Of a DNA stretch of 64,000 nucleotides, positions 1 through 64,000 are shown one piece after another (position 1 is the stretch's first letter; every line of letters begins with the position of its first letter). The DNA comes from Mobula hypostoma (lineage: Eukaryota). The notes beneath the pieces are model-generated. The model made no database searches. It was not told the DNA's origin and worked only from the letters and a program-made list of their open reading frames with translations. The stretch spans positions 26,598,001 through 26,662,000 of the forward strand of contig NC_086108.1 of the NCBI RefSeq assembly GCF_963921235.1. The letters run 5' to 3'. Both the position numbers and the translations under genes were made by a program.

Positions 1-46
1 TTATTGGCTTTCCTCCATTATGTCCTGTCTAAGTTTAGAGAAAATA

Positions 47-764
47 GCAGGATACTTGGTAGTGTGGGGGAGCAGAGGGATCTTGGGGTACATGTCCACA
101 GATCCCTGAAAGTTGCCTCACAGGTGGATAGGGTAGTTAAGAAAGCTTATGGGGTGTTAGCTTTCATAAGTCGAGGGATAGAGTTTAAGAGTCATGATGT
201 AATGATGCAGCTCTATAAAACTCTGGTTAGGCCACACTTGGAGTACTGTGTCCAGTTCTGGTCACCTCACTATAGGAAGGATGTAGAAGCATTGGAAAGG
301 GTACAAAGGAGATTTACCAGGATGCTGCCTAGTTTAGAAAGTATGCATTATGATCAGAGATTAAGGGAGCTAGGACTTTACTCTTTGGAGAGAAGGAGGA
401 TGAGAGGAGACATGATAGAGGTGTACAAGATAATAAGAGGAATAGATAGAGTGGATAGCCAGCGCCTTTTCCCCAGGGCACCACTGCTCAATACGAGAGG
501 ACATGGCTTTAAGGTAAGGGGTGGGAAGTTCAAGGGGGATATTAGAGGAAGGTTTTTTACTCAGAGAGTGGTTGGTGCGTGGAATGCACTGCCTGAGTCA
601 GTGGTGGAGGCAGATACACTAGTGAAGTTTAAGAGACTACTAGACAGGTATATGGAGGAATCTAAGGTGGGGGCTTATATGGGAGGCAGGGTTTGAGGGT
701 CGGCACAACATTGTGGGCTGAAGGGCCTGTACTGTGCTGTACTATTCTATGTTCTATGTTCTAT
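47..764 (+). mobile_element. CR1 LINE, 5'-truncated 3' fragment inserted into an L1
   Basis: ORF 4-696 contains LYKTLVRPHLEYCVQFWSP and RFFTQRVVGAWNALP (CR1 ORF2 C-terminus). Tail is (ctatgtt)n. Confidence 0.93.
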
Positions 765-765
765 A

Positions 766-1250
766 AGAAGTCAGACACTTGATGCATCCTTTAAATTTGA
801 AGAAGCCTGGTGACCTTTCATTCAATATTTTCATATGGTTTGATTTATTGCTCTTCCAGTTACTTTCTCAAAACTTTGGATTTGATCAGAAAGTTTTTCT
901 TTTTTCTTGCCTTACTCTCAATATGGGCTGCCCAGTCCCCTTCTTTTTCTTTTCTTTTTATTATTTTTCATTTTTGTTTATAGAGAATAGTGTTTTTTTC
1001 TCTATATATAAAATTATAAAAGTTTCTTTCTTTTTTTTCTTTTTATGAAATGATTAGAGGAGAATTGAGTATTTTATTTTTTATTATATACTATTAGATT
1101 AACACTATGTATGATCTTGATAATTTTTTTTACCTTTTATATGTATTGTTATCGATACAGATATCTGAGATAATCCTCCTCTTGTTTGTATATATGTACT
1201 TTTTTAAAATTAATAATAAGATTGATAAAGAAAAGAAAGAAAGAAAAGTA
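766..1250 (+). mobile_element. L1-clade LINE 3' end (ORF2 C-terminus plus 3' UTR); left part is 1-46
   Basis: Joining 1-46 to 766 onward reads YWLSSIMSCLSLEKI|RSQTLDASFKFEEAW*PFIQYFHMV*, followed by a T-rich UTR and an A-rich tail (aaagaaaagaaagaaag). Confidence 0.75.
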
Positions 1251-2265
1251 TTGCTTGCTAGACTGGATCGGCTATGTCATTAACGATTCTCAAGCTGTGC
1301 ACTTCTCTCCTTACAATTTTTCAGCCTCTCTGGCCCACTTTCCACCTTCAGACCACCTTTCAACTTCCTTTTGTTCTGTGTACAGGGCATGGTGTCAATG
1401 ATTGTTTAAATACCCTATTATCTGAGACCATTTCATTGCTGCACCAATACCCCCGTTAGTTGTTGCTGATACTCATAAGGTTTTCACCACCTTATGTTAA
1501 CATTTTATTCATTTAAAGCTTTCATTCTGTTTTTCTGACTCTGGAATCTCAAATGTCCATATTTCTGTCCTGTCTCTTGGCCTCAGTAATAAATATGAGC
1601 TGTGTATCAGTGCTGTAAAACTTTACAATGCTGAGAAACAATTCCTCTTTACCTCCTTTCCATGACCTTCAGCATGAACTGATCTGTTCCCTTGCCAAAA
1701 CAGCAATGCATAGTTAGAGCAATGGCAAGCTTTTGAAACAGTTGTAACATCAATCTCAAATTATCTGGGTAAGACCATAAAACCATATGTAACCCAGGGA
1801 TTAAATCCAAAGATGTAACGTTAGAAAGCTCCACCAGTGGAGGGATGAAGACAAGGTTTACTGATTTTTATAAAAATCATACCAAGCGATTTGTCAGGTT
1901 TTTTTTTGTGTAAGTATTGTGAATTGACTTTCTGTGGCTAATCAACTATTTCATCCAATGAACCAAGAAACAAGATGGCGAGCCACCCAAGATTGAAGAA
2001 CCAGTGCGGGAACAAAATATTAAATGACGTAGAGGATTTAGTACAGTTGAATATATAAGTTTATTTTCATTCGAAGGACCTGAATTTGATTTTCGGCAAG
2101 AACTGATTATTTTTGCAAAGAATTTGGTAAGTTACTGGACGAGACTTACTTTGTTAAAAAGTTGTGATATTGGTGGATTGTCAAGAAAGGAGTTAAGCTG
2201 TAAATATATTGGAATTCTAATATGAATTTGTAGACATATTGACTTGAACTGAAACTGAAGTTAAC

Positions 2266-2355
2266 AACTTAAGTTAAGCCCAAAACGTCGACTGTGCTTC
2301 TTCCTACTGATGCTGTCTGGCCTGCTGTGCTCCACCGGCATTTTGTGTGTGTTGC
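2266..2355 (+). mobile_element. Short Penelope-terminal-repeat-derived insertion with 11-bp flanking direct repeat
   Basis: cccaaaacgtcgac...gatgctgtctggcctgctgtgctccaccggcattttgtgtgtgttg resembles the end of the element at 58450-58550. It is flanked by ctgaagttaac at 2255-2265 and 2356-2366. Confidence 0.65.
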
Positions 2356-2809
2356 CTGAAGTTAACTATCATACTTAACAATGGGAATTCAATTAGTTGT
2401 CTTAACTTACTAGGGATAAATAAAAAGGAAATGTTAGTCTGTAATCTTTAAATAGGGAATAGCACTAGATCTAATTAGTTAGAGAAACAGAAGTAATAAA
2501 GGTTATTCTAATGAATCTCACTGATTCTAACTAAAAAGGAATTTGGTTTTTATTTGACATCTAAAATTTGGAACCTAAACAGAATGTTGGAATTTTGAAT
2601 TGTTCGTATTCATGTAAAATTTTCTTTATGTTGCTAACATTTATAAACAAAACTTACCTCCAGCAGTGTGTCTTTTCTATTCACTGCCTCCTTCTGATAC
2701 GTGGAGTTTCTGATGGTCTACTAGCACCTAGTATATACTATGTAATTTGATTTTCTCATAGAGTGTGGCAGTCAGTCACACAAGATGAGACCAGTGCTAC
2801 ACGTGTGTT

Positions 2810-3330
2810 AAATATAGGAGCAGAATTAGACAGTTTGGCCCATCGAGTCTGCTCCACCATTTCATCATGGTGGAAGCCTGAAGACACTTACCCGACATTT
2901 CAGGAACAGCTTTTCCCCCTCTGCCGTCTGATTTCTAAATGGACATTGTAACACATGATCACTACCTCACTACTTTTTTTATTTCTGTTCTTTGTTGAAC
3001 TACTTATTTTAACTGAAATATTGAGTAGACTTAATATAACTCAACGTTTTCTCTATATTTATTTATCAAGTATTTCATTGCACTGCTGCCATAAAGATAA
3101 CAAATTTCATGATCTATGCTGGTTAAAGCTGTTTCTGATCCCTTTTCCCTCTCAGCCCCAATCTGCTGCCTTCTCCCCATATCCCTTCATACTGTGACCA
3201 ATCAAGAATCTATTAAACTCTGTCTTAAATATACATAAAGACTTGGCCTCCACAGCTGCCTGTGGCAACCATGTCCACAGATTCACCACTAAATAAATGC
3301 ACCATCTCGTCTAGAGTTTGGCATGCTCTT
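2810..3330. mobile_element. Composite of an old CR1 3' tail (- strand) interrupted by a Rex1-type LINE 3' end (+ strand)
   Basis: Similar to CR1 tails at 32313 and 48655, and to the Rex-type 3' ends at 45590-45840. Confidence 0.55.
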
Positions 3331-3982
3331 CACCACCCTCTCTGCCATCCCACATGCCCTGCCTTTACAGTATGTGGCCAAGTACAAGGACTTTTATTTT
3401 TCTGTTGCTTCCCTGTCCTGTTGTCAAGAGATGCTTTGCAGTAATGCAATCACCCAGAATTTTACACTAAGGAAAACACTGGGACTGGATGATCACATGC
3501 TTTGTTATAGAACTAGGTCGTAAGATGCATCTTAAAAAAGGAAAGAGAGGTATTAAGACAGAGGTTTAGAGCAAAGAGCTTTGACAGTTGAAAGCGTGAC
3601 CAGCAAGGTGATATAAGCGAACTAATCAAAAGGCAAGTTTGAAGAGATTTCAGTGGATTTTAAGCTGGAAGTGCTTAAGTGATGGAGATGTCAACTCTCA
3701 ACTTGCCATTTTAACACTTCTATATTAGCACAAGCCTCGTCAAACAATACGTGCAATTACATATGCACAAGTGCATCATTTTTGAACTGAGAGACAGGAG
3801 TCCAGGAATCAAACTGATCTAATATACTGTAAGAACATCACATGTCTTCTTGTGCATGTTGAAAAAAAGATGGCAGGCATCTACAGCAAGTAGGCACATT
3901 GACGGTTGTGCCTGATTAAACTAAGCCACACAGAGGTTCTTACTGGGAAATATTAATGTTTTTATTCAGAGCAAACCTTCAG

Positions 3983-4017
<35 letters not shown>

Positions 4018-4060
4018 CGAGAGAGAGAGGGTGGCGGGGGGGGGGGGGTAAGAGAGAGAG
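3983..4060. repeat. (GA)n microsatellite with adjacent poly-G run
   Basis: Directly visible. Confidence 0.95.
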
Positions 4061-4674
4061 TCCATGAGGATGCAAGGGAATCTCATTCCCCTGACATGAC
4101 GTTTAATACTCCTTCAACACAAAGATACCAATAAGTGCCTAATAACAGTTTCAATTGCTACAGTCACTTATTTCACATTTTGAATATACTCAGGTAAATT
4201 TACAGAATTACATAATTACAATTGTAACACATCCTAACTTGCAGAACCTCTTTCAATATTCAATTCTGTGTTTGTTGCAAAAGCCACTGAGTACAAACTG
4301 CAGACACCCAGTCTTGTGTTACAATGTTGAAGGAGAGCTCCACGAATATACGACAAACCAGAAGGTGGAGTCACAAAACAGACCTGTCCTGAACCGTGCA
4401 TTAAGTGACAGGGATACCTCTTTAAATTTCAACGTATTTAACAATGTATTAATAGCAGGAATGTTAATCTATTGTCTTTCCCCATGTAGGTTCAATGGCA
4501 GAGAATCACAATTTCCCAAACCTATATGTTTGGTTACACTAGCAACAAAGTATCAGTTGGAAGTTAAATTTCATGCAGGTTTATTTGCTGAAGACTGGTT
4601 CTCATTTTAGTTATTCCATGATTACGCTATCCATATGATCACTATCAGGCTGTTATTTTCAAAAGGTTGGAATT

Positions 4675-5130
4675 TAGAAATAGAAACATTTTATTACAAT
4701 TATACCAGGATATTGGTGAGGTCAGATCTGGATTACTCGCCCTCTTGCCTAAGAAATGATATAGTTATATTGGAGGTGATCCAAAATTGATTTTCAGTAT
4801 GCTTATTCCTGAGATGAAAGGATTGTCCTGCTTAGAGACACTAGACAGATTTCTCTGGATCCTCTGAACTTTAGAAGAATGAGGGGGTGTACGCTGAAAA
4901 TATGAATCTGGAGGGTGGGGTCATGACAGAGCAGATGATGAGATGTTTTCATGTTAAAGTCTGGAACTTAGGGATATAGTTTCGTGATAAGGAGCTGGTC
5001 AATAAAACTGAGGAGGGTGCAGATGGAGGTAAATCTCTGAAATTCTCTGTCCCAGAAGCTGGATCATTAGAAGTATTTAAGGTGGAGGTAGACACATCTT
5101 TGAAAGATCAGGTAATTGAAGGCTTTAGGG
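4675..5130 (+). mobile_element. Degraded CR1 ORF2 3' fragment
   Basis: Decayed equivalents of LYxxLVRxxL and tttagaagaatgaggggg. Confidence 0.6.
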
Positions 5131-5989
5131 ACCAATCTTTGTGTCTATGATTCTCATCATAATCACTACCAAAGTCCTGTGAGGAATATAGAGATGTTGG
5201 TGGCCAACTCAAGTGAGGTAAGAGCATCTAATATTTGGTTAAGAGCTTTAGCTAGAACACAATATGATATGTTCTTTTTTGACTATATATTACATTGAGT
5301 ATAATTCAGTCTGCATTGGTTACAAAATGCAGGCATCACTCAGTGGGTCAGGCAGCATCTATAGAAAGGTCTTCGAGCTGAAACATTAACTATTTTTCTC
5401 TTCACACAGAAGTTGCTTTACCTGCTGAGTGTTTTCAGTATTTTTTGTTTTTATAGTGTTTCTTTGCCCTTATCTGTATATCTTCACATCATTTTCTGTA
5501 CTTGGCCCCAACTTTCTTATTTTATGTATCCTTTCCATCCTGTATCTCAATGCCACAGCTTCTTATGACTCAATCTCCCTGCCAGACTTCACTTCCCAAA
5601 TGCCTTCTGCTTCACTTTAGTCTTCTCTCTCACTTTCTCGAAATGCTTGTTCCTTTACACTTTGATGTTGCTCTCAAATCTATACCACTTCTACTGTGAT
5701 GCACTATGATGCAGTCTCTATGTGTAGACATTTTGATACGTGACATATAGCCTAAGATCAATGGTTCTGTACACTCATGGAGCTTTGCCTTGTCCGGGTA
5801 TACCTTTTCACTCTTCTATCACACTCCTTCCCTCCCGCCAAAACTAACCTCATCACCCCAAATACCTTTCTGCCTTCAGATCACAAGCAAGTCTCCTTAG
5901 CAATTTTGTAAAACAAAATAAACTTCAGCGACACACATTAAAGACTAAAAATATTTAGAAGAATAAATCGTGCCATGCCTTTCCGTGAT

Positions 5990-7655
5990 TTACATTCAAG
6001 GTCAATGCTTTCCATACTGTTCTATTACATTCCTACATATCAAGCAATCAATAACGCTGCTGCCACACATGTGGCTCCCTGCTGTGGTATCCTATTACAA
6101 TAATTGAGGAACTTCCTCCCCCAGTCTGGCAACTCCTTCTACAGTAGGTGGAGAACTCTATACCGTGGACCTTCCCCGCCGATGCTTTGCGGTGGCTGCA
6201 CCGAGCTTCAGTGCATCCCTCAGCATGCCCTCTTGCGGCCTGGAATGTGTCACTTGGCGGCATTCCTCCACGGACATCTCGATGTGGTAGCAGACCAACA
6301 ACTTTCAGACAGACCAAAGAGCATCTTTTACTGAGTTGATGATCTGCCAGCAGAACGTGATGTTTGTCTCCCTGTGTGTCCCTGGGGAGAGCTCGTGACT
6401 GCTTGGGATGAGTGCGACACAAGCCCTTGCGTTTTTCTCCACACCCCCTTTGCAAATCCACAGTTCACAAAGAGGTGAGCTGCTCTCTATTCCTCATTAC
6501 AGTCAATCCCTGGACAGTGCACAGTGAGAGTGATGCACCCAGACAAGGTATTGGTACTTCCTGGTGAGGCCTGGTGATGAGGCATTCTGCCAGACGGACT
6601 GTCTGCTCAGGGAACCACCCTACTGGGTACATCGCATCATTCTTCAACAGTGTCTCCAGGATTTGTTGTGTTCACCATTGCTTGATGGACTTGTAGTCAA
6701 AGGTTTTAATCTGGAAGAACTTTTCCAGACCAACACCTGGTAGTGTGGCAACGCACAGCTGACTGGGACATTATGCAGCAGTTGTGCCAGACCTGTCCTT
6801 TGCAACACTGGGGACAGACAGAACCTTGGTACGTGGTACTTGGTGCCATGTATTTAGGTTCACACACAGCCTGATGTAGCCATGCACGAAGTTGATTATC
6901 GGGATGAGGGCAGCATTGGGTCCATTTTTGCCATCATTGTCCAGGAACTTGTGCATTGTGACTTGTCTGACCCACTCCATCCTGGATCCCCCGATGAAGT
7001 TGAAGACAGCATGGGTGATTCCCAAGCTGGAAGAGTTGGTGGTGGGCTGCACCTGCACCAAGTGCCCCAGCCCCGAGCACCTCACACCTGATGATCAGAT
7101 TCTTCCCAGTTATTGATAGGGAGTGCCCTCCCCATAATCCCAATTGTTCGGCCCAGTTATTGAAGAACATGGCATTGCTCTTTGTATGGTTAACTCTGGC
7201 CTCTGATGCCAGCTCAAACTGGTTATAAATGTTGATCAATCTGCCAACTGACCTCAGATCTGAGCAGAAGACAATGAATTCAAACATGCTCAGGGACATT
7301 TTCACTTGGGTTTCTCCACTGCCTGGCAGCATCACCCCTCTTATGTTTTGGCCTTTCCTGATGGTTTCAGCAAAGGGTTCGATACAACACACGAACAAGA
7401 CAGGGGAGAGTGGGCAGACATGTTGGGGAAACTATTTGTTTCCCACCCATTGATTACAGATGTCCGTGTTGAGCAATTGGATCCAATTCCTGACTCCATC
7501 CCCAAATCCTATCTTGGAGAATACGTTCATCTTTTACGTGTGTGATATCCTGTCAAGGGCTTTCTCCTGGTCCAGGATGACCAGGGAGGTATCCACCCCC
7601 ATGTCTTGCATGTAGGCAATGAGTAGCACAAGGCTGTCAAAGATCTTCCTCTCCT
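5990..7655 (-). mobile_element. Tx1-like (L1 group) LINE ORF2 remnant
   Basis: - strand translations LFVCCIEPFAETIRKGQNIRGVMLPGSGETQVKMSL, QFELASEARVNHTKS and PNAALIPIINFVHGYIRLCV, with frameshifts. Confidence 0.8.
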
Positions 7656-8624
7656 GGTTATTATTCTATTATAGATTTATTGAGTATGCCTGCAAGAAAA
7701 TGAATTTCAGGGTTGTATATGTACATGTACCTTGATAGTAAATTTACTTTGAACTTTAAGAATGATTCCTACATTATAGAACATTATTTTTCTGCCGCTG
7801 CATTTATACTTTTATCTTGGGGTGGCACAGTAGCGCAGTAGACAGCACATTCACTACAGAGCCAGTGCTCACCGATTGGGGTTTATTCCGTATATTCTCC
7901 CCATGACCTCATGGGTTTTGTACCTATCTCTTTGCGTGTGAAGTGGGAAGTACACAATTCAGCAGTAAGCCAAACCCCACTCAAGCGAACACCAGATTCA
8001 GGGTATTGCATCCAAGCTCCAGGTGCTTTGTCTGGGCAGCACACACACATTCAATGGAATAAGGGTGAAATGGAGAAAGAACCAGAAAAGTAACATAAGC
8101 ACTTAATGCAACAAACTTAGGATGATTAAGTCACACATTCATAAAAAAAATAAGAAACATAAGAAGCTAGATTTAAATGTAAAATATCCAAAATTATGCA
8201 GAACATGAGCTGCTAAATTTTCAAGTGTGCGAGAAGATTAATATCATCTAAGCATTCATTTAATTACCAGGGCTGGTTGAACACTATACAGATAATTGGG
8301 AATAAAGTTTTACATAATCTTAACACAAAATATTGCTCAGTATTGCTCAGGTAGCATTCTCCTTTATGATCTAATCCAAACTTTACAGACGATTATTTTT
8401 GATGGCTCAGTCAGAGGAAAGGCAAAACAGGATTGTGTAAATATGTTTCAGTCTGACTGAAAACCCCCACCAAAAAAAATGGCTGCTCTCCTTATATAAT
8501 CCATTTAAATAGATTTTAATTTTAAATTAAAATTCCATTTAAATTTGATGGCAGTGCCATCAGAATTGAAGTCAGCAGAACAATCAGAATAAAGGTTACC
8601 AGGGCTATATTTCAAAATCTGACA

Positions 8625-8750
8625 GGTTTCCTCTGGGTGCTTTGGTTCCCTCTGGGTGCTCTGGTTCCCTCTGAGTGCTCTGGTTTCCTCTAGGTACTCT
8701 AGTTTCCTCCAGGTGCTTTGGTTTCCTCCAGGTGCTCTGGTTCCCTCCCA
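8625..8750 (+). repeat. 19-bp minisatellite (about 6 copies) expanded inside a SINE
   Basis: Unit ggtgctctggtt(t/c)cctc(t/c)(a/g), running into cccacattccaaggac of the SINE body. Confidence 0.85.
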
Positions 8751-9639
8751 CATTCCAAGGACATATGGGTTAGGGTGTAAGTTGCTGCTGGTGACAGAAG
8801 TGTGCTGACCCTTGTGGGATGCCCCCAGGTTTACACAAATTGAAGCTTTTCACTGTATGCGTTGATGTTGTAATATACATCTGACAAATAAAACTACTTT
8901 TTTAATCCTTTTAAATATTTCTCTGCTGATATAGTAATTTCTTGAACAGTCAATGGCTCCCTGATGTTCATATATCTCTTTCAGACATTCAACTATTCCA
9001 TTACCATTTGCTTCCTGCTATCTGTCTCGCTTCCAGTTATCTCCATTTTCCATATATCCAACATTTCTCTGCCTGTCTGTCTTTCTCACAACTCTCATCT
9101 CCAGCACCACCCACCACCCCCCCTCAGCTATATAGATAATGAGACAAAATGCGACAGACTGTAGATGGGATCTATTTCTTTCTATGTCCAGCTTCAGCAT
9201 ACAGGGGCTGGATGTTTTCCATGGCCAAAGGATCATAGAACCTGCAAAAGCTCTTTGAATGGTGGAAGATAGATAATTTTCAAAAGCTGGTTTCCATCGG
9301 CAGCTGAGTTTGAAAAGATGTAGGCTGAGATTTGGCAGTTGCAAACGTGATTTTGCATCATACATCTAGCGATGTTTGCAGATTATGATATTTTTCTCTA
9401 ATCACATAAGGGTTTCTTATGTTGTTCCGTTCCCAGACCTCATCATGCATTCCACCACACCCTCCCCCCGACACTTTTCCTGGTTGAATCCATCTACTAT
9501 CTACACATTTCATTGACCATGTACCCCCCTTCCCCTATGTGATTCCATCTGACCTCTAGATCTCACCTAATTGTTCTCATTATCACCTTCATTACTTATC
9601 AGATCCCAGGAGTGCTACCTCTACAATCTTATTGGACAT

Positions 9640-9780
9640 CAGATCCTGATGAAGGGTCTTGGTCCAAAGTATTGACTTTATTTTTCTCCATAGATACTGC
9701 TTGACTTGTTGAGTTCCTTCAGCTGTTTATGCTCATTTTTCTAGATTTACAGCATCTGCAGAATCTTTTGTGTTTACTTT
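9640..9780 (+). mobile_element. Penelope-like terminal repeat fragment
   Basis: cctgatgaagggtcttggtccaaa...catagatactgcttgacttgttgagttcc...agcatctgcagaatct. Confidence 0.6.
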
Positions 9781-10044
9781 GACCATAAATTTATTTTGAC
9801 TTTGCGACTTATCTCATCCCTCCCTTGCTCATCTTTATAAAGGCTCTCTCACCTTTCTACTCTGTTTTGCTGCAGCATTTCAACCCTTCCCCCCTCACAG
9901 GTGCTGCTTGATCTCCTAAATTCTTCCAGCCGATTGTTTATTGCTCCAAGTTCCAGTATGTGCTGTCGCTTTTTTCTCTTTTTTGGGTACATTGTTGGTC
10001 CTGCTGCAATTATTCAAGCAATTCTGATGTGGTCCCTCACACAG

Positions 10045-10267
10045 ATGAGTTCAAGACCTTTCTGAAGAAGCTGCCGACTGAGTATTTCCTGAACAGCTCC
10101 ACCATCCTTCAGCTCTGGACAATGGACTTCAGTCTCCAGCACCGCTATGAGCAACTGGAGGCCACTCTGAAGGTGCTCTTCAGCAAGGCACAGAAGACTG
10201 TCCGAAAGCTCTTCAGCCTAAGTAAGCGCTGCCAGAAACAACCGAAATTCGTCCTCCCCAGAGAAAG
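10045..10267 (+). CDS. BRINP2: BRINP2/BRINP3-type gene, penultimate coding exon (223 bp)
   Basis: Translates as (D)EFKTFLKKLPTEYFLNSSTILQLWTMDFSLQHRYEQLEATLKVLFSKAQKTVRKLFSLSKRCQKQPKFVLPRE(R), which is recognisably BRINP family. Acceptor cacacag|AT (phase 1) and donor AG|gtacat (phase 2) match the phase of the terminal exon. Paralog identity (2 vs 3) is uncertain. Confidence 0.9.
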
Positions 10268-10959
10268 GTACATGATATTCACACCCAGCAAACTGTAGTA
10301 ACTAAATAACTTTGCCTCCATTATTGACTCGCTATGAGGTTTGAAGGATAAGACTTGACTTTGCCACATAATATAAGGTTGGAAAAATAGATGATTTGGC
10401 TTAGAAATGAATAGTTGGTACCAGGTAACAGATCTTATAATTATTCCATAAAATAATCAATTGAAAGGTATTTATTTGCATTCATAGGAACTAGACAACC
10501 TGTAATGAATATTCTCCATTAACAACTACAGTATTAATGGTATTATACTGCAATATACATAGTATTAACTAATAATTATTCATATATGAAACTTGAAAGT
10601 AAACAAAATCCTTGAAAATTTATTGTATCTTTTATTTTGAACAAGAGGGGAGAGGTTTGCCAAACCTTGTAATGTTTTGAAATTTATATTTTAACTGATA
10701 TCTTTTTGTACATTTTGTTCATTCTGACTGCATGAAAATACACGTGTTTCAATATATTTCCTCATTCAATCCTTTGCTTACAGTTTTGAGGGTATACTGC
10801 CTCATCCCTTACCTCTGATGATTTTCTAATGCACCCAATCTCTGGCAATTGCATTTTCACAGCTGGACCCAAAAATACTGTATATTGCTTTGTTGAATCA
10901 CTTTTCAACTAGCTTTTGTTTGTGCAACTTTGAACTGAATTCTACTCTGCAGGGCTGGT

Positions 10960-12170
10960 TGCAGAAGTAGTTAGTGGAATTCATTCCGGAGAAGTTCAAG
11001 GTAATGCACTTGAGGGAATAGACTATAAATGATAGATGTTATAAAGAATACTTCCAGTACATCTTTGAAGGTAGCGAGAGTGATAGGTAAGGTGATTAAA
11101 GAAGACACATGGGACTTGGCCAAATGAAGAAGTTATGCTGGAGATTATAAAACAATTGTTAGGCACTATCTAAAGTGTCAGGTGTGATCTGGTCATGACA
11201 CTAGAGGAAGAAACTGCAAAAGTTGCAGAGATGCAGAGGAGATTCATTTAGATATGGGAGAAATGGAGTTATGAGGACTGGAGTTGTTGTCTTTTGCACA
11301 CAAGAAGCTGAGGGGAGAATTAACTTAAGTGTGTTAAGTTACTGGAGGCAAGATGGACTGAACTGGAAATATCTATTTCTTTTAGGAGAGAAAACAATAA
11401 CAAAGTGGCAGAGTTTTAAATTCACTGACAGATGGATTAGGAGGGATTGAGGATTTAATAATTTGCATCCAGATATTATTGCCTGAAAGGAAAGCTCTCC
11501 CAACATTTAAATTCAGGAATTGCCACAACAAGCTAAGTTTTAAACTAAGATCTAAGATATGGCATAAAGCTATTTTTGTCCAATTCTGCCCTCCCCACAA
11601 CATTGCATAACAGTTATTTGAATATCACTAGACAGGCAAAACAAGCTCCAGTGAGTGGTATAGTCAAAGGGTGCTTTTGTGTTCCCATATAACTACACTA
11701 CCACCAAAGGTTCCTTGACTAGAGTTTTTTTTTAACTATCTTCCTGATGAAAGCTTACTTAATGGAAAGAATGAAATGTCACACAGGATCATTGTTAAAG
11801 ATCAGAAGTCACCTCCTATCCTCCTCTGCTCCATAGAGAAAAGCCCTAGCTCACCCACCCTTTCCTCACAAAACATACTCTCTTAATCAGGCAGTACAGA
11901 AACAGGCTCTTCAATCTACCACGTCCACATTGACAATCAATGAACCCGAGGGGTAACTTTCCCATCCAGACTGTGGTCAATATATGGAATGAGCTGCTGA
12001 GGAAATGGACAAGGCAGGTACATTGACAACGTTTGAAAGGTGCTTGAAAAAGTACATGGATAGGAGCAATTAGAGGGACATGGATCAAGTATGAACAAAT
12101 GGGGTTAACTTAAATGGAATCCTGTTCAGTATTGATCAGTTGAGCTAAGGGTCTGTTTCTGTGCTTTATG
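10960..12170. mobile_element. Cluster of old CR1 fragments
   Basis: Decayed CR1 ORF2 and tail motifs, e.g. gaggggtaactttcccatccagactgtggtcaatatatggaatgagctgc. Confidence 0.55.
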
Positions 12171-12549
12171 ATTCACACTAATCCCATAAAAATCTCATTT
12201 TTATTTATTCTACATGCATTTCTCTTTTGTAATATTACCAGCAGTTCTGAGCAATATTCCAAGTGGTCTAAACCTGGTGATAATTTGTCTACAAGAACGT
12301 CTACAGAAGCCTGTTCTCAAGTCTTTCTTTGGGAATTAGTAGCAGGGATTGAAGGAACACATGACAGCCATGTCCTGCGTCCTTCATAGTACTTGCATTG
12401 GGAAGAGCCATCATGTTCAGAATTGAAACACAGTCCACCACCAATTTCCATTTGTGAGTCAGGAAGTGAACCTTAAGTCACAAAGATACATGGCACAGAA
12501 GCATTCCTTTTAGCCTGCTGAATTCATACTAATCATAAATAACCCATTT

Positions 12550-13570
12550 TATATTCTCTCCTGATTCCCATCCTCTCCCCCTTGAATTCTGTCACACACC
12601 TACCCACTAGGGGCAATTTACAGTGATCAAATGCAGTGACTTATCAACCTGCTCTTCTTTGGGGTGTTGGATGAAACAGGGACACCAGTAGGAGGATGTG
12701 CAATAATAGAAAACTCTGTAATCCCCCCACCCCCACAGGCAACATCTGAACCCAGGTGTCTAGCGCTGTAGGGCAGTGCCTTTGCTGGTTTGCCACTCAA
12801 TCAAAGCTATTAAAAAAAGGTTTGTCAGTGGCACACACCAGACACCTGAGCTTGATCCTGACCATCAGTGCAGTCTATGTTGTGTTTGCAGATCCTCCCT
12901 GTGATTCTGTGGGTTTCATCCAAAATGATGTTTTCTCCAGAATGTTCCCATTTCCTCTCATGTCCCAAAGATATGCAGGTAGGTCGATTAACCGGCCACT
13001 GTCCTAAAGAGGTCAAAATCTGTCTTCTCCAAACTTCACCTTACATGAACCTAACCATTCCCACTACTGCCTGTAAGGAGTTTGTGCATTCTTCCAGTGA
13101 CGATGCGGGTTTGCTTCGAATACTCCAGTTTCCTCCCACAGTCCAAAAACCTACCAATAGGTCAGTTGGTCATTGTAAATTGCCCTATTGTTTTGCTAGG
13201 GTTAAATCAGGGGTTGCTGAGTGTTGTGGCTCGAAAGGCCAGAAGGCCTAATTCCGCACTGTATCTCAATAAATAAATAGGGAAGCAAGATTGCATAGTG
13301 GTTGGCAACCATCCTTTTACAGTACAGATGACCCAGATTCAATTCCCACCGCTACCTGTAAGGAGTTTGTACGTTCTCCGCGTGACCGCATGGGTTTTCT
13401 CCAGGTGTTCTGGCTTCCTCCGACAGTCCGAAGATGTACTGGTTGGTAGGTTATTTGGTCCTTGTAAATTGTCTCAGGTTTAGGCTAGGATTAAATCAGG
13501 GGATTCCAGGGCAGGGTGGCTCAATGAACTGGAAGGGTCCATTCCATGTTGTTTCTCAATAAACAGTAAA
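12550..13570. mobile_element. Cluster of 3-4 V-SINE/HE1-like SINE copies
   Basis: Repeated core ttcaattccc...ctgtaaggagtttgtacgttctcc...gggttttctccaggtg...ggtaggttaattggtcattgtaaattg, with aataaataaa tails. Confidence 0.75.
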
Positions 13571-16011
13571 CAATAAACACTGTAGATTAGGACTATGGTG
13601 GTAACTGTACTACCTTGCTTAAAGGTCTTTGACCTTTGATCAATGTAATGCCATCTACAGTATGAAATAAATAAATAACTCAAGATGGGCCTGTATCACA
13701 CCTTCGTTAGGGCCCAACATGCTTCCAAGATCAATTTTAAACTTGACATGCTTTCCAACATCGTGCTGAATTATAATCACTGAAAGTAGTCTGGAGCCAG
13801 TGTGAGATGAAACAAGTATTTATTCTGGTGGCAAATTGGCACCACACACATAAAGTAGCTGGGAGCCATTGAGAGAGGAGAATAAATTTGTACTCTAGTG
13901 GCAAATTGGTCCAACAAAGCCCAGCTCAGCCATAACCCAAATTGACTTCAACCAAGGAGTTGTGGTCAGGATCAAGCTCAGGTCTCTGGTACTGGGGGAA
14001 GTGGCTCTACTAGATGAGCCACTAACATGTACCCAGACAAACCTTTTTTTCAAATTGCTTTGTTTGAGTGGCACAGCCGGTTTATTCAGAAGCACCAAGT
14101 TTGACATCAATACTGTCGACTGCACTGTTTTTTTTCTTGTTTGCTTGTTGGTCATGTTCCCAAGGTCAAATCTACTACCCTTCCTGGAAGTGTTTACATA
14201 GTGACTGATTGCCCACTAATTGAGTACTGCAGTAAATATTCTATTCCTTGTTTGCAGCCACATGTCAGTCAGTAATCCAGTGAGCTGCAGTATTCAGAGG
14301 AAGAATTGCCTATCTTTAAACCATTGGTTAATGCCATGAGCATTGTCCCCAGTGAGCACTTTGCAGGGTTGTGCAGTTATATTTATAGTCAGGCTAACGG
14401 CTGAGTGGCAGTTTTTAAAAAATGCGTAGTTTTCCTTAGGAGCTGCTTACTGATGAATAATTCATTCTGTTTCCACTGATTCCTGGAGCCAGCCCTCCTT
14501 TCCCATTGATTATGATTGTATGACTGCATGCACTCTTTAAATATCCCAGCTGGGAGAAGAGAGGCTGCTCGTAACTGCCTAGTGGTGCATTTTGCTTCAG
14601 GCAGAAACATGAGCTTCCCATCCAACTGCTTGGTATTTCTAGCTGTCTCAAAAGATCCTGTCTCATGGAAATATAGGCCTGGATTTGATGTGAACTCTCT
14701 CTAAGCTAGAGAGTCCATGCAAGATGGTGGGGGGGGGGTGGGGGGGAACGGTCATGATTTTGGGAACGTTATAAGGGATTTTGCCTGACCTTTGTGAATC
14801 CTTGTCATTAAACATCAAACCTGCCCAAGTGATTTGAGTAAGACACTGACAATCACACTTCAGTGGGCTGTGCAGGTAGCAATTAGAATGAATCAGTCTG
14901 GTGGTACAGGGGTAGTAGTTACATCCAATCTGATCCTTTCGAAGAGGAAGTAAAATAACTGAAGGCAGAGTCACATGATATAAATAAAAAGCACTGCAAA
15001 TAAGAGAAATGTGAGGAAGAACTGTCTGGACACATGGCCTGGCAAACGGGATAGCTAGCCCTGCAGCCAGGGAATGGGAGTGGGCAGTCAAGGGACATTG
15101 CCCCACAGCCAGTGGGAGTAGATTCGGAAGCAGCAAGCATCGCTTGGCTACCAATTGGCACTGACCTTGCTGGCCTTGCCCCAACAACAGCTTCTTTGGT
15201 CTGATACTGATCCTCTCCCATATTCCTGCAAGATTACTGGTAGGTTTTCATGCAGAACTATATCAAACAGGCTTCCAGTGTCTACCTTGTTTCTAAGACC
15301 TAGAAAGCCTGCTAACATTTAATAATGAACACCACATTATTATCCCCACTTAGGTGTGGTTCTTTTCACTGCTTCTGATCTTCAGCTGATTTCCACCTTT
15401 TGCACAGAATTTGCACATCTTTATCAATGCACATATTGCAGTTGCTTCTGTCAGCTCTGTAGCACCTCAATTGAATGATGTTTTCATTATGCTTCATCAA
15501 TATCTAGTCCAGGCATTGCTGATCTTCATCCTAACATATCAAGTGCACTGTCCTTGATTATTTTGTGTAACAATTGGATTTATTTTCCCTTGTGAATGTT
15601 TGTAGGAATGAATAGCCAAGTAATTCTACTGCTTTGTCTTAAATCTCAGTTATTCCTCCACTTTTATCTTTGAATGTTTTGAATGCCTCCCTAACCCCTC
15701 ATTTGCAATATGAGACTGAGAAATGTTCATTACTGTGGTAAATGTTCCTTGGTGTATTCTTTCATAAAAAGCATTTCAAGTATTTCTTTACATTTTACTT
15801 TACTGTTTTACTGTTTCTCACTGGTTTTGTGCAGCAGGCTATAATCTGCTGCCAAAGTAGTGACAAGGGTAATGGGGCTTACTGTAGATTTTGTATAAAT
15901 GCTACATCATCTTTAGGTGAGGAACAGACATGAAGTTAACTGCAAATATCCAAAAGGTGCTCCCTAATTTTTGCCACTGCACCATTTGCTTCCTGAAAGT
16001 GTTGGTATAGC

Positions 16012-16609
16012 TGTCATCACCCTTAATAAAATGAATAAATAAGTAGCTAAAATAACTAGGCCCAGACTCTTACAACTCAAACATTCTTTTTATTTTACTT
16101 ATGCACAAGGAGAACAGCATGGACCCTGTCACCACACTGTTCTGAAATCTGAACAGAAAACCGCAATATTTATACAGAATTGGCTTATCAGTTATGGATA
16201 TTGATCATTGTAAATTGTATATTTGTGAATTCATAAAATCAATCGCCATTACACTAGAGGTGTTAAAGTCAATCCAAACTTCAAGTGGACAGTCGAGGAT
16301 ATTTTGAAGTTGGTAACAACAAAACAGACTCAGTTTTTTAGATATGTTTCACATCCTTCTGTTATCTTGTCCGTCTCTGGCACCCTTCAATGTGTAATGG
16401 AATGCTATGTTTTAGGATGATCTTTCTGTAAGGGTTGCAACTACAGTCGCCTCACTCATCAGGCTTGGGTACACATTGTCGCAGTGAACCCAGCCTATTT
16501 CATCAGTAGTAAGCAGAGGAGTCTCTGGTGGTCTTGTTTCGAAAGTCTCAGTTGCTACAACTGCCTCAGGCCATCCTTGCTTTAACCTTTGCCTACTGCA
16601 ACTTGCACA
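16012..16609 (-). repeat. ERV 3' LTR (about 600 bp)
   Basis: On the - strand it starts TG right after the polypurine tract aaagaggagggggagggaa (16610-16628). It has TATAAA (about 16170) then AATAAA (about 16090) and ends ...gatgaCA. Confidence 0.7.
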
Positions 16610-16832
16610 TTCCCTCCCCCTCCTCTTTGTCCTGTAGAGGACAACACTAATCTTGCTGAATTTCAATAGCACAGTCTCTGAAGCTCTGTGACAGTTTCAT
16701 CAGGGACAGGGTGCTGTTGGTATCAGGGATGTATGTGCAACACACCTGGTACAAGGACTACCTCTCTTAGACAATACAAAGTCAGGTGCAAGTCAATTTC
16801 GGGGGCCACATCATGGACTGGCCGCATTTCGT

Positions 16833-17633
16833 CAGTCATAGTAGTCATACTTTATTGATCCCGAGGAAAATTGGTTTTCATTACAGTTGCACCATAAATA
16901 ATTAAATAGTAATATGTAAATTATGCCAGGAAATAAGTCCAGAACCAGCCTATTGGCTCAGGGTGTCTGACCCTCCAAGGGAGGAGTTGTAAAGTTTGAT
17001 GACCACAGGCAGGAATGATTTCCTACGACGCTCTGTGTTGCATCTTGGTGGAATGAGTCTCTGGCTGAATGTACTCCTGTGCCCAACCAGTACATTATGT
17101 AGTGGATAGGAGACATTGTCCAAGATGGCATGCAACTTGGACAGCATCCACTTTTCAGACACCACCGTCAGATTGTCCAGTTCCACCCCCACAACATCAC
17201 AGGCCTTACAAATGAGTTTGTTGATTCTGTTGGTGTCTGCTACCCTCAGCCTGCTGCCCCAGCCCACAACAGCAAACATGATAGCACTGGCCACCACAGA
17301 CTCGTAGAACATCCTCAGCATCGTCTGACAGATGTTAAAGGACCTCATTCTCCTCAGGAAATAAGGATCGCTCTGACCCTTCTTGTAGACAGCCTCAGTG
17401 TTCTTTGACCAGTCCAGTTTATTGTCAACTCGTATCCCCAGGTATTTGTAATCCTCCACCATGTCCACACTGACCCCCTGGATGGAAATAGGGGTCACCG
17501 GTGCCTTAGCCCTCCTCAGGTCTACCACCAACTCCTTAGTCTTTTTCACATTAAGCTGCAGATAATTCTGCTCACACCATGTGACAAAGTTTACTACCGT
17601 AGCCCTGTACTCAGCCTCATCTCCCTTGATGAT
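16833..17633 (-). mobile_element. Rex1/Babar LINE, 5'-truncated, inserted in the ERV env
   Basis: WCEQNYLQLNVKKTKELVVDLRR...YKYLGIRVDNKLDWSKNT...RKSFLPVVIKLYN, with an (atgact)-type tail. Confidence 0.9.
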
Positions 17634-18167
17634 GTCATTGATGAACTGGCTCGTGTCATGTAGTGCTAAGGCTATGTTAGTAGCCAGTTTCTCCAGCAGT
17701 GCTGAGGCAATGTTAATGCTTTCATGAGCCATTTTGTTGAGTTCCCAGAGCAGGAACGCTACAATCCAGAGACACTCAGTGCAACCCACATTAGAATGTA
17801 GAAAGAGAGTGGGCCGGTGGTACATCTGTGGTACTACACAGGCCCAGCAGAATTACCCCTCCATGGTTTTGGTTCGGACCAAAACTCCCATTATAGAAAG
17901 GGTAACTTGGCAGCCAGTGATATCCACATAGCTGGTAAGTACCTTTAATGGGATTCAGAGGGTCACCGGTAGTATAGACATTGTACTTACTGTTACCTAA
18001 GTCTAGTCCCGTCCCTTGAAGATTACAATAACACATTTCACCTCCATCCCCATATAGCAACTTCAGAGCGGGGGGTTATTCAATCATTGCAACTCCTTAC
18101 AGTAATAATTTTGTTATTAAAGTATAACACAGAATCAAATTCACTAGGATCCAGGGGTATAAATGTA

Positions 18168-18848
18168 AGGAGGATTTTCCCACTTGCAGGAGGGAGGAGA
18201 AGATGGTGGCGCGACGCAGCGCGCGCGGCCATTCCGAATGAATATCGTATGTGTAACTAGGGGGCCTTGCACAATCCGGATTTGATGGAGACAGCCGTGA
18301 GAAGCACGGAGGAACACCTGGAGTAACTTCTGAAAAGCCTGCTTCGCCGCCGCTGCTACTGTGCGATCGAGAACCTCTGGAGACGAAGACCCCAAATCCT
18401 CGGCTTTGCCTATTGCCTGTTGCCGGGGCTGGGGTCGCAGCGCTCGGCAGAGATGGTGCTCGGTGCTCGGTGCTCGGTGTCGGAGAGCTGGTCGGAGGCT
18501 CAGAGTTTTCAGACGGACTCAGAGTTGGACTGTGGTCGGATGCTTCCAGGATGCTGCATCGGCAAGTTGGCGGCGCTGGATGTTTACCGTCTGCGTGAGA
18601 TGATGGGACTTTCGAGAGACTTTGAAACATTTACTGTGCCATGGTCTGTTCTTATCAAATTATGGTACTGCTTTGCACTGTTGTAACTATATGTTATAAC
18701 TATGTGGTTTTTGTTAGTTGTTAAGTTGGTTTGTCATGTGTTTTCATGATATCATTCTGGAAAAGCATTCTATCATTTCTTAATGCATGCATTACTAAAT
18801 GACAATAAAAGAGGACTGCGTGTCCTCATAGTCTAATCTTATCTAATC
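18168..18848 (+). mobile_element. Non-autonomous CpG-rich retroelement with (aatct)n tail and 8-bp TSD
   Basis: taaatgta at 18160-18167 and 18849-18856. 5' aagatggtggcgcg motif; aataaa before the tail; no credible ORF. Confidence 0.75.
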
Positions 18849-19443
18849 TAAATGTATTGGCAATCTACGTTCTGAATGTACAGACATTCTCTAGAGCACA
18901 CCAAACAACCTGGCCAATTAGTATGTGACACATGTTCATAACTAAGGTGAAGAAAAACTTTAGGAGCAGTCGTGTCTTGGGATACTTCTGCATTTAGGCA
19001 GAAAGTAGATGTCCAGATTACCCGAAACTTGTAATGCATAGTGATTACTTAATAGTGGTGGCAACTAGCAAAGTTCAAGAGTTCAGTCCATTTGTCCTTA
19101 TCATCATGGTTCTTCCAGCCACCTGCTTCCAGGTCCAGTGGCACTGTTAGCTTAACGTGCAAGGCATATATCCACAATGGCTTTACATGGACCTTTAAAG
19201 CGCTATACGTGGTCAGCAACACTTGGAATGGATTTTCCCACAGGCAGTTCTTTCATCAGTAGACTCTTACCAGTACACAAACTCCTGACTGGTAGATCTG
19301 ACACTCTGCAGCAAGCATGATCTTCTGGGCTTCAAGTACCTGTTAATGAGAAACTTTAAGAGCTTTTATTAGAAACCATAGAAAAACTACAGTACAGAAA
19401 CAGGCCTTTTGGCCCTTCTTGGCTGTGCCGAACCATTTTCTGC

Positions 19444-22371
19444 CTAGTCCCATTGACCTGCACACGGACTATATCCCTCCATACACCTCCCATCCATGTA
19501 TCTGTCCAATTTATTCGTAAATGTTAAAAAAGAACCCGCATTTACCACCTCGTCTGGCAGCTCATTCCATACTCCCACCACTCTCTGTGTGAAGAAGCCC
19601 CCTCTAATGGTCCGTTTAAACTTTTCCCCCCTCACCCTTAACCCATGTCCTCTGGTTTTTTTCTCCCCTTGCCTCAGTGGAAAAAGCCTGCTTGCATTCA
19701 CTCTATCTATACCCATCATTATTTTTTATATATCTATCAAATCTCCCCTCATTCTTCTACGCTCCAGGGAATAAAGTCCTAACCTATTCAACCTTTCTCT
19801 GTAACTGAGTTTCTCAAGTCCCGGCAACATCCTTGTAAACCTTCTCTGCAGTCTTTCAACCTTATTTATATCCTTCCTGTAATTTGGTGACTAAAACTGA
19901 ACACAATACTCCAGATTCGGCCTCACCAATGCCTTATACAACCTCATCATAACATTCCAGCCCTTATACTCTATACTTTGATTTATAAAGGCCAATGTAC
20001 CAAAAGCTCTCTTTACGACCCGATCTACCTGTGACGCCACCTTTAGGGAATTTTGTATCTGTATTCCCAGATCCCTCTGTTCTACTGCACTCCTCAGCGC
20101 CTTACCATTAACCCTGTATGTTCTACCTTGGTTTGTCCTTCCAACGTGCAATACCTCACACTTGTCAGTATTAAACTCCATCTGCCATTTTTCAGCCCAT
20201 TTTTCCAGCTGATCCAAGTCCCTCTGCAGGCTCTGAAAACCTTCCTCACTGTCTACTACACCTCCAATCTTTGTATCATCAGCAAACTTGCTGATCCAAT
20301 TTACCACATTATCATCCAGATCATTGATATAGATGACAAATAACAATGGACCCAGCACTGATCCCTGTGGCACACCACTAGTCACAGGCCTCCACTTGGA
20401 GTAGCAATTCTCTACTACCACTCTTTGGCTTCTACCATTGAGCCAATGTCTAATCCAATTTACCACCTCTCCATGTATACCTAGCGACTGAATTTTCCTA
20501 ACTAACCTCCCATGCGGGACCATGTCGAAGGCCTTACTGAAGTCCATGTAGACAATATCCACTGCCTTCCCTTCATCCACTTTCCTGGTAACCTCGTCGA
20601 AAAACTCCAATAGATTGGTCAAACATGACCTACCAGGCACAAAGCCATGTTGACTCTCCCTAATAAGTCCCTGTCTGTCCAAATACTTGTAGATTCTGTC
20701 TCTTAGTACTCCCTCCAATAACTTACCTACTACCGATGTTAAACTTACCGGCCTATGATTTCCCAGATTACTTTTCAATCCTTTTTTAAACAACGGAAAA
20801 ACATGAGCCACTCTCCAATCCTCCGGCACCTCACCTGTAGACAGCGACATTTTAAATATTTCTGCCAGGGCCCCTGCAATTTCAACACTAGTCTCCTTCA
20901 AGGTCCAAGGGAACACCCTGTCAGGTCCCGGGGATTTATCCACTTTAATTTTCCTCAAAACAGCAAGCACCTCCTCCTTTTCAATCTGTACAGTTTCCAT
21001 GATCTCACTACTTGTTTCCCTTAATTCCATAGATTTCATGCCAGTTTCCTTAGTAATTACAGACGCAAAAAACCTATTTAAGATCTCCCCCATTTCCTTT
21101 GGTTCCGCACATAGCCGACCACTCTGATCTTCAAGAGGACCAATTTTACCCCTTATAATCCTTTTGCTCTTAATATACCTGTAAAAGCTCTTTGGATTAT
21201 CCTTCACTTTGACTGCCAAAGCAATCTCATGTCCTCTTTTAGCCCTCCTGATTTCTTTCTTAAGTATTTTCTTGCACTCCTTATACTCCTCAAGCACCTT
21301 ATTTACTCCCTGCTTCCTATACATGTCATACAACTCCCTCTTCTTCTTTATCAGAGTTGCAATATCCCTTGAGAACCAAGGTTCCTTATTCCTATTCACT
21401 TTGCCTTTAATCCTGACAGGAACATACAAACTCAGCACTCTCAAAATTTCTCCTTTGAAGGCTTCCCACCTACTGATCACACTTTTGCCAGAGAACAACC
21501 TGTCCCAATCCATGCTTTTTAGATCCTTTCTCATTTCTTCAAATTTGGCCTTCTTCCAGTTCAGAACCTCAACCCTAGGACCAGATCTATCCTTGTCCAT
21601 GATCAAGTTGAAACTAATGGTGTTGTGATCACTGGAACCAAAGTTCTCCCTTACACAGACTTCCGTCACTTGTCCTAACTCGTTTCCTAACAGGAGATCC
21701 AATATTGCATCCCCTCTAGTTGGTCCCTGTATATATTGATTTAGAAAACTTTCCTGAACACATTTTACAAACTCTAAACCATCTAGACCCCTAACAGTAT
21801 GGGAGTCCCAGTCAATGTATGGAAAATTAAAATCCCCTACCACCACAACTTTATATTTCCTGCTGTTGCCTGCTATCTCTCTGCAGATTTGCTCTTCTAA
21901 TTCTAATTGACTATTGGGTGGTCTGTAATACAATCCCACTAATGTGGCCATACCTTTCCTGTTTCTCAGCTCCACCCACGAGGACTCAGTAGACAAGCCC
22001 TCTAATCTGTCCTGCCTGAGCACTACTGTAATATTTTCCCTAACAAGCAATGCTACTCCCCCACCTTTCATTCCTCTGCCTCGATCACATCTGAAACATC
22101 AGAACCCTGGAATATTAAGCTGCCAGTCCTGCCCCTCCTGTAGCCAAGTTTCACTAATTGCTATAATGTCATAATTCTACATGTCAATCCACGCCCTCAA
22201 CTCATCCGCCTTCCCCGCAATACTCCTAGCATTGAAATATATACACCTCAGAAGATTTTTACCACCACTCACAACCTTTCTATTAGCGGATTTGCTTGAA
22301 CTTTTAACATCATTTATTTTCACCCCAGCCACACTGTTAGCTCTGGCACCCTGGTTCCCATCCCCCTGCAA
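19444..22371 (-). pseudogene. CR1 ORF2 (AP endonuclease + reverse transcriptase) with about 4 in-frame premature stops
   Basis: YFNARSI, GDFNFP, SDHN, YMDFSKAFD, GVPQGSVLGP, KFADD. Segments 22177-22371, 19891-22071 and 19444-19719 share one frame. Confidence 0.92.
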
Positions 22372-22373
22372 AT

Positions 22374-23342
22374 CTAGTTTAAAGCCTCCCCAGTAGCACT
22401 AACAAACCTCCCTGAAAGGATATTGGTCCCCCTGTAGTTCAAGTGTAACCCGTCTCTCTTGTACAGGTCCCACCTGCCCCTGAAGAGGTCCCAATGATCC
22501 TGAAATCTGAAACCCTGCCCCCTACACCAGTTCCTCAGCCACTTGTTCCTCCTCCAGAGCATCCTATTCCTACCCTCACTGGCACCTAGCACAGGTAGCA
22601 ATCCTGAGATTACTACCCTGGAGGTCCTGCTTTTCAACTTCCTACCAAGCTCTCTATACTCACTCTCCAGGACCTCCTCACTCTTCCTTGCTATGTCATT
22701 GGTACCGATGTGCACCACGACATCTGGCTGATCACCCTCCCACTTCAGAATGTCATGCAATCGATCAGAGACATCCTTGACCCTGGCACCTGGGAGGCAA
22801 CAAACCATCCTGGATTCTCTGTCACGACCACAGAACCTCCTATCTATACCTCTAACTATCGAGTCCCCTATCACTACCGCTCTCCTCTTTTTCCACCCTC
22901 CCTTCTGCACTGCAGAGCCAGACTCAGTGCCAGAGATCCGGCTACTGCATCTTGTCCCAGGTAAGTCACCAGTCACCCCCCCAACAGTATCCAATGTGGT
23001 ATACTTGTTGTTGAGGGGAATGGCCACAGGGGAACCCTGCTCTGCCTGCCCTTTCCTCTTCCCTCGCCTGACAGTGACCCAATTTCCTATCCTCTGCTCC
23101 TTTGGCATAACTACCTCCCTGTAGCTACTATCTATAATCTCCTCATTCTCCCGAATGATCCGCAGGTCCTCCAGCTCCTGCTCCAGTTCCCTAACGCGGT
23201 TTGTCAGAAGCTGCAGCTGGATGCACTTCTTGCAGGTGTCGTTGTCAGGGACACTGGAGGGCTCCCTGACTTCCCACATCCTGCAAGAGGAGCATTCCAA
23301 CATCCTGCCTGGCATTCTCTCTACTCTAAACAATCTGAACAA
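22374..23342 (-). CDS. CR1 ORF1p (zinc finger, coiled coil, SGNH esterase); probable ATG at 23315
   Basis: CSSCRMW...CKKC, VRELEQELEDLR, VIGDSIVRG, HIGTND, DGLHLN; the frame is open. Confidence 0.88.
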   Translation of the reverse strand: MFRLFRVERMPGRMLECSSCRMWEVREPSSVPDNDTCKKCIQLQLLTNRVRELEQELEDLRIIRENEEIIDSSYREVVMPKEQRIGNWVTVRRGKRKGQAEQGSPVAIPLNNKYTTLDTVGGVTGDLPGTRCSSRISGTESGSAVQKGGWKKRRAVVIGDSIVRGIDRRFCGRDRESRMVCCLPGARVKDVSDRLHDILKWEGDQPDVVVHIGTNDIARKSEEVLESEYRELGRKLKSRTSRVVISGLLPVLGASEGRNRMLWRRNKWLRNWCRGQGFRFQDHWDLFRGRWDLYKRDGLHLNYRGTNILSGRFVSATGEALN

Positions 23343-23699
23343 AAAACTTACCGGAACCTACCCTGGTCTCTGCCTGGTCTCGCCGAAGCCTATTGAGCCA
23401 AAGCCATACCACTCTGACTCAGTCCACTCCGACGATGGCTGCTACAACGATGGCCACTGTATATGGCGGTCTGTTTTTAAACCTTGGCGCGCTACGTCAC
23501 GCGCCTGCGCAGTGCAGACCCTTCTCCCCGAGCAGTGTTTAAAAAAATGACTTTTTCTACCCGATTTCTTCACTTCCTTCTCAGCTGCTTGCTTCGACTG
23601 AAACAAGAACTGTTGAAAATATTCTCTTTTTAAACCTTGGCGCGCTACGTCTATACAATGCTAATGCTATACAATAATGCAACATGCCTTTGCTCATAA

Positions 23700-25650
23700 T
23701 ATGGATGTCCATCTGTTTAATTAAAAGGGTGGGGTGACTGGCAGGCGCATGAGATGTCCCAAACTATCTCATGCGGAGATAGGCCTGATACGCAATTTGG
23801 AGCACAGAGCATTGTCATTGGGGCCAGTGGAATTGCCTTCAGCCACTTTATCTCAGTGTTATTGTGCAATTTAGCTAACCTGTTTTTCAGAGCCCCGTTC
23901 TGTCCTTCAGCTTCCCTGTAAGATTGACAGTGGTAAGGGCAGGTGAAATACAAGGCCTTTGTTAATTTCTATATAACTTTACCTGTAAAGTGAGGACTAT
24001 TATCGCAAGATTTTTCTCAGGGATCCCAAACTTAGAAATAAATTCTTAGAATAAAATTTAGCAATAGTTACAGCACAACTTCTCTGAGTTTGATGACCTT
24101 CTACCCACGTCTATAACAACACAATAACAGGTGCATAATCACAACCCATACACAGACATCCCACCTCCCCTGGAAATTGCGGGAGTCTCCCGCATATTGA
24201 TAGCGGCTCCCTGATGCCCGCAAATTATATACAATATCCCAGAAATCGATTTTTTTGAAAGCGAGCGAGAGAGAGAGAACGTGGGAGCGAGAGAGAGTGC
24301 GAGAGAGAAAGAGAGCGTGAGAGAGAGTGTGAGAGAGAGAGAGAGAGAGAGAGCAAGAATGAGTGCGAGAACGAGAGGGAGTGCACGCGTGAGAGAGAGA
24401 GAGACCGCTATGGCAGAGTGTTCCAAAAAAATATATAAAATGTACTTCACCCCACACTACACTAAAGTGTGCCCCTGCCTAATAGGGGTCAAAATAATGA
24501 CAGTGTTGCTCGCTGCACTGTTTGCAACAGTGACTTTTCTATTGGCCATGGTGGGTTAAGACTGTAAAAGACATGTTGAGGTGAGTTTAACAGGTGTCAT
24601 TTGTTCATTAGCATAGCTAATGTATTTAAGCTAGCTGGCTAGCTGCAAAGGAGCTACTCTATTGCAGACATCCCACCGCTCCCGGAAGTTCCGTGAGTCT
24701 CCCGCAAGTTGATGGTGCTACCTCCCTGAAATTAATTTTTGTAGGGTGGGATGTCTGCATACATTTAGATAACTCCATGAAGTTCATTTGGAGATGCACA
24801 GATAACCTCCTGAGGGAGGGCCCAGTGGCTGGCAGCAGATACCAGCACTGTCTTTTGGGATTATGTCTTTGGCAAATCATACGGTTGCTGCTACTTTTCT
24901 TGTGATAGTGGAGAATCCCTCATTCTCGATTATCCCCTCACCCTTCATGATATTGCGCATAGTGTGCTTCAGTTCATAAATTGCTTTCAGCCTCTGATGC
25001 ATCACATTGTAATTAAACTAGTTCATCAAAAGATTTTGGAAAGTATTGGCAGCCTGATCTCACAAGAGTGTTACATGGCCAGAAATATCTGCTGTTGCTG
25101 CCTTAGCAAATGAGTCAGCTCGTTTGCTCCCTCTAGTCATTTCATCATTCCCATTTGTATGAGCTACATAATTATAACAGCAATTGTAGTAAGTAATTGA
25201 AAAGCAAGAAAAGATTCAGAGTTAGTTCACCGTGTTTTATCAGAGTTCTGAGAGGTGAGAAACTCACGTAGTTTCCTTAATTGTCCATTGTCATGTGCTA
25301 CTCCAAAGGCATAATGATAATCAGTGTCCCTGCTGCAAGAGAGCAGGCTTTTGTTACGGCAAAAATGGCTTGAACAAATAATTTGAAGTAAACTGCATAG
25401 TCTATGGTGATGGTGGAGAGGGAGGCAGAAACTGCCATTAAAGGGCATCTTTGAACCCAGTGGCCAGGCTGTCTGCAAACAAAAACATGCCCCTCATGGG
25501 CATCCCCATGTCCGCTGTCCCACTTCCATGTTTGTTGGATCAAAGAACTGTAAAACCCACTGAGAATTTATTTCACATTTAGAATAGTTTTATCTACACT
25601 GTTCAAAACAAAAATTACCAGTCACAAGCAGGTAATGTTAAGCAGGCAAG
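23700..25650 (-). pseudogene. ERV pol remnant (RNase H + integrase); C-terminus continues at about 19140-19369
   Basis: ORFs 25227-25478, 24659-24880 and 23717-23953. Removing the 24153-24757 element restores FMELSKCM|GCDYAPVIV...WVEG in frame. Confidence 0.85.
24153..24757. mobile_element. Non-autonomous DNA transposon with 13-bp TIR and 6-bp TSD
   Basis: TIR cagacatcccacc...ggtgggatgtctg; TSD cataca at 24147-24152 and 24758-24763. Contains a GA-rich tract and an internal copy of the left end at about 24665. Confidence 0.88.
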
Positions 25651-26108
25651 AGCTGTCACTTGGCATGGGCCTTGTTGTAGCCATGCCTAGTAAAGACAGG
25701 GTACAGCACCCAGTTCATCTTCAGCTGCTAGTGCTTCTTTTCAAATACTGAGGTGGACACTTAACATTTGCCTGTTTTTTCTGTGTCTTTTACTTCTTTA
25801 ACTTTTGCTGACTTACTCTGCATTTTACAGGATTCATCCAAACGGTTTGCACTTCACATCTTCATTAAACAAACACAGGCCACTCTACAGTCTTCTCACA
25901 TTTTCCATTCTCTAACAACAGTCACTTATTCCACCATACAATATAATTCTCAACATATACAATGCTTTTGGTCCATAATGTATAAATATGTACACTACTG
26001 GAGTTCTTTATACACACATACACACGTGCACACGCGCGTACAATTACGCACATTTTGGAATTCATTTTTTTGAAACAGCACTTAGCAAATTCTCCTGTGC
26101 TTCATGTG

Positions 26109-27833
26109 GGACCATAGCAACACCTCATGTGGGCTCCAACCCAGACCATGGCAACACCTTATATAGGCTCCAACCCGGACCATAGTAACACCTCATGTAG
26201 GCTCCAACCTGGACCATGGTAACACCTTATATAGGCTCCAACCTGGACCATGGTAACACCTTATATAGGCTCCAACCCGGACCATGGTAACACCTTATAT
26301 AGGCTCCAACCCCAACCCAGACCATGGTAACACCTTATATAGGCTCCAACCCAGAACATGGTAACACCTTATATAGGCTCCAACCTGGACCATGGTAACA
26401 CCTTATATTGGCTCCAACCCGGACCATGGTAACACCTTATATAGGCTCCAACCCGGACCATAGTAACACCTCATGTAGGCTCCAACCTGGACCATGGTAA
26501 CACCTCATGTGGGCTCCAACCCAGACCATGGTAACACCTTATATAGGCTCCAACCCGGACCATGGTAACACCTTATATAGGCTCCAACCTGGACCATGGT
26601 AACACCTTATATAGGCTCCAACCCGGACCATGGTAACACCTTATATAGGCTCCAACCCCAACCCAGACCATGGTAACACCTTATATAGGCTCCAACCCAG
26701 AACATGGTAACACCTTATATAGGCTCCAACCTGGACCATGGTAACACCTTATATTGGCTCCAACCCGGACCATGGTAACACCTTATATAGGCTCCAACCC
26801 GGACCATAGTAACACCTCATGTAGGCTCCAACCTGGACCATGGTAACACCTCATGTGGGCTCCAACCCAGACCATGGTAACACCTTATATAGGCTCCAAC
26901 CCGGACCATGGTAACACCTTATATAGGCTCCAACCTGGACCATGGTAACACCTTATATAGGCTCCAACCCGGACCATGGTAACACCTTATATAGGCTCCA
27001 ACCCCAACCCAGACCATGGTAACACCTTATATAGGCTCCAACCCAGAGCATGGTAACACCTTATATAGGCTCCAACCTGGACCATGGTAACACCTTATAT
27101 TGGCTCCAACCCGGACCATGGTAACACCTTATATAGGCTCCAACCCGGACCATGGCAACATCTTATATAGGCTCCAACCCGGACCATGGTAACACCTTAT
27201 ATAGGCTCCAACCCAGACCATGGTAACACCTTATATAGGCTCCAACCCGGACCATGGCAACATCTCTTGGAGGCTCCAACCCGGACCATGGTAACACCTC
27301 ACGTAGGCTCTCCAACCCGAACCATGGCAACACCACATGTGGGCTCTAACCCGGACAATGGGAACACCTTATGTAGGCTTCAACCCATACCAATGCAAGC
27401 CCACATGCGGGCTCCAACCTAGACCATGGCACACCTCATGTAGGTTCCAACCTGGACCATGGCAACACCTCATGTGGGCTCCAACCCGGACCAGGGCAAC
27501 CCCATATGTAGGCTTCAACCCAAATGGCAACACCACCTGCTGGCTCCAACCCGGACCATGGCAACACATCATGTGGGCTCCATCCCGGACCATGGCAACA
27601 CATCATGTGGGCTCCAACCAGGACCATTGCAACACCACATGTAGGCTCCAACTAGGACCATGGCAATACCTTAAGTAGGCTCTAACCTGGTCCATGGCAA
27701 CACTCATGCGGGCTCCAATGCAGACCAGGGCAACACCTCATGTGGGGTCCAAACCAGACACTGACAATACCTCAAGCGGGCTCCAACCCATAGGACAACA
27801 CTTCTTGCAGTCTCCAACCCAGACCTTGGCAAC
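26109..27833. repeat. 34-bp tandem array (about 50 units) with 346-bp higher-order repeat
   Basis: Unit ggaccatggtaacaccttatataggctccaacc(c/t). The marker aaccccaacccag ends at 26320, 26666 and 27012. The array degenerates towards the right end. Confidence 0.95.
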
Positions 27834-27899
27834 CTTGTCTTTTTTTAAGCACTTCAGATTTCCTATGCTGGTGATTAAGGTGGTGTACACTGACCACTG

Positions 27900-30232
27900 C
27901 ATACATGAAGAGATTTGTGTTCCAGCAATAGATTCAGTAGAGTAGCAGTGGTGTAGTGTGTTTGGACCCCTAGTAAAACAGGTTACATGCTGGTAATAAT
28001 TGGGCAGGGCTTCCCAAGACTGCATTTTGCCAAGTCGGGCCATTGTGCTGTACTCCTACTACCTTCATACGGACAGAGCCTAAAAATCAAGGCTCCAGAG
28101 ATCAAGACAAGTAAGAAATGGTTGCAGGAGGCAAAGGGATGGTTACAGGATTCAGTGTCAGTGGACTGGGTCATGTTCAAGAACTCATCTGAGGACCTGA
28201 ATGATTACACCTGGGTCATAACAGACTATACTAAAACAGGTGTGGATGAGTGTGTTCTCACAAAATCGTTCAGGGTTTACCCCAATCAGAAGCCCTGGAT
28301 GAATCATGGAATCTGAAACCCGCTGAGAGCCTGATCAAAGGCATTCAAGTCTGGAGATCAAGAAGCTACAAGAGGTACAGGTATAATCTCCAGAAAGCCT
28401 TCTCATGGGTGAAGTGGAAATTGGAATCAACAAGGGATGCTTGACAGCTGTGGGAGGGTTTGAATGCGATAACCTCCTACAAAGTTAAATCTTGTGACAT
28501 AAGGGACAGCAGAGCTTCACTTCCAGATGAGCTCAGAGCTTTCTATGTTTGCTTTGACCACCAGAACAGGGAGGAACCATTGCACCTCCCATGTCGCCCA
28601 GTGATCCTTTGGCCTCAGTATCTGAAGGTGACATACAGGCTCTTTGCAAGAGTGTAAAGACTCCAAGAGTGAATCCAAAGACTCCAGTCTGGATGGAGCA
28701 CCTGGCCAGATACTGAAGATCTGTGCTGACCAACTGGCTGTTGTGTTCATGGATATCTTCAACCTCGTGCTCCGGTAGCGTGTGGTACTCACCTGCTTCA
28801 AGCAGGCTTCAATCATACTGATGTCCAAGAAGAGTGTGGTGAATTGCTTCAATGACTATCAATCACCTAGTGGCACTTACATCCACAGTGACGAAGTGTT
28901 TTGGGAGGCTGATGTTGAAGCATATCAGCTCCTGTCTGAGTGATGACTTGGACCTGCTCTAATTTGCATACTACAGCAACAGGTCTACAATAGATGCCAT
29001 CTCATTGGCTCTTCACACAACATTGGAACATCTGGACAGCAGAGATGCATACATCAGGATGCTCTTTATCCGATTACTGCTCAGTATTTAATACCATCAT
29101 CCCCTCTAAACTAATCAGTAAACTCCAAGACCTGGGCCTCAATACCCCCTTGTGAAATTGGATCTTGGATTTCCTCAGTTTGAATTGGCAAAATATCTCC
29201 TCCACAATCTCCATAAGCACAGGAGAAGCACAGGGACATATGCTTAGCCCCCTGCTCTGCTCACTTTACACCTATGACTGTGTGGCTAAGTACAGCTCCA
29301 ACACCACATACAAGTTTGCTGATGACGCCGCTGTTGTGGGCCGTAACAAAGGGGGTGATGAATCAACATACAGGAGGGAGATTGAAAACTTGGCTGAGTG
29401 GCGTTATAACAACAACCTCTCACTCAATGTCTATAAGACCAAGGAACTGATTGTAGAATTCAGGAGAGGGAAACCGGAGGTCCATGAGCCCATAATCATC
29501 AGAGGATCAGCGGTGGAGAAGGTCAGTAACTTTAAATTCCTTGGTGTCACAATCTCAAAGGACCTGTCCTGGAACAGTCACAGAAGTATAATTGCAAAGA
29601 AAGCACAACAGCACCTCTAATTCCTCAGCAGTCTATGGGGATTTGGTAATGTTATCAAAAACCTTGGCAGACTTCTATAGAGGGGTGGTAGAAATTACGT
29701 TGACTGGCTGCATTATGCCTTTGAACAGAAAATCCTACAAAAGATAGTGGATTCGTCCCAGTACATCATGGGTAAAGCCTTCCCAACTACTAAGCACATC
29801 TACATGAAACATTGCCATGGAAAAGCATAATCGATCATCAAAGATTGTCATTACCCAGGCTATGTTCTTTTTGCATTACTGCCGCAAGGTAGAAGGTACA
29901 AATGCCTCAGGACCTGCACCAGCAGGTTCAAGAACAGTTACTACTGCTCATCAGGCTCTTGAACAAAAGAGGAAAACTACACTTGTTCTATTTCTGGTAT
30001 TTCCACAAGCAATGGTCTCACTTTAAGAACTTCTTATCTTGTTATTTCATGCTCTCATCATTTATTTATTGCTATTTATTGATATTTCCATTACACAGTT
30101 TGCTGTTCATTGATCCTGTTTTGTTACTGTTCTATAAATTTGCCGAGTATGCCCAGAGAAAAAAGAATATCAGGGCTGCACGTGGTGACATGTATGTACT
30201 CTGATAATAAATTTTACTTTGAAATTTGAAAT
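27900..30232 (+). mobile_element. Rex1/Babar LINE, decayed (endonuclease end + RT + tail)
   Basis: HFAKSGHCAVLLLPSY, YPNQKPWMN, LSPLLCSLYTYDC, KFADD, LNVYKTKELIVEFRR; tail aataaattttactttgaaatttgaa. Confidence 0.88.
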
Positions 30233-30472
30233 AGAGTCAGTTGCTTGTGCAGTGATTTTTGTCACTGATAGTTGGCAAGAAGTAAACAGTAAAACAATTC
30301 AGATTTGTTTTGTCATTGCGGTTTCAAGCATTGAAGCTTGGAGATGCCAGAACTCACCAGGACTGAAAATGATACAATTTCACTACTTCAACAAGTTAGG
30401 AGGTATGAAGGTTTGTAAGTATCGGCAATCATCTTGAATGTTACAGTGGAAATGAAGATTTGGAAATGCAAT

Positions 30473-31037
30473 TGTAACACTTAGGTTCGGCGGGCGGCGT
30501 TAGTCCAGGGGAAGACAGTCTTCAGCTTCGCCAAACTTGTGAAATCTCGTTTGTGTAGATTCTGCATGATGTGTTACCCTATTACAAAGCAGCACCACGA
30601 AATATTAGGCAGTACACCATATGCAATTAAACGATTGAGCTTTATAGTTCTTAATTTGACTATAGGGTTAGTAAAGAAAACAAAAAGAAGAAGGGCCCAT
30701 GTTAATGAAACAGTCTAATGCGCACGTTGGAGCTCACAATTTTCCTGTCTGTTAGTTCTCCGTCGATTTCCCCCAGGCATCGTCGACTCCCAGACCCATT
30801 CCAACTCCACTCAGTCCTGCAGTCTACGACCTCTCCTTTCTGGCATCTTCTCTCTCCATCTTCCGCCAAAAAAAAAGACCACAAAACCCTCGCTCTCGGG
30901 CACACAAGAAAGAAAAAACATGTCTCTCACTGGATGGCGCACATTCCAAAACTCCCGTTATCTCTAGTCATAACCCAAACACTGCAGCTACAGAGAAACC
31001 ATTATATTAGCAGTGAAACCTTTCCCAGGGTGTTACA
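30473..31037 (-). mobile_element. Solo LTR of the same Gypsy family as 34164-42715
   Basis: tgtaaca...tgttaca termini; TSD caat at 30469-30472 and 31038-31041. The reverse complement matches ggtttcactgctaat...gggttatgactagagataa. Confidence 0.9.
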
Positions 31038-32312
31038 CAATCGTCAAAGGTATTGTATGAAGGCAGGCAATTATCTGCACTTGGTGTCTGTGCTGATTTT
31101 GTTGATTTACAATTAAAAGAAAGCGACATGGATGAATTCCTCCATGGATAAGTATTAGGAACTTCTGTTATTCAGTTTGTCGTTTTTATACTTGTTTAAC
31201 TATTTTCATGAAACCGGCTAATTGGGCCAGCTGCCGAATTGAGCCAAAATGTACTAGTCCCAATGCATCCCACTGTAGTTGAAAATCAGTCCATCCATCA
31301 GGAAGGTTTAACTTTTATGTGTGGGATCATATCTTCATATTTCTTGAAGGTAATGAATTCCTTTAAATTTTTTTACAGATTCTTTATCTTTGATATTTTT
31401 CTTGGAATTTTGGCTTTGTCTTTCAGTGCCTACTTTGACATTGCATTCAACATCTTTAATTAATCCACCTGATCTTCATTATGCTTGATATGTCCCATTG
31501 TTGAGGAGATTCCTTTAGCAGTTGTCTAGTACGTTCAGATCTCATGTCCCTTTCCCTTCATGGAACAGATCTGATAAAAATAATGAATGTTTCTGTGCAA
31601 AATAAGCAGAGAAGGTTACATTGTATAAATTAGAGAGAATGTCCCCAAAAGTCGAGGCAACAAGATGGAGAAATATGATTTGAGAAGACAAGAAAGAATG
31701 TGACAGTAGTGCCATGGAAATTCAGTAGTACAAACAGCTGAAATACAATGAGTGCGCAGAATGCAAAGAGAAAGCTGCCCATAAGTATAGGCTGAGAAAT
31801 TTCACATTTAAGTGTCCCTGAACTGTACAATCATATCTCCAAGAGAAGTATGTCTTTAGAAGCTGAGATGTTAGTTATTAGAAAAGGGAAAAGATTCAGA
31901 ACATTTGCTAGGATTTTGTACGTGGGAATGGAAGTGCAAAGGGATACTGTTTGAATCTGCAAATAGTAGCTGAAAGTATAAGCTGAAGAATAATGATGAA
32001 TATATAGAATTAGCCTTGGTACTATGGTGACTCTGGGCATTCTGCTGTTATAGAAGCTATGAAGGTTTCAGAGAGCATGTAATGCAGTTTATCATAAGAT
32101 AAAAGAGAAAAAGATTATGAAGGGAAACTAAACTGACTTAATCCACTATGAATAAAAGAGGCAGAAAGAGAACTATTAGAGATCAAAGAATGTTGTATAT
32201 ATTGAATGGGGAGTGGCTGTTTTCTCTGGGTGAACAATTAATGGTCAAAGGTCATCAACTGAACAAACTGGTGGAATGAATAGAAGCTGGGATAAAGTTT
32301 TGAGTTCTTGCG

Positions 32313-34163
32313 ATAAGACCAAAAGACCATAAAGTATAGGAGCAGAATTGGGCCATTTGACCCATCAAGTCTGCTCCGCTATTTATCATGTCTGATCCAA
32401 TTTTCCCTCTCAGCCCCAATCTCCTGCTTTCTCCCTGTATCCCTTCGTGCCCTGACCAATCAATCTATCAACATCTGCCATAATATACATAAAGACTTGG
32501 CCTCCACAGTTGCCTGTGGCAACAAATTCCACAGATTCACCATTCCATGGCTAAAGAAATTCCTTCTCATCTCAGTTCAAACAGGATGCCCCTCTATTCT
32601 GTGGCTATGTTGTTTGGTCTTAGACTCTCCCTTCATGGGAAACATCCTTTCCACATCCACTCTATCAAGACCTTTCACCATTCGATAGGCTTCAATGAGG
32701 TCCCCCCTCATTCTTCTGAATTCTAGTGAACACAGGCCCAGAGCTGTCAAACGCTGTTCATAAGATAAGCCATTCAATCCTGGAATCATTTCCATGAACC
32801 TTCTTTGAAACCTCTCCAATTTCAGCACATCCTTTGGAAGATAAGGGGCCCAAAACTGCACACAATATTCCAAGTGAGGTCTCACCAGAGCTTTATAAAG
32901 TCTCAATATTACATACTTACTTTTATATTCTAGTCCTCTTGAAGTGAATGCTAAGAACCTTCGCTCTGGTAATGGTAAATTCACACACTTCATGACTCTG
33001 AAACATGTTACTTACACCATACTGCTAATGTCTTCCACAGTGAAGACTGATGCAAAATACTTATTTAATTTTATCTGCCATTTCCTTGTCCCCCATTACT
33101 ACCTCTCCAGGATTGTTTCCCAGCAGTCTGATATCCACTCTCGCTTCGCTTTCACACTTTGTGTATCTGAAGGAACTCTTGGTACGCTCTTTAACATTAT
33201 TAGTTAGTTTACTTTCATATTCCATCTTTACCTTATTAATTACATTTTTAATTGCCTTCTGTTGGTTTTTACAAGCTTCCCAATCCTCTAACTTCCCATT
33301 ATTTTTGGTGTGTTATATGCCCTCTCTTTGGCTTTTATTTTGGCTTTGACTTCTCTTGTTAGCCATAATTGTGTCATCATGCCTTTAGAATATTTCTTTG
33401 GGATGTGTATATCATATGCCTTCTGAATTGCTTTCAGAAGTTCCAGCCATTGCTGCTCTGAGATCATCCCTACCAATGTTCTTCTCCGATCAATTCTTGC
33501 CAACTCCTCTCTCGAGCCTCTGTAATACCGATACATATTTCTTTAGCTTTTCCTTCTCAAAATTCAGGATGAATTTGATCATACTTTCTCCCGAGGGTTC
33601 TTTTACCTTAAGCTCGCTAATCAATTTCAGTTCATTGCACAACACCCAATCCAGAATAGCTAGTGAGCTCAACCATGAGCTGCTCTAAAAAGTCATCTTG
33701 TAGGCACTCCAGAATTTCCCCTTCCTGGAATCAAGAACAAACCTGATTTTCCCAGTCTTCCTGCATATTGAAATCCCCCATGACAATTCTATTATTACCC
33801 ATTTGTCATGAATTTTCTATCTCCTGTTGTAAATTGTAGACCAAAACTTTACTACTCTTTGCGGGTCTCAATGCAACTCCCATCAGGGTCTTTTTACCCT
33901 CATAGTTCCTTAGCTCAATCCACAATGATTCAATGCCTCCATCCCTATGCCACCTCTTTCTAATGATTTGATATCATTTTTTACCAACAAAGTAACACTG
34001 CCACCCCTGCCTTCTTACCTGCCCTTTTGACACAATGTGCATCCTTGGACTTTGAGCTCTCGGCTATAATCTTCTTTCAGCCATGATTCAGTGATGCCTA
34101 CAACATGATTCATACCAATCTACAACTGTGCTACAAGTTCATCTACCTTATTCCATATACTGT
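32313..34163 (-). mobile_element. Old CR1 (internally deleted ORF2 plus tail), right-hand part displaced by the Gypsy insertion
   Basis: LRLYKALVRPHLEYCVQFWAPY and AILDWVLCNE on the - strand. Confidence 0.85.
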
Positions 34164-34746
34164 TGTAATGCGCTGTAAGGTTTCACTGCTAATGTAATGG
34201 CCTCTCTGTAATGATTCACTGCTAAGGTAGTGGTTTCTCTGTAGCAATGCTTGGGTTATGACTAGAGATAACGGGGGCTTTGGAATGTATGCTAGCCAAT
34301 GAGAGGCATGTTGTTCTTTCTTGTGGGTCTGGGAGCAGGAATTTCGCAGGTCTTTTGTCGGCGAGAGATGAAGAGGGAAGACGCGAGTGGAGAGAGTTGG
34401 TAGACCACTGGATGGAGTGGACTAGGAGCAAGGGTTCGTAGGTCAGCAACGCTTGGAGGAGGTTGATGGGGACAAATGGACGAATTTGTGAGCTCCAACG
34501 CGCACATTAGACCATTTCATTAAAATAGGCCCTTTTTATTTTCTTTACTAACCCTGTAGTCAGATTAAGATTTATAAAATCCAATCATTTAATTGCATAT
34601 TGTGTAGTGTCTGATATTTTGCGGTTTGGATTTGTAACCAGGCAACACATCACGCAATATCCACACAAACGAGATTTCTCAGTTTGGCTGGGTCAGAGGC
34701 TGTCTTCCCCTAGACAAACACGTGCTGGCCGAACCCCAGGGTTATA
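34164..34746 (+). repeat. Gypsy 5' LTR
   Basis: Direct repeat of 42157-42715, with a short internal duplication near its start. Confidence 0.9.
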
Positions 34747-35046
34747 ACTGTGGCTGTATCGTTTAGGGATTGATACCGTTGGATGCTGTGTGATTGCTCT
34801 GAGCATTGAACCAGTGGGTTGTGCGTTTAAGTCTGTGCTGGTATGGATGCTGCCGGGGTAGAGTGGTGGTATGCCTCCAGGGGTTACTGGTAACTAATGT
34901 GTGTGTGTTGAATGGGGTGGATTGTCGTACTCCGGATGAATTATCAATTCAATTTTTGAGTACTGTTAAAGTTGTTGGCAAAGTTACGATTGCAGGGCAG
35001 AGGTTTGATAAAATGGCGGACTCAGGCCTTGTTTTAGTTCAGACTA

Positions 35047-35500
35047 GGTTGAAAGGTTCAGACTAGTTCAGAAAGGTTGAACAAGTTGGGTCTTTATTCT
35101 TTGGAGTATAGAAGGTTGAGGGGGGACTTGATAGAGGTGTTTAAAATTATGAGGGGGATTGATAGAGTTGATGTGGATAGGCTTTTTCCATTGAGAGTGG
35201 GGGAGAATCAAACAGGAGGACATAAGTTGAGAGTTAAAGGGCAAAAGTTTAGGGGTAACATGAGGGGGAACTTCTTTACTCAGAGAATGGTAGCTGTGTG
35301 GAACGAGCTTCCAGCAGAAGTGGCTGAGGCAGGTTCGATGTTGTCGTTTAAAGTTAAGTTGGATAGCTATATGGACAGGAAAGGAATGGAGGGTAATGGG
35401 CTGAGTACAGGTCGGTGGGACTAGGTGAGAGTAAGAGTTCGGCACGGACTAGAAGGGCCGAGATGGCCTGTTTACATGCTGTACTTGTTATATGGTTATA
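35047..35500 (+). mobile_element. CR1 3' fragment inserted in the Gypsy gag
   Basis: ORF 35077-35424, LGLYSLEYRRLRGDLIEVFKIM. The gag reads LVLVQT|SADITAVELP across it. Confidence 0.9.
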
Positions 35501-38500
35501 TAGTGCTGACATAACCGCAGTGGAACTGCCTGCTTCTATCGGTGCCCCAGGCGAGGCGGGGCCATGGCCTGTACATACCGTCAGGAAGGAGGTGAAAGTA
35601 GAGGAGCGGGCCGAGTCATAAGTCGAGTTTCCCTTTGCCGAGAGTGGAGACATCAAAGACAGGGTTCTATCGTTTCTGAGGAGTGAGGGGAAGGAGTGGT
35701 TGGATTTGGAATGTCTAATTAGTCCCCATCCCTCAGTGAAGAGTGAGAGTTCTGAGTTGGCATCAGCCCTTACTTCTCTGGTGAATAAGTGACGCAGTGC
35801 ACAGGCAGAGGGTCCCCTCCGGAAGCTAAGGATTTTCTCTGGAATAACACCCACCCCCGAGGGGGAAGAGGCAGAGCAGATCTATCAGTTGTTAGATGAG
35901 TGGCAGTGCCCTGGTGATGTAAAGCAACAGAGGTTGTCTGAAAGTTTGAGGAGGTTGGCCACTGACGTGGTGAGAGCTGTGAAAACACGCTAACCCTCAG
36001 CAAACCTTGCCGATTATCTGGGCACCTTTGATAAAACAGGGAGCCCACTGGATCTCATGGTGGGGTTTCAGAACACGCATCAGGAGAAGGGGGAAAAGCT
36101 TTCTGCTTACATTTTTTGGCTCAAGAGGCAGCTAAATTGTTTGCAGCGCAGAGGGGTCATTCAGGCGGCTGGGGTGGTTAAGTTATGAATGGACCAGATA
36201 GCCAAGGAGGCCCAGTCCCAGGACATGATTGCCTGGAGTCTCCAATAGTCCCGTAAGACGCGCCTCCCTCCCTCCTTTGTTGAGCTGATCAGAGAGATGC
36301 GGGAGGAGGAGAACGCTTCGGAGGCGTGGGAGGGCTCTGTCAGCAGGGTGCAGTCCTCAGTAGTAGCCCCTTGTGGTGAAGTGACTATGGCTAGCCCAAC
36401 CTGAGGGATGGTGAAGAAGATTGTGGCACAGCTGATAACTGAGATGCCCCGGCTGTTAACAGTGGGTGTGGACCCCCGTATAATAGGACTGGTAGAGAGG
36501 GGAACCCCTTAAAGGGACAGACTACGCAGAGGGCTGTGGGTGGCTGGGGTTCTGTGAGGGGGGGGGGTAGGCGGCGATATCGTCTGCTATAACTGTGGTG
36601 AAGAGTGACACCAGGCAGGATTGTGAGCAGCGGGAAGCCCCTTGGAGAGTGAGCCCCCGGGTGCCCAAGCAGGGAGAGGCGTCAGGAAACTTGGAGACCC
36701 AGAGAGGAAACGGCCCAGTGTCTCTGGGGGAAACATGTTCCCAGCAATATACCAAGGAACTCCTGAAAGCAAAAGACCCTATTCCTGAAGGCTTAGTGGG
36801 ACCATGCTCCAGTGTGTTGCTACGGGTAAAGGTACTTATACTAAAGCCATACTCGACACCAGGTCGCAGATCACACTGTTGTACTGTTCGCTTTACAACT
36901 GGTATCTGAAGCATTTACCATTGACACCAATCAGTGCACTGGAGATCTGGGGTTTCAGTGCCAGTGATTATCCATATGACGGTTATTTATCAGTGATGCT
37001 GATTCTCGGAGTCTGCTGTGGGAGTAGCCGAGGTCCTTGATACATTAGTGCTGGTTTGTCCGGACCCCATTGAGAAGGGTAGCGTTTCAGTTCTGGTGGG
37101 GATCAACACCCCTCTTGTGAGGAAGCTCATGGGGGCCTGCAAGGAAAAGGCTGGTGAGAGCTTTCTGGGAACATTGTCCATGCACCTGGAGTTTCGAGCT
37201 GCTTTTGAGGAAGTGCATGGCAGCATCAGGCCCGATACTGAATTTAGACGAGGAACTGTGTGGTTCACCCAATCGAAGCTAATGGTGGTACGGCCCGGGG
37301 AAGTAGCAAGAGAGATGGTGACCCCCAAATTTCCAGAGTGCTTGAGGGGAGGGCTCTCTTAATGGATGCTCTGGAAGACCACGAGGGGGAGTCGGGATTT
37401 CCTGCTGGGGTACTAGTGAGGCCCGAGCTGTAGAAGCCCTCGGTTGTACAGGCGAGCAGGATGGCAGTGATTATTAGGAACACTACGAAGAGGAAGGTTT
37501 TCTTCAAGCGCATGATGCCCCGGTGCATCTGTTCCTGGTGACCGTAATGTCCAGTGTCCCTGTGAGACAAGCAGGGGAGAAACTATTGGAAAAAGTGGGA
37601 AAGTTGATTGCTGAGTCATTCAACTTCAGGGACTCCCCGGTGCCGCTGAGTTGGAAGAGGGTGGTGGTGGAGCAGATGTTGAAGCTGGAAGGTGTCTTTT
37701 CCACTGCTGAGTCTGATGTGGGTTGGTCTATGAGCACTCTTCACACTATCTGGGTGACTGAAGACACCCTGTTTAGAAAGAGGTCGTGGAGACTGGCTTC
37801 TGCAGACGTAGAAGACGTTCAGCAGCCCTTGTGTAAGTTGAAGGAAGCTGGGATCATCACCTAGTCCCGAAGCCCCTATGCATCCCCAATAGTAGTGCCC
37901 CGAAAGAAGAATGGGAAGATTCGGATGTGTGTGGACTATAGGACTCTGAACAGGCACACCATCCCTGACCAGTATACTGTCCCAAGGATTGTCCCACGCT
38001 GGCCTGTCTGAGTGGTGCGAAGTGGCTCAATGTGCTGGACTTGAGGAGTGGATATTACCAGATCCCCAAGAGTGAGGCTGACAAAGAGAAGACGGCATTT
38101 ACACATCCCTTGGGATTCTCCAGTTCGAAAGGGTGCCTCAGGGCATATCAGGAGCCCCTGCAACCTCCCAGCGGGTCATGGAGAAAACAACGGGGGATAT
38201 GAACTTTCTTGCGGTATTGGTGTATCTGGAATACCTCATAGTGTTTGGATTCACGCTGGGGGAACATGAAGCGAGACTACTGAAGGTGCTCGGCCACTTG
38301 AAAGCTTAAGGGTTAAAACTTTCCCTGGGCAAGTGCCAGTTCTGCAAAACGTCTGTTAGCTATGTTGGGCACATAGTCTCTTGGGATGGAGCAGCTACAT
38401 CTAAGATTGAGGTGGTGACCACTTGGCCAAGACCCCAGACTGTGAGCACTCTGCGCTTGTTCCTCGGGTTCTGTGGTTACTATCGGAGGTTCTTGAAAAG

Positions 38501-40640
38501 CTGCACAAAAGTGAGTCACCCATTGAATCAGCTTCTGTGCAGTTACCCTCCTTTGGGGGAAAAAGGGAGGGGGAGAAAAGGACAGGAGGGTGGAGAGTAT
38601 CTTAGCCCATCAGAGCCCTTTGGACCAAGGTGGGATGTAAAATGTGAAGAGGCCTTTCAGTCCTTGAAGGAGCTGCTGACTCAGGCACCAGTGCTAGATT
38701 TTTTGGACCCCTGATTGCCATATGTACTGCACACGGATGCCAGTCAAGAGGGCTTGGTGGGATGGCATCCTGTATCAGGATCAGAGCTAAGGGTTGAGGT
38801 CCGTTGTGTTTGTCAGCCGGAGTCTGTCGCCCTCCGAGAAAAACTATCCCACGCACAAGTTGGGATTTCTGACATTGAAATGGGTGGTGGTGGATAAGCT
38901 GAGTGACTACCTCTACGTGGCCAAGTTTGAGGTGAGGACAGACAACAACCCCCTAACTTATTTCCTGATCTCGACAAAGTTGGATGCCACAGATCATCAG
39001 TGGTTGGCAGCGCTGTCTGCCTATGATTTCAGCCTGAAGTGCCGGCCGGGAAGTTGGAACATTGATGCTGATGCTTTGTCCCGATGGGTGCATGAGGGAC
39101 TGGTCAGGGACAAGGAGTGGGAGAGCGTTCCTGTCCCGGGGGTGAAGGCCCTGTGTCAGTTTGCTATCACTGTGAAGGCAGGGGAAAGGAGGGGCAGGAT
39201 TGGTTGATGGATCAATTGGGGGCTTCTGATGACGCCATCCCCCAAGTTTATTATAACGTAACTGCTCTGAAGACAAATCAGCTGCCGGAATTGAGGTCTG
39301 GGGAAGTGGCAACTGCTCAGCGAAATGATCCGGGCATCGGTGCCATTTGGTCAGCAGTCAAAAAAGGAGACATGACTCAGGCGGAGAACATGAAACACGC
39401 GTTGGGGCCTCCATTACTGAGAGAATGACCTCAGCTGGAGTTGCAGAACAAGATCTTATACCGGGTCACGTCACGCCCGGACCGACCTTGGCGTTGCCAG
39501 CTGGTTCTGCCGGAGAAGTATCGGAGGATTGAGTTGAAGTCACTTCATGATGATTTTGGACATTTGGGGGTGGAAAAGACTGAGGGATTGCTCAGAGATC
39601 GGTTTTACTGGCTCTGGATGAAGTCGGAGGTCGAAGAAAACTGCAAGTCTTGAATTTGATGTATATGGCGGATGACACTGCCTACGCGGGCAGCACCCTT
39701 GTCCCACTTGCAGAGTGTGGGGCATCTGGACCTGGTGTGTATGGACTTCCTGTCAATAGAACCTGATGCCAGCAACACGGCGAATGTCTTAGTCATCACG
39801 GACTACTATACCACATATGCACAGGCTTTCCCTGCCAAGGACCAGAGGGAATCAATGGTGGCCAAAGTGTTACGGGAGAAGTATTTCATTTATTATGGCC
39901 TTCCCAGGCGGATACATAGTGATCAGGGACGGAATTTCGAGAGCAGAATCATCCATGAGTTACTGGGCATGCTTGGAGTCGAGAAGTCGAGGACCATGCC
40001 CTTTTACCCGTAGGGTGATCCCCAGCCCGAGAGGTTTAATCGGACCTTGCTAAACATGCTTGGGACCCTGGAGATCAGCAAGGAGAGCAGGTGGAGTCAA
40101 CATATTGGACATTTGGTTCACAGTTACAACTGTACTGTACTCGAAATGAAGCTACTGGGTACTCGCCATATTATCTGATGTTTGGGCACGAGGCAAGGTT
40201 GCCCATTGACCTTTGTTTTGGGACTGATGAGGGTGACTTACCACCGAGGACTTATCTGAAGTATGTGTCTGACATGAGAAGAGGACTGAAAAAGGCTTAT
40301 GAATTGGCTGGGGTCACGGCTGCTAGGCAGAATCAAGGAAATAAGAGGAGGTATTATCAAACGGTGAGATTCTCCCAACTCCTGCTGGGAGATCAAGTCC
40401 TCATAAAGAATTTGGGACTGCCTGGGAAACATAAATTGGCAGACCGTTGGGCAGCTACGCCCTATGTGGTGGAGAGTCAAATGTCAGACCTACCAGTTTT
40501 CCAGGTGAAACCAGAGGATGGGAATGGGCCTGTCAAGATTCTCCATCAGGACTGTGGTAACTTCCACTTTGAAAAGGCACCCTCGACAACTTCATGCCCA
40601 AAGAAACAACTTTATCTCGAACGTCAAAACCGTTGTGTAT

Positions 40641-41367
40641 ATAGTCATAGTCATAGTCATAGCCATACTTTATTGATCCCGCGGGAAATTGGTTTTCGTT
40701 ACAGTTGCACCATAAATAATAAATAGTAATAGAACCATAAATAGTTAAATAGTAATACATAAATTATGCCAGTAAATTATGAAATAAGTCCAGGACCAGC
40801 CTATCGACTCAGGGTGTCTGACCCTCCAAGGGAGGAGTTGTAAAGTTTGATGGCCGCAGGCAGGAATGACTTCCTGTGACGCTCTGTGCTGCATCTCGGA
40901 GGAATGAGTCTTTGGCTGAATGTACTCCTGTGCCCACCCAGTACATTATGTAGTGGATGGGAGACATTGACCAAGATGACATGCAACTTAAACAGCATCC
41001 TCTTTTCAGACACTACCGTGAGAGAGTCCAGTTCCATCCCCACAACGTCACTGGCCCTACAAATGAGTTTGTTGATTCTGTTGGCGTCTGCTGCCCCAGC
41101 ACACAACAGCAAACATGATAGCACTGGCCACCACAGACTCATAGAACATCCTCAGCATCGTCTGACAGATGTTAAAGGACCTCAGACTCCTCAGGAAATA
41201 GAAATGGCTCTGACCTTTCGTGTTCTTTGACCAGTCCAGTTTATTGTCAATTCGTATCCCCAGGTATTTGTAATCCTCCACCATGTCCACACTGACCCCC
41301 TGGATGGAAACAGGAGTCACCGGTACCTTAGCTCTCCTCAGGTCTACCACCAGTTCCTCAGTCTTTT
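40641..41367 (-). mobile_element. Rex1/Babar LINE 3' fragment, same family as 16833-17633
   Basis: Closely similar sequence and (agtcat)n tail on the + strand. Confidence 0.9.
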
Positions 41368-42156
41368 TATACAGAGGCTTTCACAACCCATACGGCATGG
41401 CAGGAACACTACATACAGAGCACACCAGAAGTAAAAAGAACGGAAGTAAATCCCCCATTACCCTAATTAGTATTAATTTACTTTTAATAATATTCAGATT
41501 ACAATAAGTACCACCTGTTGCCCTGGGTCAAGAGGTGCAGGTAGACCCAGAGCCCGAATGGGAGCCTACACCTAGTAAGAAGACTCTGAGAAAACGCAGG
41601 GCAACTGCAGGGCCCACAGCAGGCGAGGTTAGGCTGGCCCCCACCCCTGAGAGTGATACTGATTCGGAGGATGAGGACCTGGATGTATGGCATATGTTGC
41701 CTTTTGTTAACTCCTCATTGATTGAGGAAGAGACTCACATCCCTTCTCCCGCTGAGTCAGGTGATGTGGCGGGGCGGGGGGTGCTATCTGTGGGCAGCCT
41801 GGGTTGCAGCGGGACCCTGCAGGGAGGGAAACGGGGCTTGGCCACGGGACAGAGGGGTCTGAGTTGCAGGTGGGCACGAGTGATAGGTCGGGTGAGGCCT
41901 CATCAGGTGGACCGGAAGTATCCCCAGCAGTATCTGAACCTCAAGAGTTAGGGAGAGGGAATGGCGGTCTCAGAGAATTAGGAGACCACCGGATAGGCTG
42001 GACTACGTAGCACTTGGGGAATACAGTGGAACCACTACTGTTTTGGGGAGCCATGTCACTGCCCTGTGCACCTGGATTGGACTCTGTGTTTTGCAGGAAT
42101 GGTTGGCGAATTATCTCAACATTATGAGGACATGACTAAATTTGGTAGGGGGAGAG

Positions 42157-42715
42157 TGTAACACGCTGTAAGGTTTCACTGCTAATGTAATGGTTTCTCC
42201 GTAGCAGCAATGTTTGGGTTATGACTAGAGATAATGGGGGCTTTGGAATTTATGCTAGCCAATGAGAGGCATGTTGTTCTTTCTTGTGGGTCTGGGAGCA
42301 GTGATTTTGCAGTCTTTTGTGGGCGAGAGATGAAAAGGGAAGACGCGAGTGGAGAGAGCTGGTAGAACACCAGACGGAGTGGACTAGGAGCGAGGGTCCG
42401 AAGGTCAGCGACGCTTGGAGGAGGTCGATGGGGGACGAATGGACGAATTCCTGAGCTCCAGCGCGCACATTAGACTATTTCATTAAAATGGGCCCTTTTT
42501 CTTCTTATTTTCCTTCCTCACCCTATAGACAGATTAAGATTTATAAAATTCAATCATTTAATTGCATACGGTGTACTGTCTGATATTTTGCAGTTCTGAT
42601 TTGTAACCGGGTAACACATCACGCAGCATCCACACAAAGGGGATTTCTCAGTTTGGCTGGGCCAGAGGCTGTCTTCCCCTAGACAAACTCGTGCTGGCTG
42701 AAGCTCAGGATTACA
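42157..42715 (+). repeat. Gypsy 3' LTR
   Basis: tgtaac...ttaca, following the PPT. Confidence 0.9.
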
Positions 42716-43630
42716 GTGTGCACATTCAGTCCTGTACTTACCCCTTTCAATTTTGTCCAGCTTTTACATTGCAACTCAAACTTTTCATTCCTAAGTTTAT
42801 CTGAGGTCTTATCAGCATCTGCCTACACAACCTCTCCACTAACTGTTCTGGCACTCTGGTTCCAATCCCCCACACCCCCAGTTTAAATCCCACTGTGTAG
42901 CATTAACAAACCATCCCCCTCTAGTTCAGGTGCAAACCGTCCCTTCTGTACAAGTCCAACCTTCCCTGGAAGAGAGCCCGAAGCCTAATGATTGAAAAAC
43001 TTTGTGTCCTCCCTCCTACACCAGCTCCTTAGCTACGTATTAACCTGTATAATTTCCTAGTTCTAGCCTCACTAGCATGTGGCATGGATAGCAATCCTGA
43101 GATCACAATCCAGTGGGTCCTGCCCTTTAACTTAGCAACCAACTCCCTGTACTCCCAATACAGAACCTTGTCACTCATCCTACCCATGTCATTGGCACCT
43201 ACACAGACCATGACTCCTGGCTGCTCACCCTTCCACTTAAGAATTCTGAGGACTCAATCCAAGGTAACCGAGACCCTAGCACCTGGGAGACAACATACCA
43301 TCTGGGAATCTCGATCTCGCCCACCTTGGGTGTAACTACCTGTCTATTTGTCCTATCCATCACCGTCTCAGCCTCCTTAATGTTCCAGAGTTCATCCAGT
43401 TTTCTCTGTCGTGCACCTTGGGTGTAACTACCTGTCTATATGTCCTATCCATCACCCTCTCAGCCTCCTAATGCTCCAGAGTTCATCCAGTTCCAGCTCC
43501 AACTCCTCAAAGCAGATTGCTAGAAGCTACAACTGGATGCACTTCTCACAGATGTGGACGTCAGGGACAATGCAGGTCTCCCTGCCTTCCCAGATCCTGC
43601 AAGTGAAGCACTCAACTATCCTGATGTTGA
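42716..43630 (-). mobile_element. Continuation (ORF1/esterase region) of the old CR1 split by the Gypsy element
   Basis: VCVGANDMGRMSDKVLYWEYRELVAKLKGRT...ISGLL, homologous to ORF1 at 22374-23342. Confidence 0.8.
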
Positions 43631-44287
43631 ATGTTAAATCTGAAATCAGCACAAATCAAACGAAATTTGAGTAGAGAAAGATGCTGGAGTAGGAAAAAGG
43701 ATAGGACAGTGGGATTAATTCACCAAAAAGCCAGCACGTTCCTCGAGAGCTTAAGCAACTTTCTTTTGTGAGGTATTTTTCTGCATCTCTCTTGAATGTT
43801 GAAGTCTCAGTTTGTACTGTTTATTTATCTCCTGTAATAATAGCTCATTGCTCCTGGTTGCTTAGCCTCTTGACACTCTGTGGGACAGTGCTGTGTCAGG
43901 AACACCCCATGATGGCTGTACTCTGCTACAAGTACTTCTGATCATATCTGTGTCTCCTGTTAATTATACACTGTACTTCATTTCACAGATGGATTGTATA
44001 TAACCCTTGAAATTTATGTTATAATTATTGTAATATCTTAATGTTTTAATTTTTTTGAATTGCCATTACCATTCTCCCTTGCAATCATTAATGTCATTCT
44101 GCACTCTCTGATCCCATTATTCTGACATGAGCACATGATTTGAACTAAACAAAACATAATCAGTGAAGTTATATTGTGTAGCTGCCTTGTCTCTTTAATT
44201 ACTTTAACACTTCCCTATCGTGCTCTTTGCTGGTGAGCTGTGAATGAAATGAAGACCTTTCTTTTAGTTTAAACTGAGCCATCAAGC

Positions 44288-44351
44288 TAGGAGTTCCCAA
44301 CATGTGGTTAATAGTCAGGGTCCATGGCATAAAAAAGTTTGGAAACCCCTG
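44288..44351. mobile_element. hAT-type MITE (64 bp)
   Basis: taggagttcccaac...tttggaaacccctg; 8-bp TSD catcaagc/cattaagc. Confidence 0.7.
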
Positions 44352-44918
44352 CATTAAGCAACGAGACTGTCTCCAGCACAAGGCCTTTATCACTGATGAC
44401 CATGACCATGTCACATTCTTTGGAGTTTATTCACCTGTCTAACCTCAAATCAATAAATCAGCAGCTGCCACTCTGAAGGACGGAGCTCCCTCCAGCCTTT
44501 TATCAAACTCACAGAGTTCAGATGTCCTCTCTGCTCCTCCCATCTGGGTTACTACTGTATCTTCAGCACCTTGACAAGGGGATAAGGGGCTGGCCAATGT
44601 TCTCGTGTGTGTAAGAGGATAGGAATTTATAGGGATAGAACAAACCACACAGTTTCACCCGCACATCACAAACTTCACTCTCTTATTTATCGCAAATCCA
44701 TTGAATTCTGCTTTGAAAATAGTTAATGTTTCCAAGTCCCTACTTACACCACCCTTTGCAGAAGAGTTCTAAAGACTCACGACTCTCTCAGGAAAAGCCT
44801 TTGCCTTATCTCTATCACAAATGGGAAACACGTTATTTGAGCCCATGACCCTTAATTCTTGCATCTCTCACAAGAGGAAGCATCGCCCTTGCAGCCATCC
44901 TGTCAAGACCCCTTAGGA

Positions 44919-44989
44919 TGTGGGTTCCCAGCCTTTTCTATACCATGAACATCTACCATTATCCGAGGATCCCAGGCTGGGAACTCCTG
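44919..44989. mobile_element. hAT-type MITE (71 bp) inside an old CR1 fragment
   Basis: gttcccagcct...aggctgggaac inverted repeat; perfect 8-bp TSD ccttagga. Confidence 0.8.
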
Positions 44990-45379
44990 CCTTAGGATCT
45001 TCTATTTCAAGCCTACTCTTGTGCTGCTAAACTTGAGCTGATACAGGCCTACCCTGTTCCACCTTTCTTGGTTAAACAACACACTGGTTCCAGAATACAC
45101 AAGAGAATGCAGATGCTGGAATCTGCAGCAACAAGCATTCTGCTGGAGAAACTTTGCAGGTTGAGCAACATCTGTGAGGGGAAAGGAATTGAGCAGAAAT
45201 ATTCCTCAGAATACTTCTCGGTTTGGTTTTTGGTCTATTTCCTCAATCTTTACTGGTCATATAATTTACAGGACCTCCCTACTTTCCACAACTGGTTTAA
45301 AAGCCCAATAGATTCAGATCTTGTATCACTAAAGGGAAGGTCATAGAGGCATGTAGTGATACAGTGCAGAATCTGGCCT

Positions 45380-45842
45380 GCCAGCCCACCGAATCTGCAC
45401 TGTCTGGTATGGAGGGGCCGCCACACAGGATTGGAAGAAGCTGCAGAGGATTGGTCACTCAGCCAGCTCCATCATGGGCACCAGCCTCCCCACCATTAAG
45501 CTCATCTTCAAATTACAATGCCTCAACAAGGTGGATTAAGGATTCCCACCACCCAGGACATGTCCTGGTCTCATTGCTACCATGAGATAGGAGGTACAAG
45601 AGCCTGAAGACACACACTGAACATTTTAGGAAAAGCTTCTTCCCCTCTGCCATCAGGTTTCTGAATGGACAATGAACCCATGAACACCATCTGAATATTT
45701 TAGCTGTCTTTTTGCACTAATTTAATATTTCTATACTGTACTTATTGTATTGTGTAGCATATTTTAATGTATTGCATTGTCCTGCTGCTGCAAAACAACA
45801 CAATTCTGACACATGCATTGATAATAAACCTGATTCTGATTC
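45380..45842 (+). mobile_element. Rex1-type LINE 3' fragment
   Basis: IKDSHHPGHVLVSLLP; aggaggtacaagagcctgaagaca; (attctg)n tail. Confidence 0.7.
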
Positions 45843-48654
45843 TAATGGTAAACTAATTGCACAGCGGTGCTCTACATTATTAACAATGAGACTCATTTTA
45901 CCTGCCCACTGCCCCACTTCACCTCTATCAACATTCCACCTTGATTTGCATGCACCCTTTGCTGCTGAATTTGTTTCTACACCACATTACCATGAATGCA
46001 AGGTTACAAAAGTAAGCATGGTTTTCAGCTTGACTATCCCTGGTTATACTTACCCTTAGCTTTCTCCAAATTCTCCCCTGTGTCAACCACCACACCATTA
46101 AATACCTGCCAGACTTCTGGAAGTAAGTGGAAGCAGCTGATGCAAATGCACAAAGCCTAAGACTACTGGTTCAGTTCACCTTTTTAGTTTGTCTCTGACA
46201 ACCTGCATTGTCAGAGCACAAACTTATGTACTTGTTTGTTTATGTCTCATGCAACTGTACATCCACGCTTGCATGTGTGTTGTTCCATTCCAAATACAAG
46301 GAATTATTTTCAGGACAGGGAACGGAGGCCAGGTTTTTCCTTGCTTGTGATAAGATGAATCCCAGGACTTCTACGGCTATCACTGGTTGTCAACTCTAAG
46401 TGGACCATAGCCAGAGCATCAGCTGTGTCAGATTAAAGATTCTTGTAATGTGCCCTGTGGAAAGCAAGTGAACCATGAACTGATACACAGTAACTCACTC
46501 TCTGTTTTGCCCCAGTCATGTACCTGATGACACCAAAACAGAGAAAAGCAGAACTTCATCTTTTAACCCTGCCTCTACATTCACAAGATCACAAGATCAC
46601 AAGACAAAGGAGCAGAAGTAGGCTATTTGGCCCATCGAGTCTGCTCCACAACTCCTCCATCAGCTAAACTGTTCTCTCATCTAGTTCCAATTTCCGGCTT
46701 TTTCCCCATATCCCTTGATACCCTGACTAATTAGATACCTGTCAATCTCCTCCTTAGAGGAGAACTAACCAGCCTCATCACCTCTTTCAAAGAACTTATT
46801 GATTTCATGCCATTTACACAATTTATCAACGGCTTTTTTCAAACTTTGGACTAGAAAATAGATTATCATACCAAACTTATTTAATGCACAGCCTCTGCAG
46901 CTGTCAAAAGCCCCTGTATTTTAGCTTAATATTGTTCAGTTTTGTTCAACAATTCATCAGCAATCTCTGCATTGCAGTGCTGTCTATATTTAAGAGGACG
47001 TGCATCATAGCACTATGTTATGCTGGGAGATAGATGGATTTGAATCCTAAGTACTGTTTGGATTTGTATTTGACACCTTGTCCTTATAGACTGGTAGATC
47101 CTGTCCATTATCTTACAAGTGCTAACTTAAAAATTGGACCCATTTGCACATGCATCTTTATCTATAACTTGGTCAGAAGATTAGTTCAGCATAAATAGTG
47201 TAGATTGCACTCATGATTACTCATGACTACTCCAAGGTGAAATTATAACCATTGGGAAATCAGTATGAATACTTCCAAATGCAGCTGACAAGAGTGTAGC
47301 TACTGTTTTCCAGGCTCTTCAGAGGTAATATTAACAGCATTAGGTCTTTCAGATTTCAGCTTTCAAAACCAGAATCAAACATCCAATCAGATCATACTAC
47401 AACATTTTTCACTCTAGTCTTTAATATCTATGTACATCTAAAAGCTTCCCCTCATGGTTTTGGAGTTCTTAATGGGTTCCCTACCTCAACAGTTTCTGGT
47501 CAGGCCCTCTTTCCAATGTTGCTATCAGACAGGAGGTACAGGAGACAGAAGACCCACACCTCAAGGTGCAACAACAGCTTCTCTCCCAATGCCATCTTTG
47601 TTTTGAACTAACCTGAAAAACTTTAACACTACCTTAGATTATTTTATTCTCTCTCATACTCAATCTTATACTGGTGTCTTTGTTCATTCGACGTGCATGT
47701 AAATTTTGTTTATTTTATGTCAACTTATGTTTGTCTTCATCTTGTAATATACTGGGCTGCTGCGACAAAAAGCACACTTTCATGGCATCTAAACCCTGTA
47801 CATGTAAGCCTGTGACAACAATAAACTCTATCATTTATGTATGGCTCTATAAACTGAATAAGTGTCTCCAAGCTGCTGGATGAGTGTGGCGTCCCAGCAG
47901 ATTCCAGACCAGTCTTCCTGTAGTGTCTAGATTATGAGAACAGCAAAGGATTGTCTGGGCAGAAGGCTGGTGCAGGAATCACGGTCAACGCTGAGCCAGA
48001 CTGTGGTGCCCTCTCTAGCCGAGAACAATAATGCTGCCTCGCAGATCCAAAAACCCAAGTTCAGTTGTAGCCTTGGCTGCGGCCTGGGAGGAGTTTGTAC
48101 CTTTATTCCATTTTCCACGTGGGTTCCCCCAGATGCCTTGGTTCCTTCAGCACAAGAAGGCTGGTTGGTAGGTCAATTGCTTACTGTAAATGATCCTAGT
48201 GCTGGTGGACATTGATCACATGAATCAGCAAAGGTTACAGGCTATAAGTAGGGGATTGGGATCGATGGGATTGCTTTGAGAGTTGGCAATGGTTTCCAAT
48301 GGCATAAAGAAATAATGGGAATTATTAGAAACCAAAAGCTCTGCTTAAACTAATGATTAAATTAAGCCTTTCTGAATGGCATTACAACTTACTAGTTTTT
48401 CTCTGTGTGTTTGCAGGGGTAGCCATACTCCTCCCTTCTCTCCTCCAATCCCATCGTTCTCTAATTCCAATCTCTTGCACCTACCTGATTTTCATCTCTC
48501 CAGTATCAGTAGTTGGACCTTAGCCGGGGCTGTAGCCTCTGTATGGATTCCTTAAATGTTTCCCTCTAGAAAACCAATAAAACCAAAGAAACTAGAATCT
48601 GAAACAAAAACAGAAACATTGGAAGAATCCAGCCCATCAAGTTGCATTTGTACA

Positions 48655-49540
48655 TAAGACCACATGACATAGGGGCAGAATTAGACAACTCAGCCCATCG
48701 AATCTGCTCTGCCATTTCATCATGGCTGATCCTTTTCCCCTCTCAACCCCTTTCTTCTGCCTTCTCCTCATAACCTTTGACACCCTGACTAACCAAGAAC
48801 CTATCAACCTCTGTTTTAAATATACCCAACATCTCGGCCTCCATGACTGGCTGTGGAAATGAATTCCACAGAATCAGCACTCCGTGACTAAAGAAATTCC
48901 TTCTCAAATCTGTCCTAAATCAATATCCCTCTATACTGAGACTGTGCTGTCTGGTGTTGCAGACACCTACTATTGGGAACATCCTCTCTGCATACGCTCT
49001 ATCTAGGCCTCTCAATATTCAATAGGTTTCAATGAGATCACCCCACATTCTTCTAAACTTCAGCAGGTATGGGCTCAGAGTCATCAAACACTCCTCATAT
49101 GTTAACTCTTTTATTCCCAGAATCATTCTTCTGAATCTCCTCTGGACCCTCTCCAATATCGGCACATTGTTCCTTAGATAAGGGGCCCAAATCTCCTTAC
49201 ACTACACCATGCAGTCTGACCAATGCCTTATAAAGCCTCAGCATTATATCATTGCTTTTGTATTCATGTCATTTCAGAAATGAATGCCAACTTTGCATTT
49301 GTCTTCCTTACCGCCGACTCAACCTGCAAGTTAATCTTTAGGGAATACTGCACAAAAACTCCCAAGTGCTCTGGTTTCCCTCCAAACTGCAAAGACGTAT
49401 CGGTTACTAGGTTAATTGGTCATTGTAAATTATTACATGATTAGTCTATGGCTAAATCACGGATTACTGGTGGCAGAGCTCGAAGGCTGAAAGGGCCTAT
49501 TCCATGATGTATCTCCAAATAAAATAAAAATAAAAACATT
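48655..49540. mobile_element. Old CR1 3' fragment (- strand) followed by a SINE (+ strand)
   Basis: Similar to 32313-32950. SINE core and A-rich tail end about 140 bp before the terminal exon acceptor. Confidence 0.7.
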
Positions 49541-49677
49541 AATACTTTCATTTCATGATGTTCCTGACAAGTTGGATTATTTTTGGGTATAAAGGAGCTT
49601 TGCCAATGCAAGTTGCTGTTTGAATGGTGTGCACTTTTATCTTAACATGGTGTTTGGTTTGTGTTTCCTCTCCACAG

Positions 49678-50791
49678 GGCCATGACCTATTGGCTAAACC
49701 GCGTCCAGTCCTTCTTGTACTGCACAGACAACAGCCTGGCCGGGATCTTCTCGGAGGAGAGCCGGAGCTGCACCTGCCCCTACGACCAGCTGAGCTGCCA
49801 GAAGCCCATCCCGTGTGTGGTGGGTGAGGGGACATCCTGTGTGGTGTGTGCGGCCGATAATCGCACCCGCTGCGGTGGCTGCAACGAGGGCTACATGCTG
49901 GCCCAGGGGGCTTGCCGGCCGGAAGTGGCAGACTCCACTGAGCAGTACATTGGCTTTGAGACCGAGCAGGACCTGCGGGACATGGAGATTAGGTACCTGC
50001 TGCAGAAGCGAGATAGCAAGATCATCGTGCCGGCCATCTTCATCAGCAATGACATGCGCCTCAACAGCTGGTTCGATCCCTCCTGGAGAAAGCGCATGCT
50101 CCTAACACTGAAGAGCAACAAGTACAAGACCAATTTTGTCCATATGATCTTGGGCATGACCATACAAATCTGTTTGACTAAAAATAGTACCTTGGAACCA
50201 GTGCTGGCTATCTATGTGAATCCCTTCGGAGGTAGTCACTCAGAGAGCTGGTTCATGCCCGTCAATGAAGACAACTACCCAGACTGGGAGCGGACTAAGG
50301 TGGATGTGCCTCTTCAGTGTTACAACTGGACTCTGATACTGGGCAACAAGTGGAAGACCTTCTTTGAAACGGTCCACATCTATTTGAGGAGCCGCATCAA
50401 GTCCAGCGGCAATGAGAGCCTGTTCTATGAGCCGCTAGAGTTCATCGACCCCTCCAGGAATCTGGGCTACATGAAGATCAGCCACGCCCAGGTGTTCGGT
50501 TACAGCATGCACTTCGACCCTGACGCCATTCGGGATTTGATCCTGCAGCTGGACTACCCGTACACACAGGGCTCGCAGGACTCCGCCCTGCTGCAGCTGC
50601 TGGAGATACGAGACCGAGTGAACCGCCTGTCCCCCTACAGCCACCAGCGGCTGGACCTCTTCACCTGCCTGCTCCGCCATCGGCTGAAGCTGACCACCAG
50701 TGAGGTGGTCAGAATTCAAGCCTCCCTCCAGGCCTTCAATGCCAAACTCGTCAACCCCGTCGAAAATGAAACCACCAAATTATGCAGTTAA
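49678..50791 (+). CDS. BRINP2: BRINP2/BRINP3-type gene (BMP/retinoic acid-inducible neural-specific protein), terminal coding exon
   Basis: Polypyrimidine tract plus tccacag|G joins AG+G to give Arg, then AMTYWLNRVQSFLYC. Cys-rich region, FISNDMRLNSWFDPSWRKRMLLTLKSNK, VNPFGGSHSESWFMP, and C-terminus ETTKLCS-stop. Family assignment is firm; BRINP2 vs BRINP3 is ambiguous. Confidence 0.95.
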
Positions 50792-53700
50792 TGGCCAGCA
50801 CCCCTTAGTACCAGGGATGAAATTGGTAATTCTTTCCTTGATGTTTTTTTGTGTACAACTTGTTTGATTCAACCATGGATTTTCCCATGCAACAAGCACC
50901 AGTCCTTATTCTCTAAGTTAGTTGGTGAAGCACCAAATCGCAGGAGCAAACCAATGACCTGAAGCCCTTTGACTATCCAGCCTCTTCAGCGTGCGCCTCA
51001 TTATCCAACAAATATACCTATTCTACCTTGTTCCCAGGACTCTGGAAAAGCAAGTAGAATTATTGCGCCGTGCACCCTCCCAGACGGGAACTATGAACAC
51101 TGAACGGTAGCGAGGGTGAGGAGTAGCGCGTTGTACCCACTATATTTTTTAACAATGTGGTGGTTAAAACAAAATGACACCGTCTGTGGTGATGTTCTTG
51201 ACCCATGTTCCTGTAGCAAACACCAGCGCAGAAACAAATTGGTATGAGTTGATGCATTTTTTTGTTGTATAATTATTTTATTAATAATCAGTGTTGAAGG
51301 ACTAATGTTTTTCAATGGTATTGTTTTTACTGTACATGAAAGCCTTGCGTGCTGTGGTTGCTCAGTAATGTTTCCTTTTTCTAGGTGAGCCCAGTCGTGG
51401 TGCAAAGTGATCTAGAGTTGAACACTAAGGCGCCTATTTTGTCCTTTTATTTGGGCAGGGTGAGGGGGGAGGGGACAGAAGGGTAGAGTGCAGGGGGGAA
51501 GGTGTCCTGATGTGCGTTGACTGGCTCAGGCCATTTGTCTAGAGGGCTGTAGACAACTTTGGAGAAACTCCACACAGTAACCATTCCCTACTCTGCTAAT
51601 GTTCCCCTCAGGTTGTGCTAAACAGAGCAGAATAACAGTAAGTGAGATTGGTAGAATCATATCAGGTAAAATCTGCAAAAGTGTGGCACCTTTCAGAATT
51701 GGTGGAATGCAAATAACTTGTTTTGAAAGCAGGGACGGTAGGAGGTAGCATGCTGCCATAGTTTACAAGCAGCTCAGAGGAAAGGCAAGTGGTCCATTAA
51801 GCGTGAGCTCACTCATTGAAAGAACCAGTTAGTCCGTGCTTTCTCGAGCACTGACTTGAAAACTTGCATACTTTAATCCAATTCCCTTTCCATAACAGCA
51901 CACGGCATTATTGAAAATATTTCTTATTAAACAGAGATTTTTTGCTAGCTTTGTTGGATAGTTCTTTTACATTGTTAAACTCCAGTTAGCAAAAGGTTCA
52001 GCAGGTCTCGGAATTGTTATGATGACCTTGTCTACTTTTTTTGGTGGATTTGAGGCTTTTCAGGATAGTTGGGATGTTAACCTGTCCATTCTGGTGCGAT
52101 ATGGTGCTCTACTGTGCTGCCTTGGATATAAGATTTCACTTTTTACCTTAAAAGGGGCAGGTCTTCTGCAGTCAGTTTCCTAGTTGATGCTGCCTTTCCC
52201 GCTACTGGAGAGTGAAGCCCCCCTTTGGTCAGGATCAACCGTGGATGTTGCATCTCAGCTGTCTGTGTGATAAGCAAGCCAGTACACTAGCCAGGGCAGT
52301 ACAATATGGACAGCAAGCTTACTGGAGAATAATCTGACAAAATACATCTGAATTAAAGTCTGTATTCAGAAACTTTTTTGTATGCTGTTATGCTGTGTTT
52401 TCCCATTTCAAAGAGGAATTGTTACTTTTTGGTGAAACAGAAAATGTAATTTGTATTTTGTTTATGCTGTTGTGGGACACTGTGGATTGCCCCCAATTCA
52501 GTCTCAGTCAAATTTCCCTGCAGATGAATGATATTACCTGCCTCTTGAACTGGAAGGTGTGTGACAACACAAGTGGAAAGTGATCAAAAGCAGCGGCAGC
52601 AGAATAACACAACAGAAGAACTGAAGAACAGGAGGTGAAATTATTATATCGCAGTGCTGGAAGGTTCAATTCTGGCCCAATTCCTGCAAAAAATGTTGGT
52701 GGATTGGTTGGCAAATCCAAACTTTACAAGTGTAGTGTCTATTCAGTGAATGGAAAAAAAATGGTTTCACAGACAAAAATGGGTTTCTTCTGGTCTTTCT
52801 TCAAAGCTGTAGTCTGTCTCATTCCTGGCAAAATGAAGTTTCCCTAAATTTAATTAAACATAGACAGTGCCCCTTTACTCTGAGTTGTTTTTTATTTGGT
52901 CTCACTGGAATGGCCACAAGAGATATGATCGGAATTGTACATGTAGTAATGAGGGAAGTGGCTTGCTCCTCGGATGTTCTGTGTAAATTAGTTGATGGTG
53001 ACGTGCAATGCTGTCACTGCATTCTGCAGTGTGCACTCTATCTGGTATCAGGGCCTTAAATCTCCAAAACACTCCTTTGAAAGAAAGAACTTGCAGACTT
53101 GAAATATTGAAATCTCCTTAAAAAGTAAAGTCACTTTCACATGAGGCAAAATATTATTTGTATCTTTAAGGGTAGGAGCATTCTCGATTGTTGAATGGCT
53201 GTTTAAAGGTGCAGTGCGCTGTCATTTTGTATATTTCTAATGACTGATTCTGGCTCCGTTGTTAATTGAGTGTACAGAACTCATCTGTATTTGTTTTATT
53301 GCTGGTATTATCTAGGATTTGGGCATTTAATTTTTGGTTATTAAATCTGGATGAAAAGTCCACATTTGGAACCCTGGGGATTGCTTTGTGTATTTGTGTT
53401 TCCTTGTGTCCCATGTTAACATTGAGCCCTGCAGAGAGGAAGGGTTACTTCATTTCATACTACATACATGTGTTTTAGTGCACTATATCCAAATTTTACG
53501 ACGTGTACTTTGCTAGAATGTTTGATATTTGGTGTTTTAACAGCCAAAAGGATAACAGCAGAGAGGGAACTCTCAAAGCCTTGGGATTCTAACAATACAA
53601 CATTTATTCCATTCCTGTCCTTTCTACGATAGCCTCATATTCCCTTACTTCAACCATTTATTGATAATATTCCTTGTGAAATATCCATGCCTGGAAATCT

Positions 53701-53970
53701 ATCCCTGATCTGCAGCCGTGCATTCTATTTTGTTTCAAAAATTAGGCTCCTTTAAGTCAATGAGACTAAGTGAACTGTATATTGATTTCTAGATTGAAAG
53801 TTAAGCAGTGCAAATGTGAATTAAATCTTAGTCACAAATCACCTCTGTCTCATGGGTGGCAGAGTAGCACCTCACAGAACCAGCTTTCTAATCTCCCACT
53901 TGTGTCTCTCCACTAAAGTCATGGATTTTCCCACTGACAGGCATAATAAAAGTTAGTTTACTCAGTGAAT
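50792..53970 (+). other. Probable long 3' UTR of the BRINP gene, candidate polyA signal AATAAA at 53945-53950
   Basis: Repeat-poor, AU-rich sequence after the stop codon. The true 3' end cannot be fixed without transcript data. Confidence 0.35.
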
Positions 53971-54659
53971 GGAGAGTAGGGTTGACCGTCACAGCTCCTG
54001 GGGTTGCAAGAAGATACTTCTGCTGTGGCCGCTATTCTTTGAGTCAATCAGTACCACATGCTCAGTTTGTCTACATTTGCCTATATGGCATGAAGTACTG
54101 TAGACAGCACCAAGCACTCAGGGTACAGCCCAAACTACACACGTGTATACAATTACTCCTTTACTCTTTCAATCTGACCAAGTATAATCCAGAATGCTTA
54201 AATGTCAAATTTTTATCTGTCAGTATTTTCGCTTTCGATGACTTCTAAATTCGAGCCCCTGGTCCTTTCTAACGATTCCCAGCCTGCAGTCTCTTTCCTT
54301 TGTAGTAACACACATTTATCCACATTAAACTGCAACTGCAATCTCTCCAGATATTACACTAACCTGTCAATGCCACAATGAAGTCCCTTGAAAATTTTTC
54401 ATTGTCCAATTTTTTGTATTGCTGATAATTTTGAGACCTTATTCCTTATAAGTGGTGCCAGGTATGATGCAGATGGCAGGACCACAGCCCCTGAGTTTGG
54501 AAGTTTAGTGTTCTCTAAAGCACTAAATTCTCTATGTCACCAATTGTGGACAGAAATGGCGGAAAGCATAAAATTTCCCAGTGAGAACTCAAGCAGGTTT
54601 ATCCTATATAACAAATGCCTTCTAATCTTATTTAACCAATGCTCTCTAACTTCATCCTT

Positions 54660-55340
54660 TTGAGTGTTTTATTGCAAGTAACATAAAAGTCAGTCAGTCA
54701 GTGGGTGCCGTCCTGAACCCGGGGTTGGCGGCTATGCACCTCCATCTTCTTCAATCTTGCAACAGCACCGAATAGAGCCTCTCCTCCAGTTTGTTCTCGC
54801 TGTCCGCCTTGGCACCGCCTGCCGCCGTCCCCGCCAAACTCGAGCCTGAGGCCATGGCGGGCTCCAGCTGCGGCCCCTTCTTTGAGCTCGGCCCTTCCTT
54901 AGGCGGAGGTCCTGGGCATGTCCAGGTACACGGTACAGCGCCCAAGTTCATCATGTCTCTTCTAACTAGGTGCATAGCATACGATTCGTAGATCTGTGGT
55001 GAGGCTTTAATCTCTTCCATGGTAGATGGCCGTTGGCTCACAAAGAGCTCATCCGCCCTTTGTCCGGTCTTGTTTTTTTTCAGTCCTGCTGGGTGTCCTC
55101 ACGCACTCCTCACCAGACTAAGTCTGGTGGGGGAGCCGGCCCAAGTCACTGAACACTCGACCACGGCCCCCAGCCAAGCGCCCACCCCCCGGCAAATCTC
55201 TCTGAGTGTCCAGCGCCCAACCGAAAAACATAAAAGTAACTTACTAGAAATTATTCACCCTTTATTTGGTGTGTTAAACCATTGTTAAATTTTGCATTAA
55301 CACCATGTTGGGGCTTCTATAAAAAATTGTAAAAGAGACA
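54660..55340 (-). mobile_element. Possible L1-clade 5' UTR/ORF1 remnant (GC/CpG-rich)
   Basis: Abrupt CpG-rich block with a short low-complexity - strand ORF (54751-55041). No diagnostic domain. Confidence 0.35.
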
Positions 55341-56054
55341 GCTGAGACTGCAAAGGAGGCTTACATGCAGAAACATTGCAATGAACTAGGACTTATGCTG
55401 TGACTGATAGGAAAGTACTTAAATAAACTGGGTTCCAACATTTGTGGTGCATCTGTCACACAAAGGATGTCGACATACATCGCAGCAGCCAAGCTGTATG
55501 CACTTCAGCTGACAGAGGAAATCAGCCTTAAGTTTGTTGAATGAAACATGGACATCCCCTTGGTGTGATAAATATCAGGTAGAAGATACAGAGAGTGAAG
55601 AGTTTAGAAGATTCACCACAGGAAGTGCTTGTCAGGAAGTGGCTCCTAGTGTGAGAATCGGCACTCATCTGAGCAAAGCACAAACAAAATTCCATATCCT
55701 CATAAAAAAAAATGTCAGTGTGAGCTGCAAACTATTGAACACATTTAAAGTGGTCTGTTTTAGTAATTCATCTACAAATGTCACAGTTCCTTACCAAGGT
55801 ACAGCAGGGAAAAAGCCCATTTTCCCACCAAGCCTTTACACACCATCAATCACCCATTTACACTAATCCCACATTAACTCCATTTTATTCTCCCCTTGAT
55901 TTCATCAGCTCCCCACAGAATCCATACCTCATCTGAACACTAGGTCTATTAACCAACCAATGAACACATCTTTACGATGTGGGAGGAACGTTGAGCATCC
56001 AGGGGAATCCCATTAGGTTATGAAGAATGTGCAACTCCACACAGACAGCATAGG

Positions 56055-58552
56055 ACCTGCTGAGTCCCTCCAGTTTTTTGTAAGTGTTGCTCGGATGGTC
56101 AGCCTCTGCAGATTTTCTCTTCTTTATGATTTGATTACTACACTGCAAAGCCTCTTCCAGGAATGCCTACCCTGAAGAAGTTTGCATCTTCCCTTTGACG
56201 GGAGTTCAGTGAAACTCTCTCTCTCACTGCTCCCCCTCTGTGATCCCTGCTGCTCTCCAACTCATTGACTATGTACTTACCCAGACCCGCTACTACAGCC
56301 ACGTATCCTTTCTGGGAACATGCCTTCGCCGCCAGTTTGTACCACACAATTTCCAGACTCGTTTTCAAGCTTCTCGATTTGGACCCTCCAAGGACCCCAG
56401 GTACTCACATTCAATTGACTGCTTCTCCCACCGCGTTCTATGTGCCATGCTTTCCGCCATGCGGAAGTACCTGGTGTCCCTATGCCAGTCACTTCCACCA
56501 CTCCGGGATTCTCTCTCCGCCACTTGTAATGGACCTGTATGCTTCTTTATCCTCCGGCAGATCCACAATTTCAATCACTGATTCTTTAACTTTCTCAAGT
56601 CCTGCAAGGAATGGAAGATTGCCCGTCTACAGACCACAGAACCTGTTGACTCTAATGCCGACAGGCCTGGATGCCTCCAGACCGCGATCCCTGTTGCTGA
56701 TCTCAAGGGCTGTAACACTCCAGAGCAAACTCAAAACCTGGACTCCACCAGCATCAATACAGGTTCCAATGACCTCAGACAGCACCAAGGTGCTGATTGC
56801 ACAGCCTCCAACTCCGGCCTTGACCTCCAGGACAGGCCTTCACGCACCGCCGCTGGATCCCCCGTCTCCCCTTCCCCCATGATCCCTGAACACTCCAATC
56901 CTCCCTTTCTCCTCAGACACCACCAATCGTCTTCCCCCCTCCAATCCCAGCTCTCGTCCATGCCGTATTTTCATCATTCTCTCTGACCTTCCCCTCTCTG
57001 AAACAGAACCTTCTGTCCTCAGTAAGGGCCTCACCTTTGTCAACCATTCCCTCTGACCTTTCCCTCTGTGAGGCAGAACATTCTGTCTCAGTAAGCCTCA
57101 CCTTTGTCAACCATTCCCTCCAACCTTCCCCCCCTCTGAAACAGAATGTTCTGTCCTCAGTAAGGGCCTCACTTTTGTCCCTCTGCACCCACACCTCAGT
57201 GAGTTGCACACCTGCCAAGATGCTCAGCTCTTCTTCCGATGCCTCCATCCCCGAGCCTATTTCTTTGGCAAGGACTCCCCACCCCCATCAATGACCCCCC
57301 CCCCGCCCCGTCTTCAACCCTCCAATGGAGCGAGCTCATCCACCGATTTCTATTATAAACCAACGGACTCTCACAGCTACCTGGACTATACCTTGTCCCA
57401 CCCTGCTACTTGTAAAAACACCATCCCATTCCTTCAATTCCTCTGGCTCCACCGCATCTGCCCTCAGGATGAGGCTTTTCATTCTAGAATGAAGGGGATG
57501 TCCTCCTTTTTCAAAGAAAGAAGCTTCCCTTCCTCCATCATCAACACTGCCCTCAACCGTATCTCTTCTATTTCACACACGTCTGCTTTAACCCCATCTT
57601 CGCACCACCCTACCAGGGATAGGGTTCTTCTTGTCCTCACCGACCACCCCACCAGCCTCCATGTCCAGCACATAATTCTATGAAAATTCTGCCACCTCCA
57701 ACTGGATCCCACCACCAGACACATTTCACCCCCACCCCAATTTCTGCTTTCCGCAGGGATCACTCCTTTTGCGACTCCCTTGTCCATTCATCCCTCCCCG
57801 CTGATCTTCCTCCTGGCACTTATCCTTGCAAGTGGAACAAGTGCTACATCTGCCCCTACACCTCCTCCCTCACTACCATTCAAGAGCCCCAAACAGTCCT
57901 TCCAGGTGAGGCGACACTTCACCTGTGAGTCTGTTGGGGTCATATACTGTGCTCAATGCTCCTGATGTGGCTTCTTATATATTGGTGAGACCTGACGTAG
58001 ATTGGGAGACCGCTTCGCTGAGCATCTACATGCCATCTACCAGAACAAGCAGGATCTCCCAGTGGCCACCCATTTTAATTCCACTTCCCATTCTGCTATC
58101 TCCTCCACTGTTGGGATAAGGCCACACTTAAGTTGGAGGATCAAGACCTATATTCCATATGGGTAGCCTCCAACCTGATGGCCTGAACAGCGACTTCTCA
58201 AACTTCCAGTAATGCCTGTCCCCACCCCTTCAACATTTCCCATCCCCTTGTCCCTCTCTCATGTTATCTTCTTACCCACCCATCGCCTCCCTCTGGTGCT
58301 CCTCTCCCCCACCCCCGGCTTTTATTCTTTCTTCGGTGTCTCTTTCACTAATCAACTTCCTAGCTCTTTGCTTCATCCCTCCCCCTCCAAGTTTCACCTA
58401 TTGCCTCTCTTCCCTCCCCATATCTTTCAAATCTACTCTTCAGCTTTCTTTCTTCAGTCCTGCCAAAGAATTTCAGCCCAAAACATCAACTGTATTTTTT
58501 TTCCATAGATGCTGCCTGGCCTGCTGAGTTCCCCCAGCATTCTGTGTGTGAA
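56055..58552 (+). mobile_element. Penelope-like element, RT core largely deleted, GIY-YIG endonuclease remnant
   Basis: STDFYYKPTDSHSYLDYTLSHP...CKNTIPFLQFL; FQVRRHFTCESVGVIYCAQC...LYIGET*RRLGDRFAEHL; terminal repeat cctgctgagt(c/t)cc at both ends. Confidence 0.88.
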
Positions 58553-59129
58553 GCTAGAATTGAACATATGCCTCTGGAACGATGAGGAAGCAGTTTTCCA
58601 GTTGTGTCACTATGCTTTCTCCACTGCTGCCCAATGATCTGTACAGCTGGAGCTGCAAAGCAGCATGTGAGGGATCATTAACTCAGCACCTATGCATAAT
58701 TATTTGTGCCCCATGTTGAGACTGAATTGGCTTGCAAGGGGGTCTATGATTTCTCAGGCTCATTTAAGAGAATCATCTATCTATAAATACATCCTTTACA
58801 CTGCAGGCAATTCTCCTCTCTGCTGCTCAGCTAGGAGATGAGGCAATGGATGCTAAGCTAGGATATTGTCTGCATAGTTACCACTTTCCTCCTGCTGCTT
58901 TTAGGTTCTGCCTCATGGTCCCCAGGTTCCCAATCTTCTTGCTGCTCTTCCTCTGGTGCTGTTGCTGTCTATATTCATATTTTGTATTATGCAGCACAGT
59001 GTCAGGCCTGCACAGGCAAGGTAGGCATCTCCCAGTCTCCACCCAGTGAACAGGAATCACCTACCACTCGTTAGGGCCAGGTGGAGAGATACATCTTTGT
59101 GCCTTCTTCTCCCACAAATTCAACTCCAC

Positions 59130-61340
59130 ACAGTGCCGTTATTGAGCAGGAGACAGTGAGCTTCTCACTGTTAAATGGGCCTTGGAGGAATGGAGACATT
59201 GTCTGAAACAGTGAGACGTTCCTGATCTGGACCGACCACAAGAACCTCATATCCATGTAACAAACCCATCAGTTGAACCCACGGCAAGCTCACTGGGTCT
59301 TCTTTTTCAAGCAATTCAACTTCACCATCTCCTACCGACCTGGCTCCAAGAACACTGAGGTGGACGACCTGTCAAGATAGTTCAACCCAGCTGAGATGGA
59401 GATTGACCCCCCAGCCCATCATTCCATCCCTGCAGATCCTCACCCCTGTTGTCTGGGCCCTTGAGAACCAGATCTGCCAGGCCATTCAGCATGAGCTTGC
59501 TCCAGCCTGTGCACCTGAGAACCGCATGAACATGCCGGGATCTGTGTGCTTCGAGGCTCTCCAGTGGGCCCACTCCCCATCATTCTCCAGCCATCCAGGC
59601 ACACGACAGGCTTTGGACTTTCTGTGTTGCTGGTTCTTGTGGCCCACCATGACTGAAGATATACATCAGTTCTTTGCTGTCTGCCCTCAATGTGCCCAGT
59701 CCAATTCCTGCAACCAGCACTCCACTGTGGCCTTTATGGTTTCTCGCCGCCCATGGTCACAAATGCCAAGAGTTTCATCACGAGTTTGCCACCTTCTGAT
59801 GGAGCCACAGTGATCATGACACTGGTGGACCGGTTCTCCAAGGTGGCCCACTTTATAGCCCTCCCCTAGCTTTTGTCAGCTGCTGAGAAGGCAGACCTGG
59901 TTCTCCAACATACAGTTCTCCTCCATGTGTTTCCTACAGGACATTGCATCAGACCAGGTCCCACAATTCACCTCTTGCTTCTGGTGGGCCTTCTGCTTCC
60001 TCATCTGCACCTCAGTGAGTTTGTCCTCTGGGTATCATCCGCAGACCAACAGCCAATCAGAGAGAGCCAATCAGCAAGTGGAGAGGTTTCTGTGATGCTT
60101 TTCTGCTTCTAACCCTTCTACAAGGTTGTCTCTCAATGTACACACCACCTCTGCCATGGGCATGTCACCCTTTGAAGTCCTTTATAGCTACCAACCCTTA
60201 TTGTTCCCAATGGAGGAGCTAACGGTGGAGGTCCTGTTTGGCAGACCTTTGGTTTACTGCTGTTGGAGTGCATTGAAGAGGGCACGGAGGGCCATTCTGG
60301 CTGCCAATAGCGCCTACTGTTGCCAGGCCAACTGGCATCAGCACCCATCCAGACTACGCAGGCCTGAGGGCAATGTCTGGCTGTCAACCCAAGACTTGCC
60401 CCATGTACTGATTTCCACAAGCTCTCGCCCCGGTTCATCGGTCCCTTCAAGAATACCCATCACATCCATCCAGTCCCTTACGATCTCCAGCTCCCACTGT
60501 CCCTCAGGATCACACCTACCTGTTATGTTTTGTAATTCCAGAAACTAATTGAAAGAAAAATACATGAGCCAGGATACTTGTCTACTTTGTTCTTCTTATT
60601 TTTAGTGAGGCACCCACATGTGACATGGTGGCATAATGATGTAAACCACTCACCTAGTTCTATTATATAATGAATAATGAATAATGTAAACAAAGAAAGA
60701 ATGCTTAATCAAAGAATATATTTACAATATTACACAAATATTACTGAAATATTAAATACACAACACAACCTTCCATGTGTTCTGCTTCATTGTCGATAGA
60801 CCAATTATCCTGCACCTAGGATGTTGGAAGGCTGTTCAGAGTACACGTTTGGCTGGTTGATGGATTCACATTGTCGTAGACTGGGAAGGGTACAAACTAG
60901 AGGAGAGGGATTGGCAGACATCCAGATGCATTTTGGATCCAGTATTCATCAAGGAGTTCCACCAGACCCACCAGGATTGCCCTGGGAACTGAGGTACACC
61001 TGTAGGGTTGGGGGTGCAGGGTTGCAATCTCAGTCTCCACTCAGCCAACAGGAGTCACCTGCCACTCATTTCCAATACATTACTTGCCACTCAATTCCAA
61101 TTCATCACCTGCCACTCATTTCCAATGCGTCACATGTAGACTGTTTAAACCCAGCTCACGGCCTTTGTTCACTCAGCAAGCCAGCCAGCCTCAGCCAGTT
61201 GTCACCTGTGTGTTCTCTCTTTTTTTTTGTGGCCCCTTGTGGGTTGTTATTTTGCAGTGGATTATTAAAGTTTTCACTCATGGCTAAATTGTTTCTGCTG
61301 CTCTTCTTTTGGGTCAAGCCTCCTCTACATTTCCTGAGAC
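59130..61340 (+). mobile_element. Tf2/sushi-type Gypsy remnant (RNase H, integrase, probable 3' LTR)
   Basis: [57 protein letters not shown]. Confidence 0.85.
60521..60765. mobile_element. Short solo LTR (245 bp) inserted in the Gypsy remnant
   Basis: tgtt...aaca termini; 5-bp TSD ctacc/caacc. The host frame ITPT|FHV is restored on removal. Confidence 0.7.
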
Positions 61341-63779
61341 ACAGAACATGGTAGTCTTCACTCCTAGTAAGTGCTGCGCTGATGGAGGCAGTGGACTGTT
61401 CTCTTCAATAACCTTCAGTGCTTTTCACCTCTTGTCATTGAGACAATAGTTATACCCAACATGGAAACAGCGCCTTCGGTCCAACTTGCCTATGTTGACC
61501 AAGGTTCCTTCCAGAGCTAATCCCATTTGTCTGTTGTGCATACAGCATTCGAAACCTTTCCTTTCCATGTAGATGTCTAAATATCATTTGAAAATTGTAA
61601 TTGTACCCACCACTACCACTTGCTCTAGTACCTGGTTCCCTATAACCTCCAACTCTGTATGTGGAAAAACTGGCCCCTCAGATTCTCTTTAAATCTTTCC
61701 CCTCTCACTGTATAATTATAGAGTCAATTGTTGGTTCTTTTTGTACTTGTGCTTTGCCAGAGTGGTCGGAGGACTTTTCCCCAGGATGTGGAAAAGATTT
61801 GGCTGAGTAGAAACCATCATGCTTCACAATAACATTGCATTCAGCATGAGGGATTCTCTTAATCCACAACAGCCTGCTCATTAAAGGAGTAGAAGTGTTT
61901 CATGATCATGAAAAAGGTCCAGATTAATAATAGGAACTGTCGCAGGCATATGACTGGCTGCCTGCACTTTGGGGAGACCAGCGATGCTGTCAAATCTCAG
62001 GGCCTGAGGTACCATTGTCCCCTCACTGAAATTAAATGAGCTGAAATAATTAATTTGCAAAGTAACATGGTGAGTGGGAATTTGAGAGAAGCAGCAAAAC
62101 TGAAAGTCAATGGCAGCTGGACATTCATTGAGAGACCAAAGCTGAATGTTTTCCCACAGAACAACACACATCTAATACTACATTTACTTTACAGTGCTAT
62201 GACACAAATTGTGTACGGAAAATAAATGCAATAAATATGGTCCAGCACTCCACACTATGTCATAGGAACAAAGTAATAGGTCATTCAGTTATTGGTGTGA
62301 TTCACCATTTGATGAGAGCACGAGATCCTTGGTAAACCAATCTGTGATCTCATCCATGGGTTGGACTTTACTTTGAAAGATAGACAGTGAACATTTACCC
62401 ACATGGGTCCCAACAAATTTGGAAGTTGGTGCATTTGAATCCAAGTGCAGAAGAACCAGATTTCTGAGTGGTCTTCCGAATGGGCAATCATATCCATTCG
62501 TTCCTGAAGGGCTTTCCAGTTATGTTTTAACCCCTCATCAGCTGGTCCTAAACGGTCAACAAAAGGAACAGCCCCTCTCCACTCTGCTCAATCTCACAAA
62601 GGCTTCAACTGAAAGAAAATAGGTAAGAAAATGACATGACAGTTCTTTAAGTATTTCTGCTTGCTGTTTCACCTTTTATAGTTTTTGAATGGTTCCGGAT
62701 GTCAAATTATGTCCGTATTTTCTTGAGTGCAAACGAACATCAGGAATTACCTTTGAAACATAAATTCTTACAGATTCAGTGGGTTGTCTCCCTTGTAGCT
62801 AAGAAGCCTATAACCAGGGGCACAGTTTGGGGATGTGTTATTTATTGAGGACTGAGAAAAGGAGACACTTCTTCATTGAGGATGATGAACCATTGGAATT
62901 TGATACCTCAGAGGATTGTGGAGGCTCTATTAATGTGTTCGTTCAAAACTGTGATTGATTTCAGGACAATAAAGGATTCTAGGGGTGTGGAAATAGTGCA
63001 GGAACTGAGCCAGAAGATCAGCCACTCACATACTCCTGTGCGCTATGTTCTAAAGTTCCTCTGAACTTGCTTACAAAACATATATGGACAAATCTAATCT
63101 GATTAATTACTGCCCAACTCCACGAATCACAATCAAAAACTATGTAAAATCTATTGTTGTCAATTCTACCATAAACTTGCTTATCAATGCCTGTTGGTAT
63201 TTTCCCAAGCCCACTCCACTTCAGACCTCTTCACAGCTTTGGGTCAAACCTAAACCACTGAGGTGAGGTGAGAGTGACTACCTTTGATATCAAAACAATA
63301 TTTTTTGACCAAGTGTGGCTTTCTGGACTGACTGTAAAACTGAAATCAATGGGGAAATAAAGCGAAAACATTCCACTTGTCCAAGTATGCACAAAGAAAG
63401 ATGGTTTTGGTTGTTGAAGGCCAATGATCTCAGTCCCAAAGCATCACTGTATGAGTTCGTTAAGGCTGCACCCTCAGCTGCTGCTTCTTTCCATCATAAG
63501 TGGCAGAAGTGGGAACACTTGCTGATTGTGCAATTTTCAATTTTATTCACAACTCTTCTAAATAAAGCAATGCATGCTAATAGGAAATAGCTTCATCTGA
63601 AAGTCCATGGTAATTGACCATCAATTTTGCAATTTGAAATTAGGGATGGGAATAAATGTTGGTTTTGTCAGCAGTATCTACACCCATTAATGGACAATAT
63701 ATCAAACAATTCGTTAACTTCCCAGTCACTTTTTATATCCGAGCATCACATTATAACTTTAGAAGTATATATGCTCCAA

Positions 63780-64000
63780 AGCAGTCAGAGATTAGCAGGT
63801 AAAATATTGTGGGCATCACTGAGTGGTTGTTGAAAGAAGATTATAGTTGGGAACTTAACAGCCAAGGATACACATTGCATTGAAAGGACAGGCAGGTAGG
63901 CAGAAGGGGTGGCATGGCTCTATCTGTAAAAAATGAATCAAAATTATTAGAAAGAGGTGACATAGGATCAGAAGATGTAGAATCATTGTAGGTAGAGTTA
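63780..64000 (+). mobile_element. CR1 ORF2 endonuclease fragment running off the window
   Basis: gggcatcactgagtggttg...gaaaggacaggcaggtaggcagaaggggtggcatggct (decayed ITE.W...KDR...GGGVA). Confidence 0.7.

Follow-up and report, generated by a model that had tools for sequence, protein, structure and literature searches.

An endogenous retrovirus (ERV) found on the minus strand of the Mobula hypostoma genome is very probably a dead member of a multi-copy class I family that lacks protease, reverse transcriptase (RT) and the membrane anchor of Env, and that spread via the proteins of fuller relatives. The copy lies in the window, i.e. the whole stretch of 64,000 nucleotides analysed here. It is a real, old and dead provirus of a known kind, and the non-autonomous ERV family that it represents is possibly unnamed. 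The literature searched, in which few subscription journals were covered, yielded no description of the family and none of ray ERV families devoid of RT.

The element displays the retroviral order on the minus strand: zinc knuckle, RNase H, integrase, env, purine tract and LTR. This agrees with the original prediction of an env-bearing ERV in the correct order, as pol, env, purine tract and LTR were all found. The 3´ LTR (16012..16609, 598 bp) runs from TG at 16609 to CA at 16012, and the same sequence is present at both ends of sibling copies. It is preceded by a polypurine tract (16610..16628), recognized by its sequence and occupying the same position in siblings. The env gene is split into the end of the transmembrane subunit (TM), with the immunosuppressive domain (ISD) and a CX6CC motif that is frameshifted in the window (16629..16832), the C-terminal part of the surface subunit (SU) together with the N-terminal part of TM (17634..18167), and the env start with a CxxC-type motif, CLVC (18849..19095). 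Only 127 nt separate the CC of CX6CC from the LTR, and the membrane anchor is absent, a point not mentioned in the original account. The integrase comprises a C-terminal domain (19096..19369; MLVIN_C, E 5.9e-7, over the cut-off) and a broken catalytic core (23651..24152; pol profile match at 24010-23753, 64 bits). An RNase H remnant and the integrase N-terminus follow (24758..25365; pol-profile matches at 25325-25227 and 25164-25033). The predicted YAFGxxH motif is present as YAFGVAH in the RNase H piece, while the predicted WxGPxxVLLTT reads WENPFQVLLTT, with VLLTT kept and the G of WxGP changed. Taken by themselves, the pieces of env, RNase H and integrase core from the window matched no Pfam family.

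Further upstream, still on the minus strand, lie the point at which protease and RT were lost throughout the family, with a private deletion of ~230 nt (25366..25441), a gag zinc knuckle (25442..25480; Pfam zf-CCHC_2, E 3.5e-4, below the cut-off) and a 5´ remnant of gag (25650..26010). About 600 nt of gag, seen in siblings between the 5´ remnant and the knuckle region, are missing in the window. A 34-bp tandem array within the leader (26109..27824) is located upstream of gag in eight other loci too, and the leader remnant beyond it (27835..27960) is common to other copies. Thus, of the proposed limits 16012..26050, the start is right, at the CA of the LTR, but the element reaches ~27960, through the array and the leader. 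No second (5´) LTR was found anywhere in the window, and the primer site is likewise lost past ~27960. The array comprises ~50 units in the window, 2.3 kb in the copy L049 and <130 nt in L031, and therefore expands and shrinks after insertion.

The copy is interrupted by four younger insertions, which were correctly predicted: sibling copies are uninterrupted across all four sites. Insertion 1 (16833..17633, minus strand) is the 3´ end of a LINE, which we take to be Rex1/Babar-like, with an ALKBH8_N match (E 1.2e-9) and a second copy at 40781; it is absent from siblings. Insertion 2 (18168..18848) is a high-copy repeat with an 8-bp target duplication, and is lacking in organism F, a contig of which joins 18159 to 18849. 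Insertion 3 (19370..23650, minus strand) is a full-length CR1-type LINE with an esterase ORF1 and an endonuclease-RT ORF2; siblings join 23659 to 19372 at this site. Insertion 4 (24153..24757), also absent from siblings, is a non-coding element that has terminal inverted repeats of 13 bp as well as a GA run. Elsewhere in the window lies another LTR retrotransposon, Gypsy-like by eye. Its paired repeats (34243-34744 and 42206-42713; 88-94%) enclose gag-pol-like frames, and an inverted copy of the repeat is present near 30538-31022.

The host gene is BRINP3. Its penultimate coding exon (10041-10283, plus strand) was located by Pfam, with the matched part up to the GT donor at 10041-10267, and its last coding exon (plus strand; 49658-50788 in one delimitation, 49678-50791 in another) by Pfam, splice sites and comparison with BRINP3 proteins. 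The assignment follows from the 93% identity of the last exon to a Chiloscyllium BRINP3-like protein, with 85% to BRINP3 of the elephant shark; these values also mark the host as an elasmobranch. As both exons are on the plus strand on either side of the element, the minus-strand ERV is antisense in the last coding intron, as originally claimed. This antisense position may reflect selection against sense insertions. Two further family copies, L015 and L050 (C67, 35.93 and 35.97 Mb), are antisense to a second BRINP gene, 50-90 kb from its last exons.

Judged by its sequence, the element is a class I ERV with an epsilon-like pol and a gamma-type env, in line with the class predicted for it. The nearest intact proteins are ERV pols with 50-54% identity over the integrase core, namely unnamed ERV pols of Malaclemys terrapin (P0001, P0002), Latimeria (P0003, P0025), Pelodiscus (P0112) and Pleurodeles (P0056, P0103). 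Those of Malaclemys and Latimeria are the nearest, with the softshell turtle and newt proteins close by. All of these elements come from other hosts and are neighbours of the family by phylogeny. A preliminary quick tree, built from 101 integrase rows, shows the family as one group (SH-aLRT 92) with an in-genome sister adjacent to it (88); the turtle-coelacanth-newt group is next after the sister, joined at SH-aLRT 83 only. This tree places the family near these ERVs, while WEHV1 (P0020) belongs to another group; the deep nodes are weak, and the placement of pol comes from the integrase only. The best Foldseek match was the Gag-Pol of WDSV (38%, E 0.019), obtained from a weak model (pLDDT 62), and no match reached E 0.001. 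WDSV is thus the best named structural match to the family, weakly, and differs from it in that the family env is gamma-type and is not accompanied by accessory ORFs. A search of viral contigs with P0002 confirmed nothing.

The env gene adds to this assignment. The window's env piece alone does not match TLV_coat, but four of the five siblings tested do (L039 at E 8.6e-8, over the cut-off), at profile positions 420-490 of 560 and with CX6CC present. The features of a gamma-type Env were found, i.e. ISD and CX6CC in TM and CxxC in SU. The env reaches the purine tract, with no further ORF and no accessory gene seen. The traits of Epsilonretrovirus (accessory genes and a non-gamma Env) are therefore absent, as the env is gamma-type and no further ORF is present. 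A homologue search with a 101-aa sibling env frame gave none among 44 candidates. That the element could instead be a Gypsy/Metaviridae member with a chance env-like stretch has a practically negligible probability. Only a general integrase likeness speaks for it (Ty3 at E 4e-4 among 32 PDB hits), whereas the best proteins, at 50-54%, are vertebrate class I ERV pols rather than the Gypsy best hits named as a refuting outcome, MLVIN_C and TLV_coat are matched, CX6CC is present in siblings, and the best Foldseek match, from the low-confidence model, is WDSV Gag-Pol. The pol relatives, the integrase tree and the sibling TLV_coat matches rule this identity out.

The accessible text of bioRxiv 10.1101/2021.11.23.469661 describes ERV-EA of amphibians and fish, with an epsilon-like pol, a gamma-type env and no accessory genes, and reports ERVs with gamma-type env in six cartilaginous fish, with >500 copies in three. 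The window's family resembles ERV-EA, as there described, in its epsilon-like pol, its gamma-type env with ISD and CX6CC and the lack of a visible accessory gene, but its dominant form lacks protease-RT and the Env anchor. The lineages of that preprint, as far as its accessible text goes, may include the family. Clade Mu (PMC6001957) and the elephant shark lineages CmiERV II and III (PMC4422223) fall, by the accessible parts of these papers, in the same broad class I group, as do WDSV and WEHV1. PMC6001957 also describes a scattered distribution of cartilaginous fish ERVs across the phylogeny, with turtles acting as hubs of transmission.

At the genome scale, the integrase piece has at least 196 candidates (40 were scored, 72-82% identical) and the LTR at least 1705 (40 scored). 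With hundreds of such loci, the element is not hidden at this scale, contrary to its original description. A 10-kb stretch was read around each of 59 family loci picked by integrase likeness; as this sampling favoured likeness to deleted copies, the ratio of deleted to full copies is biased. L035, a near-duplicate of L031, was excluded from the integrase codon and stop analysis, the integrase DNA tree and the env motif-distance test. Siblings with two LTRs exist, such as L031, with the order LTR-gag-pol-env-PPT-LTR and TG...CA LTRs. Ten LTR pairs have a K2P of 0.13-0.31 (median about 0.22), based on local alignments that likely understate the divergence. The tree of the 59 integrase pieces is star-like, with end branches of median 0.17 and a bootstrap that had not settled. 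After the 5´ LTR, the primer site matches the host tRNA-Gln at 13-16 of 18 positions in 7 of 11 copies; only 4 of 2000 random stretches did so. By eye, a 4-bp target duplication flanks the solo LTR L120, and three of four positions agree at L121. L112 is a 2.9-kb derivative made up of LTR, leader, gag start, env end and LTR, without pol.

The absence of protease and RT characterizes a large non-autonomous family as a whole and does not stem from local decay. The pol profile found no own RT or connection domain in the 59 loci, while the same profile finds RT in neighbouring families. The only RT match, in L050, was rejected as a nested element, because it lies inside the L050 integrase. Weak blast pieces point to a decayed connection region in L073, the DNA of which has a full-length match only to itself. 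The distance from knuckle to RNase H is 224-338 nt in 13 of the 19 measurable copies (450-2179 in the other six). Compared with the longer copy L160, the sequence of the main group breaks off just past the knuckle and resumes where RNase H begins. L073, L157 and L160 are intermediates that keep the protease (Pfam RVP, E 1.8e-7 in L160) and have lost the RT core. Most of gag-pro-RT is missing from the window's copy, as originally noted, but that account did not show that the loss of protease-RT is common to the family. Many dispersed copies share inactivating deletions, as befits a non-autonomous ERV family.

The main family also has no membrane-spanning anchor, as the ~250 nt holding it are deleted. 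In 20 of the 31 copies matched, CX6CC and the LTR stand at the same short distance as in the window, and the best hydrophobic 19-mer scores <=1.65 in eight copies, versus 2.4-3.2 in the full envs of other families. As the family lacks both protease-RT and the TM anchor, all enzymes would have been needed in trans.

Fuller copies were sought, as originally suggested, and RT-bearing loci with the window's LTR were found in the genome, all of them now broken. Protease DNA led to L162, a relic with RT that has 73% identity to L160 over 1387 nt; the neighbouring stretches read contain neither its downstream part nor an LTR. Its RT matches 16 loci, itself included, 10 of which were read. The window's LTR is present in 8 of these 10, at both ends in one (pair K2P 0.21). 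Past CX6CC, five of the six RT-bearing loci examined hold ~150-280 extra nt, with a hydrophobic stretch of 2.3-2.9 in four. L160 and L162 also share, with a younger family, ~200 codons between protease and RT that match no Pfam family and may encode a 2H-phosphoesterase-like domain.

The integrase indicates that the template of the deleted copies was broken. The out-of-frame length in the integrase core is the same in 20 of 29 copies (two are in frame), and two stops recur, one in 24 of 45 copies and the other in 27 of 55, without a CpG-decay pattern. These shared lesions imply that the template was already dead at the time of spread. Against this, third codon positions are slightly more variable than second ones (0.22 vs 0.17), which may reflect CpG or alignment bias but could indicate some selection. 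Moreover, the shared stops neither co-segregate (Fisher p 0.14-0.54) nor follow the weakly resolved tree, and their retention by about half of the copies would fit ~17% later decay of a template stop. At the site of the shared frameshift all four RT-bearing copies with a scorable integrase are in frame, and none of the four has the second shared stop; the first is present in one of four, and a third stop, adjacent to the frameshift, in two of four. In a tree of 35 rows, the 18 deleted copies tested group as a single clade (99/96) with the RT-bearing ones outside, and the end branches are similar. It is very unlikely that each copy was inserted as a full provirus and lost RT and anchor afterwards at deletion hot spots. 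Several different RT deletions do exist in the lineage (L073, L160/L157, L062 and L063, with L112 lacking all pol), so the region is deletion-prone, but the members of the main group form one clade and have the junction, the env deletion, the frameshift and the stops in common, which largely refutes separate losses.

A further possibility, also very unlikely, is that the deleted form made a useful product during its spread, either integrase in cis or a secreted, anchor-less Env, and that its parts were kept for this reason. The integrase is near full length and its catalytic residues are often retained (D in 39/46, D in 42/57 and E in 48/58 copies), the sister family also lost RT and kept its integrase, and the TM ectodomain is in one frame. 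Against a useful product stand the frameshift and stops shared inside the integrase core, and the env, which shifts phase past the CxxC motif and has in-frame codon columns dominated by stops (2/62, 1/33 and 1/47), some of which may be CpG sites. The motif-distance test of the env frame was underpowered, with only 0-7 copies per pair. It is conceivable, although rather doubtful, that RT-less ERV parasites that keep the integrase arise repeatedly from epsilon-like parents in this genome (this family, its sister family and single copies of a third lineage), that the integrase-env stretch, as the retained integrase was already broken in the template, contains an undescribed cis-acting RNA or DNA signal for packaging or copying, and that RT screens would miss most copies of such families in cartilaginous fish.

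Spread in trans, the favoured explanation, would have started from a template without protease, RT and Env anchor and with a broken integrase, which would have given rise to many copies. Its passenger RNA would have been packaged in trans, either within cells or by way of pseudotyped particles, and copied and integrated by proteins of fuller relatives sharing the LTR. The cis signals (LTRs, purine tract and tRNA-Gln primer site) were kept and partners with the same LTR exist, although broken themselves. The RT-bearing relics, of similar age, are the likely helpers, as most of those examined still have the anchor and are free of the shared frameshift; since none is intact, helper status rests on the shared LTR and the age. 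HERV-H, IAP and VL30 are defective ERV lineages that spread in this manner, through complementation. Complementation is also how the accessible text on mule deer CrERV (PMC8662619) explains deletions that are shared in the presence of fuller relatives of comparable age; CrERV lineage B resembles the window's family in carrying one deletion in many copies with fuller relatives of similar age. In that text CrERV-B lacks part of SU only, while the window's family lacks protease-RT and the TM anchor and is far older. In zebrafish, non-autonomous ERVs and >2,000 RT-less elements are reported in the accessible part of PMC8672886.

Runs of other organisms hold the stretch, and contigs from B, F and H among these organisms span the junction of the flank with the LTR end. 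Organism H differs from the window at 70 of ~855 letters, and the insertion, common to B, F and H, is therefore older than this ~8% split; the LTR divergence suggests that the family is ~2.5 times older still than the split. An absolute date from the shark rate assumed in the accessible text of PMC4422223 (2.2e-10 a year) was rejected, as the resulting ~490 million years is not credible, and PMC10587355, in its accessible part, offers only a per-generation rate. An absolute age is not defensible.

A sister ERV family (L099 and L129-L148; at least 175 candidates) has another LTR and another deletion. Its RT core is gone in 18 of the 20 loci read and kept in two, with the integrase retained; it lost RT separately. 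A third lineage (L088, L095 and L098) also lacks RT. In a younger class I family, L082 (1898-5068, minus strand) has a stop-free frame of 1057 aa spanning RNase H, integrase and env, a single ORF that holds rve, MLVIN_C and TLV_coat; the same deletion in the region of the connection domain and RNase H occurs in L082, L085, L086 and L091.

The family and its RT-bearing relatives provide a well-resolved pair of parent and parasite ERVs, with stages of deletion, from a thinly sampled vertebrate class. Surveys anchored on RT would undercount such elements. Furthermore, the insertion and the younger elements nested in it constitute presence/absence markers among related species.
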